Source: an uncultured Alphaproteobacteria bacterium | GTDB taxonomy: Bacteria > Pseudomonadota > Alphaproteobacteria > RF32 > CAG-239 | Direction of reading: 5' to 3' | Assembly (NCBI GenBank): GCA_944390375.1 | Contig: CALXPZ010000049.1 | Location: 1 to 57,491, forward strand | Length of the DNA: 57,491 bases | Shown here: positions 1 through 57,491 of the stretch, piece by piece | Layout of the letters: every line of letters starts with the position of its first letter | How positions within the stretch are numbered: position 1 is the stretch's first letter | Position numbers and translations under genes: made by a program | The notes under the pieces: generated by a model | Database searches by the model: none | Seen by the model: the letters and a program-made list of their open reading frames with translations, nothing else | Told to the model about the DNA's origin: nothing

Positions 1-1266
1 CACCACCGCAACCGCGGCTTCTTCGACGGAATAAGGAATATAAGGCGGCGTTTTGGCATTGGACAACACCGCATCCGTCAGACCGCCACGGTAATGGGAG
101 CGGAACTCTCCTTTTGCCAGCAGCGCCAAATTTCTTTTTTGGTTATCCTGCACATAATCCAGAACAATCTGCGATTTCGGCGTATAGCGCACTTTTTCCA
201 CCGGAATATATCCGCCCTGCTCCGAGGTGGCGGTCAGCACCGTATATGTCAGATTGCTGTCGGCCGCGGCGTCCAGGCTGCCAGGCGAACGGAAATGCAG
301 ATTTTCACTCCCGTTGTCGGCGGTGTAAAACCACAGCGGATAAGACCGAAGACGTCCGTCCGCGGCCTCTGTTTTTTCGGCTCCGGCCGCGTCCCCTGCT
401 ATTTTGTCATGAGCATAAACAATTCCCCATTTCCGCAGGAAATTTTCCATAAAAGAAGTAACCCGGGGCGGATATCCCTGATCCGCGTGCTGAATTTCCG
501 AATAGGGATCTACCGCAAAAATAACTATGCCGCCACGCATAACATATTGATCCAGCGCATAGGCAAAAACATCGGAAAGATGGTCGGGGTTTAAGACCAG
601 AAGAACGTCCGTATCCCGGGGTATCCGTATCTGATCGGGCGATATTTCGTGCAAATCATAATATTCACCAAGCAGGGAGATCAACGCCGCAAGAGAAGGT
701 TTACCCGGCCGGGACAACAGGGGAAGCCGGTAAGAAACCAGCCCGACTTTGATTTTCTGTCTGTTTTCCGCATTCTGCAAGAGGCGGGTTATATCTCTTT
801 CCAATTCCCGGTGCCGGGCAGGTTCCAAAAAGGGAATTGTCCATTTGCCGCCATCACCGGCAAGGAATTTTATCCCCAGATAAACGGTGCCGCTCTCGTT
901 TTCGTTCGGGCGGATGCCGTCGTCAAGCGCCTGTTTTTCCGCCATCGAGCCGGGCGCGACACGCCTGATTTCCAAATTAAGTTTATCCGGAGCGGCCTGC
1001 CGGTAGCGGGACAAAACAACCGCCGTTTGCGCGGCATAGGCGGCAAGACTTCGGTCGGCAATGTCGTCTGACACATAAAGAATCATGGTCAGCGGCTGTG
1101 TGAGCCCGGCGGCAGCTTCTTCCGAAGAACGGGAAAGCGTATAACGCCGGTGAGAGGTGGCATCAAACATCACACCGCCGAACACCCAGGAAAACAGCAG
1201 ATTGGCCACGGCAAACAGCAGCACCAGCAGAACAGCGCCGGTTAAAATTTCCGAAAACTTTTTCAT
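1..1266 (-). CDS. GldG-like ABC transporter auxiliary component, runs off the left edge
   Basis: ATG at 1266 overlaps the permease stop. Hand translation MKKFSEILTGAVLLVLLFAVANLLFSW...DATSHRRYTLSRSS...LTQPLTMILYVS matches the GldG N-terminus. Absent from the ORF track, presumably because it has no stop in the window; only the first ~120 codons were read by hand. Confidence 0.75.
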   Translation of the reverse strand, partial: MKKFSEILTGAVLLVLLFAVANLLFSWVFGGVMFDATSHRRYTLSRSSEEAAAGLTQPLTMILYVSDDIADRSLAAYAAQTAVVLSRYRQAAPDKLNLEIRRVAPGSMAEKQALDDGIRPNENESGTVYLGIKFLAGDGGKWTIPFLEPARHRELERDITRLLQNAENRQKIKVGLVSYRLPLLSRPGKPSLAALISLLGEYYDLHEISPDQIRIPRDTDVLLVLNPDHLSDVFAYALDQYVMRGGIVIFAVDPYSEIQHADQGYPPRVTSFMENFLRKWGIVYAHDKIAGDAAGAEKTEAADGRLRSYPLWFYTADNGSENLHFRSPGSLDAAADSNLTYTVLTATSEQGGYIPVEKVRYTPKSQIVLDYVQDNQKRNLALLAKGEFRSHYRGGLTDAVLSNAKTPPYIPYSVEEAAVAVV

Positions 1267-1994
1267 ATTCCGCTCCTCTTGTTACCGACAACCATCCAAT
1301 TTAAAACCAGCAGCACACCGCCCAAAGACAGAAAATAGAAAATATCGGCGGGGCCGAAATGACCGTCCATAAAAGCCATATAGTGCGCCGGAAAATCAAG
1401 CGCGCCGGAAAGCCCGAAAGGCGCATCGGGCAGTTTTTCCGCCAGCGGCCGCAACAGCGGAGACAAATTGATATTCATCAAAAGCAGACTCAAAACCAGG
1501 CTGATCAGATAAGCCGCAAACGGCAGCGCCGTCAGGGCGGAAACAACCCCGCCCAACACCGTCAGCACCATAACGGTCAGCCACACTCCGCCGTAGGCCG
1601 AAGCTATATTCAACGGATCGGTTGCAACCAAGAGCATGGTCGATGCGGCAAGAGGAACCGACATCAGCAACATCAGAGTTCCGACCGTCCATCCGGCTGC
1701 GATCTTGGCGCTGACCAGAGCAAAATTTCCGATCGGCAATGTCAGCAGAATTTCCTCGGTGCCGGTTTTGGTTTCTTCCGCCCACAAGCGCATGGATATT
1801 ACCGGCATAACCATGGCCAGCACCGCCGGCTGGCAGGCAAAATACGACCGCATGGACGGATTGTCGGTTACAAAATACAAGCCGTCGAAACAGGCGCAAA
1901 CCATCGACAACAGCAAATACGCGACAAAAACAAAATAAGCCGTATAGCCGTAAAAGAAAGCCCCCAGTTCTTTTTTATAAAGCACCGTCCACAT
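1263..1994 (-). CDS. ABC-2 transporter permease, GldF-like
   Basis: KKELGAFF start, PVISMRLWAEETKTGTEEILLTLP motif, about 6 TM helices. Confidence 0.85.
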   Translation of the reverse strand: MWTVLYKKELGAFFYGYTAYFVFVAYLLLSMVCACFDGLYFVTDNPSMRSYFACQPAVLAMVMPVISMRLWAEETKTGTEEILLTLPIGNFALVSAKIAAGWTVGTLMLLMSVPLAASTMLLVATDPLNIASAYGGVWLTVMVLTVLGGVVSALTALPFAAYLISLVLSLLLMNINLSPLLRPLAEKLPDAPFGLSGALDFPAHYMAFMDGHFGPADIFYFLSLGGVLLVLNWMVVGNKRSGI

Positions 1995-2720
1995 TTACTC
2001 TTCTCCCGTTTCTCTGGTCAACCGGTAAAAAGCGTCCGCCAGCGTGCCGTCGGCGGAGTGTTTGCGCAGGTCGTCAACCGGCGCATCCAGTTTCAACCGG
2101 CCGCCGGACAACAGCAGTACCCGCGAAGAAAGCGCCTCCGCCTCTTCCAGCAAATGAGTGGAAATCAAAACCAGATTGTTTTCGGCATAGCGGCGCAAAA
2201 AGCGGCGGACCTCAATTTTCTGATTGGGGTCGAGCCCCTCGGTCGGTTCGTCCAAAACAGCCAGCCGGGGACGATGGATCAGAACCGACGCAATCCCCGC
2301 TCGGCGTTTGTACCCCTTGGACAAGGTTTGTATTTTCTGCCCGAGGACGTCTTTTATCCCCAGTTCCTCCGTTATCTGTCCGAGAGATTCCGCAAAATCA
2401 CCCGCCCGCATTTTAAAAACGCCGCCGATAAAACGCAGATATTCTCCGACCGTCATTTCCGGATAAAGCGGCGTGTTTTCCGGCATATATCCGATATGGC
2501 GTAAAATTTCCAACCGGTTTGAGCCGTATGCCCGTCCGTCGACGGTTACGCTCCCCGCGTCGGGCGCCATATACCCGCAAATAATTCTGAGCAGCGTCGT
2601 TTTGCCGGCGCCGTTCGGGCCGAGCAGCGTTATCAGTTCGCCGGAGCGGGCCGAAAAAGCAATATTTTTCAGCACCTGCCGGCGGCCGAAAGTTTTAACC
2701 AATCCGTTAACTTCTATCAT
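1995..2720 (-). CDS. ABC transporter ATP-binding protein, GldA-like
   Basis: Walker A GPNGAGKTT, signature LSKGYKRR, Walker B LDEPTEGLDP. Confidence 0.92.
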   Translation of the reverse strand: MIEVNGLVKTFGRRQVLKNIAFSARSGELITLLGPNGAGKTTLLRIICGYMAPDAGSVTVDGRAYGSNRLEILRHIGYMPENTPLYPEMTVGEYLRFIGGVFKMRAGDFAESLGQITEELGIKDVLGQKIQTLSKGYKRRAGIASVLIHRPRLAVLDEPTEGLDPNQKIEVRRFLRRYAENNLVLISTHLLEEAEALSSRVLLLSGGRLKLDAPVDDLRKHSADGTLADAFYRLTRETGEE

Positions 2721-2892
2721 CTTTTATCCGTTTTAACGATTATTTGTTTTTATTTTATCCTGCTTTCTTTTAAATTTCACTTTATTTAATTCTTATTTCC
2801 ACAAAGCGGCTTTTTTTTGTAAAATCTTTGATGACAAACCGCCAAAATTAGGATAGTTTAATTTTCATCAGAGAAATAACGGAGCAGAAAAA

Positions 2893-3396
2893 GTGAGCAA
2901 CGAATATTCGCGCGAAGAACAAAACGCCCTCAAAACCGGACTGTACGTTACCCTGCTGCTGGTTGTTCTGGCCCTGTTTTACGTTTCGGGGCGGAAAACC
3001 GTCGAACATCAGGAAAGCGGCAGCTATTATCCGGTATATGCCCGTTTCGGGCGGACGGACGGGCTGCAGGTCGGCGACAACGTGCAGCTGGCGGGAATTT
3101 CGGTCGGAAAAGTCGTCAACGCCAGGCTGGACGAGCATTTTAACGCCATTTTGACACTTGAAATCAAAGACGGGCTCAAAATTCCGGACGACAGCAGCGC
3201 CGCCATCGTCAGCGACGGCATCCTTGGTTCAAAATATATCGAAATTTCACCCGGCGGATCGGAAGACTATATCCCGGAAGGCGGAGAATTCGGCTATACG
3301 CAGGACGCCATGGTGATAGAAGAGCTGGTACAAAGAATTATTGATATGGGAAAAGCACAAAAAAAGGCCGATAAAGAAAAAGGAGAAAATGAATGA
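2893..3396 (+). CDS. mlaD: MlaD/MCE family protein
   Basis: N-terminal TM, DGLQVGDNVQLAGISVGKV, SDGILGSKYIEISPGG. Confidence 0.88.
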   Translation: MSNEYSREEQNALKTGLYVTLLLVVLALFYVSGRKTVEHQESGSYYPVYARFGRTDGLQVGDNVQLAGISVGKVVNARLDEHFNAILTLEIKDGLKIPDDSSAAIVSDGILGSKYIEISPGGSEDYIPEGGEFGYTQDAMVIEELVQRIIDMGKAQKKADKEKGENE

Positions 3397-3842
3397 AAAA
3401 ACGTCCGGTTGAAACAATTATGGGAATAGTCGTCCTGCTGGTCGCGGCTTTTTTCCTGTTCTTTGCATACAGGGTTTCCGATCTGCAGGTAGTCAAAGGT
3501 TACGAACTGAGCGCAAAATTCCTTAAGGTCGGCGGGCTGACGACCGGCTCCGACGTTATGATCAACGGCATTAAGGTAGGTACGGTTATCGATCAGAAAC
3601 TGGACAATGAAAATTATGACGCCGAGGTCAGGCTCAGCATTGCTCCCGACGTCAAACTGCCTAAGGACAGTTCCGCCGTTATCGCCAGCAACGGACTGAT
3701 GGGCAACAAGTTTGTCAAAATTGAGCCGGGCAAATCCAAAGAAATGCTCAAAGACGGCGACGAAATCAGCAACACAAAAGACTTCAAAACGCTGGAAGAC
3801 CTGGTCGGAGAAGTCATTTTTATGGTGACCGGAAATGAATAG
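3393..3842 (+). CDS. mlaD: MlaD/MCE family protein, second copy
   Basis: VETIMGIVVL, GGLTTGSDVMINGIKVGTV, GLMGNKFVKIEPG. Confidence 0.9.
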   Translation: MKKRPVETIMGIVVLLVAAFFLFFAYRVSDLQVVKGYELSAKFLKVGGLTTGSDVMINGIKVGTVIDQKLDNENYDAEVRLSIAPDVKLPKDSSAVIASNGLMGNKFVKIEPGKSKEMLKDGDEISNTKDFKTLEDLVGEVIFMVTGNE

Positions 3843-4881
3843 AAAAAATGCTCTTTTGCTGTCGGCGCTTATGGCTGCCGGCATCGGCTCCGGCGCACAG
3901 GCTGCCGAGATACAAACAAATACGGCGCAGATGCAGGCCATGGATAAAATCACCGGACGGGTCAGCGTAATCAACGTGCCGGTCAATACGGAAACGCAGT
4001 TCGGCAGTTTTTCGATCGTGGTTCGCGACTGCCGCACGCGGTCGCCGGAAGAAACACCGGAAAATTTTGCCTTCGTCGATGTCGCCGATACCACGAACAA
4101 CGGAGAAAAGTTTAATATTTTCAAAGGTTGGATGTTGTCGTCAACCCCGGCGTTAAACGCCATTGAACATCCGGTATATGACGTCTGGCTGCTGAAATGT
4201 ATCGATACCGATCTGACCGGAGTACAAACGCTTTCCCCCGAAGAACTGTCCGCCCGTGATGCTTTGCCGATGAAAAGAGCGGAAAATAAAGCAGCCGGCA
4301 ATGATAACGGCAGTGATTTTACCGAAAGCAATTTGAGCGGTGAACCTATCGACCTGCTGCCGGCGGCAATCCGTGAGGCCGGAGAAGAAAGCGCCGCCCA
4401 GGAAGAAATTATCCCGTTTAAGGAAGCAGAAAACAAAGAAAAAGAACCGGCCGGAGATGTTTCCCTGCCGCCGGCAGAGGAAAATATGCCTCATTCCCTG
4501 CTTAATATACCGGAAGAAACGGAAGAAAATGCACCGCAAGAAATCAGAAACAACATTGTCATAAAAGAAAATACCGATGAAACGGAAATCAGCTCCGACG
4601 CCAGGGTTCTCAATGAAAACGGTGAAGTTACCGAAAGTGCGGCCGGTATTATCCCCGGCATGAGCGAAGAAGGAGCCGTCAGCATTGAAGAACTGCCGAC
4701 CATAGCTCCCGGACAGCAGGAAACCGACACAATTTCCGGCTCAAATTTTGCCCCGGCAGCCGGCAGCGGCGAAACCGTTTTAATCACCGGCAGTAAAGAA
4801 ACACCGGCAGAAACAGCGCCCCGTCTCAGCGAAGAAACGCTTAAAGAGCTGGAGCAGGAACTTAACCGGGAACTGAACTGA
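3835..4881 (+). CDS. DUF2155 domain protein with a long acidic C-terminal tail
   Basis: Signal peptide, MDKITGR...IFKGWMLSSTPALNAIEHPVYDVWLLKC; usual position after mlaD in alphaproteobacteria. Confidence 0.85.
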   Translation: MNRKNALLLSALMAAGIGSGAQAAEIQTNTAQMQAMDKITGRVSVINVPVNTETQFGSFSIVVRDCRTRSPEETPENFAFVDVADTTNNGEKFNIFKGWMLSSTPALNAIEHPVYDVWLLKCIDTDLTGVQTLSPEELSARDALPMKRAENKAAGNDNGSDFTESNLSGEPIDLLPAAIREAGEESAAQEEIIPFKEAENKEKEPAGDVSLPPAEENMPHSLLNIPEETEENAPQEIRNNIVIKENTDETEISSDARVLNENGEVTESAAGIIPGMSEEGAVSIEELPTIAPGQQETDTISGSNFAPAAGSGETVLITGSKETPAETAPRLSEETLKELEQELNRELN

Positions 4882-4954
4882 TTTCATTTTTTATGAAAAA
4901 CACTTTTAAACGGTTTTAAAGAAGCAAAATACGACTATATACGCGGAGAAAAAT

Positions 4955-5884
4955 ATGTCAGAAAGACCAGACGTCAGTTTTGTCATGACGGTTTATAACA
5001 AAGAATATTATCTGCCGTCAGTTTTGAAAGCCCTGCTCGGGCAGACCGGGCTGAAAAATCCGGAGTATATATTTGTCGATGATGTTTCAAGCGACAAATC
5101 GGTGGACATTATACGCCGGATGACGGCGGGCGTCAAAAACGTAACCATCGTTACCAACCCGTACAATCGCGGTATCAGCGCCCGCATCAATCAGGGAATT
5201 GCTCTGGCCAAAGGCGAATGGATCAGGATGCTTGATTCCGACGATATTTTCCCGCTTGATTCAACCGAAAAAATGCTAAAAACGGCACAAGAAACCGGTG
5301 CTGAAATGATCTACGGCTGCTTTACCAAAACCGGCAAAGAACCGCAGGAACTGGAAAGCTGCAAGCTGGAAAATTTTACTTATACTTATAATCCGGATGC
5401 GCTTTCCGGCGTGCTCAACGGAAAATTTACCCGGATGGGACAGTTGATCAAAAACGAGGTTTTGCAAAAGGCAGAGGGCGCCGACGAGAGAGCATTCATC
5501 CAGGACGAATCGATCCCCTTAAGGGCGGCTTTATTTGCCAAAGGGGTGGTTAAAATGACAGCCAACGTCGTTTTGGTGCCGAAGGAAATAGGCAATTTTT
5601 CCGGCGATAAAATCCAACTCGATCACGACCGTTTCATGGCTTATTACTGGACATTGAAAGATCATCCGGAACTGCCTGAAAATATCCGTAAAAAGATGTA
5701 TGAACGGATTGTTTCCGCCTATTGGAAATTTATCCGCAAAACGAGCAAAGCCCCCTGGCTGAGCACAGCTTTTGTCCGTTATATCGACAGTAAGCTGCGC
5801 CACCCGCTGCCGGATGAAAAGTTTTTGGATAAAATGTACAAGCATTTTTCATCGCTGACGACAGTCCGGCGGATCAAGCCTTAA
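4955..5884 (+). CDS. Glycosyltransferase family 2
   Basis: VSFVMTVYNKE, FVDDVSSDKS, LDSDD (DxD motif). Confidence 0.9.
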   Translation: MSERPDVSFVMTVYNKEYYLPSVLKALLGQTGLKNPEYIFVDDVSSDKSVDIIRRMTAGVKNVTIVTNPYNRGISARINQGIALAKGEWIRMLDSDDIFPLDSTEKMLKTAQETGAEMIYGCFTKTGKEPQELESCKLENFTYTYNPDALSGVLNGKFTRMGQLIKNEVLQKAEGADERAFIQDESIPLRAALFAKGVVKMTANVVLVPKEIGNFSGDKIQLDHDRFMAYYWTLKDHPELPENIRKKMYERIVSAYWKFIRKTSKAPWLSTAFVRYIDSKLRHPLPDEKFLDKMYKHFSSLTTVRRIKP

Positions 5885-5922
5885 TGTGGCTGATTTTTCC
5901 GGTTTTGTTCCGGCCTTCCGGG

Positions 5923-6204
5923 TTATCTTTTTTCCTTAAACTTAAACTTTATCCCCAATATGGTGATAATGGAGGAGAAGTTTTTGTACTGCACGGAACA
6001 GATAAAATTTTTCACAATCTTCATCTTGTGCCTTATCCGGCTGCTCAAAGATTTTGTATCAGGCAGATAATCGCTCCGCTTAAAGTTTTTATTCAGCAAG
6101 CTGCTGTTTAATTTTTTTAAAAAATCAAAAGCCGTTTTGTTTTTTATCATCGGGAAATATTTGTCGGCATAAAACTCCGCCCAAGCGCACAAATAATCGT
6201 ACAC
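5923..6204 (-). pseudogene. AT-rich 3' fragment of a probable surface-glycan gene
   Basis: Low GC, GTG start only, begins just after the malQ terminator; basic tail ITILGIKFKFK resembles tails seen on glycosyltransferases. Confidence 0.35.
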
Positions 6205-6240
6205 AAAAGGAGATATGTCAAAATGACGATCACTTTCTTA

Positions 6241-6270
6241 AAAAAACTCCCTGTCTGAGGGAGTTTTTTT
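6241..6270. terminator. Intrinsic terminator after malQ
   Basis: aaaaaactccct-gtctg-agggagttttttt hairpin with A/T tracts on both sides. Confidence 0.8.
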
Positions 6271-6276
6271 GTTCTT

Positions 6277-8424
6277 TCAGCGTTCTCTTTTGACGGCCGA
6301 AACATTGCGGTAGTAGGCCAGAGAGTTTTCAAAATCTTCCAGATTAACCGGCAGTTTGCGCCGCCAGTTCGGATATTTGTCGCGGTCGGTGCCAGGCAGA
6401 TTTTGCTGCTTGTCCACCTGGAAAATATCTTCCGGCTGGAGCAGAAAGATTTTGGCGTTGCTCTTGGCCATAAAACGATGGACGGCCTCTTCCAGCCCTT
6501 CGGGATAGCCCTCGCCGAACAGATAATCACCATGGCGGCGGTTGTCCTCCGGCCAGACCTGATTTTCATCCATCGCTTTTAACAATTTCCAGCGGTCGGC
6601 CTCGCGCTTGTGGTAGTTGTTTCGCATTTCTTCATCGCTTGCGGTTATACCCAATTGGCGCGACAGGGCAATATCATAACCGAACCACCACATTTTAAGC
6701 GGCGCCATATCGTGTGTGCCGACAGATGCCACCACATTTTCCGGGTATTGATAGGGCGCTTTGAAGTCGCCCCAGCCGGCATCCCAGCGCTCGCTCCAGA
6801 GCACACTCATCGACATAATGTTTTTGGCGGCGATTTTATCAAGAAAACCATCCGGTACGTTACCGATACTTTCGCCGACGATCAGGCAGCGGTTCAGGTG
6901 GCTTTCGATAGCCACGATATTCAGCATATCCTCAAAGTTATACATCAGATAGGTGCCTGGTTTGCCGGCAGCCTCAGGGATAACAAAGAGGCGCATCAGG
7001 CTCATGACGTGATCAAGCCGCAAAGCCCCCGCTCCTTGCGCCGCGGCCCGGATAATCCGGATAAACGGCCGGTAGGCCTGTGCCTTGAGTTCAAACGGAT
7101 TAAAAGCGCCCAAATTCCATTTCTGCCCGGTCGGGAAGAAAGCATCCGGCGGCGCACCGGCACCGCTGTCGCGCAGGAACAGACCTTCATCGCTCCACAC
7201 TTCCGCACTGTCGCGACCGACACCCACCGGCAAGTCGCGGTAGATGCCGATTTGCAGGCCGCATTCGCGGACGTGTTCGGACACTCGTTTCAACTGGCGG
7301 TCGGCTTCAAATTGCAAAAATTTGAAAAAGCCCAGACGGTCAGCCTGCTCACGGCAATATTTTTTGACCGCGGCCGTTCCCGGTTTGCGATATTCTTTTT
7401 CCCAGGCACGCCAGCCGCCCCAGTGATCTTTCCACTTATCTTCGTAAAGCGCCTGAAAAGCAGCCAGTCTTTCCAGATCCTCGCCCTTTTCGCGGCAAAA
7501 AGCTTCAAACTCTTCCATCCGGTCGGGGTCTTCTTTCATCCGCTGATAAAGCGTTTTCAAAACTTTGATTTTCAGCGGATAGACGCGCCCGTAATCTATC
7601 ATCTCTGCCGCGTTCAGATCGGCAATGTCGGCTCCGATCTGGTAACGGTCTTCAGGCATAAATTCCGGCACCGCTTCCACGTCGATATAAATCGGGTTGA
7701 GGAAAAGCCGGCTGATTGACATATAAGGGCTTGCTTCCTCGGGAAAACAATGCCCCAGCACATTGACCGGGTTCAGCCCGATAACGTCCGCTCCGGCGTG
7801 GCGGCAAACATCCACAAAATTATAGAGATCCGTAAAGTCGCCTATTCCCCAGTTGCGGCGGCTGCGCAACGAATACAGCTGTATGCAGTAGCCCCACAGT
7901 TTTTTTCTTTCCCAACCTTTGGGCAGATAGCATTTTTCCGGCGCAATCGCCAACAGAGTTTTGTATGTTCCGCTCGAAGTTTTCAGCTCGGCCTCGTAAT
8001 AACCGATCGCAAGAGCAGAGGTAATTTCAATTTCCGCTTTCCGATATTCTTTTTTGGCGATTGTCCTGCTTTCCGCCGTGACGGTAACGACAAAAGAAAC
8101 ATCTTCCGTGCTCCCCGTCTGCCGGCTGACAAGTTTCAGCCCGAAATCGCCTTCAAAATCATCGACGGGAAGAACGGCATCAAAAACTTTCTTTTTTTCT
8201 TCCACCACGTAAACCGGCTCCAAAACCGATTGCCAACGGCGGTTGTCCAAAGCACGCAGAGAACGCTCCGTTTCTTCGTTGTTGCCGGCCTTATATCCCA
8301 GCACACCGGCAAAGAAACGTATGGTTTCGTCGTCGACCAGATGGTTGCCCGCCTTCAGTCCGGAATCGGTGTATTCGGTGGCTATCCCCAGGCGGCCGGC
8401 TAATTCCCGTAACTTTTCATCCAT
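6277..8424 (-). CDS. malQ: 4-alpha-glucanotransferase (amylomaltase, GH77)
   Basis: QLYSLRSRRNWGIGDFTDL, GAPPDAFFPTGQKW, ALRLDHVMSL, QQNLPGT; start taken at MDEKLREL. Confidence 0.95.
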   Translation of the reverse strand: MDEKLRELAGRLGIATEYTDSGLKAGNHLVDDETIRFFAGVLGYKAGNNEETERSLRALDNRRWQSVLEPVYVVEEKKKVFDAVLPVDDFEGDFGLKLVSRQTGSTEDVSFVVTVTAESRTIAKKEYRKAEIEITSALAIGYYEAELKTSSGTYKTLLAIAPEKCYLPKGWERKKLWGYCIQLYSLRSRRNWGIGDFTDLYNFVDVCRHAGADVIGLNPVNVLGHCFPEEASPYMSISRLFLNPIYIDVEAVPEFMPEDRYQIGADIADLNAAEMIDYGRVYPLKIKVLKTLYQRMKEDPDRMEEFEAFCREKGEDLERLAAFQALYEDKWKDHWGGWRAWEKEYRKPGTAAVKKYCREQADRLGFFKFLQFEADRQLKRVSEHVRECGLQIGIYRDLPVGVGRDSAEVWSDEGLFLRDSGAGAPPDAFFPTGQKWNLGAFNPFELKAQAYRPFIRIIRAAAQGAGALRLDHVMSLMRLFVIPEAAGKPGTYLMYNFEDMLNIVAIESHLNRCLIVGESIGNVPDGFLDKIAAKNIMSMSVLWSERWDAGWGDFKAPYQYPENVVASVGTHDMAPLKMWWFGYDIALSRQLGITASDEEMRNNYHKREADRWKLLKAMDENQVWPEDNRRHGDYLFGEGYPEGLEEAVHRFMAKSNAKIFLLQPEDIFQVDKQQNLPGTDRDKYPNWRRKLPVNLEDFENSLAYYRNVSAVKRER

Positions 8425-8434
8425 GACTTTTCCC

Positions 8435-10510
<2,076 letters not shown>

Positions 10511-10542
10511 TCGTATCTCCCGGTTGTTTTATATCACCTATA

Positions 10543-12741
10543 TCACCGCACCGGCTTGATAACAATGGTTGACAACGCCGGCAAAGTCAGCTTGATCGAA
10601 TAGGGCTTGCCGTTCCATTCCTGCCGTTCGGCCTCGCGGGGACCGTCATTTTTGACGCCGCTGCCCCAGTAGTTTTTGTCATCGCTGTTAAAAATTTCCT
10701 GATAGCTGCAGTTTTCGGGAACGCCGACCCGGTAATCGTTGCGGACAACCGGCGTGAAGTTGCAGACAACAATCAGATAGTCGCCGGGATTTTTGCCTTT
10801 GCGGATATACGAAATGACGCTGTCGGCCGCGTTGGCATGATCCAGCCATTCAAAACCGTGATAGTCAAAATCTATTTCATAAAGCGGAGCGTTTCCCTTA
10901 TACATCAGATTGAGGTCGCGCACGCAGTTTTGCATTCCCTTATACATCGGATACTGCAACAGGTGCCAGCGCAGGCTTTCGTCGCAGTTCCACTCCCAGT
11001 CCTGACCGAACTCGCAGCCCATAAACAACAGTTTTTTGCCCGGGTGGGTGTACATAAAGCCGTAATAGGCGCGAAGGTTGGCAAACTTCTGCCATTCGTC
11101 GCCGGGCATTTTATAAAGCATCGAGCCCTTGCCGTGAACAACTTCGTCGTGGGAAATCGGCAAAATAAAGTTTTCGTTAAAAGCATAAAGCAGACCAAAG
11201 GTCAGCAGACCATGGTGATACTGGCGGTAGATCGGATCTTTGCTGATATAGCGCAGGGTATCGTTCATCCAGCCCATATTCCATTTGTAGCCGAATCCGA
11301 GGCCGCCCATCGAGGTCGGACGGGAAACCATCGGCCAGGCCGTCGACTCTTCCGCACAGGTGCAGGCGCCCTGATTGAGGCCGTAAACAAGTTCGTTCAT
11401 CCGGCGCAAAAACGCTATGGCTTCCAGATTTTCGTTGCCGCCATAGATGTTGGGAATCCACTCGCCGGGATTGCGCGAATAGTCAAGATAGAGCATGGAG
11501 GCCACCGCGTCGACGCGCAGCCCGTCAATATGAAATTCCTTCAGCCAGTAGAGAGCGTTTGAGCAAAGATAGTTGAAGACTTCGGTACGCCCGTAGTTAT
11601 AAATTTTGGTTCCCCAGTCCTTGTGTTCGCCTTTGCGCGGATCGGCGTGCTCGTACAAATGAGTACCGTCAAATTCGCAAAGGCCGTGTCCGTCTTTCGG
11701 GAAGTGCGCGGGCACCCAGTCCATAATCACGCCGATGCCGGCCTGGTGAAATTTGTCAATCAGATAACGGAGGTCGTCCGGCGTGCCGAAACGGCTGGTG
11801 GGAGCAAACATGCCGACTACCTGATAGCCCCAGGACTCATCTAAAGGATGCTCGGCCAAGGGCAGAAACTCGACATGGGTAAAGCCCATGTTCATCACGT
11901 AAGGGACCAGGGTGTCCGCCAGTTCGCGATAGGTCAGATATTCGCTGCCGTTTTCACCCTTGCGGCGCCATGATCCGGCATGGACTTCATAAATCGACAT
12001 CGGACCATCCAACGGGCTGTGGCGATCGGGACGACTCATCCATTCGCCGTCGTCCCAATGATAATGATTAAGGTCATAAACAACAGAGGCATTATGCGGG
12101 CGCTTTTCGGCATAAAAACCGACCGGGTCGGATTTGGTCAGAATGTAATCCTGCTGGGTTTTGATTTCGTATTTATAAATCTCCCCTTCGCCCAGACCGG
12201 GAATAAAAATATCCCATACGCCGCAGGTCGGATATTTGCGCATAACATAAGTGCGGCCGTCCCAGTTGTTGAAATTGCCGACCACGGAAACTCGTTTGGC
12301 GTTCGGCGCCCAGACGGCAAAACTGACGCCTTTGACGCCGTCCTGCTCGCAAATGTGCGCCCCAAGTTTTTTATACATTTCCAGGTGGTTGCCCTCGCCC
12401 AAAAGATAAACATCGATATCGCCCAAAGTGGGATGAAAACGATAGATATCTTCCGCTTCGTAAAACTCGCCGCGGTCATTTTCGATTTTGAATTTATAGG
12501 AAAAATTTTCTCCGGCTCCGAGATTGATCTGATAAAAACCGCGCTTATCAAGGCAAGTCATCATCCCGCAGGAATTCCCTCCGCGGTCGAGCACTTCTAT
12601 TGATTTTGCGTGCGGCTGAAACGTGCGGATAAATATGTTCTTGCTTCCTTTGTCCCGGTGTATGCCGAGCACTGCAAAAACGTTGCCGTGATCGCCGTTG
12701 ATAACGGCTTCCATCTCTTTATCAGATAACAAATTTTCCAT
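10543..12741 (-). CDS. glgB: 1,4-alpha-glucan branching enzyme
   Basis: FAVWAPNA, DWVPAHFP, DGLRVDAVASMLY, SHDEVVHGKGS. Confidence 0.97.
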   Translation of the reverse strand: MENLLSDKEMEAVINGDHGNVFAVLGIHRDKGSKNIFIRTFQPHAKSIEVLDRGGNSCGMMTCLDKRGFYQINLGAGENFSYKFKIENDRGEFYEAEDIYRFHPTLGDIDVYLLGEGNHLEMYKKLGAHICEQDGVKGVSFAVWAPNAKRVSVVGNFNNWDGRTYVMRKYPTCGVWDIFIPGLGEGEIYKYEIKTQQDYILTKSDPVGFYAEKRPHNASVVYDLNHYHWDDGEWMSRPDRHSPLDGPMSIYEVHAGSWRRKGENGSEYLTYRELADTLVPYVMNMGFTHVEFLPLAEHPLDESWGYQVVGMFAPTSRFGTPDDLRYLIDKFHQAGIGVIMDWVPAHFPKDGHGLCEFDGTHLYEHADPRKGEHKDWGTKIYNYGRTEVFNYLCSNALYWLKEFHIDGLRVDAVASMLYLDYSRNPGEWIPNIYGGNENLEAIAFLRRMNELVYGLNQGACTCAEESTAWPMVSRPTSMGGLGFGYKWNMGWMNDTLRYISKDPIYRQYHHGLLTFGLLYAFNENFILPISHDEVVHGKGSMLYKMPGDEWQKFANLRAYYGFMYTHPGKKLLFMGCEFGQDWEWNCDESLRWHLLQYPMYKGMQNCVRDLNLMYKGNAPLYEIDFDYHGFEWLDHANAADSVISYIRKGKNPGDYLIVVCNFTPVVRNDYRVGVPENCSYQEIFNSDDKNYWGSGVKNDGPREAERQEWNGKPYSIKLTLPALSTIVIKPVR

Positions 12742-12976
12742 ATAATAACCTCTAAAATGTGAACTTAAAAAAAGTATTTCTCTTTCAATTTATCTATAAT
12801 TTCTTATCGCCATAATTGCAAGCAAATTAGATCACAAATGCATTTTTATTTGGTTAAGAAATCCGACGAACGATTAATTGTTGATTTTTGTTGATTTTAT
12901 ATGAGATTAATTATTGACGGATAAAATTTTGTATGTATATTAAAAGATGTTAACCAAACTTTTTTATTTGGAGTAA

Positions 12977-13195
12977 GTGATGGTAAATTTTAATGAAAAT
13001 GCAATCAGAGAAGCGGCCTACTACATCTGGCAAAATGCCGGATGCCCGCAGGGTCAGGATGAAAAATTCTGGATGATGGCGATTGAACAACTGAACGGCA
13101 GCAAATGCTGCTCCAAGTCTTCTTCCGCTAAATCTTCGTCCTGCAAATCTGCTTCCGCGAAAAAAGCAGCCCCGAAAAAATCAGCTAAAAAATAA
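12977..13195 (+). CDS. DUF2934 domain small protein with a Lys/Ser/Ala-rich tail
   Basis: IREAAYYIWQNAGCPQGQDEKFWMMAIEQL matches the DUF2934 pattern. Confidence 0.8.
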   Translation: MMVNFNENAIREAAYYIWQNAGCPQGQDEKFWMMAIEQLNGSKCCSKSSSAKSSSCKSASAKKAAPKKSAKK

Positions 13196-13221
13196 GCCGT
13201 TTTCAGGGTATTAAGAAAACT

Positions 13222-13248
13222 AAAAAACCTCCCTTACGGGAGGTTTTA
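13222..13248. terminator. Bidirectional intrinsic terminator
   Basis: aaaaaacctccc-ttac-gggaggtttt between convergent genes. Confidence 0.8.
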
Positions 13249-13274
13249 TTTTGTTTGTTTTTATGTATTCGCCA

Positions 13275-14780
13275 TCAGGGTTTGCGAGCCATCACAATCC
13301 AACCCCAGACCTCTTTTTCTCCTTCGTTGCGGAGTTTGACCCGGGTCATTTTTTCGATGATAAAGCCTCGTTTTTTCAGCCCGTTTTCAACATAATCGCG
13401 ACTGTGCAGAAAACGCCCCGACATATGCAAAAAATAGTCGCCGCCGGAGGTGTTTTCGCTAATGCTGAAAAGAATCCGCCCGCCCGGTTTCAGCGCCTCG
13501 TACAGCAACACGAAAAGTCCGCCGAGCTCACCGAAATAAGTCAGCACATCGGCCGCATTAATCAGGTCGTAGACATTTACGCGGCGGCTTAAAAATTTAT
13601 TCAGATCCTGATTGTAGAGGTGGGTGTAGATTTTTTTGCGGGCGGCAACCGCCAGCATTTTTTCTGAAATATCGACGCCGTCAAGCCCTCTGAATTTTGC
13701 ATATTTGCGCAGATAGGCACCGCACAGACCAGTGCCGCAGCCGGCATCGAGAATCTTCATCTTTTTCAGTTTCTCGTTTTGCGCCAAAGCTTCCAGAGTT
13801 TTGCTCATCAGGCTCGGAACGGCATAATCAAGATCGCCCAAAACCTCTTCAAAATCATCGGCAAAAGCATCAAAAATATCTTGCACATACCCACTGCCGA
13901 TTTGGCTGACATGACCGCTGTTTAACATGGCCGCCGCCATATGGGCGGCAACCGGATCTTCCGGATATTCCTGCTGCCAGCGTCGTATATAGGTGAGCAC
14001 ATCGGTTCCCGGACTTTCGACCGCTATCTCGTAAAGCAGATAACCGAAGTTGATTTGCTGATCGCTGCTGCCTTTGGAGAGGACAACCGCCCGCCAGCCC
14101 ATTTCGAGCGCGCGGTCATATTCTTTTTTTTGCTGGAAAGCCTGCGACAACATATTGCACAGCCAGCAATCACCGGGATTTTTTTTGTAAAGAGCTGCCA
14201 GAATCAAAACCGCCTCATCAGCATAACCAAGCTCCAGGCATATGCCTGCCAAAAGATTGCCCGCCTCAACCGACTGCGGGTAAGACTGAACAGCCCGTTT
14301 AGCATAAAAATAGGCGGTTGCATAATCTTTGCGTTCAAAATAAATGGAAGCGGCATTGATAACCGCGGTATAAAAATCGCGCTGAACATCCATGGCCTGC
14401 TGATAGTATTTCAGCGCCTGATCGGGATGTTTTTTCCGGTAGGCCACATTGCCCAAAACAGACAACGCCGAGGCGTTTGCCGGATTTATCTTCAGCGCTT
14501 TTTCCGCGTATTTCCGGGCGCCGGCGCAATCGTTCATCTCATATAATATGATTGCCAGATTGGCGGCCGCGGTATCCGATGATTTCTCCGCTTTAAGCGC
14601 TTTCCGGTAATAGGCGACAGCCTCTTCTTTCTGCCCCAGTCCGTCATAACAGTTGGCGATGTAAACCAAAATATCACCACGTTTCGGATCTTCTGCCAAA
14701 ACTTTCAAAAAAGAGCGCAGCGCCGCCGCATAATTTTTCTTTTGATAACAGGCAACGGCCTTTTCTTCCGTTTTTTGCAA
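13275..14780 (-). CDS. TPR-repeat protein with C-terminal SAM-dependent methyltransferase (COG4976-like)
   Basis: Multiple TPR repeats; FDAFADDFE..L..LDY; ILDAGCGTGLCG. Confidence 0.88.
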   Translation of the reverse strand: MQKTEEKAVACYQKKNYAAALRSFLKVLAEDPKRGDILVYIANCYDGLGQKEEAVAYYRKALKAEKSSDTAAANLAIILYEMNDCAGARKYAEKALKINPANASALSVLGNVAYRKKHPDQALKYYQQAMDVQRDFYTAVINAASIYFERKDYATAYFYAKRAVQSYPQSVEAGNLLAGICLELGYADEAVLILAALYKKNPGDCWLCNMLSQAFQQKKEYDRALEMGWRAVVLSKGSSDQQINFGYLLYEIAVESPGTDVLTYIRRWQQEYPEDPVAAHMAAAMLNSGHVSQIGSGYVQDIFDAFADDFEEVLGDLDYAVPSLMSKTLEALAQNEKLKKMKILDAGCGTGLCGAYLRKYAKFRGLDGVDISEKMLAVAARKKIYTHLYNQDLNKFLSRRVNVYDLINAADVLTYFGELGGLFVLLYEALKPGGRILFSISENTSGGDYFLHMSGRFLHSRDYVENGLKKRGFIIEKMTRVKLRNEGEKEVWGWIVMARKP

Positions 14781-14839
14781 ATATCCCTCCGCCGAAATCC
14801 AATCTGCAAATAAATTAACAGTTTTTAGTAAAAAAAATG

Positions 14840-14868
14840 TTGACGTCCGGCAAATTATCGGGTATTTA
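14840..14868 (+). promoter_or_regulatory. Sigma70-type promoter of tRNA-Leu
   Basis: TTGACG-17 nt-TATTTA upstream of the tRNA. Confidence 0.5.
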
Positions 14869-14882
14869 TTCTTTCGGTTAAC

Positions 14883-14968
14883 GGGGGTATGGCGGAACTG
14901 GTAGACGCGCTAGACTCAAAATCTTGTGGCCTCAGGCCGTGTCAGTTCGAGTCTGACTACCCCTACCA
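14883..14968 (+). tRNA. tRNA-Leu(CAA)
   Basis: Acceptor stem GGGGGTA/TACCCCT, anticodon loop CTCAAAA, long variable arm, GTTCGAGTC T-loop, encoded CCA. Confidence 0.97.
14908..14968 (+). repeat. attL, 61-bp direct repeat (3' part of tRNA-Leu)
   Basis: Identical to 20464-20524. Confidence 0.95.
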
Positions 14969-14972
14969 AATT

Positions 14973-15001
14973 GAAAAGACTGGATTCTCCAGTCTTTTTT
15001 T
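14973..15001 (+). terminator. Terminator after tRNA-Leu
   Basis: gaaaagactgga-ttc-tccagtcttttttt. Confidence 0.8.
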
Positions 15002-15120
15002 CTTGCGAATCGGTTTTATTCTGACTTTTTTATGCAAAACACACGCACACGGAATCAAACAGTTAGCAAACCTAGTCAGAATGAAAATCACAGAACAAAA
15101 CAAAAACAAACGCCGAGTCT

Positions 15121-15573
15121 TTATCTTGCCTTTTGTCTACTGTTTTCCAAAATAATCCTGTCTATTTTTACCTGTTGTTCTATCCGTTCCCTGATTCCCT
15201 GATTATCAATACAACGCAGGCGGTATTTCGGATAATCCTCACGCAAACTGTCAACAAAGTCGATAAATTTATCCTGCGGGGCATCGTCTGTACTGCCGCC
15301 CAAAAGCGAAAAAGCATTGGTAAAAGCGCTGACTTTTTCAACCGGTAAATTCCAGCTTTCGGCCAGATTCTGTATTTTTAAGGCCTCGTCATAAACATTT
15401 GTCAGGCCTTTTATGCCGACGCCGCCCAGAGCCAGCCCGCCCAACTTAGCAATAAAATTGTTCTGTATCTTGTCCGCGGTTTTGGCAAAAGCCCCCTGCA
15501 GCCCGTCAAGCTGTTTTTTGGCATCTCCAACGTTCAGCCAAAAGTTGATTACGGCATCAGAAAACATACTCAT
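15121..15573 (-). pseudogene. Tape measure protein N-terminal fragment fused by deletion to an unrelated tail
   Basis: Ala/Gly/Leu helical start, NLAESWNLPVEKVSAFTNAFSLLGGSTDDA, then an abrupt change of composition; lies downstream of the tail chaperone. Confidence 0.6.
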
Positions 15574-15587
15574 TTTATTTTTCCATT

Positions 15588-15608
15588 AAAAAAGCCCCGA
15601 GCGGGGCG
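15588..15608 (-). terminator. Terminator of the two-gene moron
   Basis: Minus strand GCCCCG-CT-CGGGGC-TTTTT. Confidence 0.6.
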
Positions 15609-15614
15609 TGTTAT

Positions 15615-16148
15615 TCATTTTTTTGTTTTCTTTCTGGATAACCAGCTAACAATTCCTATTCCTGCGGTACTGATAATACCGATAGCGAGTATTGCTTTTA
15701 CCAAAAACTTAGCAACCCACTCTTCCTTCAGGTGCAGAGCATACGCCGCCAAGGCAATCACAGACAGGAACAAAACTGCCCCTATTATTCTTCCGATATT
15801 AACCGAATTTATGGCTTTTTTAGTAATAGCAAATTCATTTCTCTGAGCTTCTATGGCTTTATCTTGTTCCGTAACTGCCATTTGAACAATAATCTCTGCA
15901 AATTTGCCGTTTATATCATTGTAATATTTCAAAATCTCAGGAGAAGGGAGCGGCCCCTGTCTGATTTCAATATGATGTTCTTCTTTTTTATAAGCAACTT
16001 TACCCGAGCCCGGCTGACTAAGCCGACTAAAAGAAACACGCGCAGGAGTTTTTTCTTCTACAGTATTTTGTTTGTCTTCAACCACTCGTTTTTCATCGGT
16101 TTTAACTACACTTTGGGGATGCTTAAATTTTCTGCTGTTCTTTTTCAT
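15615..16148 (-). CDS. DUF2335-like membrane protein
   Basis: QGPLPSPEILKYYNDINGKFAEIIVQMAVTEQ followed by 2 TM helices. Confidence 0.8.
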   Translation of the reverse strand: MKKNSRKFKHPQSVVKTDEKRVVEDKQNTVEEKTPARVSFSRLSQPGSGKVAYKKEEHHIEIRQGPLPSPEILKYYNDINGKFAEIIVQMAVTEQDKAIEAQRNEFAITKKAINSVNIGRIIGAVLFLSVIALAAYALHLKEEWVAKFLVKAILAIGIISTAGIGIVSWLSRKKTKK

Positions 16149-16341
16149 GGCTTTTTATCGCTTTATTCAGATAACCACCGACATTACTCCAATAACCGCC
16201 AATTCCGGATTTTTGGTTCTCTTCCTTGTTTTTCCTATCAACGCATAGGAAATCCAAGTAATTCATCAGCATAAAAGCACTTAACCCAAAAACAACCCCG
16301 AATAAAATGCCTTTGGTGTTATTTGAAATTTTCATCATCAT
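16123..16341 (-). CDS. Small hypothetical membrane protein
   Basis: AAGGAG RBS, one TM helix, YWSNVGGYLNKAI tail; overlaps the DUF2335 gene. Confidence 0.7.
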   Translation of the reverse strand: MMMKISNNTKGILFGVVFGLSAFMLMNYLDFLCVDRKNKEENQKSGIGGYWSNVGGYLNKAIKSHEKEQQKI

Positions 16342-16354
16342 ATCTCCTTTTAAG

Positions 16355-16384
16355 ATTATATAATGACTTTCATAAAAAAATCAA
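16355..16384 (-). promoter_or_regulatory. Sigma70-type promoter of the moron
   Basis: TTGATT-18 nt-TATAAT, followed by an RBS. Confidence 0.65.
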
Positions 16385-16399
16385 CGATAAAATCTTTTA

Positions 16400-16636
16400 T
16401 CAAGATTCAACGGGAACAACTCTTCTTAAATTTCCAAATTCAGGAACTTTTTTTGCAATTTCTTTCATCGTTGAAGGTTTTCCCTGTTCAATAAAATCTA
16501 TCATTTTTTGCCGGGCTTCTTCCGTTGGCAAAAAATATAATATACCCTCAATGCCTTCTTTATTATTTGAATGTTTTAACAACAAATCATAAAGCTTCTG
16601 CCCGTTTGTTGTTTCTTTATATTCTTTACCGCTCAC
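16400..16636 (-). CDS. Small hypothetical protein, candidate immunity protein copy 2
   Basis: 78 aa, tightly coupled to the upstream ORF, similar in pattern to 16639-16860. Confidence 0.65.
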   Translation of the reverse strand: MSGKEYKETTNGQKLYDLLLKHSNNKEGIEGILYFLPTEEARQKMIDFIEQGKPSTMKEIAKKVPEFGNLRRVVPVES

Positions 16637-16638
16637 TA

Positions 16639-16860
16639 TTACTTTCCTTTATTTATTTCAGCAGCAAGTTCAAGAATTCTGTCTGTATCTGTTTCTCCGG
16701 CATCAAGATAGCGCATAAGCTTTTTTTTCTTTTCATCGCCTTTTACAGAAACAAGCACGCCTCCGATAAAATCAGCATCATCCCATATATTTTTGAGACG
16801 GTCATAAAGAACCCGCCCGAGCTCCGTCTTGAATTTACTTCTATCAATCATAAATCCCAT
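16639..16860 (-). CDS. Small hypothetical protein, candidate immunity protein copy 1
   Basis: 73 aa, overlaps the end of the HPR-motif ORF. Confidence 0.7.
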   Translation of the reverse strand: MGFMIDRSKFKTELGRVLYDRLKNIWDDADFIGGVLVSVKGDEKKKKLMRYLDAGETDTDRILELAAEINKGK

Positions 16861-17185
16861 CTATATCTTCCTTTTCAATAATGATATATTCATTAAAACC
16901 ATTATTTTTTACTGTGTAATAATGATTTCCGATAGCTTTTTTGATTATCTTCTTTTTTCTTTGCTCTTTGGTGAGATTATTGTTCAGCTCATGCATAATT
17001 TGACCATACTCTTCTTTTGAAAGGCTGGCAACCGGTTTTTCACTTTTCCCGGAATTGCCCCCGGTTGATGCAAACTTGCCCTCTCCGTCACGCGGGTGTT
17101 TTTCCTCTTTCCATTCGTTGAATGTGGCAAAGCACGTGTCAATTTTGATCAGACGCGCGGCCGTGTTGATGGAAATAACAATCAT
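16844..17185 (-). CDS. Phage protein with NEWKEEKHPRDGEGKF motif and a small C-terminal domain
   Basis: Motif shared with the 19208-19984 ORF; ATGA overlap with the upstream frameshift frame. Confidence 0.75.
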   Translation of the reverse strand: MIVISINTAARLIKIDTCFATFNEWKEEKHPRDGEGKFASTGGNSGKSEKPVASLSKEEYGQIMHELNNNLTKEQRKKKIIKKAIGNHYYTVKNNGFNEYIIIEKEDIDGIYD

Positions 17186-17720
17186 TTTGCTTTATCCTTT
17201 GCCCGGTTACAGGCTACAATTTCGTTTTGTGCGCGGACATAAGCAGCCAGATTGGCAAGATACAGATCACCCAAGTCCATCTGTTTTAACTCGGTTATTG
17301 AAACTTCCGGTTTTAAGATATTCCCTATGCAATTTGAGAATCCGAAATCGGAAAAGCCGACTTCTTTTCGAGAATGGCGAGAAACGGCCGGAAGACTTCG
17401 GATTCTTTCATAAAAACCTTTTGGTGCTCCAAAATGGCAAGCCCCAACTCAATAACCGCCAACGGATTTTGAAAATAAGTGTTGACTTTTTCCAGGCTCA
17501 TTGTGTCAACGGCATTTTGCCCGCTTGCATCCAAAAGCGTCGCCAAGGGCAACAAATCAGCCAGAAATGGCTTAATTGACTTGTCTTTTGAACTGACATA
17601 CCGGTCAACAAAATTGAGCCCGTCAAGCGCGTCAAAAAGGCGGATGGAAAACGTCAACTTTTGATTGTCCAAATCTTTGATAGTTATTTTTTTTATTGTT
17701 TCCATTGAAAACTCCGACAA
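17182..17720 (-). CDS. Tail assembly chaperone G (17325-17720) with probable -1 frameshift product GT ending at 17182
   Basis: The -1 frame is open from GGTTTTT (17412-17418) to TGA at 17182-17184, reading ...SITELKQMDLGDLYLANLAAYVRAQNEIVACNRAKDKAK; lies upstream of the tape measure fragment. Confidence 0.65.
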
Positions 17721-17771
17721 AAAACGCCCCGCCGACGATTGCCGGCAGAGCTTGACTGTAAAAAACGTTTA

Positions 17772-18185
17772 TTATATAAAAGAAAAGCCGCGGTGTTGCA
17801 GCACTGGATGTTTTGTTAACTCAGAAAGGGGTTTATCCCCCTTGATTTCCGCACGCTCTCCCGTTGAGCCTTCCTGCCGTCCTTTGGCGTCTTCGCCATC
17901 CATGCCAAGCCACTCATGCCCGTTGACCAGAGGCAGAAGCTTGAAACTCTCTGCCCCCTTGGATAGTTCTTCGGGAGAAATATAAACTTTATAAATCTTT
18001 TCCGGGTCTATCTCTTCTCCGTCAACATCCGGACTGCCGCCGTCTATCAGCTCTTTGCCCAGATATTCAAGTATCCCTGACCGCAAAATCGGGCTTTCGT
18101 CAACGAAGAGATAACCATTCTCATCCATATGCCGGTGCCCGCTCTCATTGCTGAGGCGGGTTGTATAAGTTAAGAAATGTGTCAT
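17772..18185 (-). pseudogene. DUF2213 phage head (putative prohead protease) N-terminal fragment
   Basis: RHMDENGYLFV..SPILRSGILEYLGKEL...YKVY.SPEEL...SFKLLPLVNGH; truncated after ~120 aa. Confidence 0.8.
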
Positions 18186-19084
18186 TAAATTCTTCCTTTA
18201 ATTATTTCATACGAGCCGTCGTCAAGTCTCTTAGCCTCATAATCGGGGGCAACAAGAATTGACCGCGCAATACAGCGGCAGTTCGGACGTTCTGCCGGAA
18301 GACCGCGGTGTCCGTAGGCGTCAATCACCGGATAATGCTCGGAATCTCCCCATTTATAAATTTTGCCGTCAAGCTGTTTGTGTCCACCTTTGCCGGTTGA
18401 CACACGTTCGTCATGCGCGGTTGACCACATAAAAAACTTTACTCCCGCTGCAGCCTGCGCCTGCTCATTAAACGCCGCGTTCGCTTTTGCCGTCTGATCA
18501 CGGGCAATCCTTTTTATCCGGTCTTTGGCAATGTGGGTCTGAGTTTTAAGGTCTTTGGCAATCGTTTCCCAACGCTGTCCTGTTGTCATGCCGTCATAAA
18601 CGATGTTTTCAACGTTGTTTAAGGTCTGAAGCGTCGTATTTTGAATTAAACCGACATTGCGACGGATAATCAGCCGGATGGTTTCTTCAACCTCTTTGCT
18701 GTCAAAATTAAGGGTAAAACTGTCGCCGTACATCTCGCGCATAACCCGCGCAAGGGAAGATTTTGCACCGCGCTTAACAAGACGTATAAATTTTTGTACA
18801 ATCTTCTCGGCATTGCGCAAAAAGCGCCCGAGATATTCCCCTTTATACCAAGCAATCAGCTTTTCCACATTACGCACAGTCGGCTTTTTACCCTGAGGCG
18901 CGGCATTTTCCATACGAACGGTGGTGTAGACGTCTTCCAGACTAGCAAATAAGGCGGAGAGCATTTTTTCCGTCTCCGCCTCAATCGCTTTGCGATAGTA
19001 ACCATCCGCGTGCTTGTTTTTGGCAATGTCATCCATTACCTTAAACCCGCCCGCCGCTCGTGCCCGTGCGTTTTGCTTTTGCAT
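18185..19084 (-). CDS. Phage minor head / head morphogenesis protein (MuF, SPP1 gp7 family), no C-terminal toxin
   Basis: RIARDQTAKAN, FMWSTAHDERV, H..LDGKIYKW, PAERPNCRC; start taken at MQKQN. Confidence 0.9.
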   Translation of the reverse strand: MQKQNARARAAGGFKVMDDIAKNKHADGYYRKAIEAETEKMLSALFASLEDVYTTVRMENAAPQGKKPTVRNVEKLIAWYKGEYLGRFLRNAEKIVQKFIRLVKRGAKSSLARVMREMYGDSFTLNFDSKEVEETIRLIIRRNVGLIQNTTLQTLNNVENIVYDGMTTGQRWETIAKDLKTQTHIAKDRIKRIARDQTAKANAAFNEQAQAAAGVKFFMWSTAHDERVSTGKGGHKQLDGKIYKWGDSEHYPVIDAYGHRGLPAERPNCRCIARSILVAPDYEAKRLDDGSYEIIKGRI

Positions 19085-19091
19085 TATCCGC

Positions 19092-19120
19092 TTGCCTTTT
19101 TTCGTTTTTTGGGGTATTAT
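19092..19120 (+). promoter_or_regulatory. Sigma70-type promoter on the strand opposite the head operon
   Basis: TTGCCT-17 nt-TATTAT, with an overlapping TATAAT at 19118-19123. Confidence 0.65.
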
Positions 19121-19126
19121 AATATT

Positions 19127-19216
19127 AAGACTGGAAGTTGAATGAGGAAAATGGACTGTCATTCATAAAGTTGAATTAGTGAGTCAACCTTTCGACGCTT
19201 CCGGTCTTTATTTTTT
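19127..19216 (+). ncRNA. Candidate structured small RNA (three-way junction)
   Basis: 11-bp closing stem 19127-19137/19198-19208, 7-bp hairpin 19139-19145/19159-19165, 5-bp hairpin 19170-19174/19184-19188, U-tract after; begins at the expected +1 of the promoter. Confidence 0.55.
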
Positions 19217-19984
19217 GTAAATTTCAAAAGCTGTTAAAACAAATTGCAGTTTTTTATTGTTAAACTCGGGCTTTATAACAGCCTTTTTATTTCCCGAAGA
19301 TATAACAAACCGACCATTTGTTCCTATCTCTAACTTTCCTTTTTCAATAATATCCGTCAGATTGTTTAGTAACTCCTCTAGATTTTGCCCCGTTTCTTTT
19401 CGGCGCTTGATAATATGGGCAAGCCCCATACTTTCATTACCCCATACAAGGTCTATATCTCCTATGTCCTTACGGGTGAAAGCCCCCTTGACATGACCTT
19501 TTTTCTCATGCATGAGCTTATCAATGGCTGCCTGTCCTTTAACACCCGTAAATTCCTCGCCAAGAAGCTCTTCAACATCCGCATCTTTCTCCTCATCTCC
19601 GCCGCCTTGGCCGAACTTTCCGTCTTTACCGCGCGGGTGGTCTTCTTCCCGCCACTCGTTTGCTGCCTGAAACTCGGACATAACTTGCGGCGTAATATCC
19701 TCATAGCCGTCGAGCCCTTCCGTTTCAGTATCAAAAGACAGACCGTCAAGGTTAAACTGCTTAAACTGTTTTAACCATTCAAAAACTTCATCCTGCTTTG
19801 CGCCAAGGTTGACAAGAGTGCTTGCCACTTCGGCATACGACTTGATATTTTCCGCAAGCTCTTTTTCCGTTGCCTCTTCCAGCGGGTTAAAAGTAAAGTC
19901 CGTAAATTTGACAAACTTCCCGCCGTCAACCCCGGCAACAATGCCGTACATAACCAGTAGGTTATTGTCCCCATTCCCCAGCAT
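19208..19984 (-). CDS. 5'-truncated DUF1073-type portal C-terminus + HPR motif + PBECR-like (barnase/EndoU/colicin E5-D/RelE) nuclease domain
   Basis: DFTFNPLEEATEKELAE (portal end), NEWREEDHPRGKDGKFGQGGG, GAFTRKDIGDIDLVWGNESMGLAHIIKRR...FVLTAFE. Confidence 0.7.
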   Translation of the reverse strand: MLGNGDNNLLVMYGIVAGVDGGKFVKFTDFTFNPLEEATEKELAENIKSYAEVASTLVNLGAKQDEVFEWLKQFKQFNLDGLSFDTETEGLDGYEDITPQVMSEFQAANEWREEDHPRGKDGKFGQGGGDEEKDADVEELLGEEFTGVKGQAAIDKLMHEKKGHVKGAFTRKDIGDIDLVWGNESMGLAHIIKRRKETGQNLEELLNNLTDIIEKGKLEIGTNGRFVISSGNKKAVIKPEFNNKKLQFVLTAFEIYKK

Positions 19985-20293
19985 TTATGGTCAGAAGTCT
20001 TGTCAAAAGAAGATTATATTATTTCTGACGAATACGGCTCATTCAGCAAAGACCTCCTCGCCTGCCATTTCCAGCGTTTCAGCGATAAAATCGGCATAAA
20101 GATTGTCTTCAAGCAAATGCGCCATACTGCCAGCACGGCCTACGCCGAAGCCGGCGTTCCGAGTGACGCAATTATCTCAATTACCGGACACACAGACGAA
20201 TCCACCTTTAACCGCTTTTACAAGGCCAATACGGCAGCTTTATCTATGACTGCATTAAAAGGTAGATTGAAGTCGGAAAAAGAAAGAAAGTAA
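19961..20293 (+). pseudogene. Tyrosine integrase C-terminal fragment
   Basis: VIVPIP...KQMRHTASTAYAEAG...ITGHTDESTFNRFY (box II and catalytic Tyr); N-terminal part deleted; adjacent to attR. Confidence 0.85.
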
Positions 20294-20463
20294 ATTATTA
20301 TTACATTTTTACTTCTTTAAGGTGGAGTAAAGAAAATTGTTCCTTTTAACAACAAAGCTCTCGTTTCGGGAGCTTTTGTCATATTTTCAACATTTCCGAA
20401 AAATAAAAAAAGTCAGAATGAGAAAATATTTATAATATATTTCAATATGTTAAATCAATCTAA

Positions 20464-20524
20464 CGCTAGACTCAAAATCTTGTGGCCTCAGGCCGTGTCA
20501 GTTCGAGTCTGACTACCCCTACCA
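20464..20524 (+). repeat. attR, duplicated 3' 61 bp of tRNA-Leu
   Basis: Exact copy of 14908-14968 lacking the 5' acceptor strand and D arm. Confidence 0.95.
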
Positions 20525-20528
20525 TTAT

Positions 20529-20559
20529 AAAAGCCTTGGATTTTTGCCAAGGCTTTTTT
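20529..20559 (+). terminator. Likely original tRNA terminator, now after attR
   Basis: aaaagccttgg-atttttg-ccaaggctttttt. Confidence 0.75.
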
Positions 20560-20623
20560 GTTTGCAGACATATTCACATAAAAAAACCGGCTTTGAAGAC
20601 CGGTTTTTTATATGGATAAAACA

Positions 20624-21397
20624 CTATTTATATTCTTTGTACAGCATTCTCAACTTGCTTCTCAAATGTCCATTCGGCAAAATGTGCCCCAGCGCATCGA
20701 GGGTTTTATACAAGATCTTTTTCAGATAATCTTTCAGATGTGTTTTGACGCCATACTTTTTCAAGATTGTCTGCAAATTACCGCGATACCAATAGTAGTC
20801 CAGAAAATCATCATTTTCGGGAACTTCGCTGTTTTTGTAACAATCGCAAAAATCAATTTGTTCGCTGATTTTTCTAAAAGCACAAACGTCGCCACTTTCT
20901 TCCGATAAATTGATAAAAAGAAGCGACGGCTTCTTGCCCGGATTCAGCGCGCACAGACGTGCAAACAGTGTTTTGATTTCTTCGTCCGAAGGCATTATGC
21001 CGTCAAACCATTTCGGCGCGAAACAATACAAATACAGAATATCCTTGAGATCTTTGGTTGTTTCGTACAAGCGGTCAATCCGGCGGTTATATTTTTCTTT
21101 CAGAAGCTCAAACTCTTCGTCAAAATTATTTTCATCTTTGAAATCATGCAGAAACAACAAATTGCTGCCGGTATCAAGATAACCGATATTCTTTTTAGTA
21201 TCTTTTTCTCTATCCCTTTGCATATTTTCTTTTTGAAAGAATCCTTCAAAATGATTTTCAAGCAAAGTTACCGCCTTTTCCAAACTGGTTGGTCCGATCC
21301 AATCGAACGGCAGCGAGCGCCGTCTCTTTTTGGCTTCTCTCAACGCCTGAGCTCCCACGCAGGAACACCCGATCGGGATTATTATATCATATTTCAT
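20624..21397 (-). CDS. DUF1796 family putative papain-like cysteine peptidase, copy 1
   Basis: IIPIGCSCVGAQALR, SLPFDW, FLHDF, EKYNRRIDRL. Confidence 0.8.
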   Translation of the reverse strand: MKYDIIIPIGCSCVGAQALREAKKRRRSLPFDWIGPTSLEKAVTLLENHFEGFFQKENMQRDREKDTKKNIGYLDTGSNLLFLHDFKDENNFDEEFELLKEKYNRRIDRLYETTKDLKDILYLYCFAPKWFDGIMPSDEEIKTLFARLCALNPGKKPSLLFINLSEESGDVCAFRKISEQIDFCDCYKNSEVPENDDFLDYYWYRGNLQTILKKYGVKTHLKDYLKKILYKTLDALGHILPNGHLRSKLRMLYKEYK

Positions 21398-21556
21398 TTT
21401 GTCTCCTTAGTTATTCTTTCCGGCAAAACCGGATAGCCGGCAAATATGCCGGCTATTTAATTCGTCCTAAAATTAGTCAGTTTTTTATTTTTTGTCAACC
21501 AAACAAGGACAATCATATGTTGAATTTTTTCTTGTGCCGATTTCGGGCAAGCGCGC

Positions 21557-22333
21557 TTATTTGTATTCTTTATACAACATCCTTATTTTGCCGCGGATGT
21601 GCTGGTTGGGAATTATGCGGCTTACGGCATCAAGGATTTTAAATGAAATTTTTTTGAGAATGTCTTTGGCATTTTTGCGAACTTTATACAAATTCAAAAC
21701 GCTCTCAACATTCTTTTTATAATAAACATAATCGGGGAAATTTTCATCGTATTCCGCATCCTGATCACGGTAGCAGTCATAACAATCTATATCTCCGTTT
21801 TTGGTCTTGCGCTTTTCAAAACCGGTTCTACCGGCCTCGGCATCGGCCAAATTGATAAACAGCAGGCGGTGATGACGGCCGGGATACATCTCCCGCAGCT
21901 TGGCAAGAGAGGCTTCCAGCTCTTCTTCCGCAGGCGTGTGCGAAAACTGCTCTTTTTTGAAAATATGCAAATACAAAATATTCTTTGAATCGTTTATTGT
22001 CTGATAAATGCGTTTGATCCGGCGATCGTATTTTTCACGCAAAAGGACATATTCCTCATCAAAGCGGGAAACGTCCGTAAACTCGTGCAGAAACAAAATA
22101 TTGGTGCGCGTGTTAATGTAACCGACATTCTTTTTGGTATCTTTTTCAAATTTTTTCAGGTCTTCTTTTTCAAAAAAACCTTCAAAGCCCGTTTCCAGGA
22201 AACGAACCGCCTGTTCAAAGGAAAGCGGGATAATCCAGTCAAACGGCAGGGAGCGGCTTCTTTTCTTAACGCTTTTCAAGGCCTGTGCCGCGGCGCAAAA
22301 GCACCCCATCGGAATAATTATGTCGTATTTCAT
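21557..22333 (-). CDS. DUF1796 family putative papain-like cysteine peptidase, copy 2
   Basis: IIPMGCFCAAAQALK, SLPFDW, FLHEF, EKYDRRIKRI. Confidence 0.8.
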   Translation of the reverse strand: MKYDIIIPMGCFCAAAQALKSVKKRSRSLPFDWIIPLSFEQAVRFLETGFEGFFEKEDLKKFEKDTKKNVGYINTRTNILFLHEFTDVSRFDEEYVLLREKYDRRIKRIYQTINDSKNILYLHIFKKEQFSHTPAEEELEASLAKLREMYPGRHHRLLFINLADAEAGRTGFEKRKTKNGDIDCYDCYRDQDAEYDENFPDYVYYKKNVESVLNLYKVRKNAKDILKKISFKILDAVSRIIPNQHIRGKIRMLYKEYK

Positions 22334-22565
22334 TTAAGCTCCTCAAAAAAATCATACAGCATCGGCATTATGCAATTTAACGATCGTTTTTTTGCCATGT
22401 AAATTGTATTCTAACAGATTCGGTAAATTTTATGTAATTATTTAATTTTATTAACAATTTTTTATTGTACCCGAAAATTTTTGAAGTTCAAAAGCTGTAG
22501 CAAAAAAAGGATCGTTTTTTTTGCTACAGAATTGATTGAGCAGTTCAATGTCGATCTCGCCCGAA

Positions 22566-23690
22566 TCAGTTCAGCACATTGACAATTTCGCTTAAAGGAA
22601 CCAGGCGCAAACCGCGGCTTTTTAATGTCGGCAACCAAACTTTCAGCGCATTATAAGTCTGTTCTTTGGGGTGGCCGATGGCTACCGCGTATCCGTTTTT
22701 GCGGGCGATTTCCTCCGTCTGACGGAGCTGGCGCATAATGTAATCGAACTTATCTTCGTTATCTAAAAAAACATTTCTTGATACATACCGAACCTGATAT
22801 TCTTTCGCCGCTTTTTCGCCGACCGAATGAGCCGTCGTTTTGGAATCGAGAAAGAACAAACCGCGCGCGGATAATTCTTTCATAACAATTTCCATTTTTG
22901 GTTCATCTTCGGTAAAACGACTGCCCATGTGGTTGTTGACGCCGTTGATTTGAGAAAACTTATCCAACATATTTTTTATGCCGCGGGCAACCTCTTCATC
23001 GTTCATACCAACCGTCAGCACGTCGGGGGAAATATTCATACTGACTTTCGGCTCCATCGGCAAGTGGGCGATAATTTCGTGACCGGCTTTGCGGGCGTCT
23101 TCAATCTGCTGCCGCAAACCGGGGGCATAGGTCAAAAACGACGACGTCAGGGGATAGGAGAGAGAATTTATGCGAGCAGTGCGCTGACGGCTGACACCCA
23201 TATCGTCAATAACAATCGCAATCACCGGCTCTTTGCCGAAATAAGGCGGTTTGCGGCTGACTTCCACCTTGATGCCGCTGATTTTCGGGTGTGTTTTTTG
23301 CTTGCCGGGGTGCGGCTCGATTATATCTTCCGGCAGTTCTTCTTCATAAAAATCATAAATAACTTCCGACGGCAATTCTATTTCGTTGATGTAGGAAACT
23401 TTTTTCTCCCAGCTTGCTTCCAACGGATCCGGCACCTGTTCACGGTTTTGCCGAACGGCGTCCTCCAGCCGGAAGTTTTTTTCTTCCGCCGCCGGTTGTG
23501 CCTGCGTCGTCGCGACGGCTGCCACCGTATTTTCTTCCCGTTTTTCCGGTTCGTTTTCTTCCCCGGCGGCAAAAACCGTCAGAGAAACCGTTAAGAGCGA
23601 CAATATGCCGCCCAGGGCAAACAAAAACCGTCGGCGCCGGTTATTCGGCGCTGACGGTGCAGATTTCTTTTTTGCAGTCTTGTTATTCAT
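22566..23690 (-). CDS. Divergent polysaccharide deacetylase (YibQ family)
   Basis: IAIVIDDMG, HLPMEP, GVNNHMGSRFT, FLDSKTT, AIGHP; N-terminal TM. Confidence 0.92.
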   Translation of the reverse strand: MNNKTAKKKSAPSAPNNRRRRFLFALGGILSLLTVSLTVFAAGEENEPEKREENTVAAVATTQAQPAAEEKNFRLEDAVRQNREQVPDPLEASWEKKVSYINEIELPSEVIYDFYEEELPEDIIEPHPGKQKTHPKISGIKVEVSRKPPYFGKEPVIAIVIDDMGVSRQRTARINSLSYPLTSSFLTYAPGLRQQIEDARKAGHEIIAHLPMEPKVSMNISPDVLTVGMNDEEVARGIKNMLDKFSQINGVNNHMGSRFTEDEPKMEIVMKELSARGLFFLDSKTTAHSVGEKAAKEYQVRYVSRNVFLDNEDKFDYIMRQLRQTEEIARKNGYAVAIGHPKEQTYNALKVWLPTLKSRGLRLVPLSEIVNVLN

Positions 23691-23692
23691 TG

Positions 23693-25162
23693 TTACTTAT
23701 TGCGCAAAGTCGGAAAAGCTATAACATCGCGAATGGTTTCGGCGCCGGTCAGAAGAATCGCCAACCGGTCGATGCCCATACCCATGCCTCCGGTCGGCGG
23801 CAATGCATTTTCCAGCGCGTTTACAAAATCTTCATCCAACATCTGAGCTTCGTCATCGCCGGCTTCGCGTTCGGCACACTGCGCCTCAAACCGGGCACGC
23901 TGTTCCAGCGGATTGGAAAGCTCGGAATAGGCACAGCCGAGTTCCATGCCGCAGGCGTAGGCGTCAAAATGTTCAACCAGGCGCGGGTTGCTGCGGTGGG
24001 TTTTGGCCAGCGGAGAAATATCCCGCGGCATATCCATAACCAGAATCGGCTGGATCAGGTTGGCTTCGACTTTTTCATCAAAAACCAGTTGAACCACCTT
24101 TCCCCAGTTGGAACATTCGGAAGCGTCAATACCGACCGATTTTGCCATCTCACGCGCTTTTTCAACGGTATCGGCCTGCATCAGATCAATGCCGGCATAT
24201 TCTTTGACCAAATCGACAATCGACTTACGGGGGAAAGGTTTGGAAACATCAATCTCCACTCCGTTAAACGTAAACGACGGCTTGCCCAGAACCTGCTCGC
24301 AAACATAGCGGATCAGATCGGAAATGAGATCGGCCATATCATTATAGTCGGCATAAGCCTGATAGGCTTCCAGCGAGGTAAACTCCGGATTGTGCTTTTT
24401 ATCGACGCCCTCATTGCGAAAATTGCGGCCGATTTCAAACACGCGATCCAGACCGCCGACAACCAGACGTTTCAGGTAAAGCTCCGGCGCAATACGCAGG
24501 TAAAGATCCATATCAAGCGCATTGTGGTGCGTGATAAACGGTTTGGCATTGGCGCCGCCCATAATCGGGTGCAGCATCGGCGTTTCCACCTCCAAAAAAC
24601 CGTGCTCTTCAAAATAGCGGCGGATAGCCGATGTAATCCGGCAACGTTTTTTGAAAATCTCGCGGCTGTCGTCATTCATGATAAAATCGACATAACGCTG
24701 GCGGTATCTGGCCTCAATGTCGGTCAGCCCGTGGAATTTTTCCGGCAGCGGCTGGAGAGACTTGCCGATGATGTCAAACTTTTCGGCAGCAATCGACAAT
24801 TCGCCGCGGGGCGTGCGGCGGACAAAGCCGGAAACACCGACCAAATCGCCGACGTCAAGGCATTTCAGAAGATCCAATCCGGCCTCGTCAAGGTGGCTTT
24901 TATGGCAAAAAATCTGTATTTTTCCGCTTTTGTCTTTCAGGTCTATAAACATACCGCTGTTGCGCACGGCCATCGCGCGGCCGGCAACCGTTACCCTGTC
25001 TTCGGTGTTTTCGCCGGCAGGCAGATCTTTGTATTTTTCCTGCAGGTCGGCCGCATAGGCATCGGGTTTGAAACAATACGGATAAGGATTATACCCTTTT
25101 TCGGTCAGGGTATTGAGTTTTGCCAAGCGTGATTCTCTATGGATATTGGTTTCTGTTGCCAT
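23693..25162 (-). CDS. lysS: Lysine--tRNA ligase, class II
   Basis: [42 protein letters not shown]; start taken at MATETN. Confidence 0.97.
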
Positions 25163-25249
25163 TTGTAAATTCCTGTTCTTTTCGGTTTTCTTGTTTCGTT
25201 TTTTCGTAACTATAAACAAAAGCCGTAAACTTTTCAACCCAATAATTGC

Positions 25250-25278
25250 TTGACGACGGCAAAGAACTAAAGTAGAAC
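25250..25278 (+). promoter_or_regulatory. lexA promoter with alphaproteobacterial SOS box
   Basis: GAAC-TAAAGTA-GAAC at 25264-25278 overlapping the -10 position of a TTGACG -35. Confidence 0.88.
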
Positions 25279-25312
25279 ATTATTATAATTAATATTCTTT
25301 GAGGAAATCATT

Positions 25313-25969
25313 ATGCTGACCCCGAAACAATACAAACTGCTGATGTTTATCGACAACTCGATTAAAGAAAACGGCTGCTGCCCTTCTTTTGAAGAAATGA
25401 AACAGGCGGTCGGCATTAAGTCAAAATCGGGCATTCATGCCCTGATCGAAGAACTGATCGAACGCGATTTTATCAAAAAACTGCCCCACAAGGCACGCGC
25501 GCTTGAAGTTTTGCGCACACCACGCTTTAAACCGCGGGAAATTATCGAAGAAGAAAAAAAGGTCAAACAGGCCCTGCAGGAAGCCGCGGTACAAATCCCC
25601 CTTTACGGCAAAATTGCCGCCGGAACGCCGATTGAGGCGTTGGCTAACGAAAGCGAAACCATCGCCGTGCCTTTCGATATGGTCAGCCGGGGCAGCTTTT
25701 ATGCCCTGACGGTTGAAGGAGAATCGATGATCGAAGCCGGTATTTTGGACGGCGACACCGCCATTATCCGCCGGGCGGAAAACGCCGAAAACGGGCAAAT
25801 CGTGGTGGCACTGATTGACGATGCGGAAGCAACGCTCAAGGTCTGGCAGAAAAAAAAGGACGAAATCTGGCTGAAACCGTGCAATGCCGCTTATGAGATC
25901 CGGAAGTTTCACCCGTCAAGGGTTAAGGTACAGGGAATATTAAGCGGCATCGTCCGCAAATATCATTAG
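25313..25969 (+). CDS. lexA: SOS repressor LexA
   Basis: MLTPKQ, PSFEEMK, SKSGIH, ARALEV, IAAG cleavage site, GESM, ATLK. Confidence 0.96.
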   Translation: MLTPKQYKLLMFIDNSIKENGCCPSFEEMKQAVGIKSKSGIHALIEELIERDFIKKLPHKARALEVLRTPRFKPREIIEEEKKVKQALQEAAVQIPLYGKIAAGTPIEALANESETIAVPFDMVSRGSFYALTVEGESMIEAGILDGDTAIIRRAENAENGQIVVALIDDAEATLKVWQKKKDEIWLKPCNAAYEIRKFHPSRVKVQGILSGIVRKYH

Positions 25970-26066
25970 CTTTTGAATTGTCTATTTTTTGTCAAAATAA
26001 GCTTGATTTTTTGTACAAAAAAGGCTATGATGATTGCATAACAAAGTTTTGATCCGGGAGGATTTT

Positions 26067-28184
26067 ATGGTTACGACGACAACAAACAACATTGACAATC
26101 ACCCTTTCATTCCCCTTGATTTTCAGGTTTATGAAGGAAAACGTCCTTATACCGTCGAAGAGGTCAGAAACGTACTGATGAGTCGTGTTGCCCGGCTGAC
26201 GGAAACAACCGACGATATTGCCGACGACCGCGGAGCGCGGGAAGCGTTTTTGCGCAAACGCAAAGAAGAAATGGCCTATAAAAACGCCATGCACGACGTG
26301 GAACTGTTTGATAAAAATCCGGAACTTTACACAAATCTTTTTGCCTTAAAAGAAACGACAAACGGTGATACTTACACCGAAAATGAGCGCACCGCCGACA
26401 AAGCTCACGCCAAAATCTGTGAGGACCAGAACGGCAATCTGTTTCTGGCGGTGGAAGTTTTCAAACCGGCCGATGTTTCGTTTCAGGTTCATGACGGAAA
26501 GATCAGCTTTGACCCGACCGGTATGTCTCCCGATCAGTTAAAAGAAATTATCTCCTGGCTGGATCGCCGCGGACTGGCTTCGTTTGTCAATATGGACGAG
26601 CTGAAACTGGAAAATGCCGATCCCAAAACGGAAGAAATGTTTGCCCGAGTTAAGGACGAAATTAAAGAAGGAACCGTCAACGGCGAGGAAGATTATGTTC
26701 GCTCCGTCAGCGCCGACCGGGTTCTGTCGGTTGAAGAAGAAAAGGAACAAACAGTGGCAGAACCTGCCCCCGTTGCTGTGCCGAATACCGAAAACCTGCC
26801 GGCAGAACGGGAAGGAGAACAACTCCAAAGTCCCGGCGAACCGGAAACGGAACTCCCCATAGAATCCTCCACTCTGCCGATACAGGAAACAAAACGCGAA
26901 AAGGCTCCCGATGACGCCAAAGACAAAGCGATTGCCTCAATCACCAAATGGATGGACAAGAACAAGCGCCGCGGACTGAGTTATTTTGTTACGCACAAAG
27001 GCGGTTATACCATATTTACCGCGTTTGGTACGGAAAACCCGGACAATATGGATTTGGACGGTGTTATTGATCCCAAAACAAAAGACGTTAAAGTGCGAAA
27101 CGAAGGAAAACTTTATGTCCGGATGGATGAAAAAGGACGGCTGGAAGTTTCTTTTGCAATGCCGGGCGGAAAACCTTTAAGCGACAACTATGCCGACCGG
27201 ATTATGGATGCCTATAAAGACGCCGGTATTACCCGAGTAAAATTCGAATCACTGTCCGATGCCAATGAGGGGGTCATTCGTTCTGCCTGCGGGCGGGCGT
27301 TGATGATCCCGGTCGGGCTTGGTCTGTCGCAGGTGAAATTTGACAAGATGATTGACGCGGCCGAGGGACGGCACGGTAAAAACAACCCGAAAGTTTTGAA
27401 ATACAAAAGGGATCTGGCTTTGGAGCTGGCCCGCCAACTGGCAGAAAAAGGTATTGACTGGCAGGATCCAAAAAATAAAAACAATGTGGACTGCCGCTGT
27501 ATCCGCGGGGCAATCGGCGGTTATAACCTGGCTCCGTTCCGTGACTGGTGGGAAGATTTCGGCCTGCGCGGCGCTTACGAAAACATTGTCAAAAGCGGCA
27601 GCAACACCAATGCCGCCGCGACCATCGGTGCCGCCGAAGCCGTCAGCAAACTGTATACGGCTTTTAATGAAGGACTTAACAGCGCGGACAACCTCAACCT
27701 GCCCCAGCAGGAAAGAGGAACCGTCGGCTACCTGCTGTCGCCCCGCTGCGCAATTCTGAATGACGAAGAAAAACAGCAGTTCAAACAATATCTGAACGGA
27801 AACGAAAATATCCCGATGCGCGATATGCCGCCGGAAGCCGCCATAAAATTGTTTTCCATCATGCAGAAGACGGAAGAAAAACTCGCCAAGAAAAAGATTG
27901 AAGACGAATATGAGCGCCTTGTTCATGACGAGTTTTACAGAGGAAACGCCGAACGCGACGCGGTTGCTCCCTTCCTGACCGATGCGGCAACCAGCATAAA
28001 CAACGTGGCTGAGGATATTAAAGACACCGGGTTGCCGCCCATATTCATCTGCCGGGTCGGCAATCCGAAATACGATTTCTCCGACGTAAAACGCCGGCAG
28101 AACGAGCAGTCACGGCAAAACTCACCCCGGGCAGGGCAGCCGTATAACCACGCCTACCGGAACAGGGGCAATTCGTATGACTAA
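26067..28184 (+). CDS. Large hypothetical soluble protein (~705 aa)
   Basis: Long ORF, GGAGG RBS, host-like codon usage, central Glu/Pro linker; no family recognised. Confidence 0.85.
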   Translation: MVTTTTNNIDNHPFIPLDFQVYEGKRPYTVEEVRNVLMSRVARLTETTDDIADDRGAREAFLRKRKEEMAYKNAMHDVELFDKNPELYTNLFALKETTNGDTYTENERTADKAHAKICEDQNGNLFLAVEVFKPADVSFQVHDGKISFDPTGMSPDQLKEIISWLDRRGLASFVNMDELKLENADPKTEEMFARVKDEIKEGTVNGEEDYVRSVSADRVLSVEEEKEQTVAEPAPVAVPNTENLPAEREGEQLQSPGEPETELPIESSTLPIQETKREKAPDDAKDKAIASITKWMDKNKRRGLSYFVTHKGGYTIFTAFGTENPDNMDLDGVIDPKTKDVKVRNEGKLYVRMDEKGRLEVSFAMPGGKPLSDNYADRIMDAYKDAGITRVKFESLSDANEGVIRSACGRALMIPVGLGLSQVKFDKMIDAAEGRHGKNNPKVLKYKRDLALELARQLAEKGIDWQDPKNKNNVDCRCIRGAIGGYNLAPFRDWWEDFGLRGAYENIVKSGSNTNAAATIGAAEAVSKLYTAFNEGLNSADNLNLPQQERGTVGYLLSPRCAILNDEEKQQFKQYLNGNENIPMRDMPPEAAIKLFSIMQKTEEKLAKKKIEDEYERLVHDEFYRGNAERDAVAPFLTDAATSINNVAEDIKDTGLPPIFICRVGNPKYDFSDVKRRQNEQSRQNSPRAGQPYNHAYRNRGNSYD

Positions 28185-28205
28185 ATCTTAAAATTAAAAG
28201 CCGGT

Positions 28206-28892
28206 TTAATCCCCGGCTTTTTCTTTGTTTTCACCATTTTTTCCGGTCAGGGAATCCGGCAGAAAATAATCCGGATCATATTGTTTGACCGAATCAAAAT
28301 GTCCGTCTTTCAAAACGGCCTCCACGATTATTCTGCCGTTGTTATCATACATGGCATAATAGCCGTCGGGAACACCGCGGCGGTAATTCATATGTATATA
28401 TATCCGTCCGTTCGGATAATACTGGCGGGAAACACCGTCCAGCATACCTCGTGCATAGGTCTGTTCCAGCCGGATCCGGCCGCGGTCGTCATACTGCCTG
28501 CGTATTCCGTCTCTTTTGCCCGATCGATAATGATCTTCTTCTGTCAAAACCCCATTCTCGTCAAAAACCAGAAAGGCGCCGTCCAATTCTCCCTGTCGCC
28601 AATGACCAACTTGTCTGACCCGGTTGTTTTCATATAAGATATGCAACCCGTCGGCAATTCCTTCCCGATAGCGGCCGACACCGGCATAGCCGTTCTCTTC
28701 TTCCCGTACGCGCCCGCTATACGGACGGCCGTTTTCATCGACCAGAACATCGCCTCGAAAAGAAAGAACAGCAATATCTGTCGCCGGCAAAAGACGGTAC
28801 AACCGATAGCGACCGGCATATAAAACCAGCAAAACCGCAGCCAGGATTGCAACAGCCAGAATAACAATGTGTTTTCGCGATATTTTTTTCAT
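28206..28892 (-). CDS. MORN-variant repeat protein (YwqK-like) with N-terminal TM
   Basis: Repeated Y..G..dG....Y..NG units. Confidence 0.82.
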   Translation of the reverse strand: MKKISRKHIVILAVAILAAVLLVLYAGRYRLYRLLPATDIAVLSFRGDVLVDENGRPYSGRVREEENGYAGVGRYREGIADGLHILYENNRVRQVGHWRQGELDGAFLVFDENGVLTEEDHYRSGKRDGIRRQYDDRGRIRLEQTYARGMLDGVSRQYYPNGRIYIHMNYRRGVPDGYYAMYDNNGRIIVEAVLKDGHFDSVKQYDPDYFLPDSLTGKNGENKEKAGD

Positions 28893-28960
28893 ACTTTTAA
28901 TCTTAAATAAAAAACGCCCCCGCCTTTTAATCAAAAAGCAGGGGCTGAGTATTTTTGTTT

Positions 28961-31609
28961 TTACAAACCAACAATACGCGCCAGTGCTTCTTCTACCTTG
29001 GCTTTGTTGGCCAGGGCTTCCGCCTGCCGGCGTTTTTCTTCTTCGACCACCGCTTTCGGCGCGCGTTCGACAAAGCTCGGGTTTGACAATTTGCGTTCGT
29101 AACCGGCCAGGTTCTGTTCCAGTCCGGCCAGTTCTTTCTGCAAACGTTCGCGCTCGGCGGCAAAATCGACTACGCCTTTGAGCGGAATCAGGAGAGCGGC
29201 CTCGCGGAATACGCTCTGAACCATATCGGGTGTGGTTTCGCCGTCATAGGCGGCGATATCTTCCAGCCGCGCCAGCGAGCAGACAATATTTTTGAAATTT
29301 CTGACATCACTCATGGTTTCCGCCTGAGCCCCTTTCAGCAAAACGGTCAGTTTTGCGGAGGCCGGCAAGTTCATTTCCGCACGGAGAGAGCGAATCGAAC
29401 TGATCAGATCAATAACGCGGTCAATTCCGCCGGCAGCAGCTTTGTCGCAGCTCTCGTTTTGCGGCCAGGAAGCGTTGATCAGGCGCTCGGCGTGAGTACC
29501 GGTATTGTTCCACAGTTCGCTGGTGATAAACGGCATAAACGGATGCAGAATAATCAGAATCCGGTTTAAAACCCAGGCAAAGGTCGCGCGAGTTTCCGCT
29601 TTTTCCGCCTCGTTATCGCCGTACAAAACGGGCTTGATCATTTCGATATACCAGTCGCAGAAAGTTCCCCAGACAAACTGGTAAACGGTATTGGCGGAAT
29701 CGGAGAAACGGAAGTTGTTCAAATTTTCGGTCAGTTCAGCCGTTGCCGCCTTAACTTTGGCAACAATCCAGCGGTTGACCGGGTGCTTGACGGCGGTTTC
29801 GTCAAAATCCGCCGGCAGCGAACATTCGTTCATCTCGCCGAAACGGGCGGAATTCCACAGTTTGGTGGCAAAGTTGCGGTAGCCCTGGATTCTGGCTTCG
29901 GAAACATTGATGTCGCGGCCCTGGGTTTCCATCGCCGCCATAAAGAAACGCAAAGCATCGGCGCCGTATTTTTCGATGATTTCCATGGGATCAACTGTGT
30001 TGCCTTTGGATTTGGACATTTTGCGCCCCTGCTCGTCGCGAACCAGACCATGGATATAGGCTTTTCTGAACGGCACTTTTTTCATGACATACATACTCAT
30101 CATCATCATACGGGCAACCCAGAAGAAAATGATGTCAAAACCGGTAACCAGAACCGAGGTCGGATAAAAGGTATCCAGATATTCGCTCTTATCCGGCCAG
30201 CCCAAAGTCGAAAACGCCCACAAGCCGGAAGAAAACCAGGTGTCGAGCACGTCGGTTTCGCGCGTCAGCTCAACCCGCGATCCATAATGTTTGTCGGCTG
30301 CCGCCTGCGCTTCTTCCTCGTTTTCTTCGCAGAAGATTTCGCCGTCGGGACCGTACCAGATCGGCATCTGGTGCCCCCACCACAACTGGCGGGAAATGCA
30401 CCACGGCTGAATGTTGCGCATCCACTCGAAATAGGTCTTTTCATAAGACTTCGGCACAAACTGCATTTCCCCGTCTTCAACCGCACGAATCGCCTCTTTG
30501 GCCAGCGTCGGCGCGTCAACAAACCACTGATCGGTCAGCATCGGTTCAATCACAACATTGGAGCGATCGCCGTAAGGAATGACCATCGGATGATCTTCAA
30601 TCTTTTCCATAAAGCCCAGTTCTTCCAGTTTGGCAATGGTTGCCTTGCGGGCGCTCTGGGTATCCATGCCGGCAAACGGCGTGTTCTCGTTCAAGGTGGC
30701 ATCCGGGTTTAAGATATTGATCAGCGGCAGATTGTGCCGTTTGCCGACCTCAAAGTCGTTGAAGTCGTGCGCCGGTGTAATTTTAACCGCACCGGTTCCT
30801 TTTTCGGGGTCGGCGTGATCATCGGCGATAATCGGAATCGCCCGGTTGATGATCGGGATAATGCATTCTTTGCCGATCAGATGTTTTAATTTTTCGTTGT
30901 CTTTGGAAACGGCAACCGCGGTATCGCCGAACATGGTTTCCGGCCGGGTGGTGGCAATGTGGATAAAGGCCCCCTCTTCCCCTTTGATCGGGTATTTGTA
31001 ATAGTACATTTTGCCGACGGTTTCTTTCTGTACAACTTCCAGATCGGAAACGGCAGTCATAAATTTTGCATCCCAGTTGACCAGTTTTTTGGCTTTATAG
31101 ATCAGGCCGTCTTTATACAGGCGGACAAAGATTTTGCGTACCGCACGCGACAACCCCTCGTCCATGGTAAAGCGCGCCCGTGACCAGTCGCAGGAAGCGC
31201 CCAGGCGCCGCAGCTGCTTGCAGATAGTACCGCCGGACTTTTCTTTCCACTGCCAGACGGTTTCGATAAATTTTTCGCGGCCGAGATCGTGGCGGGTAAT
31301 GCCTTCTGCGGCAAGGTTGCGCTCAACCACCATCTGCGTGGCGATACCGGCATGATCCATACCGGGCTGCCACAAAACGTTTTTGCCGAGCATACGGTTG
31401 TAACGGATTAAAATATCCTGCAAGGTATCGTCCAGCGCGTGTCCCATGTGCAAAACACCGGTAACGTTCGGCGGCGGAATGACGACGGCATAGGCTTCCT
31501 TGTTTTTATTCATATTCGGTTTGAAATCTCCGGCAGCTTCCCACTCGGCATAAATTTTTTCTTCAAAATTTTTCGGGTTGTAAGTTTTGTCTAACATATC
31601 ATTTTCCAA
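28961..31609 (-). CDS. valS: Valine--tRNA ligase
   Basis: PPPNVTGVLHMGHA, WCISRQLWWGH, KMSKS, C-terminal coiled coil. Confidence 0.98.
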   Translation of the reverse strand: MENDMLDKTYNPKNFEEKIYAEWEAAGDFKPNMNKNKEAYAVVIPPPNVTGVLHMGHALDDTLQDILIRYNRMLGKNVLWQPGMDHAGIATQMVVERNLAAEGITRHDLGREKFIETVWQWKEKSGGTICKQLRRLGASCDWSRARFTMDEGLSRAVRKIFVRLYKDGLIYKAKKLVNWDAKFMTAVSDLEVVQKETVGKMYYYKYPIKGEEGAFIHIATTRPETMFGDTAVAVSKDNEKLKHLIGKECIIPIINRAIPIIADDHADPEKGTGAVKITPAHDFNDFEVGKRHNLPLINILNPDATLNENTPFAGMDTQSARKATIAKLEELGFMEKIEDHPMVIPYGDRSNVVIEPMLTDQWFVDAPTLAKEAIRAVEDGEMQFVPKSYEKTYFEWMRNIQPWCISRQLWWGHQMPIWYGPDGEIFCEENEEEAQAAADKHYGSRVELTRETDVLDTWFSSGLWAFSTLGWPDKSEYLDTFYPTSVLVTGFDIIFFWVARMMMMSMYVMKKVPFRKAYIHGLVRDEQGRKMSKSKGNTVDPMEIIEKYGADALRFFMAAMETQGRDINVSEARIQGYRNFATKLWNSARFGEMNECSLPADFDETAVKHPVNRWIVAKVKAATAELTENLNNFRFSDSANTVYQFVWGTFCDWYIEMIKPVLYGDNEAEKAETRATFAWVLNRILIILHPFMPFITSELWNNTGTHAERLINASWPQNESCDKAAAGGIDRVIDLISSIRSLRAEMNLPASAKLTVLLKGAQAETMSDVRNFKNIVCSLARLEDIAAYDGETTPDMVQSVFREAALLIPLKGVVDFAAERERLQKELAGLEQNLAGYERKLSNPSFVERAPKAVVEEEKRRQAEALANKAKVEEALARIVGL

Positions 31610-31705
31610 TTTTAACAGATTTTATCAATAAAAACAAAACGCCCGCAAAGTGTTACCGCTTTGGGGCAGAAAGCAGGGAGGCCGGCGCCGGCGGAAATAT
31701 ACCGC

Positions 31706-32344
31706 CTAGCGTCTGCCGGCCTTTACCATCACTCGTTCAACTTCTTCCGCAATCAACTTCGGCAGATAATGAGAAAGCCATTCTTCCAGGACAGGAACGA
31801 CGGTTTCGCGGACAACGTTTTGCAGCATGCGGTTATCAATCTTTTCGGCAACCGCCTGCCCGACGATTTGCCGCAGCAGGGCATCGGCATCAAAGGCCGG
31901 CTGTTCCGCACGGCGGCGAGAATCATTTTGTTCAAACAGTCGGGTAAAGCTGTTGATAATTTCCTCAGAAACATCTGCGGCCGGTTGAATATCCGTTTCT
32001 TTTTGCCGTGCATCTGCCGATACCTTGCCGGCATGAAAAGCCGCCGGCTCTTCCGCAACGGCATTCTCTCTTAAAGCACCGGGAACCGGTGTATAAAGGA
32101 AATCTGCCCGCGGAGCCGGCGTATTTTCTTTTTCGGCAACCGATGTTTCCACGGCAGCAGGACGGATGCTTTCAAAAAGCGGCTTTTCGACGCGATCGGT
32201 CGTTACCGGCGACATTTCAAAGACATCATCTTCTTCTTTTTCCCGGCGTTTATCCTTTTCTCCCCCGCTTTCTTCCAAAAGCCGACGGATGGAAGTCAGA
32301 ATTTCCGCCATTGAAAGTTCTTTATTTTCCTGTTCTGCTGCCAT
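31706..32344 (-). CDS. popZ: Polar organizing protein PopZ (DUF2497)
   Basis: SMAEILTSIRRLLEE N-terminal helix, PVLEEWLSHYLPKLIAEEVERV C-terminus, tolC-popZ-valS synteny. Confidence 0.8.
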   Translation of the reverse strand: MAAEQENKELSMAEILTSIRRLLEESGGEKDKRREKEEDDVFEMSPVTTDRVEKPLFESIRPAAVETSVAEKENTPAPRADFLYTPVPGALRENAVAEEPAAFHAGKVSADARQKETDIQPAADVSEEIINSFTRLFEQNDSRRRAEQPAFDADALLRQIVGQAVAEKIDNRMLQNVVRETVVPVLEEWLSHYLPKLIAEEVERVMVKAGRR

Positions 32345-32358
32345 TTCATTTTCCCGTA

Positions 32359-33723
32359 TCAATCATCCGTTGACAAAGAAAGCCACTTACCGCGGGTTTC
32401 TTTGTAATATTTCTTCGGATGGTACAATTCAACATTGAGTTTCAGATCTTCGGCCGTTAATCTGCCCATGGCCTGCATAACCTGCATGGCCGACAGATAA
32501 TACTGACGGCGGACGGTAACGACCTCTACCTTGGAATCGAGCAAAGTCTGAAAAGCATTCAGCACATCAAGAATCGTCCGGTTGCCGAGAGCCTCTTCCT
32601 TGCGGACGCCGTCAAGGGCGATTTCGTTTGCTTTTACCTGATCCTGCAAAGCTTTGATCATGGCATCGTTGGCAACCATCGACTCCCAATAACTGGTGAT
32701 ATCGGAAACCGCTGCCCGTTCGGCGCTCAAAAGCTGTTCGTGCGCCTGCCATTTATTGTATTTGCTCTGGCGGATTTTGGCTCTGTCTTCGCCGGCGTCA
32801 TAAAGGGGAATCGTCATGTTGACGCCAAATTCGACGCTGTTGATGGTGCTGTCGTCCAAACCGCTGTAACGGGGATCATTTTTCGTCTGTGCTGCACTGG
32901 CGGAAGCAGAAACCTGCGGCATCAGGGCGCCGTAATTGGCCTTTACCGTATATTCGCTCGCTTCCAGAGCCTTTTTGGCGGCCAGAATCTGATAGTTGTT
33001 ATTCATCGTATATTCCAGCGCCCGCTCGAAAGTGGCCGGCAGAAATTCGTGAATATTATCCGGTTCGCTCAAATTTTCCGGCTTTTTGCCGATAACCTGC
33101 TGATAAACGGCGCGGGCAACCTGCAGATTGCCTTCCGCGCTGATGCGGTTGGCGGTTGCCTGCGACAGACTGGCTTTGGCCTGCGCAACGTCGGTGCGGG
33201 TCAGCTCGCCGACATTAAAACGCTCAATCGTTTCGTCCAACTGTTTTTGCAACAGTTTTTCATTGCTTTTCTGAAGATCGACGATGGCCGCATCGCGAAC
33301 AACGTTCAAATAAGCTTCGGACGCGCTTAAAAAAACCGACTGTTCATAATTTGACAAATTATACTGTTCGGCACGAGCCGTGCTGTCGGCGGCTTTGACC
33401 GAATGATAGGTGGACAAACCGCTGAACAACGGCTGGGTGATTTCTGCGCCGATAGATGACGTTTCTTTGCTGCCGCGGTCGGTGTTGTCAAGATCGTCAT
33501 TGATGTTGGAACCGCCATAGCTGCCGGTCAAATCAATGGACGGGCGATACCCGGAACGGGCAATAGCCACATTTTCGTCAACAGAACGCAAATATGCACG
33601 CTGAGCCTGCAAATCGGGGTTACTTTTGTATGCTTCTCCCAGCGCCTCAAAAATCGTTTCCGCCCGAACCGGGGAACACAGGAGAACGCTGCCCATCAAA
33701 ACTGATGCAAAATATTTATTCAT
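32359..33723 (-). CDS. tolC: TolC family outer membrane protein
   Basis: Signal peptide, AYKSNPDLQAQRA, RFNVGELTRTDVAQA, GNRTILDVLNA. Confidence 0.92.
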   Translation of the reverse strand: MNKYFASVLMGSVLLCSPVRAETIFEALGEAYKSNPDLQAQRAYLRSVDENVAIARSGYRPSIDLTGSYGGSNINDDLDNTDRGSKETSSIGAEITQPLFSGLSTYHSVKAADSTARAEQYNLSNYEQSVFLSASEAYLNVVRDAAIVDLQKSNEKLLQKQLDETIERFNVGELTRTDVAQAKASLSQATANRISAEGNLQVARAVYQQVIGKKPENLSEPDNIHEFLPATFERALEYTMNNNYQILAAKKALEASEYTVKANYGALMPQVSASASAAQTKNDPRYSGLDDSTINSVEFGVNMTIPLYDAGEDRAKIRQSKYNKWQAHEQLLSAERAAVSDITSYWESMVANDAMIKALQDQVKANEIALDGVRKEEALGNRTILDVLNAFQTLLDSKVEVVTVRRQYYLSAMQVMQAMGRLTAEDLKLNVELYHPKKYYKETRGKWLSLSTDD

Positions 33724-33924
33724 TACTCACCTCTTTTAACTTTAGCTGTGGTGATTATATTCGATTTTTTGATGATTGCAATAAAATATTGTCCAGAAAA
33801 AACAAACAAGAAGATAAAAAGTAACGGCAATTTACCGGAATATACCCGCGGTTTGTTAACGATATTTCAAACAATTACCGATTATGCTGTCGACAAAACC
33901 AATATTATCGAAACAGGAGAAGCA

Positions 33925-36405
33925 ATGGTAAAAGAAAATTCGGTTATTTTAAATGAAATCGATAAAGCCAGATTAAAACTTTCGATTGAGCACTACATAA
34001 AATATTTTATCGGCAAACGCACCTGCGAAATCAGCAAAGAAGAAGCATTAAAAGTGATTTCTCTTGCGGTGCGCGAATTTGCAATGGACCGGATGTACCA
34101 GACAATCGCCCGCTACAACAAAGTTAACTCCAAACGGGTGTATTACCTGTCTATCGAATATCTGATCGGGCGGTCGCTTGAAAACAACCTGCGCAATCTC
34201 GGGCTGTTTGATATTTTGAAAAACATCAAAATCGAGGGTTGGCCGTGGGAATCTCTGGAAGAAATTTTTGATACCGAATATGATCCGGCACTCGGCAACG
34301 GCGGTCTCGGCCGGCTGGCGGCCTGTTACCTTGACTCGATGGCCTCGCTCGGTATCCCGGGGTTCGGCTACGGCATCAACTATGAATACGGCCTGTTCAA
34401 GCAGAAATTTGAAAACGGCTATCAGGTAGAAATGGCCGACAGCTGGTCGGGCGAAGACTCTCCCTGGCAGTTTGCCCGTCCCGACCGCAAAATTTCCATC
34501 CCTATGTACGGTGAGGTAGAAACACAGTATGCCGCCAACGGCGAACCGATGTTCATCTGGAAAAACTCAACCCATATTTACGGTATTCCGTACGATTTCC
34601 CGATTGTCGGTTACAACGGGAAATCGGTCAACTATCTGCGGTTATTCTCGGCCGAAGGCGACGAACAGCTTGACATCAACGTTTTCAACAAAGGCGGTTA
34701 CATCGACGCGGTTAAAGACAAAATCGAAAACGAAACCATTTCCAAAGTGCTTTATCCTTCCGACAGCATCGAATCGGGCAAGGAACTGCGCTTAAAACAG
34801 CAATATTTCTTTGTTTCCTGCGCCATTCAGGATATCATCCGGCGCTTTATGGAAAAGAGCAACGACTTTCACCGGATGCCGGAATATATCAGCATCCAGC
34901 TCAACGACACCCACCCGGCGCTGGCCATCCCCGAACTGATGCACCAACTGATCGACATTTACGGGCAGTCGTGGAACAGCGCCTGGGACATCACAACCAA
35001 AATTTTTGCCTATACCAACCACACCCTGCTGCCGGAAGCGCTGGAAGTCTGGCCGGCCTGGATGATGGGACGTCTGCTGCCGCGGCATGTTCATATTATT
35101 TATGAAATCAACCGCCGTTTTATCGAATTTGCCAAAACCAAATTCGGAAACGACTCTGAAAAACTGAACAAACTTTCGATTGTTTCCGGCGACGGCGGCA
35201 ATCAGATCATCCGCATGGCCAATCTTTCGATCGTCGGCTCGTTTAAGGTCAACGGGGTGGCCAGAATCCATTCCGAACTCTTAAAAACCAGACTGGTGCC
35301 GGAATTTTACGAACTGTGGCCGGAAAAATTTATCAACATTACCAACGGCGTTACCCCGCGGCGCTGGCTGTATCACGCCAACACCCCGCTGGCCGAACTG
35401 ATTTCTTCCAAAATCGGCGACAACTGGATTACCGATCTTGATCAGCTGCAGCAGATTGAAGATTTTGTCGACGATCCGGAATTTATTTCCCGCTTTATGG
35501 AAATTAAAAGAGAAAACAAAAAAAGACTGGACAAAAAAATATTCAAAACCACCGGTGTTGCGGTCAGCCCCCAAAGCGTGTTTATCGTGCAGGCCAAACG
35601 CATACACGAGTACAAGCGCCAGTTGATGACGATTTTGCAGGTTATCGGCGACTATCTGGCAATCATTAAAGACAACGCCATCCCGCCGCTGCCGAAAACT
35701 TATATTTTCGCGGGTAAGGCGGCGCCGTCCTATAACTTTGCCAAACAGATCATCAAGCTGATCAACAACGTGGCCGACGTGGTCAACAACGATCCGCGGG
35801 TCAACGACAAGATCAAGGTGGTGTTTGTTCCCGATTATAAAGTATCGCTGGCGGAACTGCTGATCCCCGCCGCCGACATCAGTATTCAGAATTCGACCGC
35901 CGGCTTTGAGGCCTCGGGCACCGGCAATATGAAATTTGCTTTAAACGGCGCCCTGACCGTCGGCACCTATGACGGTGCCAATATTGAAATCCGGGAGGCC
36001 GTCGGCCCCGAAAACTTCTATTTGTTCGGCCTGCGCGAAGAGCAGATCGCAGAAATGCACAGCAACAACTCGTACAAACCGCAGGAAGTTTACGAGCGCT
36101 CCGACTATATCAAACGAATCATGAATTCGCTTAACTCCAACACGTTCTGCGAAAAAGAATATGTGCTCCTGTTTAAGATGATTTACGAAGAGCTTTTGTC
36201 CCGCGACTATTATATGGTGCTGGCGGATCTGGCGGAGTTTAACCAGGCTCTGCACCGGGCGGAACATGATTATATGGACAAGGAAAAATGGGCCAAAATG
36301 GCCATCCGAAACGTGGCCAGAATCGGACGTTTTTCAAGCGACCGGGCAGTTATGGAATATGCCGACAAGATCTGGCACATCAAACCGGTGGCAGAACAAG
36401 CCTAA
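33925..36405 (+). CDS. glgP: Glycogen/maltodextrin phosphorylase
   Basis: LGNGGLGRLAAC, QLNDTHP, KRIHEYKRQ, EASGTGNMKFALNG; start taken at MVKENS after AGGAG. Confidence 0.97.
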   Translation: MVKENSVILNEIDKARLKLSIEHYIKYFIGKRTCEISKEEALKVISLAVREFAMDRMYQTIARYNKVNSKRVYYLSIEYLIGRSLENNLRNLGLFDILKNIKIEGWPWESLEEIFDTEYDPALGNGGLGRLAACYLDSMASLGIPGFGYGINYEYGLFKQKFENGYQVEMADSWSGEDSPWQFARPDRKISIPMYGEVETQYAANGEPMFIWKNSTHIYGIPYDFPIVGYNGKSVNYLRLFSAEGDEQLDINVFNKGGYIDAVKDKIENETISKVLYPSDSIESGKELRLKQQYFFVSCAIQDIIRRFMEKSNDFHRMPEYISIQLNDTHPALAIPELMHQLIDIYGQSWNSAWDITTKIFAYTNHTLLPEALEVWPAWMMGRLLPRHVHIIYEINRRFIEFAKTKFGNDSEKLNKLSIVSGDGGNQIIRMANLSIVGSFKVNGVARIHSELLKTRLVPEFYELWPEKFINITNGVTPRRWLYHANTPLAELISSKIGDNWITDLDQLQQIEDFVDDPEFISRFMEIKRENKKRLDKKIFKTTGVAVSPQSVFIVQAKRIHEYKRQLMTILQVIGDYLAIIKDNAIPPLPKTYIFAGKAAPSYNFAKQIIKLINNVADVVNNDPRVNDKIKVVFVPDYKVSLAELLIPAADISIQNSTAGFEASGTGNMKFALNGALTVGTYDGANIEIREAVGPENFYLFGLREEQIAEMHSNNSYKPQEVYERSDYIKRIMNSLNSNTFCEKEYVLLFKMIYEELLSRDYYMVLADLAEFNQALHRAEHDYMDKEKWAKMAIRNVARIGRFSSDRAVMEYADKIWHIKPVAEQA

Positions 36406-36438
36406 AAAACAAAGGGGACAACCGCCCTCTTTTGTTTT
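36406..36438 (+). terminator. glgP terminator
   Basis: aaaacaaagggg...cctcttttgtttt hairpin. Confidence 0.65.
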
Positions 36439-36509
36439 ATGCGGCGTCCAAACGGGTTTTTGTCTGCCGATTTGATCCTCTTCTTTTAGTATTATCCCCA
36501 AACCAGGAC

Positions 36510-36696
36510 GAAGGCCCCGGCCTTCCTTCACCCGCGGGGGTTAACCCGGCAGCACGGTCGCGGCAGACGATGTTTCTTAAATATTATATCTCCGGGGAAC
36601 TGCCGATATAAGCGTGTCCTCGCGGCATGGCGAATAAGGCAGACTGTGTTGTAACAGTCGTTAACACCCCGCCTCGGTTTTATCCGGGCGGTTTTT
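36510..36696 (+). ncRNA. Structured leader RNA with alternative pairings and a terminator hairpin, C4/CI-like architecture
   Basis: Nested stems CGGGG/CCCCG, CTGCC/GGCAG, GACTGT/ACAGTC; terminator 36669-36696; long-range complement 36534-36545 vs 36660-36672. Confidence 0.5.
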
Positions 36697-36734
36697 GTTT
36701 ACGGATTATCAAAACAAAAATGAGGAGTTATAAG

Positions 36735-36992
36735 ATGATGTTAAGAAAAAAGACTTTTTAGCGGGCCAGAAAAGAACTTTTGAAAAGTTATGCGGAGGAG
36801 CTCCGCCGCTGCCGGTGCGAAAATAAAATCAGGCTGAAAACAATCGGCGCATATCCGCCCCGCTTTGATCCCGATTATATCGACAAGATAGAGCTTGCCT
36901 GTACCGGAACTTATCCGGGGCTGAATATCCTGGTCTATATCGCCCTTGCCTGCGGCAAAAAAATATCCATCCGTTTTGAAGACCTGAAATAA
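36735..36992 (+). pseudogene. XRE-like helix-turn-helix protein interrupted by in-frame TAG at codon 9
   Basis: GAGGAG RBS then ATG at 36735; MMLRKKTF*RARKELLKSYAEELRRCR...YIDKIE...PGLNILVYIALACGKKISIRFED. Confidence 0.55.
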
Positions 36993-36993
36993 C

Positions 36994-37026
36994 AAAAAAA
37001 CCTCCGTTAAAACGGAGGTTTTTTTT
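36994..37026. terminator. Bidirectional terminator
   Basis: aaaaaaacctccgtt-aa-aacggaggtttttttt. Confidence 0.85.
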
Positions 37027-37044
37027 GTTGATTGCAAACCGCTG

Positions 37045-38949
37045 TTACTGTGCAGAGGTCCGGATATCGCTGCCGATGGCCTCTTCCACGATATAGTCGT
37101 CTTTGCAGTTGTTGCCGGCACAACGTTTCAGAACGGTGGCGGTGCTGCCGTCAACCTGTCCTTTGACGGTCAGGGAGGGGACAAACACTTCCTTAATCGT
37201 AATCTTGAACGTCATATAGGCCACATTTCCCTTTTCATCGCTGAAATAAACTTTCAGGTTATAGGTGCCTTCCTGGCCGGGCATGGCGGTTCCGTTAAAG
37301 GTGCGGGTTTCTTCGTTATAGGTCAGCCATTTCGGCAGCGGTTTGTCGTCGACGGTGCCGGCGCGGCTGATGACTTTGCCCTCAAAATCCATACGGGCAA
37401 GCGCCGAATCGGGAACCTGAACGGTAATCTTCTTGCCGGTTTCGCCTTTAACATCAGGCAGCAGCGTATCGGAGCTGAGGTTTACCGGCGGGCGTTTGGC
37501 CGGAATATTCAGCAGATACGGACGGTTGTCGGGCATAAAATCGCCTTTTGCCCATTTTTCCAACGTATTGCGCAGATAAACGGCAATTTTGGAAGGCTTT
37601 TCGTTCAGCATATAATAAGGAATTGCATCCAGCCCAATGGTGGCATAAAGGTTGCCCAGGGCCTCCTGAACATCGGCATATGATTTGAAGGCCTTAACTT
37701 CGTCTTCTATCGCACGGGAGGCTTCCAACTGGCTTTTTTCTGCCCGGCTGCCGTCGGCAATCGTGATGTCTTCGGCAATGTTTTCCGAAGTGGCGGCAAT
37801 TTCCATATTGATCTGATAATCCTCAACAGCAGACATATACTGCGCCCAAGCAACATAGACCTGGCTCAGGATAAGGGCGCTCATGCGCTGGCGGCGCAGG
37901 TGCTCCATATCCAGCACATTCGGATTGGCGGGATCTTCAAACACGCTCATACCGAGTTCGCGTGCCTGTTTTGACCACAGACGATTATAAAACTCCGGAT
38001 CATTTTTATATTGTTTCAGCCCCGGATCTTTAATATCTTTAATCACCAGTTTCATCCGCTCGGCATTGACGGCCAGATCGTGCTCGCGCAGTTCGGGACG
38101 GTTGCTTAAAGCAAGCCATTCCAGATCGGCCAGCGAATTGCGGATGCGCGGCAGTTCAAAATTGCCGTATTCGGAACCGACCAACTTGAACTCGGTCGAC
38201 GGGTGCAGCCCCATCAGGCTGGCCAGACGGGTCTGAGCCGTTTCCATATCTCTTTTGAGAAGAGCCAGATTTTTGACTGCTTCCATATATTGTCTTTTCT
38301 TAACCAACTCGTTGACCGGCGGTTCTTCGCCCTTTTTTGCCAGATCTTTGGCGCGGGCGTTCATCTCGTCTACTTCCAGCGTCATATATTCGGTCATATC
38401 ATCAATCACCGGCAGCAGACGCTGGGCAGTTAACGTCTTCCAATAAAGGGTGCGGGTTTCTTGCAGAATGTTGTGGATAACTTTGCGGCTTTCCTCAAAA
38501 GCGACGCTGGCTTTATAGTCGTTATCGCGGCTTAAGCAATATACCATCGAAATATCGAGCATATTCCAGGCCACTTTCAAATCCGGGCTCATCTCCGAAT
38601 TGGTGTCGTTGATATAACCGGCGTGGCTGACGATTTCCGGCAAGCGGTTAACCGGTGAATGCCCTGCCCGAATGATGCTGTCTTCATAAGAAATCAGCCG
38701 GCGGGTATAGTTGTATTTCAGCGCCAAAGCCATTGCCATATAAAGGTCTATCGGCTTTTCAATCTTGGTCGGCGTGCTGACATACATATTTTGCAAGTCG
38801 ACATCAACCCGGACGGCGCGGTCCCAGTCGTTATAGAGAACGGATTCCGGATTGTAGGCTGCCGGTTCGGGTGAACTTACGGCGCCGTTCTGCCCGCAGG
38901 AAGCGGCGAATATCACGGGAATAAACAAAGATATCAATAGTTTTTTCAT
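37045..38949 (-). CDS. TolC-like outer membrane lipoprotein with C-terminal Ig-like (He_PIG/CADG) domain
   Basis: Lipobox FAASC, PIDLYMAMALALKYN, ALSNRPELRE; C-terminal DDKPLPKWLTYNEETRTFNGT. Confidence 0.75.
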   Translation of the reverse strand: MKKLLISLFIPVIFAASCGQNGAVSSPEPAAYNPESVLYNDWDRAVRVDVDLQNMYVSTPTKIEKPIDLYMAMALALKYNYTRRLISYEDSIIRAGHSPVNRLPEIVSHAGYINDTNSEMSPDLKVAWNMLDISMVYCLSRDNDYKASVAFEESRKVIHNILQETRTLYWKTLTAQRLLPVIDDMTEYMTLEVDEMNARAKDLAKKGEEPPVNELVKKRQYMEAVKNLALLKRDMETAQTRLASLMGLHPSTEFKLVGSEYGNFELPRIRNSLADLEWLALSNRPELREHDLAVNAERMKLVIKDIKDPGLKQYKNDPEFYNRLWSKQARELGMSVFEDPANPNVLDMEHLRRQRMSALILSQVYVAWAQYMSAVEDYQINMEIAATSENIAEDITIADGSRAEKSQLEASRAIEDEVKAFKSYADVQEALGNLYATIGLDAIPYYMLNEKPSKIAVYLRNTLEKWAKGDFMPDNRPYLLNIPAKRPPVNLSSDTLLPDVKGETGKKITVQVPDSALARMDFEGKVISRAGTVDDKPLPKWLTYNEETRTFNGTAMPGQEGTYNLKVYFSDEKGNVAYMTFKITIKEVFVPSLTVKGQVDGSTATVLKRCAGNNCKDDYIVEEAIGSDIRTSAQ

Positions 38950-39114
38950 CAGTAAAAACCCTTTATGTACACAAAGTTACTGTTATATGTTTACACTAAT
39001 ATTTTCTAACTTGGTAGTATTTTTTTCCGGTTTCGCAGTATTTATTTGCTTTTTGACAGCTTTGATGTATAAAATATATCCAAACGGATTTAATGTAAAG
39101 GACGATAAATTCCG

Positions 39115-39894
39115 ATGTTCGGCATTTTTACAACGATTTTTAAGTACAAAGAAAAAGAAAGCCCCGACAAACTCGGTTTGTATCCGGAGCAGGTGCACGT
39201 CGATGCCATGCCCGAACGCCGCTATCTGTGGACATCCCGCTTTTTGGTAATTATCGCCTGTATGTCCATCTGCTTTAACATGATGCTGGCCAGCGCCCTT
39301 TATGTTATGCTCCCGCAGCGTTCAAGCGCCCCACAGCTGTTTTACATAGACCATTATTTCAGCGAAATCGAACGGGCGCAACCGATGGAAATCAATTATC
39401 CGGCAGGCAACCTGATCAACGAAGAACACATAACCAACTATATTATGCTGCGCTACCTGATCACCAACGATTATGACGAGCTGATCCGCCGCTGGGGAGA
39501 GGGCTCTTACGTTTTCTGGTATTCCTCCCCGTTCATTTTTGACGAATTTACGCGCTATGACGCAAAGTTCAATATGCTGCAATTTCGCAGTAAAAATATG
39601 ATGCGCGATGTGGAAATCGACTGGATCAGGCCGCTCGGTACGGGCTTGTGGCAAACTCAGTTCCGTACCATCGACTATATGCCCCAAAACCCGACTCCCG
39701 AAGTCAACCTCTGGCGGGCGGTCATGCGGCTGCGGTTTGTCAAGCTCAGAAACAGAACTCATGAAGACGCGCTGAAAAACCCGTTCGGGTTTCTGATTAC
39801 CAATTATTCGCTCTCTTATCTCGGCGTTCCCAACGCCTCGCAGCACTATCTGGCAGAATCCAAACGAATCACCAAAGAGCTGTTCTTCAGATAA
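39115..39894 (+). CDS. VirB8/TrbF family type IV secretion component
   Basis: Single TM, ITNYIMLR, KNPFGFLITNYS (NPxG motif). Confidence 0.75.
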   Translation: MFGIFTTIFKYKEKESPDKLGLYPEQVHVDAMPERRYLWTSRFLVIIACMSICFNMMLASALYVMLPQRSSAPQLFYIDHYFSEIERAQPMEINYPAGNLINEEHITNYIMLRYLITNDYDELIRRWGEGSYVFWYSSPFIFDEFTRYDAKFNMLQFRSKNMMRDVEIDWIRPLGTGLWQTQFRTIDYMPQNPTPEVNLWRAVMRLRFVKLRNRTHEDALKNPFGFLITNYSLSYLGVPNASQHYLAESKRITKELFFR

Positions 39895-39913
39895 TGCAAA
39901 AAAACGACCTAAC

Positions 39914-39948
39914 AAAAAACATCCGTCCGAAAGGGCGGATGTTTTTTT
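39914..39948. terminator. Bidirectional terminator
   Basis: aaaaaacatccgtcc-gaaa-gggcggatgttttttt. Confidence 0.85.
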
Positions 39949-39971
39949 GTTCCAAACTTAAAACCTGTTAG

Positions 39972-40562
39972 TCAACGCCCGTCGCGCGAGGCGTCTTTTT
40001 TGAGGGCTGCCGCCTGTTCCCGGTTTTGTTTGATGAGCTCGACATTGCGGGCGAAACGTTCCGGATCGTTATAGGCATTGATCGCTTTTTTGAGCAAACT
40101 GGTGTTGACATATTTTTCCGCGCGGAAGGGAACGTCATCACATTCCGCCATCTTGCCCGCCTGCTGGCGTTCGGTTTTGGTCAGACTGCCGAAACCGCCG
40201 ACAAAGCCTTCGTCAACAACTTTGCTGCCTTTGGCAATTTTCAGCGCCATCAGATCGTCCGCACTTTTTTCGATGATAGACACATGGGAAAACAAGCGCC
40301 CATATTTTCCTGATTGTTCAGGATCTTCCGGCTCATACACACGACCGGTTCGCTCATCAATCCGTGCCCTGCCCGGCTGTGCCATATAGTATAATGTTTC
40401 CTTGTCTTTGCCTTCGACCAAAACATCTATGACCGGACAGCCGTACTTGTTTTCGGAAAAAATAAAGACATTTCCGTCTTCATCCGCCGCTGAGCGAATG
40501 TTTCCGCCTCTGTCAAGACCATCGTTCTCGGACATCCGGCGTGCAAATTCTTCCTTCTCCAT
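39972..40562 (-). CDS. Hypothetical protein
   Basis: GAGGA RBS, 196-aa soluble ORF with its own terminator. Confidence 0.75.
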   Translation of the reverse strand: MEKEEFARRMSENDGLDRGGNIRSAADEDGNVFIFSENKYGCPVIDVLVEGKDKETLYYMAQPGRARIDERTGRVYEPEDPEQSGKYGRLFSHVSIIEKSADDLMALKIAKGSKVVDEGFVGGFGSLTKTERQQAGKMAECDDVPFRAEKYVNTSLLKKAINAYNDPERFARNVELIKQNREQAAALKKDASRDGR

Positions 40563-40643
40563 GGTACTATCCTCTTTAATGTTGCCGTTATAATAAAATA
40601 ATACCTGAATTTAAAAATTTTGTCAAATTTTTAAAACAATATG

Positions 40644-42428
40644 CTACAATCCCAGTTTTTTGTCTAACCGCTCCAGTTCGTCAATATAACCGGAAATCAG
40701 GCTCAGCCCCTTGTTCCAAAAGCCGGGATCATTCGGATTAAGACCAAAAGGCGCCAGCAGTTCACCATAATCGGTGATCGCGGTTTTGGAAAGCATCTCC
40801 ATATATTTGGCCGGGAAGTTTTCCACTTTTCCCTCGCGGCTGACCTGATAAAGCGAATTGACCAGGCAATCGGCAAAAGAATAGGCATAAACATAAAAGG
40901 GCAGGAAAAAGAAATGCCCGACCTGAGACCAGATGAAACGGCTGTCCTCGCCGACTTCGACCGCCTCGCCCAAACTGTCGCGCATTTCCTCCTGCCAGAT
41001 TTCGCACAGGCGTTCTTTGCTCAGCTCACCTTCCTTGCGTTCGTTGTGAGCGCGCACCTCAAAGAAGTGGAAAGCAATCTGACGAATGGCGGTGTTGATC
41101 ATATCGCTGACCTTGGAGGCTATCAGCGCCAGTTTTTCCGGTCCGTCCGGCAGTTTGGAAACCATAGCCTGAAACGTGATCATTTCACCGAAAACAGAGG
41201 CGACTTCTTCGGTCGTCATCCGCGAATATTCGTTTAATTCGCCGTTTTTGGTGCGGGTCTGGTGATGGCAGCCGTGCCCCAGTTCATGCGCCAGGGTCAG
41301 CACGTCGTTGCGCTTGCCGGCAAAATTGAGCATCAGGTAGGGATGGAAATCGGCGCTGACCGGCGCGCAGAAAGCGCCGCTGCGCTTGCCGTCGCGGGGC
41401 GGCACGTCAATCCAGTTGTTGTCAAAAAAGTCTTTGGCGATTTCATACAGTTCCGGCGAAAAGGACTTGTAAGCATCCAAAACAACCGATACCGCGTCGC
41501 TCCAGCCATATTCGGCATCGTCGGCAAAAGGCAGCGGCGCATTGCGGTCCCAGTAGGAAATTTTTTCCATTCCCAACCATTTGGCCTTCAGTTTATAAAA
41601 ACGGTGGGCAATGCTTTTGTAATGTGCACGCACGCTTTCGGCCAGGGTGTCTACCATTTGGTCGGAAACGTTTTCCGACAAATTGCGCGAAGACATCGGA
41701 AGTTTGAAACCGCGTTTTTCGTCTTCTATCGCCTTGTCTTTGATCACCATGTTGTAAATGAAGGTGAACAAATCTGCGTTTTCTTCCGCCACGCGGTTGA
41801 GCTCCGCACCGGCTTTACGACGCAAAGAGGCGTCTTTATCCAGCAGCAGTTTGGAAATTTCCGCATCATTATAGGTTTTGCCGTCTACCGTATACTGCAG
41901 TTTTGAGGAAGTTTCCTCATAGAGGCGCACCCAGGCGGAGGACGAAGTCATCGACTTTTCGAGCAGCACCTCTTCCACCGGTTCGGAAAGCTCATAAGGC
42001 TTATAGCGCCGCACCCGTTCAAACCAGGGTTTATAAAAAGCGGCGGCGGGATCTTTGAGCCAGCCGGCAATTTTTTCCGCCGGCAGAGTGTTGATTTCCA
42101 GGCTTAAGAAAATCAGCGGTTTGCTGTAATCGGTCAGTTTTTCACTGATGTTCTGATAAAAGGCAACCGCAGCCTGATTTTTCATCTGCGTTACCATATT
42201 GAGATAAGCAAAACCGCCTATGCGGCTGCCCAGCAGAGAGTTTTGCTCATAGGCTTTCAGCTCCGCCGCAATGCCGGCGCCGTCCAGTTCGCCCAGACGC
42301 CCCTTGCAGCGGGCGGCAAAATCCGCACAGAATCTGCGGTATTTTTCAAGATCTTCCGCAATTTTTTTATCGTCAATGCCGGCATAGAGGTCGCTCAGAT
42401 CCCACGCCGGGAGTGTTTTGTCATTCAT
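40644..42428 (-). CDS. pepF: Oligoendopeptidase F (M3B family)
   Basis: LPAWDLSDLY, GKRSGAF, TLAHELGHGCH, FYVYAYSF. Confidence 0.93.
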   Translation of the reverse strand: MNDKTLPAWDLSDLYAGIDDKKIAEDLEKYRRFCADFAARCKGRLGELDGAGIAAELKAYEQNSLLGSRIGGFAYLNMVTQMKNQAAVAFYQNISEKLTDYSKPLIFLSLEINTLPAEKIAGWLKDPAAAFYKPWFERVRRYKPYELSEPVEEVLLEKSMTSSSAWVRLYEETSSKLQYTVDGKTYNDAEISKLLLDKDASLRRKAGAELNRVAEENADLFTFIYNMVIKDKAIEDEKRGFKLPMSSRNLSENVSDQMVDTLAESVRAHYKSIAHRFYKLKAKWLGMEKISYWDRNAPLPFADDAEYGWSDAVSVVLDAYKSFSPELYEIAKDFFDNNWIDVPPRDGKRSGAFCAPVSADFHPYLMLNFAGKRNDVLTLAHELGHGCHHQTRTKNGELNEYSRMTTEEVASVFGEMITFQAMVSKLPDGPEKLALIASKVSDMINTAIRQIAFHFFEVRAHNERKEGELSKERLCEIWQEEMRDSLGEAVEVGEDSRFIWSQVGHFFFLPFYVYAYSFADCLVNSLYQVSREGKVENFPAKYMEMLSKTAITDYGELLAPFGLNPNDPGFWNKGLSLISGYIDELERLDKKLGL

Positions 42429-42861
42429 TATCCTTATTCTCCAGTTGCTGGTTGAGTTCTTTCAAATTTTCCATTTCGGCCGCAATGTCCGGCGTATTCC
42501 GGTAGTATTCTTCCAAGCTTTCTTCCGGTTCAACGTCGTCAACGGCCGACGGGCGTTTGACATCCGGCACAAACAAATAGTTTGACCAGGGAGCCGGCTG
42601 ACGGCCGGTGATCCACAGTTTTACGCCCTCGCCGATAACTTTGATGTTGCAAAACGTATTTTTGACAACGCTGCCGAGCACGCACATATTGCGGCGGTCG
42701 CAATCATGCAGTTCTTCCGCCATTTTTTCGGTACAGGGGACAAAACCGCGTTTTTGTTCGTCCTGATGCGGCGCCGCCAACACCAGCGCAAACACGCAGA
42801 GGAACAAAAACACCACGACCGACACCAAAAGCCCGAACCAATGCGTTTTGATAAATTGCAT
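42421..42861 (-). CDS. Hypothetical membrane-anchored protein with Cys motif
   Basis: N-terminal TM, four Cys, operon-coupled to neighbours. Confidence 0.75.
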   Translation of the reverse strand: MQFIKTHWFGLLVSVVVFLFLCVFALVLAAPHQDEQKRGFVPCTEKMAEELHDCDRRNMCVLGSVVKNTFCNIKVIGEGVKLWITGRQPAPWSNYLFVPDVKRPSAVDDVEPEESLEEYYRNTPDIAAEMENLKELNQQLENKDNE

Positions 42862-42865
42862 AAAC

Positions 42866-43600
42866 TTATTTTCCCTGTCTTTTTTGCAGATAACTTTCCA
42901 GCAGAGCCAGTTCTTCGCGGGTGTTGGCGCCGGCTACTTCTTCCGCCGGACATTCGACCACGCCGCATTTCAGGCCGTCGGCTCTGGCAATGGCCACGGC
43001 ATCCGTAAGATAATACTCGTGCGCGGCATTTTCATTGCCGATGCGGCGTAAAATGTCAAACATTTTGCTGCCGTCAAAACACATAACGCCGGAGTTGCAA
43101 AGCGTGATGGCCTTTTCTTCGTCGGTTGCGTCTTTGTATTCGACAATTTTCTGCAATTCACCGTCTTTTACCACCAACCGGCCGTAGCGCGCGGTATCTT
43201 CGGGACGAAAACCGAGCACGACAATCGCATATCCTTCCCGCCGTTTGGCAACGGCTTTCAAAAAAGTTTCTTTGGTGATAATCGGGTGGTCGCCGAAAAC
43301 GGTCAGCACATCGCCGTCAAAACCTTTGAGCGCGTCTGCCGCCGCCATAACCGCATCGCCGGTGCCGAGCTGCTGTTTTTGGATCACGCTTTCGTGCGGC
43401 GCAACCTCTTTTCGCACCAAATCACCGTCGGGGGCGGTAACAACCACGATTTTGTCGGTATTCATGCTGTCCAGAGTATCCAAAATGTTGCGGATCATCG
43501 GCTTGCCGCAAACGGGCATCAGCACCTTCGGCAAATCGGATTTCATACGCGTACCTTTTCCCGCACCCAGCACAACGGCGGCAATTTTTGAACCAGTCAT
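42866..43600 (-). CDS. glmU: GlmU N-terminal uridyltransferase domain only
   Basis: GAGKGTRMKSDLPKVL, QLGTGDAV, YGRLV, IVEYKDA, EYYLTDAV; ends before the hexapeptide acetyltransferase domain. Confidence 0.85.
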   Translation of the reverse strand: MTGSKIAAVVLGAGKGTRMKSDLPKVLMPVCGKPMIRNILDTLDSMNTDKIVVVTAPDGDLVRKEVAPHESVIQKQQLGTGDAVMAAADALKGFDGDVLTVFGDHPIITKETFLKAVAKRREGYAIVVLGFRPEDTARYGRLVVKDGELQKIVEYKDATDEEKAITLCNSGVMCFDGSKMFDILRRIGNENAAHEYYLTDAVAIARADGLKCGVVECPAEEVAGANTREELALLESYLQKRQGK

Positions 43601-43643
43601 ATATTTTTCCTTTCTAATCTTTTTTTAATAACTGCATATTATA

Positions 43644-43668
43644 TTAACAAATATATTTTATTTGTTAA
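43644..43668. promoter_or_regulatory. Perfect 10-bp inverted repeat, candidate operator
   Basis: TTAACAAATA-tattt-TATTTGTTAA between divergent genes. Confidence 0.4.
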
Positions 43669-43683
43669 CAAAGGTATCTTTTT

Positions 43684-45792
43684 ATGAAAAAACTTTTTTT
43701 TGCAGTTTGTTTCATTGCGGCAACCGCGCAATCCGCACGGGCGGCGGTTACCCAGATGCGCGACGAAATCTCGTTTCAGCAGTATCAGGCCGACCAGAAC
43801 ATGAAAGTCAGATCGGTGCCTCAGGATACGAGGATACCTGCCAGTTATGAAGAATTTCGCAATTTTATCCGCGAACGGGCAAAAACGGTTGAAAAAACAC
43901 CGATGTCGGTAGTGATGTCGGCCTCTACCATGAACACCCAGAATGATGCCGAATTTATCGCCAGCCAGAAACAGTCCAAATCGACGTTTGAAAAAATTTA
44001 CGAAAGCGCGATGGAGCGCCTGAACCTGCTTGAAAAAGAGCAACCGGGCGACCTGATCAATACGCCGGCTCTCATCCCTCAGGAAATAAAACAGCAGGAA
44101 GAAGAAAAAAAGGAATGGCAGGCGCAGGAAAAAAAACAGGAAAGCGGAATTGAGGTTGTCAGCGTTACCCTGCCGACGGGACAGGATATCCTGGTGCCGG
44201 CCAAAGAGCATATTCCTTATCTGACCAGCAAGATCGACATTATGCCCAACGGCATTGTCCGCATTGTGGAAACGGTTAATCTGGTTGCCAACGGGAAAAA
44301 ACTGAAATACGGGCTTTCCAAGGCTTTGCCCAAATATTCAATTTCACGCGACGGGGTCAAAAACGCAACCATCCCCTATTTGAACGGCGTTAAGATCAAC
44401 GGAACGGAAATTCCCTATCAGCTGAAAGACGCCGGCGACCGCTATCTGATTACTCCGAAAGACAAATTCCAGCTGCCACCGGGAATTTATACCTACGAGT
44501 TTGACTATATGCTTGATCGCAAGCTCTGGTATTATGACGACCGCAACGAATTTTACTGGGACGTTACCGGAAGTTTTTGGAATCTGGTGGTATCGCAGGC
44601 CATCGCCACCGTCAGGCTGCCGGTTAACGTCAATCCGCTCGGGCAAAGCATGTTTATCGGCTATCTGCCGGATCGGCTGACCGATCGTTATTCGACAATA
44701 ACCAAACACCGCGGCTCCAACGCACTCGGCTTTACATCCACCATCCCGTTGTTTGCCGGAGAGGGAATGCATATCCTGATTTCCATCCCCAAATCCGGTT
44801 TCATAGAGCCCGATTTCAATAAAAAATTTGAATGGTTCGTGGAAGATTACGGCGACATTGTTTTCTCGCTTTTCGGACTGCTGGCGATTGTCATTGCCTA
44901 TATCATATCCTGGCGTTTCATCAACTCGGACGCCAACCCGGTCAAAGCCAACCTGCAGAAAACTCCGGCCATGCTCCGGATGCTGGTTAAAGGAACTTAT
45001 GACAAAACATCTTTCTGTTCGTTTCTGCTGGATCTTTTCCGGCGCAATGTGATTGATATGAAAGCAGACGGAGAAACATTGACGCTGATCAAAAAAACAG
45101 ACAATCTGAGCCGGCTGAACTCATATGAAAAGAAAGCTCTCAGACAGATGATCGGGCGCAAGGAACTGTCGGTTGTCTTTAACCGCAACAATGCGCTGAA
45201 ACTCAAACGGGCCAGCAAACTGATCGAAAAAGACACGGTCAAAAGGTTGAAGCTGCTGTCGCTTAAGCTTAATTCCGGCTATATCTTTTTCAGCTGTGCC
45301 ATGTTGCTGTTGTCGGAAGCGGCCATCGCCTGGCTTAATGTCAACACACCCGCAACCATGGGGGTTCTGTTGTCGGCAACCCTGACCGCCGCTTTTTACA
45401 TCTGGATTTTGCGTTCCCGCTTCAAACGGCGCTGGGTCAATATAGCGGCCAAAATTTTTGCCCTTATCATGATTATTTTGTCGGCATTGATGCTAAGCCT
45501 TCATATCCACGCCGTTTCTACTTTGTTTATCCTCGGTATGATCTGGAGTATTTTTACCTATACCGGACTGTTTGCCAGACGCAACGGGCTGATCAAAAAC
45601 AACATCAAAGAAGCCATTGCGTTCGGTCAACATTTGGCGGAAAATGCGCAGGCCATCATCCTCGGACACGAATTTAAACAGCAACAGGCCAATATCTATG
45701 CCCTCGGTGTGGCCGGACAATATCCGAAAACGGAAGAAATTGCAAAGGATTACAGACTTGATCTGATGCCTACGGTCAAAAACCTGTTGTAA
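43684..45792 (+). CDS. DUF2207 domain membrane protein
   Basis: Signal peptide, I.IMPNG.V.I.ET, EFYWDVTGSFW, multiple C-terminal TMs. Confidence 0.8.
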   Translation: MKKLFFAVCFIAATAQSARAAVTQMRDEISFQQYQADQNMKVRSVPQDTRIPASYEEFRNFIRERAKTVEKTPMSVVMSASTMNTQNDAEFIASQKQSKSTFEKIYESAMERLNLLEKEQPGDLINTPALIPQEIKQQEEEKKEWQAQEKKQESGIEVVSVTLPTGQDILVPAKEHIPYLTSKIDIMPNGIVRIVETVNLVANGKKLKYGLSKALPKYSISRDGVKNATIPYLNGVKINGTEIPYQLKDAGDRYLITPKDKFQLPPGIYTYEFDYMLDRKLWYYDDRNEFYWDVTGSFWNLVVSQAIATVRLPVNVNPLGQSMFIGYLPDRLTDRYSTITKHRGSNALGFTSTIPLFAGEGMHILISIPKSGFIEPDFNKKFEWFVEDYGDIVFSLFGLLAIVIAYIISWRFINSDANPVKANLQKTPAMLRMLVKGTYDKTSFCSFLLDLFRRNVIDMKADGETLTLIKKTDNLSRLNSYEKKALRQMIGRKELSVVFNRNNALKLKRASKLIEKDTVKRLKLLSLKLNSGYIFFSCAMLLLSEAAIAWLNVNTPATMGVLLSATLTAAFYIWILRSRFKRRWVNIAAKIFALIMIILSALMLSLHIHAVSTLFILGMIWSIFTYTGLFARRNGLIKNNIKEAIAFGQHLAENAQAIILGHEFKQQQANIYALGVAGQYPKTEEIAKDYRLDLMPTVKNLL

Positions 45793-45849
45793 AAGTTTTG
45801 GCTCTTTTTCCGTATCATCCCGGCAAAACCGCAAAAGTTTCGGTACAAG

Positions 45850-45873
45850 AAAAGCCCCTTTTCGGGGCTTTTC
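45850..45873. terminator. Bidirectional terminator
   Basis: gaaaagcccc-ttttc-ggggcttttc. Confidence 0.8.
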
Positions 45874-46767
45874 TTATTTTTCTTTTTTCTCAGGCGCGTT
45901 ATCATCCGTCCAGGCAAACAGCATTTCTTTCTGAACGATGCTGACAGAGCAAAATGATGCTACCATCAGCAAGAAAAGCAGATTGTAGATAAAGTCGGCA
46001 AGCAACGCTGTTACCGCTGAAAACTCGATCAGAGAAACCGCAAAGACGTTAAAATTGATAAGCAAAATCGAATTTAAAAGGAATATCAGGGCAATCGAAA
46101 GCAGAAGTTTTAATGTGTTATCCGCCGTTTTGCACCAAAAAACTTTTAAACCGGGGCGCTGTTCGCCGGCCATGACAAACGCCGGTATCGAGAAAAAGCG
46201 CAAACCGACCAGAGGCAGCCAGATACCCGACGATACCACCGCAAAATACAGGCTTTCAATCCGCCAGTCGGGGTTGGGGACACGCAAAACCAGCGCATAA
46301 ATTGAAATGATCGGCAAGCACAAAAAGCCTAACACAATCAGAAGAGAAATGAACATTTTCCAATCGAGAGGAGAAATTGTCAGCGCCTCGCGAATATTGA
46401 TGTCGCCGCCGCAAACAGCCGACCGATACCAAGCCCGCAAAAATACGGAAATAATCAGCAGGCGGAGCAGGAAAAAGGTGATATACATCGGCATTGATTT
46501 GGAACAGCCGAAGTAAGCATCATCGCCCCATTCGGCAAAGCCACAGAAATATCCCTCGCGCATGCAAAGAGCCAAAATGCTGATAAACAGGCTGAAAAGA
46601 GCTCCCAGGCACAAAAAGCGCTTAAATCGAAAAAGCAAAACACCGATCGGCAGAAAACACATATCCCAGACCGGAATTTTGACAACCGCCGAACTGTCAT
46701 CCAAAAATTCGGCATTGCCGATGCTCCTTAATTTTTTGCCAAAGGTTTCGCGAAAGTTTTTCATCAT
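45874..46767 (-). CDS. Hypothetical integral membrane protein
   Basis: About 6 TM helices, directly downstream of dnaE. Confidence 0.75.
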   Translation of the reverse strand: MMKNFRETFGKKLRSIGNAEFLDDSSAVVKIPVWDMCFLPIGVLLFRFKRFLCLGALFSLFISILALCMREGYFCGFAEWGDDAYFGCSKSMPMYITFFLLRLLIISVFLRAWYRSAVCGGDINIREALTISPLDWKMFISLLIVLGFLCLPIISIYALVLRVPNPDWRIESLYFAVVSSGIWLPLVGLRFFSIPAFVMAGEQRPGLKVFWCKTADNTLKLLLSIALIFLLNSILLINFNVFAVSLIEFSAVTALLADFIYNLLFLLMVASFCSVSIVQKEMLFAWTDDNAPEKKEK

Positions 46768-46768
46768 C

Positions 46769-49700
46769 TTACATTTCCTTTACTGCAGAAACACCGGGAA
46801 TGGATTTTAAACGGGAAATAATGTTGCCGTCGGCAAACGCGTATCCGCCCGGAAGCGCAATCGTTATATCCCATTCGTCATTATCCGGTTTGATATATAT
46901 TTTGTTCAGGCCTTTTTTATCCTGCCCGACCACCTCTCTAATCGGGCGAACCGCAGATATGCTGCTGACGTTAATAATAAGTGCGCTCGCCGTGTCGGCA
47001 ATCGCTTTATCCAAGGTTTCCAGCCGGCTGATCATAACCCGGGGGCTACCCTCCTCCGTTTGGCGCTCAATCGTTACACTGGCCAGAAGCGGCAGGCCGG
47101 AAGTGATCATCTCTTCGCTGCGCTGCAGGGTTTCCGAAAACAAAATTCCCTCAAACGCCCCGGAGGCATCCGAAAGTTCCAAAAAGGCAAAGCGGTTGCC
47201 CTTCTGCGAAATCTTTTTCTTAAAGCTGTTGACGCAGCCGGCAAGTTTGGCATGAATGACGTCGCCGACCTGAATGTTGCGGAACACTTCACTGCAGTTT
47301 TTGACGCCCAGCTTTTCCATGCCGCTGCGATAACTGTCAAGCGGATGGGCGGAGAGGAAAAAGCCGATTGCTTCTGCCTCCAGTTTCAGTTTTTCAAGTT
47401 CGACCCAATCGGGCGTGTCTTTCAGTTTGATTTCCGCCTGCATCTCCTCGGTGCCGAAAAGCGAAGTCTGGCTGCTGGTCTTCAGCTCGGAAGAAGAGCT
47501 GATGTGCTGGATGATATTGTCGATATTGGCAAACAACCGTCCGCGGTTCTTGTCCAGACAGTCGAAAGCGCCCGATTTGATCAGTTGCTCCAACTGTTTG
47601 CGGTTAGTTTGTTTGATGTCTATCCGGTGCACAAAATCGGAGATGCTCTTAAACGGACCGCGAGCTTCGCGCTCGGCTACCAGTGCTTTCATATTGGCAT
47701 CGCCGACGCCTTTGACGGCCGCCAGGGCATAACGTATTTTGCCGTCTTCGACCGTAAAGTCGGCGCCCGAACGGTTGACATCAGGCGGCAGAACGACAAT
47801 CCCCATTTTGCGGCATTCATCTTTGAAAAACTGCAGCTTGTCGGTATTGGTGATATCAAGGCTCATGGTGGCGCTCATAAACTCAACCGGATAGTGAGCC
47901 TTGAGGTACGCCGTCTGATAGGAAATCAGCGAATAGGCCGCCGCGTGCGACTTGTTGAAGCCGTAAGAGGCAAACTTTTCCATCTGGTCGAAAATGCTGG
48001 TGGCCGTATCGCGTTCAATGCCGCGTTCGACCGCGCCTTCAACGAAAATGCTGCGGTGCTTGACCATTTCTTCCTTGATTTTTTTACCCATCGCCTTACG
48101 CAGCTTGTCCGCACCGCCCAGCGTGTAGCCGGCCAGTTCCTGGGCAATTTTCATAACCTGTTCCTGGTAGATCATGATGCCGTAAGTGCCTTTTAATATC
48201 GGCTCCAGTTTGGGATGCAGATAGGTAATTTCTTCTTCGCCGTGCTTACGTTTGATGTAGCTCGGAATGTTGTCCATCGGCCCCGGACGATAGAGCGACA
48301 CAATCGCGATCAGATCCTCGAAACGGTCCGGCTTAATCTGGCGGTGAACATCTTTCATGCCGGCCGATTCAAACTGGAACACGCCGGCGGTATCGCCACG
48401 TTGCAGCAACGCATAGGTATCTTTATCGTCAAGCGGCACCGTGCTCATATCCAGCTCAACACCGTGGTCGGCCTTAACCAGGTCGACCGCCTTTTTGATG
48501 GTGGTCAGGGTTTTTAAGCCCAAAAAGTCGAACTTAATCAAGCCGGTCGACTCGATATATTTCATGTCGTACTGGGTTACCGGCATATCCGCCTTGGCAT
48601 CTTTATAAAGCGGCACCAGCTGTTCAAGCGGGCGGTCGCCGATCACGACACCGGCCGCGTGCATACCCGGGTTGCGGTACAGACCTTCCAGTTTCATCGC
48701 AATGTCAAACAACTTATTGATCTGCGGATCGTTTTGGCGCATTTCCTCCAGTTCGGGCACCTGCTCCAGAGCCTCTTGCAGACTCGGCTGTTTGCCCTGC
48801 ACCGGCGGCGGAATCATTTTGCTGATGCGGTCGGCCTGGGAATAAGGCATTTGCAGCACTCGCGCCACATCGCGGATAACGGCCTTTGACTGCAGTTTGC
48901 CGTAAGTGATAATCTGCGCCACATGGTCAAAGCCGTATTTGTTTTGCACATATTCAATGGTTTTGTAACGGTTTTCCTGGCAAAAGTCGACGTCAAAGTC
49001 GGGCATGTTGATACGTTCCGGGTTTAAGAAACGCTCAAACAGCAAATCCAGCTTTAAGGGATCAAGTTCGGTAACCTGTATCGACCATGCCACCATTGAA
49101 CCGGCACCGGAACCACGTCCCGGCCCGACCGGCACGCCGTGCGTTTTTGACCAGCGGATAAAGTCCGAAACGATGAGAAAATAGCCGGCGAAACCCATTT
49201 TTTCAATTACGCTCAGTTCATATTCCAGCCGGGCATAGTAGCGCTCGTCGATATCCTTTTTTTCCGCCTCGGTCATACCCTCGAAATAAACCTGGGTTTC
49301 AAGCTTGTGCGCCAGCCCTTTGTAGGCTTCCTCGCGCAGAAATTCGTTTTGGGTTTTGCCATCCGGACATTCAAAAATCGGCAACAGCGGGGCAACATAT
49401 TCCAAAACATAGTTGCAGCGTTTGGCAATATTGACGGTGTTGGCTATTGCTTCCGGCAAATCGGCAAACAAAGCCGTCATTTCGGCCGGACTTTTCAGGC
49501 GCTGGTTGGGGGAATATCTTTCCCGGTTTTCGTTGGCCACATATTCGCCTTTGGCAATGCATACCAGCGCGTCGTGCGCCTCGTACATATCGGTATCAAA
49601 GAAAAAGGCTTCGTTGGTGGCTACCAGCGGAATATCGTGCTTATATGCCAGGTCGATAAAGGCATTTTCGGTTTTAGCTTCTTTTTCCAGCCCGATACGC

Positions 49701-50239
49701 GAAATTTCCATATAGAGCCGATCACCGAAAATTTCTTTTAAGGCGAGCAGAAACTCTTCCGCCTCCGGTGCCCGGTTTTCAAGCAGCAGGCGGCCGACGG
49801 TGCCGTCTATGCCGGCGGTCAGAACAATCAGCCCGGCGCCGTTTTCTTTCAGATCGGAAAGCCTGATCTGCGGTTTTTCGGCAAAGCCTTTTTCGCCGAG
49901 GTAGGCAATTTTCATCAGTTTGCAGATGTTGGCGTAGCCCTCGGCATTTTTGACCAGCAGTATGATTTTATCCGGCTCAACCAAACGCCCTTTGGATTTC
50001 AGCATATCGTCGGCATCGCTGTTGCGGATATACATCTGAGTACCCAAAATCGGCTTGATGCCATTTTTGGGGGCGTAATCGGAAAAGGCTTTGGCGCCGA
50101 ACATATTGGCGGTGTCGGTAACCGCAATGGCAGGATATCCCATTTCCGCAGCACGGCTCATCAGGGCGGGAATTTTCATCGCCCCTTCCAGCAGGGAATA
50201 AGCAGAATGCACCCGGAGATGAATAAACTGCGGCTCCAT
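46769..50239 (-). CDS. dnaE: DNA polymerase III alpha subunit
   Basis: HLRVHSAYSLLEG, GPGRGSGAGS, MPDFDVDF, KFDFLGL, YGFNKSHAAAY. Confidence 0.98.
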   Translation of the reverse strand: MEPQFIHLRVHSAYSLLEGAMKIPALMSRAAEMGYPAIAVTDTANMFGAKAFSDYAPKNGIKPILGTQMYIRNSDADDMLKSKGRLVEPDKIILLVKNAEGYANICKLMKIAYLGEKGFAEKPQIRLSDLKENGAGLIVLTAGIDGTVGRLLLENRAPEAEEFLLALKEIFGDRLYMEISRIGLEKEAKTENAFIDLAYKHDIPLVATNEAFFFDTDMYEAHDALVCIAKGEYVANENRERYSPNQRLKSPAEMTALFADLPEAIANTVNIAKRCNYVLEYVAPLLPIFECPDGKTQNEFLREEAYKGLAHKLETQVYFEGMTEAEKKDIDERYYARLEYELSVIEKMGFAGYFLIVSDFIRWSKTHGVPVGPGRGSGAGSMVAWSIQVTELDPLKLDLLFERFLNPERINMPDFDVDFCQENRYKTIEYVQNKYGFDHVAQIITYGKLQSKAVIRDVARVLQMPYSQADRISKMIPPPVQGKQPSLQEALEQVPELEEMRQNDPQINKLFDIAMKLEGLYRNPGMHAAGVVIGDRPLEQLVPLYKDAKADMPVTQYDMKYIESTGLIKFDFLGLKTLTTIKKAVDLVKADHGVELDMSTVPLDDKDTYALLQRGDTAGVFQFESAGMKDVHRQIKPDRFEDLIAIVSLYRPGPMDNIPSYIKRKHGEEEITYLHPKLEPILKGTYGIMIYQEQVMKIAQELAGYTLGGADKLRKAMGKKIKEEMVKHRSIFVEGAVERGIERDTATSIFDQMEKFASYGFNKSHAAAYSLISYQTAYLKAHYPVEFMSATMSLDITNTDKLQFFKDECRKMGIVVLPPDVNRSGADFTVEDGKIRYALAAVKGVGDANMKALVAEREARGPFKSISDFVHRIDIKQTNRKQLEQLIKSGAFDCLDKNRGRLFANIDNIIQHISSSSELKTSSQTSLFGTEEMQAEIKLKDTPDWVELEKLKLEAEAIGFFLSAHPLDSYRSGMEKLGVKNCSEVFRNIQVGDVIHAKLAGCVNSFKKKISQKGNRFAFLELSDASGAFEGILFSETLQRSEEMITSGLPLLASVTIERQTEEGSPRVMISRLETLDKAIADTASALIINVSSISAVRPIREVVGQDKKGLNKIYIKPDNDEWDITIALPGGYAFADGNIISRLKSIPGVSAVKEM

Positions 50240-50260
50240 TTTTTCCTCTTAAAAAAATTT

Positions 50261-50422
50261 TTACGGCCTTACGGCAACACCGTCAACGCAGCGTTCGGGA
50301 TGATTGGCGCAAATTTCCCGATCGCTGTTCATATCATGCAGGCGGTTGCGCTGAGGCGTAAATTCGCCGGCAACACAGCCGCACAGAGCCAAAAGGGTTA
50401 TCATTAAAACTATTTTTTTCAT
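50261..50422 (-). CDS. 53-aa lipoprotein not in the ORF track
   Basis: MKKIVLMITLLALCGC lipobox, AGGAA RBS, fills the gap in the operon before dnaE. Confidence 0.75.
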   Translation of the reverse strand: MKKIVLMITLLALCGCVAGEFTPQRNRLHDMNSDREICANHPERCVDGVAVRP

Positions 50423-50434
50423 ACTTTAAATTCC

Positions 50435-50803
50435 TTACAGGTTCAGATCGTGTTTCAAAACAAAAAATACAATCAATATCATAAAGATCCTGGCCAAGTG
50501 GCGGAACCACAGACTGCGGTTGTATTCGGCAGAACTCCGCCAGGTGCCGATCACCATTGACCCGGAATAAAACAGCAGGAAACAAAGAGAACTGAAATAT
50601 AATATGGTCAGGATAACGGTCGACGTTTCCAAACCATATTTCCGGGTTGTGTAATAACCTAGGATTGTCAGTCCGCGCAGTTTATGAAACAGCATGGCGC
50701 CCAATATCTTAACCACCAGATGAACGGTCAACATACCGAGCACGCCGAATTTCCAGAAAGTATCTTTCAGGCTCAGCTCGCCGTCTATCAATTTTTTGAA
50801 CAT
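50435..50803 (-). CDS. Hypothetical membrane protein
   Basis: GELSLKDTFWKFG...GTWRSS pattern, 3 TM helices; start taken at MFKKL. Confidence 0.75.
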   Translation of the reverse strand: MFKKLIDGELSLKDTFWKFGVLGMLTVHLVVKILGAMLFHKLRGLTILGYYTTRKYGLETSTVILTILYFSSLCFLLFYSGSMVIGTWRSSAEYNRSLWFRHLARIFMILIVFFVLKHDLNL

Positions 50804-50892
50804 AGACTTTTTATCCCTTGTTTGTCCGATGCCATTTATAATGAGCCAAAGCCGGCATTTGTGCAAGCGGTTTTTAACAGTTTTGCAAGCCA

Positions 50893-52608
50893 TTAAAAAT
50901 GGCGGACAATCCGTTTGTAGGGTTTAACCCCCAATTCCTGTCTGACGGCGGCGATTTTCTGCGACAAAGGCGACCACTCGGCATATTTTTCAACAAAAGC
51001 GGCAGCGTCATCTTTTGACTTTGAAAGCTGGACGCGGATTGTTTCCTCAAGCAGGCGGTTCAGCACATTTCCCACATTGTCCAGATCTATCGTTATTTTG
51101 CCGTCTTCGGTTTCCCGGATAATACCGTTTGCGCGGAGATAATTGAACTGAATCAGCTCGCCCATGCGGTGCGGCAGCATCAGGTGCGGGCGGGCGGTCA
51201 GAAACATCCGGCCGCAGATATAGCTGACATAAATTTTTTTCAGCGTTTCCCCGTCAATGACGCCGGCTTTGACATATTCGGGCATAAAGGCCAGCGAAAC
51301 GGTGTCCGCTTTGTGCTCCTCGATAATATGTTTATAGGCGCCGAGCGCATTCTGATACGAACTGTCGGGGCCGAGCGAATGTCCGTTTTCGTGTCCGATG
51401 ACAAACAAATGGTCGGCCTCGCTGTCAAAATAGCGGTGAAGAGCCGGATCGACCAGACGTTCCAGCAATTTGCGCTCTTTTTCCTTGTCTACACTCATGC
51501 GCACCTGGCGGTGATAGACATTGCGTCTTCCGCCGCCGGTTTTGACCGAAAGCTTGTCGTTGTTGGGCAGGTTTTGCGCGGTGGTAATGCCGCCGCGGCA
51601 TTGGGCATAATCTCCTTCCAGATCGGCCAGGTCGACATCGACCATCGTCTGTTTCAGCTCTTCTCCGTCTAAAATATGCTGATGATAGGTATCGGCAAAA
51701 GGCATTTTCAAAGCCAGTTCGGGCAGATGTTTCTTAAATTGCAGAATCAACTCCGTGCCTTTTTGGTTGACGATGCCGACACGGGCGCCGAGAGTGTCTT
51801 TGGAAACAGCTTCGATGCCGTTTTCCTCAAGCAGGCGCTTTAGTTCTTCGTTATCATAAACGGTCGGCGTAATCTCGTCGTCATAATTTTCACGGCTTAA
51901 GGTAAATTCGAGCGGAGAATCCTGCAACACAGCCCAGTGCCTGTCGGCCAGCATATCCATTTCCGGATTGTTTTGCAGCAGGGCCTGCGCCTGCCAGCCG
52001 AGGTAATCCTTAAAAGCCTCGTCATCGGCATAGTGGGCAGCCACTTCCAGCTCGTTGGCGGCAAGCGAAAACTCTTTCGCAAAATATTCCGTATAGTCCA
52101 CGGCCATCAGTTCGTCGCCCCGGCGGCGCACCATCGTACGGGCGCTTAAAATGCTTGCGACTTCTTTGTTTTTGCCGGTTTTAAGCATGGTCAGCAGAAT
52201 CTTTCGGAATTCTTCCGCCGACATATCCGCCGGATAAAAATTGTGCCCCGGCAAAAGATGTATGCCCTCAAAAATTTCCACCGGCTCTTTGTCAATGCCG
52301 TTAAAACCGGCAACGCCGTTTAAGGAATTGAACAAAGCCAGCGCCAAAGCCGCATGGTCGTCGGCCGCGGCGGCTTCTTCAAGCGCTTTTTTCTGCACGC
52401 GGTTTAAGGGGTGATCCTGTTCCAGTGAGACGTCATTGATTATTTTGGCGGCCGCAACCAGGTGTCGGAGCGCTTTTTGGTTGCCTTCGCTTAAATTCCG
52501 AAAGCCCTCAAAATCCGGAGAAATCAACTCAATATCCAGCGTTTCCCGCTCAACTTTGCGGCGCAGTTCTTCTTGGTTATATTTGATCTCGTATCCATTA
52601 ATTTTCAT
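50893..52608 (-). CDS. Dipeptidyl peptidase III family (M49) metallopeptidase, HEXXH type
   Basis: PGHNFYPADM, AQNLPN, HENGHSLGP, IEEHKAD. Confidence 0.85.
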   Translation of the reverse strand: MKINGYEIKYNQEELRRKVERETLDIELISPDFEGFRNLSEGNQKALRHLVAAAKIINDVSLEQDHPLNRVQKKALEEAAAADDHAALALALFNSLNGVAGFNGIDKEPVEIFEGIHLLPGHNFYPADMSAEEFRKILLTMLKTGKNKEVASILSARTMVRRRGDELMAVDYTEYFAKEFSLAANELEVAAHYADDEAFKDYLGWQAQALLQNNPEMDMLADRHWAVLQDSPLEFTLSRENYDDEITPTVYDNEELKRLLEENGIEAVSKDTLGARVGIVNQKGTELILQFKKHLPELALKMPFADTYHQHILDGEELKQTMVDVDLADLEGDYAQCRGGITTAQNLPNNDKLSVKTGGGRRNVYHRQVRMSVDKEKERKLLERLVDPALHRYFDSEADHLFVIGHENGHSLGPDSSYQNALGAYKHIIEEHKADTVSLAFMPEYVKAGVIDGETLKKIYVSYICGRMFLTARPHLMLPHRMGELIQFNYLRANGIIRETEDGKITIDLDNVGNVLNRLLEETIRVQLSKSKDDAAAFVEKYAEWSPLSQKIAAVRQELGVKPYKRIVRHF

Positions 52609-54145
52609 TTTCTTTTATCTCCACGGTTCTGAAACGATAAACCCTGATGCCGTTTGACCAGTAGCTCGGACTCATGCCGGCTTTGAGCTTCAGGTTATTT
52701 AAAAATTCTTTTTTATCCGGCAGCTGCTCCCATACCGCGGGCAAAAACAGCCCCTGCCGCCGGCCGTCGCGGATGACCAGTCCGTCGGCGCCGGCCTTTA
52801 TCCGGTTCAACAAATCTTCTTCATTGCGGTAATCCACCGCTTCAAAATCCGTCAGCAGGGAAACCGAGATTTTTATCTGCGTCAGCTCGCCGGCTTCAAC
52901 CGCGGAAAAACGACCGTCTTCCAGAGCCGCGGCATAAGCATTGACGGCAACATCATCGGCTGTGGCACGGCGGGGATAGAGTGAGCCGATACAGCCGCGC
53001 AAATCGCCTTTTTTCTCCAAAGTAACGAAAGACGCTCCTTTGTCAAACAGGGCATCGGGATAATCGTCGCGGGCGGGAGCATAAACACGGCCGTGCAAAA
53101 CAGCTTCTTCCAGACCGACACGGGCTATTTTCAGCAGATCCTGTCCGTAGGCTGCCGCATAATCGGCCAACGCCGCCGTTTGGCGTTCAAGCGTTCCTCC
53201 CTCCTCAAAAGACCAGGCGCCGTAACCGACCACGCTGTCTTTTGCACCCGAGGTGTCGCCGGAATTGATAAGCGCCAGGGTTTCGGGCCGCAGGTTCATA
53301 TCTTGAGCCAAAAGCAACGCCGTATTAATGCCGCCGGCGCCGCAAGAATGATGATAGTCTATATCGGCATTGCCGCTGTTGATCCGGGCGTTCGTTTCAC
53401 TGTCCAGCGCTTTTGCCTCGTCATAGGGATAGTAGTGCGAGAGATCGGCAGAAACGACCAATAGCGTTCCTTCCTCCCGCAAAAGAGGCGTCAGAGCCTC
53501 CGCCATCATTTGCGCATCGGCGCGGCCGTACACAACCGGTACGATTTTAAAATTTTTTAATACTTTTTGCAAAAAGGGCAGTTGCACTTCCAGCGAATGT
53601 TCGTCCTTATGAGCCGCGTTGTTTACGGCAAAGCCCGGTTTTGCCGCCAGTGCCTTTACTTTTTCCCGATCAACCGGCACCCGTCCGAGCGGCGTGGAAA
53701 AGTAATTGACCGATGCCAGTGCCGCCCCGTCAACCGGAACCCGGTGCGACGGTCCCAGCAAAATCACTGTTTTGACTTCTTCGGCAAAATCCGTCAGCGG
53801 ACGATAGGCTCGCGCCGCGGCCGGCGCCGAATAGCGGTAACCGGCATGGGGGACGATCAAAATTTTCGGCAGGCTGGCATAGGAACCGCCCCCGGCCTGC
53901 AGATAATGACTGACTTCACTATCCAGATTTTGCGGTTCGGCAGCATAAAACAGCCCCGCCACCGCCGGATTGCGATATTGTTCCATAGGATCGGCCTCCT
54001 CCGTATATCGGGTTATCAGTTCGTTGTTGGCAGAGATTTTATTGCGGAAATAAAAATAATTGAGCGCCGCCAACAACAAAATTGCCGCCACCAGCAATCC
54101 CCGCTGCAAATAACGCGGTTCTTCGTTGTCTGATTTTTGCTTCAT
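52598..54145 (-). CDS. Fused AmmeMemoRadiSam protein B (MEMO) and protein A (AMMECR1) with N-terminal TM
   Basis: RNPAVAGLFY, PHAGY.YS, EHSLEVQLPFLQ, SADLSHY; then FVTL...LRGCIGS, GLFLPAVW, LKLKAG. Confidence 0.92.
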   Translation of the reverse strand: MKQKSDNEEPRYLQRGLLVAAILLLAALNYFYFRNKISANNELITRYTEEADPMEQYRNPAVAGLFYAAEPQNLDSEVSHYLQAGGGSYASLPKILIVPHAGYRYSAPAAARAYRPLTDFAEEVKTVILLGPSHRVPVDGAALASVNYFSTPLGRVPVDREKVKALAAKPGFAVNNAAHKDEHSLEVQLPFLQKVLKNFKIVPVVYGRADAQMMAEALTPLLREEGTLLVVSADLSHYYPYDEAKALDSETNARINSGNADIDYHHSCGAGGINTALLLAQDMNLRPETLALINSGDTSGAKDSVVGYGAWSFEEGGTLERQTAALADYAAAYGQDLLKIARVGLEEAVLHGRVYAPARDDYPDALFDKGASFVTLEKKGDLRGCIGSLYPRRATADDVAVNAYAAALEDGRFSAVEAGELTQIKISVSLLTDFEAVDYRNEEDLLNRIKAGADGLVIRDGRRQGLFLPAVWEQLPDKKEFLNNLKLKAGMSPSYWSNGIRVYRFRTVEIKENEN

Positions 54146-54164
54146 GCCGTCCTTCCTTTCGGAG

Positions 54165-54821
54165 TTACCCGGTTATTGCCCGGTAGAATTGTTGAAAATC
54201 GTCAAAATACATCACCCGCGAATCGTTTTCCTGCGGACATCTTCCCGCAATCCGCACCGGCAGCGCGCCAACAGCCTCGGCCGTCATGCTGTCCAATACG
54301 CTGTCGCCGACAATCCAGACCGTTTGCGGCGATATTTCTTCTGCGGCAACCAGGCCGTCGAGCGCCGCCAGGGCATGGGCGGCATCCGGCTTGTCGTGCG
54401 CGGCCTCGTGTCCGCAGACAATGCGGTCAAAAAGAGCGGGATCAAACAACAACGGCAGTTCAAAATCCAACAACCGGCGGTCTTTGTTGGTCATAACGGA
54501 TATTTTGATTTTGCGGGCACGGAGAAAATCCAGAGTTTCGCGCACACCGGGGAAAGTTTTTATCATCCGCGCGACATTGGCTTTATAAAGATCAAAATAT
54601 TCCGCATAGGCAGCAGCCGCCCGGTCGCCGAAAACGAGGGGAAAATTGTCCATAAAGGACAGATATTTATTTTGCAGCGGGCGCGTGCTTTCCCAGTCGG
54701 GCAGACCATATTCCGCCATAATCCGGTTAACCGCCCACAGACGTGGGGTGCGGGTTTCCGCCAAAGTTCCGTCCCAGTCAAAAACTACGGCTTTAAGACA
54801 GCCGGTATCAAACTTATCCAT
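54165..54821 (-). CDS. HAD family hydrolase (phosphoglycolate phosphatase-like)
   Basis: FDWDGTL, MTNK, KPDA, VGDSVLD; start taken at MDKFDT. Confidence 0.9.
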   Translation of the reverse strand: MDKFDTGCLKAVVFDWDGTLAETRTPRLWAVNRIMAEYGLPDWESTRPLQNKYLSFMDNFPLVFGDRAAAAYAEYFDLYKANVARMIKTFPGVRETLDFLRARKIKISVMTNKDRRLLDFELPLLFDPALFDRIVCGHEAAHDKPDAAHALAALDGLVAAEEISPQTVWIVGDSVLDSMTAEAVGALPVRIAGRCPQENDSRVMYFDDFQQFYRAITG

Positions 54822-54991
54822 CTTGTTTTGTTCTCCGTTTACGGTTAGAAAATAAAACAATTTTAAAAAAATACAAGAGAAACAAGCGGGCCGTGGGATT
54901 TGTAAACAACTTTCGGAAACACGCCTTGCATAAGGCGGCATACCGCTTTATACTGGTCGGCATATTTATTTGCAACAGGGAGCCTGCCGAC

Positions 54992-55465
54992 ATGAACAAC
55001 CGTTTTATTCCCACCCGCACATATCCGGATTATCCGGGCAGCACCGGATACGGCCGGCGGGCAGAGCGCATTTTTGATATTCTGTTTGCCGCCGGATGGT
55101 GGTATTTTCTGACCGAGTTGGGACATATCCTGATTGTTGCCGTCAGGGACGGCTGTTATTGCGACTTTTCGCAGCCGGAAATCCCTTGCTCCGGCATTTA
55201 TATGCTGCTTTTTGAAATTGCCGTCGTGGCCGCGGTTTCCCTGCCCCTGTTCTTCTATTTCTGCCGCGGTATGTTTGTCGAAAAAGTGGGGCCGGGCAAA
55301 AAGGCCGTCATCTTACTCATTTCTGCGGCGCTGGCTTTGTTTCTGCCTTATCTGATGCAGTTTCTGGAAGCCGTTTTTGCGACATTGATGCCCGATATTG
55401 CCGCTATTGAGTTTGCCCCTTGGGCCGATGCCGACATCATGCGCTTTGTCCGTATGAAATACTAA
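54992..55465 (+). CDS. Hypothetical membrane protein
   Basis: GGGAG RBS, about 3 TM helices. Confidence 0.65.
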   Translation: MNNRFIPTRTYPDYPGSTGYGRRAERIFDILFAAGWWYFLTELGHILIVAVRDGCYCDFSQPEIPCSGIYMLLFEIAVVAAVSLPLFFYFCRGMFVEKVGPGKKAVILLISAALALFLPYLMQFLEAVFATLMPDIAAIEFAPWADADIMRFVRMKY

Positions 55466-55736
55466 ATTTGAGGTAGCAACGCAAAGTTATCCACAACCGG
55501 CAGGAGATATCGTTGCATTTTCCGAAAATTTGTGATATATATTTTCCCAGAATGCGGTTGTATGGCCGCATCATAACGGGCGGAGGTATCTGCCTGTTTT
55601 TTATATCCGCTGTTCTTTGTTTATAAAGACAGCGGATTTTTTGTGCCGGCATAAGGGGGCTCTCCCCTTTGTGCCGGTTTTGTTCAACCGCTGCCGTGAT
55701 TCTGTCCGGCGGCTTTTTTATTGTAAGGAAAACAAT

Positions 55737-56366
55737 ACGAGTAACTATGAAAACGACAATGATCTGGCAACCTCGCTGCTCGGTATATCCGGCCTGAAGC
55801 TGAATATGTCCCCGCTGCCGAGAAAAAATATGACAACAAGGGAAATTCTTGAGTACAGACTCGCCAACTACAATGACGATATGGAGCTAAAAACACCCTA
55901 CCGCGATAATTCTTACGTGGATTTTGATGGAGAAAATTTACGTTGGATTCAAAATAATCAAATAAAAGAAATCATGGATGCTCAATCTGGACAGGATGAC
56001 TATCAATGAGCAGAATATCAAAATGTTCCCAACAAAGGCCCGCTCCCCGAGGGAAAATATTATATCCGCCAAAATAACAGACAAAACTTTTCTGATCAAA
56101 ATTTAATTCAAATCTTAGGTGGCCTGATTGGAAAAGGCCCATGGCCAGGGAGCCTACCTGCTTGGGGAACCCACCGCGTGTGGCTTGAACCTGATAAGAA
56201 TACTGAAACATACGGTAGGTCTGGTTTTACTATTCACGGTGGTTCAAGTAAGGGGGCTGCGGGTTGTATAGATATACCGTGGCAAACAAAAAAGTTAAAT
56301 GATTTGCTTGACCAATATGGTAAGGACATTGAGCTTAATGTACATTACCCCAAAAAGTGTTGGTAG
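55737..56366 (+). pseudogene. Tlde1/DUF2778-like L,D-transpeptidase-fold protein with in-frame TGA and ACG in the start position
   Basis: ORFs 55617-56009 and 56178-56366 share a frame; read-through gives SGQDDYQ*AEYQNVPNKGPLPEGKY...GRSGFTIHGG...AAGCI (HxG...GC catalytic motif). Confidence 0.8.
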
Positions 56367-56459
56367 TCTTTTAAATTAAATTCTTATAAAAATTGTTGAA
56401 CTGCGGCAATAATTATTATATATTCAATTATTCTTGGAAAACTTCAAAACGGGAAAAAT

Positions 56460-56972
56460 ATGAACACAAGTTATTCTTTCTGTTTGCAAAAGGCTGTTCG
56501 GACAACGGCAGCGGTAGCACTCTGTCTCTTCTTTATCGCCGGGTGGGGATTGTTTTTTGCCTGGTTCTGTCAGATATGCGGCGAAGTTGTCGGCGGCCAT
56601 TTTGCCGACGGCGAACAATATCACGGCAATTTTTACGTTAAGGCCTTTTTCCGCCTGGCATACGGACTGGCCTTAATTTGGATATTTGTCAATCTGGCGG
56701 AAATATTCTTTGCCCGGGGCGGCGGATTAAAGAAAAAGACCGCGGCGGCCGGATATTCCGTATTGGCCGCATTTTTCGTGCTGGCTGCCGAATTAAGCCT
56801 TTTGTTCTGGCAGGAACGGTTTGCTCCGGTTTCATATCATCCCTATGCTTTCTGGCATCCGCAGGCGGCGGTTATGAATGCCGATCCCTGTCAGTCGGCA
56901 CGAAAAAACTATCACGACTGCGGTTTTGCCGGGGCTTTATCTTTGCAAGAGGCCGATATAAATGAAAAATAA
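56460..56972 (+). CDS. Hypothetical membrane protein
   Basis: 3 TM helices and a Cys-containing C-terminal segment. Confidence 0.65.
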   Translation: MNTSYSFCLQKAVRTTAAVALCLFFIAGWGLFFAWFCQICGEVVGGHFADGEQYHGNFYVKAFFRLAYGLALIWIFVNLAEIFFARGGGLKKKTAAAGYSVLAAFFVLAAELSLLFWQERFAPVSYHPYAFWHPQAAVMNADPCQSARKNYHDCGFAGALSLQEADINEK

Positions 56973-57423
56973 ATTCCACTTTTCCGTATCCGGCGTTCTG
57001 CTTACGCTGGTTTTTGTTTACGGCTGGGCGACCATTTTGGCTGCCAGTTGGTTGGCGCTTAAAAACACCATCATTCCCGGCTTTTTTTCGCCGATGCCGT
57101 TTTATCCGGCAAATATTTACATTTACGCCGCAACCAACCTGCTGACCGATGCGGCCGGCCTGTTTCTGCTGTTTTATCTTTCCCGCCGATTTACGAAGGC
57201 AGACGCGGCGGAAAAAACGAAAATAATCGGCCTGACTGCGCTTTTCGGCTGTTTTCTGGCCATCGTATCCGTTCCCCATTACCGCCTGCCGGAAGAAATG
57301 AACCGGCCGGCCGCTTTCTGGAGCAATACTGACGAAAGCACCCTTCCCGGCTGGGAAGACACCGCCCGCTGCCGGCAATACTGGCGGGAAAAAATTGCCA
57401 TCGGGGCAAAGAGCCATTTTTAA
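56962..57423 (+). CDS. Hypothetical membrane protein
   Basis: 3 TM helices, overlaps the upstream gene. Confidence 0.65.
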   Translation: MKNKFHFSVSGVLLTLVFVYGWATILAASWLALKNTIIPGFFSPMPFYPANIYIYAATNLLTDAAGLFLLFYLSRRFTKADAAEKTKIIGLTALFGCFLAIVSVPHYRLPEEMNRPAAFWSNTDESTLPGWEDTARCRQYWREKIAIGAKSHF

Positions 57424-57491
57424 TAACGGGTAAAATAATAAGTTTTTTTAACTTTTAATGCAGTTTGCATAACTGCGTTAAAAACGGGCGG

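Follow-up and report, generated by a model that had tools for sequence, protein, structure and literature searches.

How do two separate genes in one degraded prophage come to carry the same short peptide, each time in front of a different domain, and what might that peptide do? The window that we analysed is a stretch of 57,491 nucleotides (contig CALXPZ010000049.1 of an uncultured Alphaproteobacteria bacterium), in which the peptide had originally been predicted to be a portable capsid-loading or protease-release tag for injected cargo. A six-frame regular-expression search with NEW.EE.HPR...GKF returned exactly two matches in the window, in two different open reading frames (ORFs) as the original prediction had it. 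Both are encoded on the minus strand, a correction to the strand first given, and translating the plus strand at their coordinates yields a meaningless sequence:

19613..19660, minus strand: motif copy 1, NEWREEDHPRGKDGKF, residues 109-124 of a 258-aa ORF
17072..17119, minus strand: motif copy 2, NEWKEEKHPRDGEGKF, residues 23-38 of a 113-aa ORF

The consensus of the peptide is [AGS]-[ED]-W-x-E-x-x-H-P-R-x-x-x-G-[KR]-[FW], followed by a Gly/Ser-rich linker. In the window each copy is indeed followed by a Gly-rich or acidic linker and a different domain, PBECR1 in one case and an alpha+beta domain of about 59 aa in the other. The pattern carries an estimated 37 bits or so, which corresponds to about 2e-5 chance matches in the 1.47-Mb, 112-contig assembly; a back-translated search with the 14-residue core matched that assembly twice, at the two window copies, with no match for a reversed control. 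Among 400 further genomes sampled from the phylum, none contained the strict pattern, and the control gave zero there too. The claim that the copies are conserved in protein and diverged in DNA held as well: the two 42-nt cores are identical at 28 of 42 bases, close to the mean identity of 65% for random core pairs among 125 unrelated viral copies, and their flanks do not align.

Both copies lie in a dead prophage remnant (15121-20293), one in a fragment of a portal-nuclease gene and the other in a gene for a small cargo protein. Two thirds of the portal gene are missing from the remnant, as are the capsid, sheath and tube genes and most of the protease gene and of the tape measure. Apart from the two tagged genes, the remnant and its edges comprise:

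14883..14968, plus strand: tRNA-Leu(CAA), at the edge opposite the integrase fragment
15121..15573, minus strand: tape-measure N-terminal fragment, whose first ~98 aa match the tape measure (>471 aa) of L028
17325..17720, minus strand: 131-aa gene in tail-chaperone position; its near-identical counterpart in L028 comes after the tube gene
17772..18185, minus strand: DUF2213-type head maturation protease/scaffold, truncated to its N-terminal 137 aa (484 aa in L034)
18185..19162, minus strand: MuF / SPP1 gp7-type head morphogenesis gene (PF04233, phrog_324), without the motif
20000..20293, plus strand: integrase C-terminal fragment (PF00589), adjoining the truncated portal gene at one remnant edge

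The tape-measure fragment is 87% identical to its L028 counterpart over 115 aligned aa. The MuF protein is 325 aa long, with PF04233 at residues 182-298, and ends about 27 residues later without a C-terminal extension. Asn residues in the MuF and DUF2213 proteins had been put forward as further prohead-protease sites; these positions are shared only with one close relative.

Gene 1 and its parts are as follows:

19208..19984, minus strand: 3' fragment (258 aa) of a portal-motif-PBECR1 fusion, by comparison with the intact 654-aa relative in L034
19673..19900, minus strand: C-terminal piece of the portal domain, residues 29-104, matching positions 381-454 of 587 in phrog_146
19544..19612, minus strand: linker after copy 1, Gly-rich and acidic (GQGGGDEEKDADVEELLGEE...), pLDDT ~30 in the model
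19223..19483, minus strand: PBECR1 predicted RNase domain (PF18809, E 6e-14), the cargo of copy 1

Judged by its alignment to residues 402-652 of the 654-aa relative, at 66% identity, gene 1 corresponds to just the 3' third of a gene for a portal fusion, and of the portal part it retains no more than the final ~100 aa. The PBECR1 match in the 258-aa ORF (residues 168-254) scores 52.8 bits against a Pfam cut-off of 27.6, and the intact relative (654-657 aa) combines a PF06381 portal domain at 145-453 with PBECR1 at 570-636. Gene order agrees: terminase, portal fusion, MuF and DUF2213 in L034, and portal fragment, MuF and DUF2213 fragment in the window, late virion genes in both.

Gene 2 is intact, and its ATG start shares bases with the TGA stop of the frame before it (ATGA):

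16844..17185, minus strand: 113-aa gene encoding a 22-aa leader, the motif, a linker and a small cargo domain
16847..17023, minus strand: small alpha+beta cargo domain (LSKEEYG..HELNNNL...Y.V.N.GFNEY), no family match

In L028, an intact relative, its counterpart has the tube and chaperone genes on one side and the tape-measure gene on the other, which bears out the prediction that copy 2 belongs to a tail gene region; the further claim that it lies far from the head genes does not apply to the window, where only 2.5 kb separate them because the prophage is deleted. The encoding of copy 2 in a tail module and not in a head module counts against reading the peptide as a head tag. We found 21 relatives of the 113-aa protein, of 66-179 aa. 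Its ~59-aa cargo domain has no match in Pfam, PHROG or NCBIfam, and the protein itself (P0004) has no Pfam match to LPD3 (PF18798) at E<=0.01 or E<=1. One of 20 aligned relatives, P0274, does match LPD3, and its cargo differs; the constant leader and motif of this lineage thus carry other cargo, and the cargo of the 113-aa protein in turn occurs fused to a portal (P0263). The model of the cargo domain (mean pLDDT 62.5) has helices at 57-70 and 73-77 and three strands at 80-107. A Foldseek search with it against the PDB gave no match at E<=0.001; RelE/ParE/HigB-type entries made up 9 of the 14 best-ranked chains, all non-significant (E 0.65-2.0). The ESM Atlas gave no usable match, and the 113-aa protein found no counterpart at E<=1 when 50,697 phage records were searched by tblastn. 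A relationship between the two window cargo domains was considered and rejected, a profile-profile comparison with the PBECR1 alignment (hhalign) giving 0.5% probability.

Beyond the window the peptide is abundant. At least 132 viral-contig loci match the pattern, and 3,184 protein clusters (50% identity) match at E<=0.001, 306 of them at <=1e-10. As many as 18 matched stretches occur in one protein (7,334 aa), at gaps of mostly 130-600 aa, that is, domain-sized. Eight residues are nearly invariant across phages of very different GC content and head-protein families, the fixation in alignments A1, A3 and A7 being partly a matter of ascertainment, as loci and proteins were found by the motif itself. 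All synonymous codons are in use at the fixed residues, both Arg codon families included, and selection therefore acts on the protein.

We found the peptide described neither in Pfam, NCBIfam or the PDB nor in the literature searched, including by motif strings, and titles and opening lines of abstracts on capsid targeting, polyvalent proteins, MuF, ejection and cargo do not mention it. A profile search of the PDB with the motif gave no match at E<=10. When a 38-aa consensus-like natural copy was run by tblastn against phage records, the one match was weak (E=3), to the portal of a Helicobacter pametensis prophage; that no named, studied phage with the motif was found in this way reflects short peptides falling below the reach of BLAST. 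Phage Mu, whose portal is reportedly processed at its C terminus, was considered as a carrier and rejected: the motif is absent, and a single loose match lies in an antisense frame.

The proteins that carry the peptide tie it to the phage head. Among 71 carrier ORFs on viral contigs, 19 also have a portal domain, 4 MuF, 3 DUF2213 and 1 an S78 protease (S78_2). The portal fusions span three Pfam portal families, with the motif always C-terminal to the portal domain, and MuF fusions include L059, L066, L067, L071, P0009 and P0010. Our local HMMs for MuF, DUF2213 and portal miss carriers that Pfam detects; they are narrow, and counts from them are too low. A head gene lies within 3 kb in at least 41 of 64 contig groups; in the other 23 none was seen within that distance, which counts against a tag for head cargo. 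In a hand check of 41 Pfam-annotated carriers, none of 51 copies fell inside the best-stretch envelope of a domain, so that the position of the peptide is inter-domain. It joins a portal, MuF, DUF2213 or bare N terminus to effectors of the polyvalent-protein kind, and the cargo catalogue holds PBECR1/2/3, LPD3/13, Zeta toxin, ARTs, NUDIX, Topo IB, InPase, SAM lyase and RelA/SpoT. The suggestion that the peptide is portable is supported by the many unrelated domains that it precedes and by the swapping of cargo behind a constant leader and motif (P0274, P0263).

In 25 of the 71 carriers the first copy lies within 60 residues of the ORF start; in the others copies are internal or repeated. Stand-alone genes with an N-terminal motif have head-module neighbours in 14 of 25 cases, and often abut or overlap the stop codon of a portal or MuF gene (L019, L026, L029, L050, L074). 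The start of the motif lies less than 10 residues from the Met in 16 of the 60 N-terminal copies, as in MAE|W and MKQ|W, and the preferences at -2 and -1 are the same there as in internal copies.

The peptide takes one and the same form in two independent AlphaFold models, both of low confidence (mean pLDDT 62.5 and 49.4): a turn of helix is followed by a beta-bridge between R and F, at a local pLDDT of 56-67 with flanks below 50. Docking of the peptide on a neighbouring domain is not visible in either of these poor models.

The sequences show the pattern and its abundance, its inter-domain position, the association with head modules, selection at the protein level and the swapping of cargo. 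The explanation that we favour, which may well be right although we hold it tentatively, is that the peptide is a conserved module at the junctions of cargo proteins inside phage heads and works like a capsid-targeting sequence. It sits directly upstream of each cargo domain and links that domain to a head-assembly protein (portal, MuF, or DUF2213 or S78 protease/scaffold) or, in a giant polyvalent protein, to the cargo domain before it, or else is preceded by nothing except a short N-terminal leader. As a small, locally folded handle it could be bound by a conserved component of the assembling head, whereby the cargo would be incorporated or positioned inside the prohead, and it might also mark the point near which carrier and cargo later separate, so that the cargo could leave with the DNA. 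We infer this binding, packaging, cleavage and injection of tagged cargo from sequence patterns. The copies at extreme N termini release nothing, which argues for a role in recognition. Cargo in portal, MuF and protease fusions is already tethered, and a targeting tag therefore looks redundant there; the accompanying head proteins belong to several portal and protease families, so that a single invariant binding pocket is not obvious. We consider it unlikely that the bolder version holds, in which tailed phages of the portal/MuF type use a handle of ~16 residues with its Gly linker as a near-universal tag for capsid loading and ejection. Such a handle would dock on a conserved site in the head interior and would be both necessary and sufficient for any protein to be loaded into the prohead and delivered with the DNA into the host.

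The peptide could instead be purely a processing signal with no role in targeting, at which polyproteins and carrier-cargo fusions would be cut into separate enzymes by a head-maturation protease or, once injected, by a protease of the host; we rate this as rather improbable. Such a signal would explain why giant proteins have a copy between each domain and the next, with a flexible Gly/Ser linker behind it, and why the peptide also follows portal, MuF and protease domains, whose cargo must be freed for injection. The autoprocessing peptidase MPTase-PolyVal was found in none of 102 carriers by Pfam scan (the 71 viral-contig ORFs and 31 others), so that another route of processing would be needed, although one carrier, P0033, does have other, metallopeptidase-like domains. 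The Asn before each window copy had been proposed as a protease site, but N occupies -1 in just 5-6% of copies, and we reject the idea for the motif in general; E or D stands there in 55-61% (58% of internal copies). Several prohead proteases cut after Glu. The P1 capsid protein is cleaved between E120 and S121, according to the abstract of PMC9024508. However, N-terminal copies that follow the Met so closely have nothing to release, yet are fully conserved, and the accompanying proteases, of different families (DUF2213, S78_2, phrog_3017), would need one shared specificity. A comparison of residues -8 to -1 brought out no cleavage site specific to internal copies, these residues being no different in internal and N-terminal copies.

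That the peptide acts only after injection, as a linear motif that binds a conserved host factor or regulates or localizes effectors, we regard as very unlikely. Eight near-invariant residues would be easier to understand with a partner that is conserved universally than with phage proteins, which evolve fast, and each effector domain has its own copy. Polyvalent proteins of conjugative elements are likewise delivered into cells, but the 102 scanned carriers have only phage-type architectures, without the ArdC, relaxase or primase domains of those proteins, and the motif is tightly tied to portal, MuF and protease genes. We know of no host-binding motif that resembles the peptide. It is highly improbable that the peptide is a passive module boundary without a specific partner, either a small self-folding cap or hinge that insulates one domain from the next or a junction that eases the shuffling of cargo modules by recombination. 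Its constant inter-domain position, the exchange of cargo behind it and the small local turn or hairpin that the models suggest between disordered flanks all suit such a boundary; recombination junctions, however, act on DNA, which is not conserved here (65% mean identity, all synonymous codons), and a hinge could do without eight fixed residues, W, H, P, R, K and F among them, and would not be restricted to head-associated phage proteins (0 of 400 cellular genomes). An N-degron, with Trp N-terminal after cleavage, was dropped, as it leaves the other fixed residues unexplained and acidic residues beside the N terminus disfavour ClpS.

To our knowledge, how tailed phages choose the proteins packed into the head and injected is understood only for a few models such as T4 and P1, and we know of no recognizable consensus among the packing signals of these two. 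If the peptide is a cargo tag, injected enzymes for anti-defence and host takeover could be found by a sequence rule in any phage genome or metagenome, and giant polyvalent proteins could be split into functional units; if it suffices for packaging, it could serve as a portable tag with which foreign proteins are loaded into phage capsids. Were it a near-universal loading tag, it would be the first signal for capsid targeting whose consensus can be recognized in thousands of phage lineages, and injected effectors could be predicted from sequence alone. For the window the practical result is the annotation of 15121-20293.

Polymorphic toxins have boundary motifs before the toxin, VENN in CdiA and PxxxxDPxGL in Rhs. 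These too are short conserved peptides between a constant delivery part and exchangeable cargo, but sequence and delivery machinery differ, and only the logic is alike. MuF polymorphic toxins (Jamet et al. 2017, PMC5576092) combine a constant head-associated N-terminal part with variable C-terminal toxic domains, as do several motif carriers that are MuF fusions; the window MuF gene lacks an extension, and cargo in the window rides instead on a portal and on a stand-alone protein. The main text of PMC5576092 mentions no conserved motif, linker or cleavage.

The closest architectural precedent is the set of polyvalent proteins described by Iyer, Burroughs, Anand, de Souza and Aravind in 2017 (PMC5512222), whose main text presents the same combination of head protein and effector, encoded by late genes and predicted to be packaged and injected. 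There PBECR, ART, Zeta, NUDIX, InPase and LPD effectors are fused to portal or MuF, and in the simplest architectures with PBECR this domain is joined to a MuF or portal domain; window gene 1 is a portal-PBECR fusion of this kind, known here as a fragment. That text proposes MPTase for the processing of polyvalent proteins, in contrast to its absence from all 102 motif carriers, and does not contain the junction peptide, which alignments in the supplements could show. According to the available part of a preprint, a polyvalent protein of phi24B is present in virions.

N-terminal capsid-targeting sequences exist in T4 IPIII and P1 DarB, and a reporter needs no more than the first 30 residues of DarB to enter P1 capsids, as far as the available part of PMC9024508 goes; its authors state there that the N termini of the Dar proteins share no consensus. 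Like those signals, as that part of the paper describes them, the peptide is short and stands on presumptive packed and injected cargo, at the N terminus in about a third of its carriers. Whereas the T4 and P1 signals are lineage-specific, the peptide, a predicted tag, is common to thousands of protein clusters and occurs in internal and repeated positions as well.

A six-frame regular-expression search for NEW.EE.HPR...GKF returned only two matches in the window, confirming both peptides where the original prediction had placed them but correcting their strand to minus; plus-strand translation at these coordinates is meaningless. The surrounding region, 15121-20293, is a decayed prophage with the following features.

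Features of the prophage remnant and its two motif-bearing genes
14883-14968, tRNA-Leu at one edge of the remnant
15615-16148, minus strand, 177 aa, predicted to be a membrane protein (phrog_3996 'membrane protein', E 3e-16; DUF2335 matched weakly)
16400-16636, minus strand, 78-aa ORF after the 73-aa ORF
16639-16860, minus strand, 73-aa ORF directly after the 113-aa gene, overlapping its end by 17 nt
16844-17185, minus strand, 113-aa ORF containing copy 2
17072-17119, minus strand, copy 2 of the motif
17325-17720, match to a 131-aa gene, after the DUF2213 fragment; in the intact relative L028 this gene follows the tube gene
17772-18185, DUF2213 gene, first 137 aa only
18185-19162, MuF gene, complete
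19208-19984, minus strand, 258-aa ORF containing copy 1
19613-19660, minus strand, copy 1 of the motif
20000-20293, integrase C-terminal fragment at the other edge

We back-translated the 14-residue core W-x-E-x-x-HPR-x3-GKF into a DNA pattern, using the reversed pattern as a control. In the 1.47-Mb, 112-contig assembly the pattern matched these two copies only, and a sample of 400 further genomes of the phylum contained no match; the control gave no match in either set. The 42-nt cores of the two copies share 28 of 42 bases, compared with a mean of 65% for random pairs of unrelated viral copies, and their flanks do not align. With core identity no higher than that of random viral pairs, unalignable flanks and a pattern otherwise absent from the assembly and the sampled genomes, the pair reflects neither recent duplication nor chance.

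The gene carrying copy 1 is the end of a portal fusion. The 258-aa ORF corresponds to residues 402-652 of an intact 654-aa gene at the viral-contig locus L034 (66% identity in the alignment), where a DUF1073-type portal (PF06381) is followed by the motif and then by PBECR1; the gene order there is large terminase, portal fusion, MuF and a 484-aa DUF2213 protease/scaffold. What survives in the window is the last ~100 portal residues (phrog_146), followed by the motif, a linker that is Gly-rich and acidic, and PBECR1 (PF18809; 52.8 bits, cut-off 27.6). Capsid, sheath and tube genes are absent from the remnant, and about 98 residues of the tape measure are left. The predicted 177-aa membrane protein, between the neighbours of the second tagged gene and the tape-measure fragment, resembles a moron inserted into the tail module. 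Adjoining the tRNA-Leu on the remnant's chromosomal side is a 501-aa protein (13275-14780, minus strand) in which TPR repeats are fused to a class I SAM methyltransferase domain. Just beyond the remnant are tandem minus-strand paralogues (20624-21397, 257 aa, and 21557-22333, 258 aa) that both start MKYDIIIP...; the first, the one scanned, hits DUF1796 (PF08795, E 7e-11), which is putatively a papain-like cysteine peptidase.

Copy 2 lies in the tail module, as originally predicted: in L028 small ORFs separate the homologous 125-aa gene from the tape-measure gene downstream. Downstream of the 131-aa gene, which occupies the chaperone position, the -1 frame is open for at least 53 codons across the stop codon (17182-17340, minus strand, read only from 17340) and looks like a G/GT-type programmed-frameshift extension of tail assembly chaperones. 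Its terminal TGA overlaps the ATG of the 113-aa ORF (ATGA at 17185-17182), which is therefore probably the real start. The 73-aa and 78-aa ORFs matched no family, and L028 has a 77-aa ORF at the position equivalent to the small ORF after the tagged gene; given their position and a weak RelE/ParE-like fold hint for the cargo (the domain following motif and linker), the two ORFs could be candidate immunity or antitoxin genes. L028 also has two extra genes between its tagged gene and tape-measure gene (1468-2389, minus strand), encoding 180 aa (phrog_1281) and 136 aa (no match), and the chaperone-to-tape-measure gap seems to be an accessory-gene insertion hot spot in this phage lineage.

The 113-aa gene is intact, and relatives of its protein demonstrate that cargo is exchanged behind the motif. 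A protein search recovered 21 relatives of 66-179 aa, and in an alignment of 20 sequences (the query and 19 relatives) the leader MIVISINTAARLIKIDT.FATF plus motif is constant in 13, counting the query. As cargo, most aligned relatives have a ~59-aa domain (LSKEEYG..HELNNNL...Y.V.N.GFNEY), of which at least three divergent versions occur. One relative (P0274) has the same leader and motif with LPD3 (PF18798) as cargo instead, and another (P0263) has a fragment from the portal C terminus ahead of the motif and the ~59-aa domain, so this cargo is portal-fused in another phage. Two more (P0272 and P0275) have a degenerate peptide, QPRD..G[KR]W. The ~59-aa domain, at 16847-17023 in the window, had no match in Pfam, PHROG or NCBIfam. 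Its structure, modelled with a mean pLDDT of 62.5, comprises two helices and one sheet of three strands, and a Foldseek search of the PDB gave nothing at E<=0.001; RelE/ParE/HigB-type entries supplied 9 of the 14 best-ranked chains, at E 0.65-2.0, which is a hint only of such a likeness. Aligning it with PBECR1 by hhalign gave a probability of 0.5%, and the description of the two C-terminal domains as unrelated thus holds at the sequence level.

The peptide is widespread in phages. The strict DNA pattern matched at least 132 viral-contig stretches; among the matches listed there were 132 copies spread over 119 distinct ORFs, five being the most in any one ORF. Across 130 unique contexts the core consensus is W-[DEN]-E-x-[KDE]-H-P-R-[DGA]-x-[DG]-G-K-F, in which W, E, H, P, R, G, K and F are invariant by construction of the search pattern. 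Upstream there are preferences for D at -3 (24%), A at -2 (29%) and E or D at -1 (55%), and downstream for [GTA]-x-G-G-G, with Gly at 53-65% from +16 to +18. A 116-instance profile searched against 1.84 billion representative proteins matched 3,184 at E<=0.001, a lower bound, as single copies score near the threshold; 306 matched at <=1e-10 and 9 at <=1e-30. One protein of 7,334 aa had the maximum of 18 matched stretches, and successive copies were mostly 130-600 aa apart in the 150 best of the 3,184 matches. Relaxed variants, such as FDPDQPRDEHGRW and NPNHDERGRF, also occur in profile-matched proteins. Pfam and NCBIfam contain no model of the peptide, and no PDB chain matched the profile at E<=10. 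All synonymous codons occur at the fixed residues in a set of 125 unique 42-nt cores (Pro: CCG 45, CCC 29, CCA 28, CCT 23; Arg: CGN 99, AGR 26), indicating selection on the peptide and not on the DNA.

We next placed the motif within its carrier proteins, using 71 stop-to-stop ORFs from 80 loci with 3-kb flanks, all scanned with Pfam. A domain was matched in 41 and none in 30; a hand check of the 41 found 0 of 51 motif copies inside a best-stretch domain envelope. The same polypeptide contained a portal domain of PF06381 in 15 of the 71 carriers, PF06074 in three and PF05136 in one, MuF in four, DUF2213 in three and Peptidase_S78_2 in one, and in all portal fusions the portal domain precedes the motif. 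Cargo domains comprised PBECR1/2/3, LPD3, LPD13, Zeta toxin, ADPrib_exo_Tox, ART, ART-PolyVal, NUDIX, Topo IB, InPase, SAM lyase, RelA/SpoT, and PI3_PI4-kinase or HipA-like domains. The domain picture was the same in 31 multi-copy proteins from the profile search. One multi-copy carrier from that search (P0018) has a LAGLIDADG-like domain near its C terminus (PF14528, E 1.3e-5, residues ~1291-1337), which may be an intein or homing endonuclease within a polyvalent protein. At one viral locus (L049, 1777-4275, minus strand) an XkdF-type S78 protease domain begins ~7 residues after the motif without a Gly linker; from this layout, the protease itself is the putative tagged module.

Twenty-five of the 71 carriers have their first copy no further than 60 residues into the ORF. 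Among their neighbours (68 of 80 ORFs scanned with PHROG, the 12 nested, overlapping or duplicate ones being excluded), 14 of the 25 had a terminase, portal, MuF/minor-head, protease, scaffold or major-head gene among the two nearest ORFs per side, and at five loci (L019, L026, L029, L050 and L074) a portal or MuF stop codon is overlapped by the motif gene or lies no more than ~10 nt from its start. Local HMMs, which are narrow, found MuF in 23 of 64 contig groups, the DUF1073 portal in 23, DUF2213 in 12 and any of the three in 30; Pfam and PHROG add 11 groups, giving a head gene in at least 41 of 64. The proposal of a portable tag with a putative loading or release function receives partial support, for its portability, with cargo swapped behind the motif, and for its head association. 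Its suggestion that the Asn preceding each motif could be a protease cleavage site is not supported, as N occupies -1 in 5-6% of copies. Together, these results show a peptide that is selected at the protein level and stands at the upstream edge of every cargo domain in phage proteins associated with the head.

We tentatively favour a role for the peptide as a recognition handle of the capsid-targeting-sequence kind, for packing or positioning cargo in the prohead, that also marks where carrier and cargo separate. The binding partner would be a conserved component of the head under assembly, the bound cargo would be incorporated or positioned inside the prohead, and the peptide would additionally mark the separation point. 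Strict conservation, head-module linkage, known precedents and the extreme N-terminal copies, which have nothing to release, argue for such a handle; tethered fusions, which need no targeting, and the diversity of the accompanying head proteins argue against it. With the two data sets pooled, 16 of 60 N-terminal copies start fewer than 10 residues past Met (MAE|W, MKQ|W, MSN|W), and the -2/-1 preferences (A/G/S, then E/D) are alike in N-terminal and 309 internal copies. In two low-confidence AlphaFold models (mean pLDDT 62.5 and 49.4) the peptide has the same local shape, a helical turn over W-x-E and, after it, a beta-bridge joining the R position to the F position. The pLDDT is 56-67 in the peptide and <50 in its flanks, and the shared shape weakly supports a small folded element.

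That the peptide is purely a processing signal is unlikely. Its repetition, the linkers that follow it and E/D at -1 would suit such a signal, as would carriers lacking MPTase: none of the 102 carriers scanned (71 plus 31) has MPTase-PolyVal, and a single one (P0033) has other metallopeptidase-like domains. However, the extreme N-terminal copies and the diversity of the accompanying proteases speak against it. We give little credence to the peptide acting in the infected cell, and marginally less to a passive boundary or recombination junction, which fits poorly with DNA that is not conserved and with eight fixed residues.

The shared junction peptide appears to be undescribed in the libraries and papers searchable: no paper was found under written forms of the motif, the searched terms for motif, linker or boundary do not occur in the main text of Iyer et al. 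2017 (PMC5512222), supplements aside, and Jamet et al. 2017 (PMC5576092) lacks the searched terms for such a peptide. The genes themselves are of an established kind, encoding phage cargo of the polyvalent-protein type, whether portal-fused or stand-alone. The main text of Iyer et al. describes polyvalent proteins, with MuF and portal fusions as the simplest PBECR architectures, and these portal-PBECR fusions make the window's first gene a member of that kind. The recognition-handle reading has its precedent in PMC9024508: capsid-targeting sequences are documented there for T4 IPIII and for P1 DarB, in which the first 30 residues act in this way, and the authors see no consensus among Dar N-termini.
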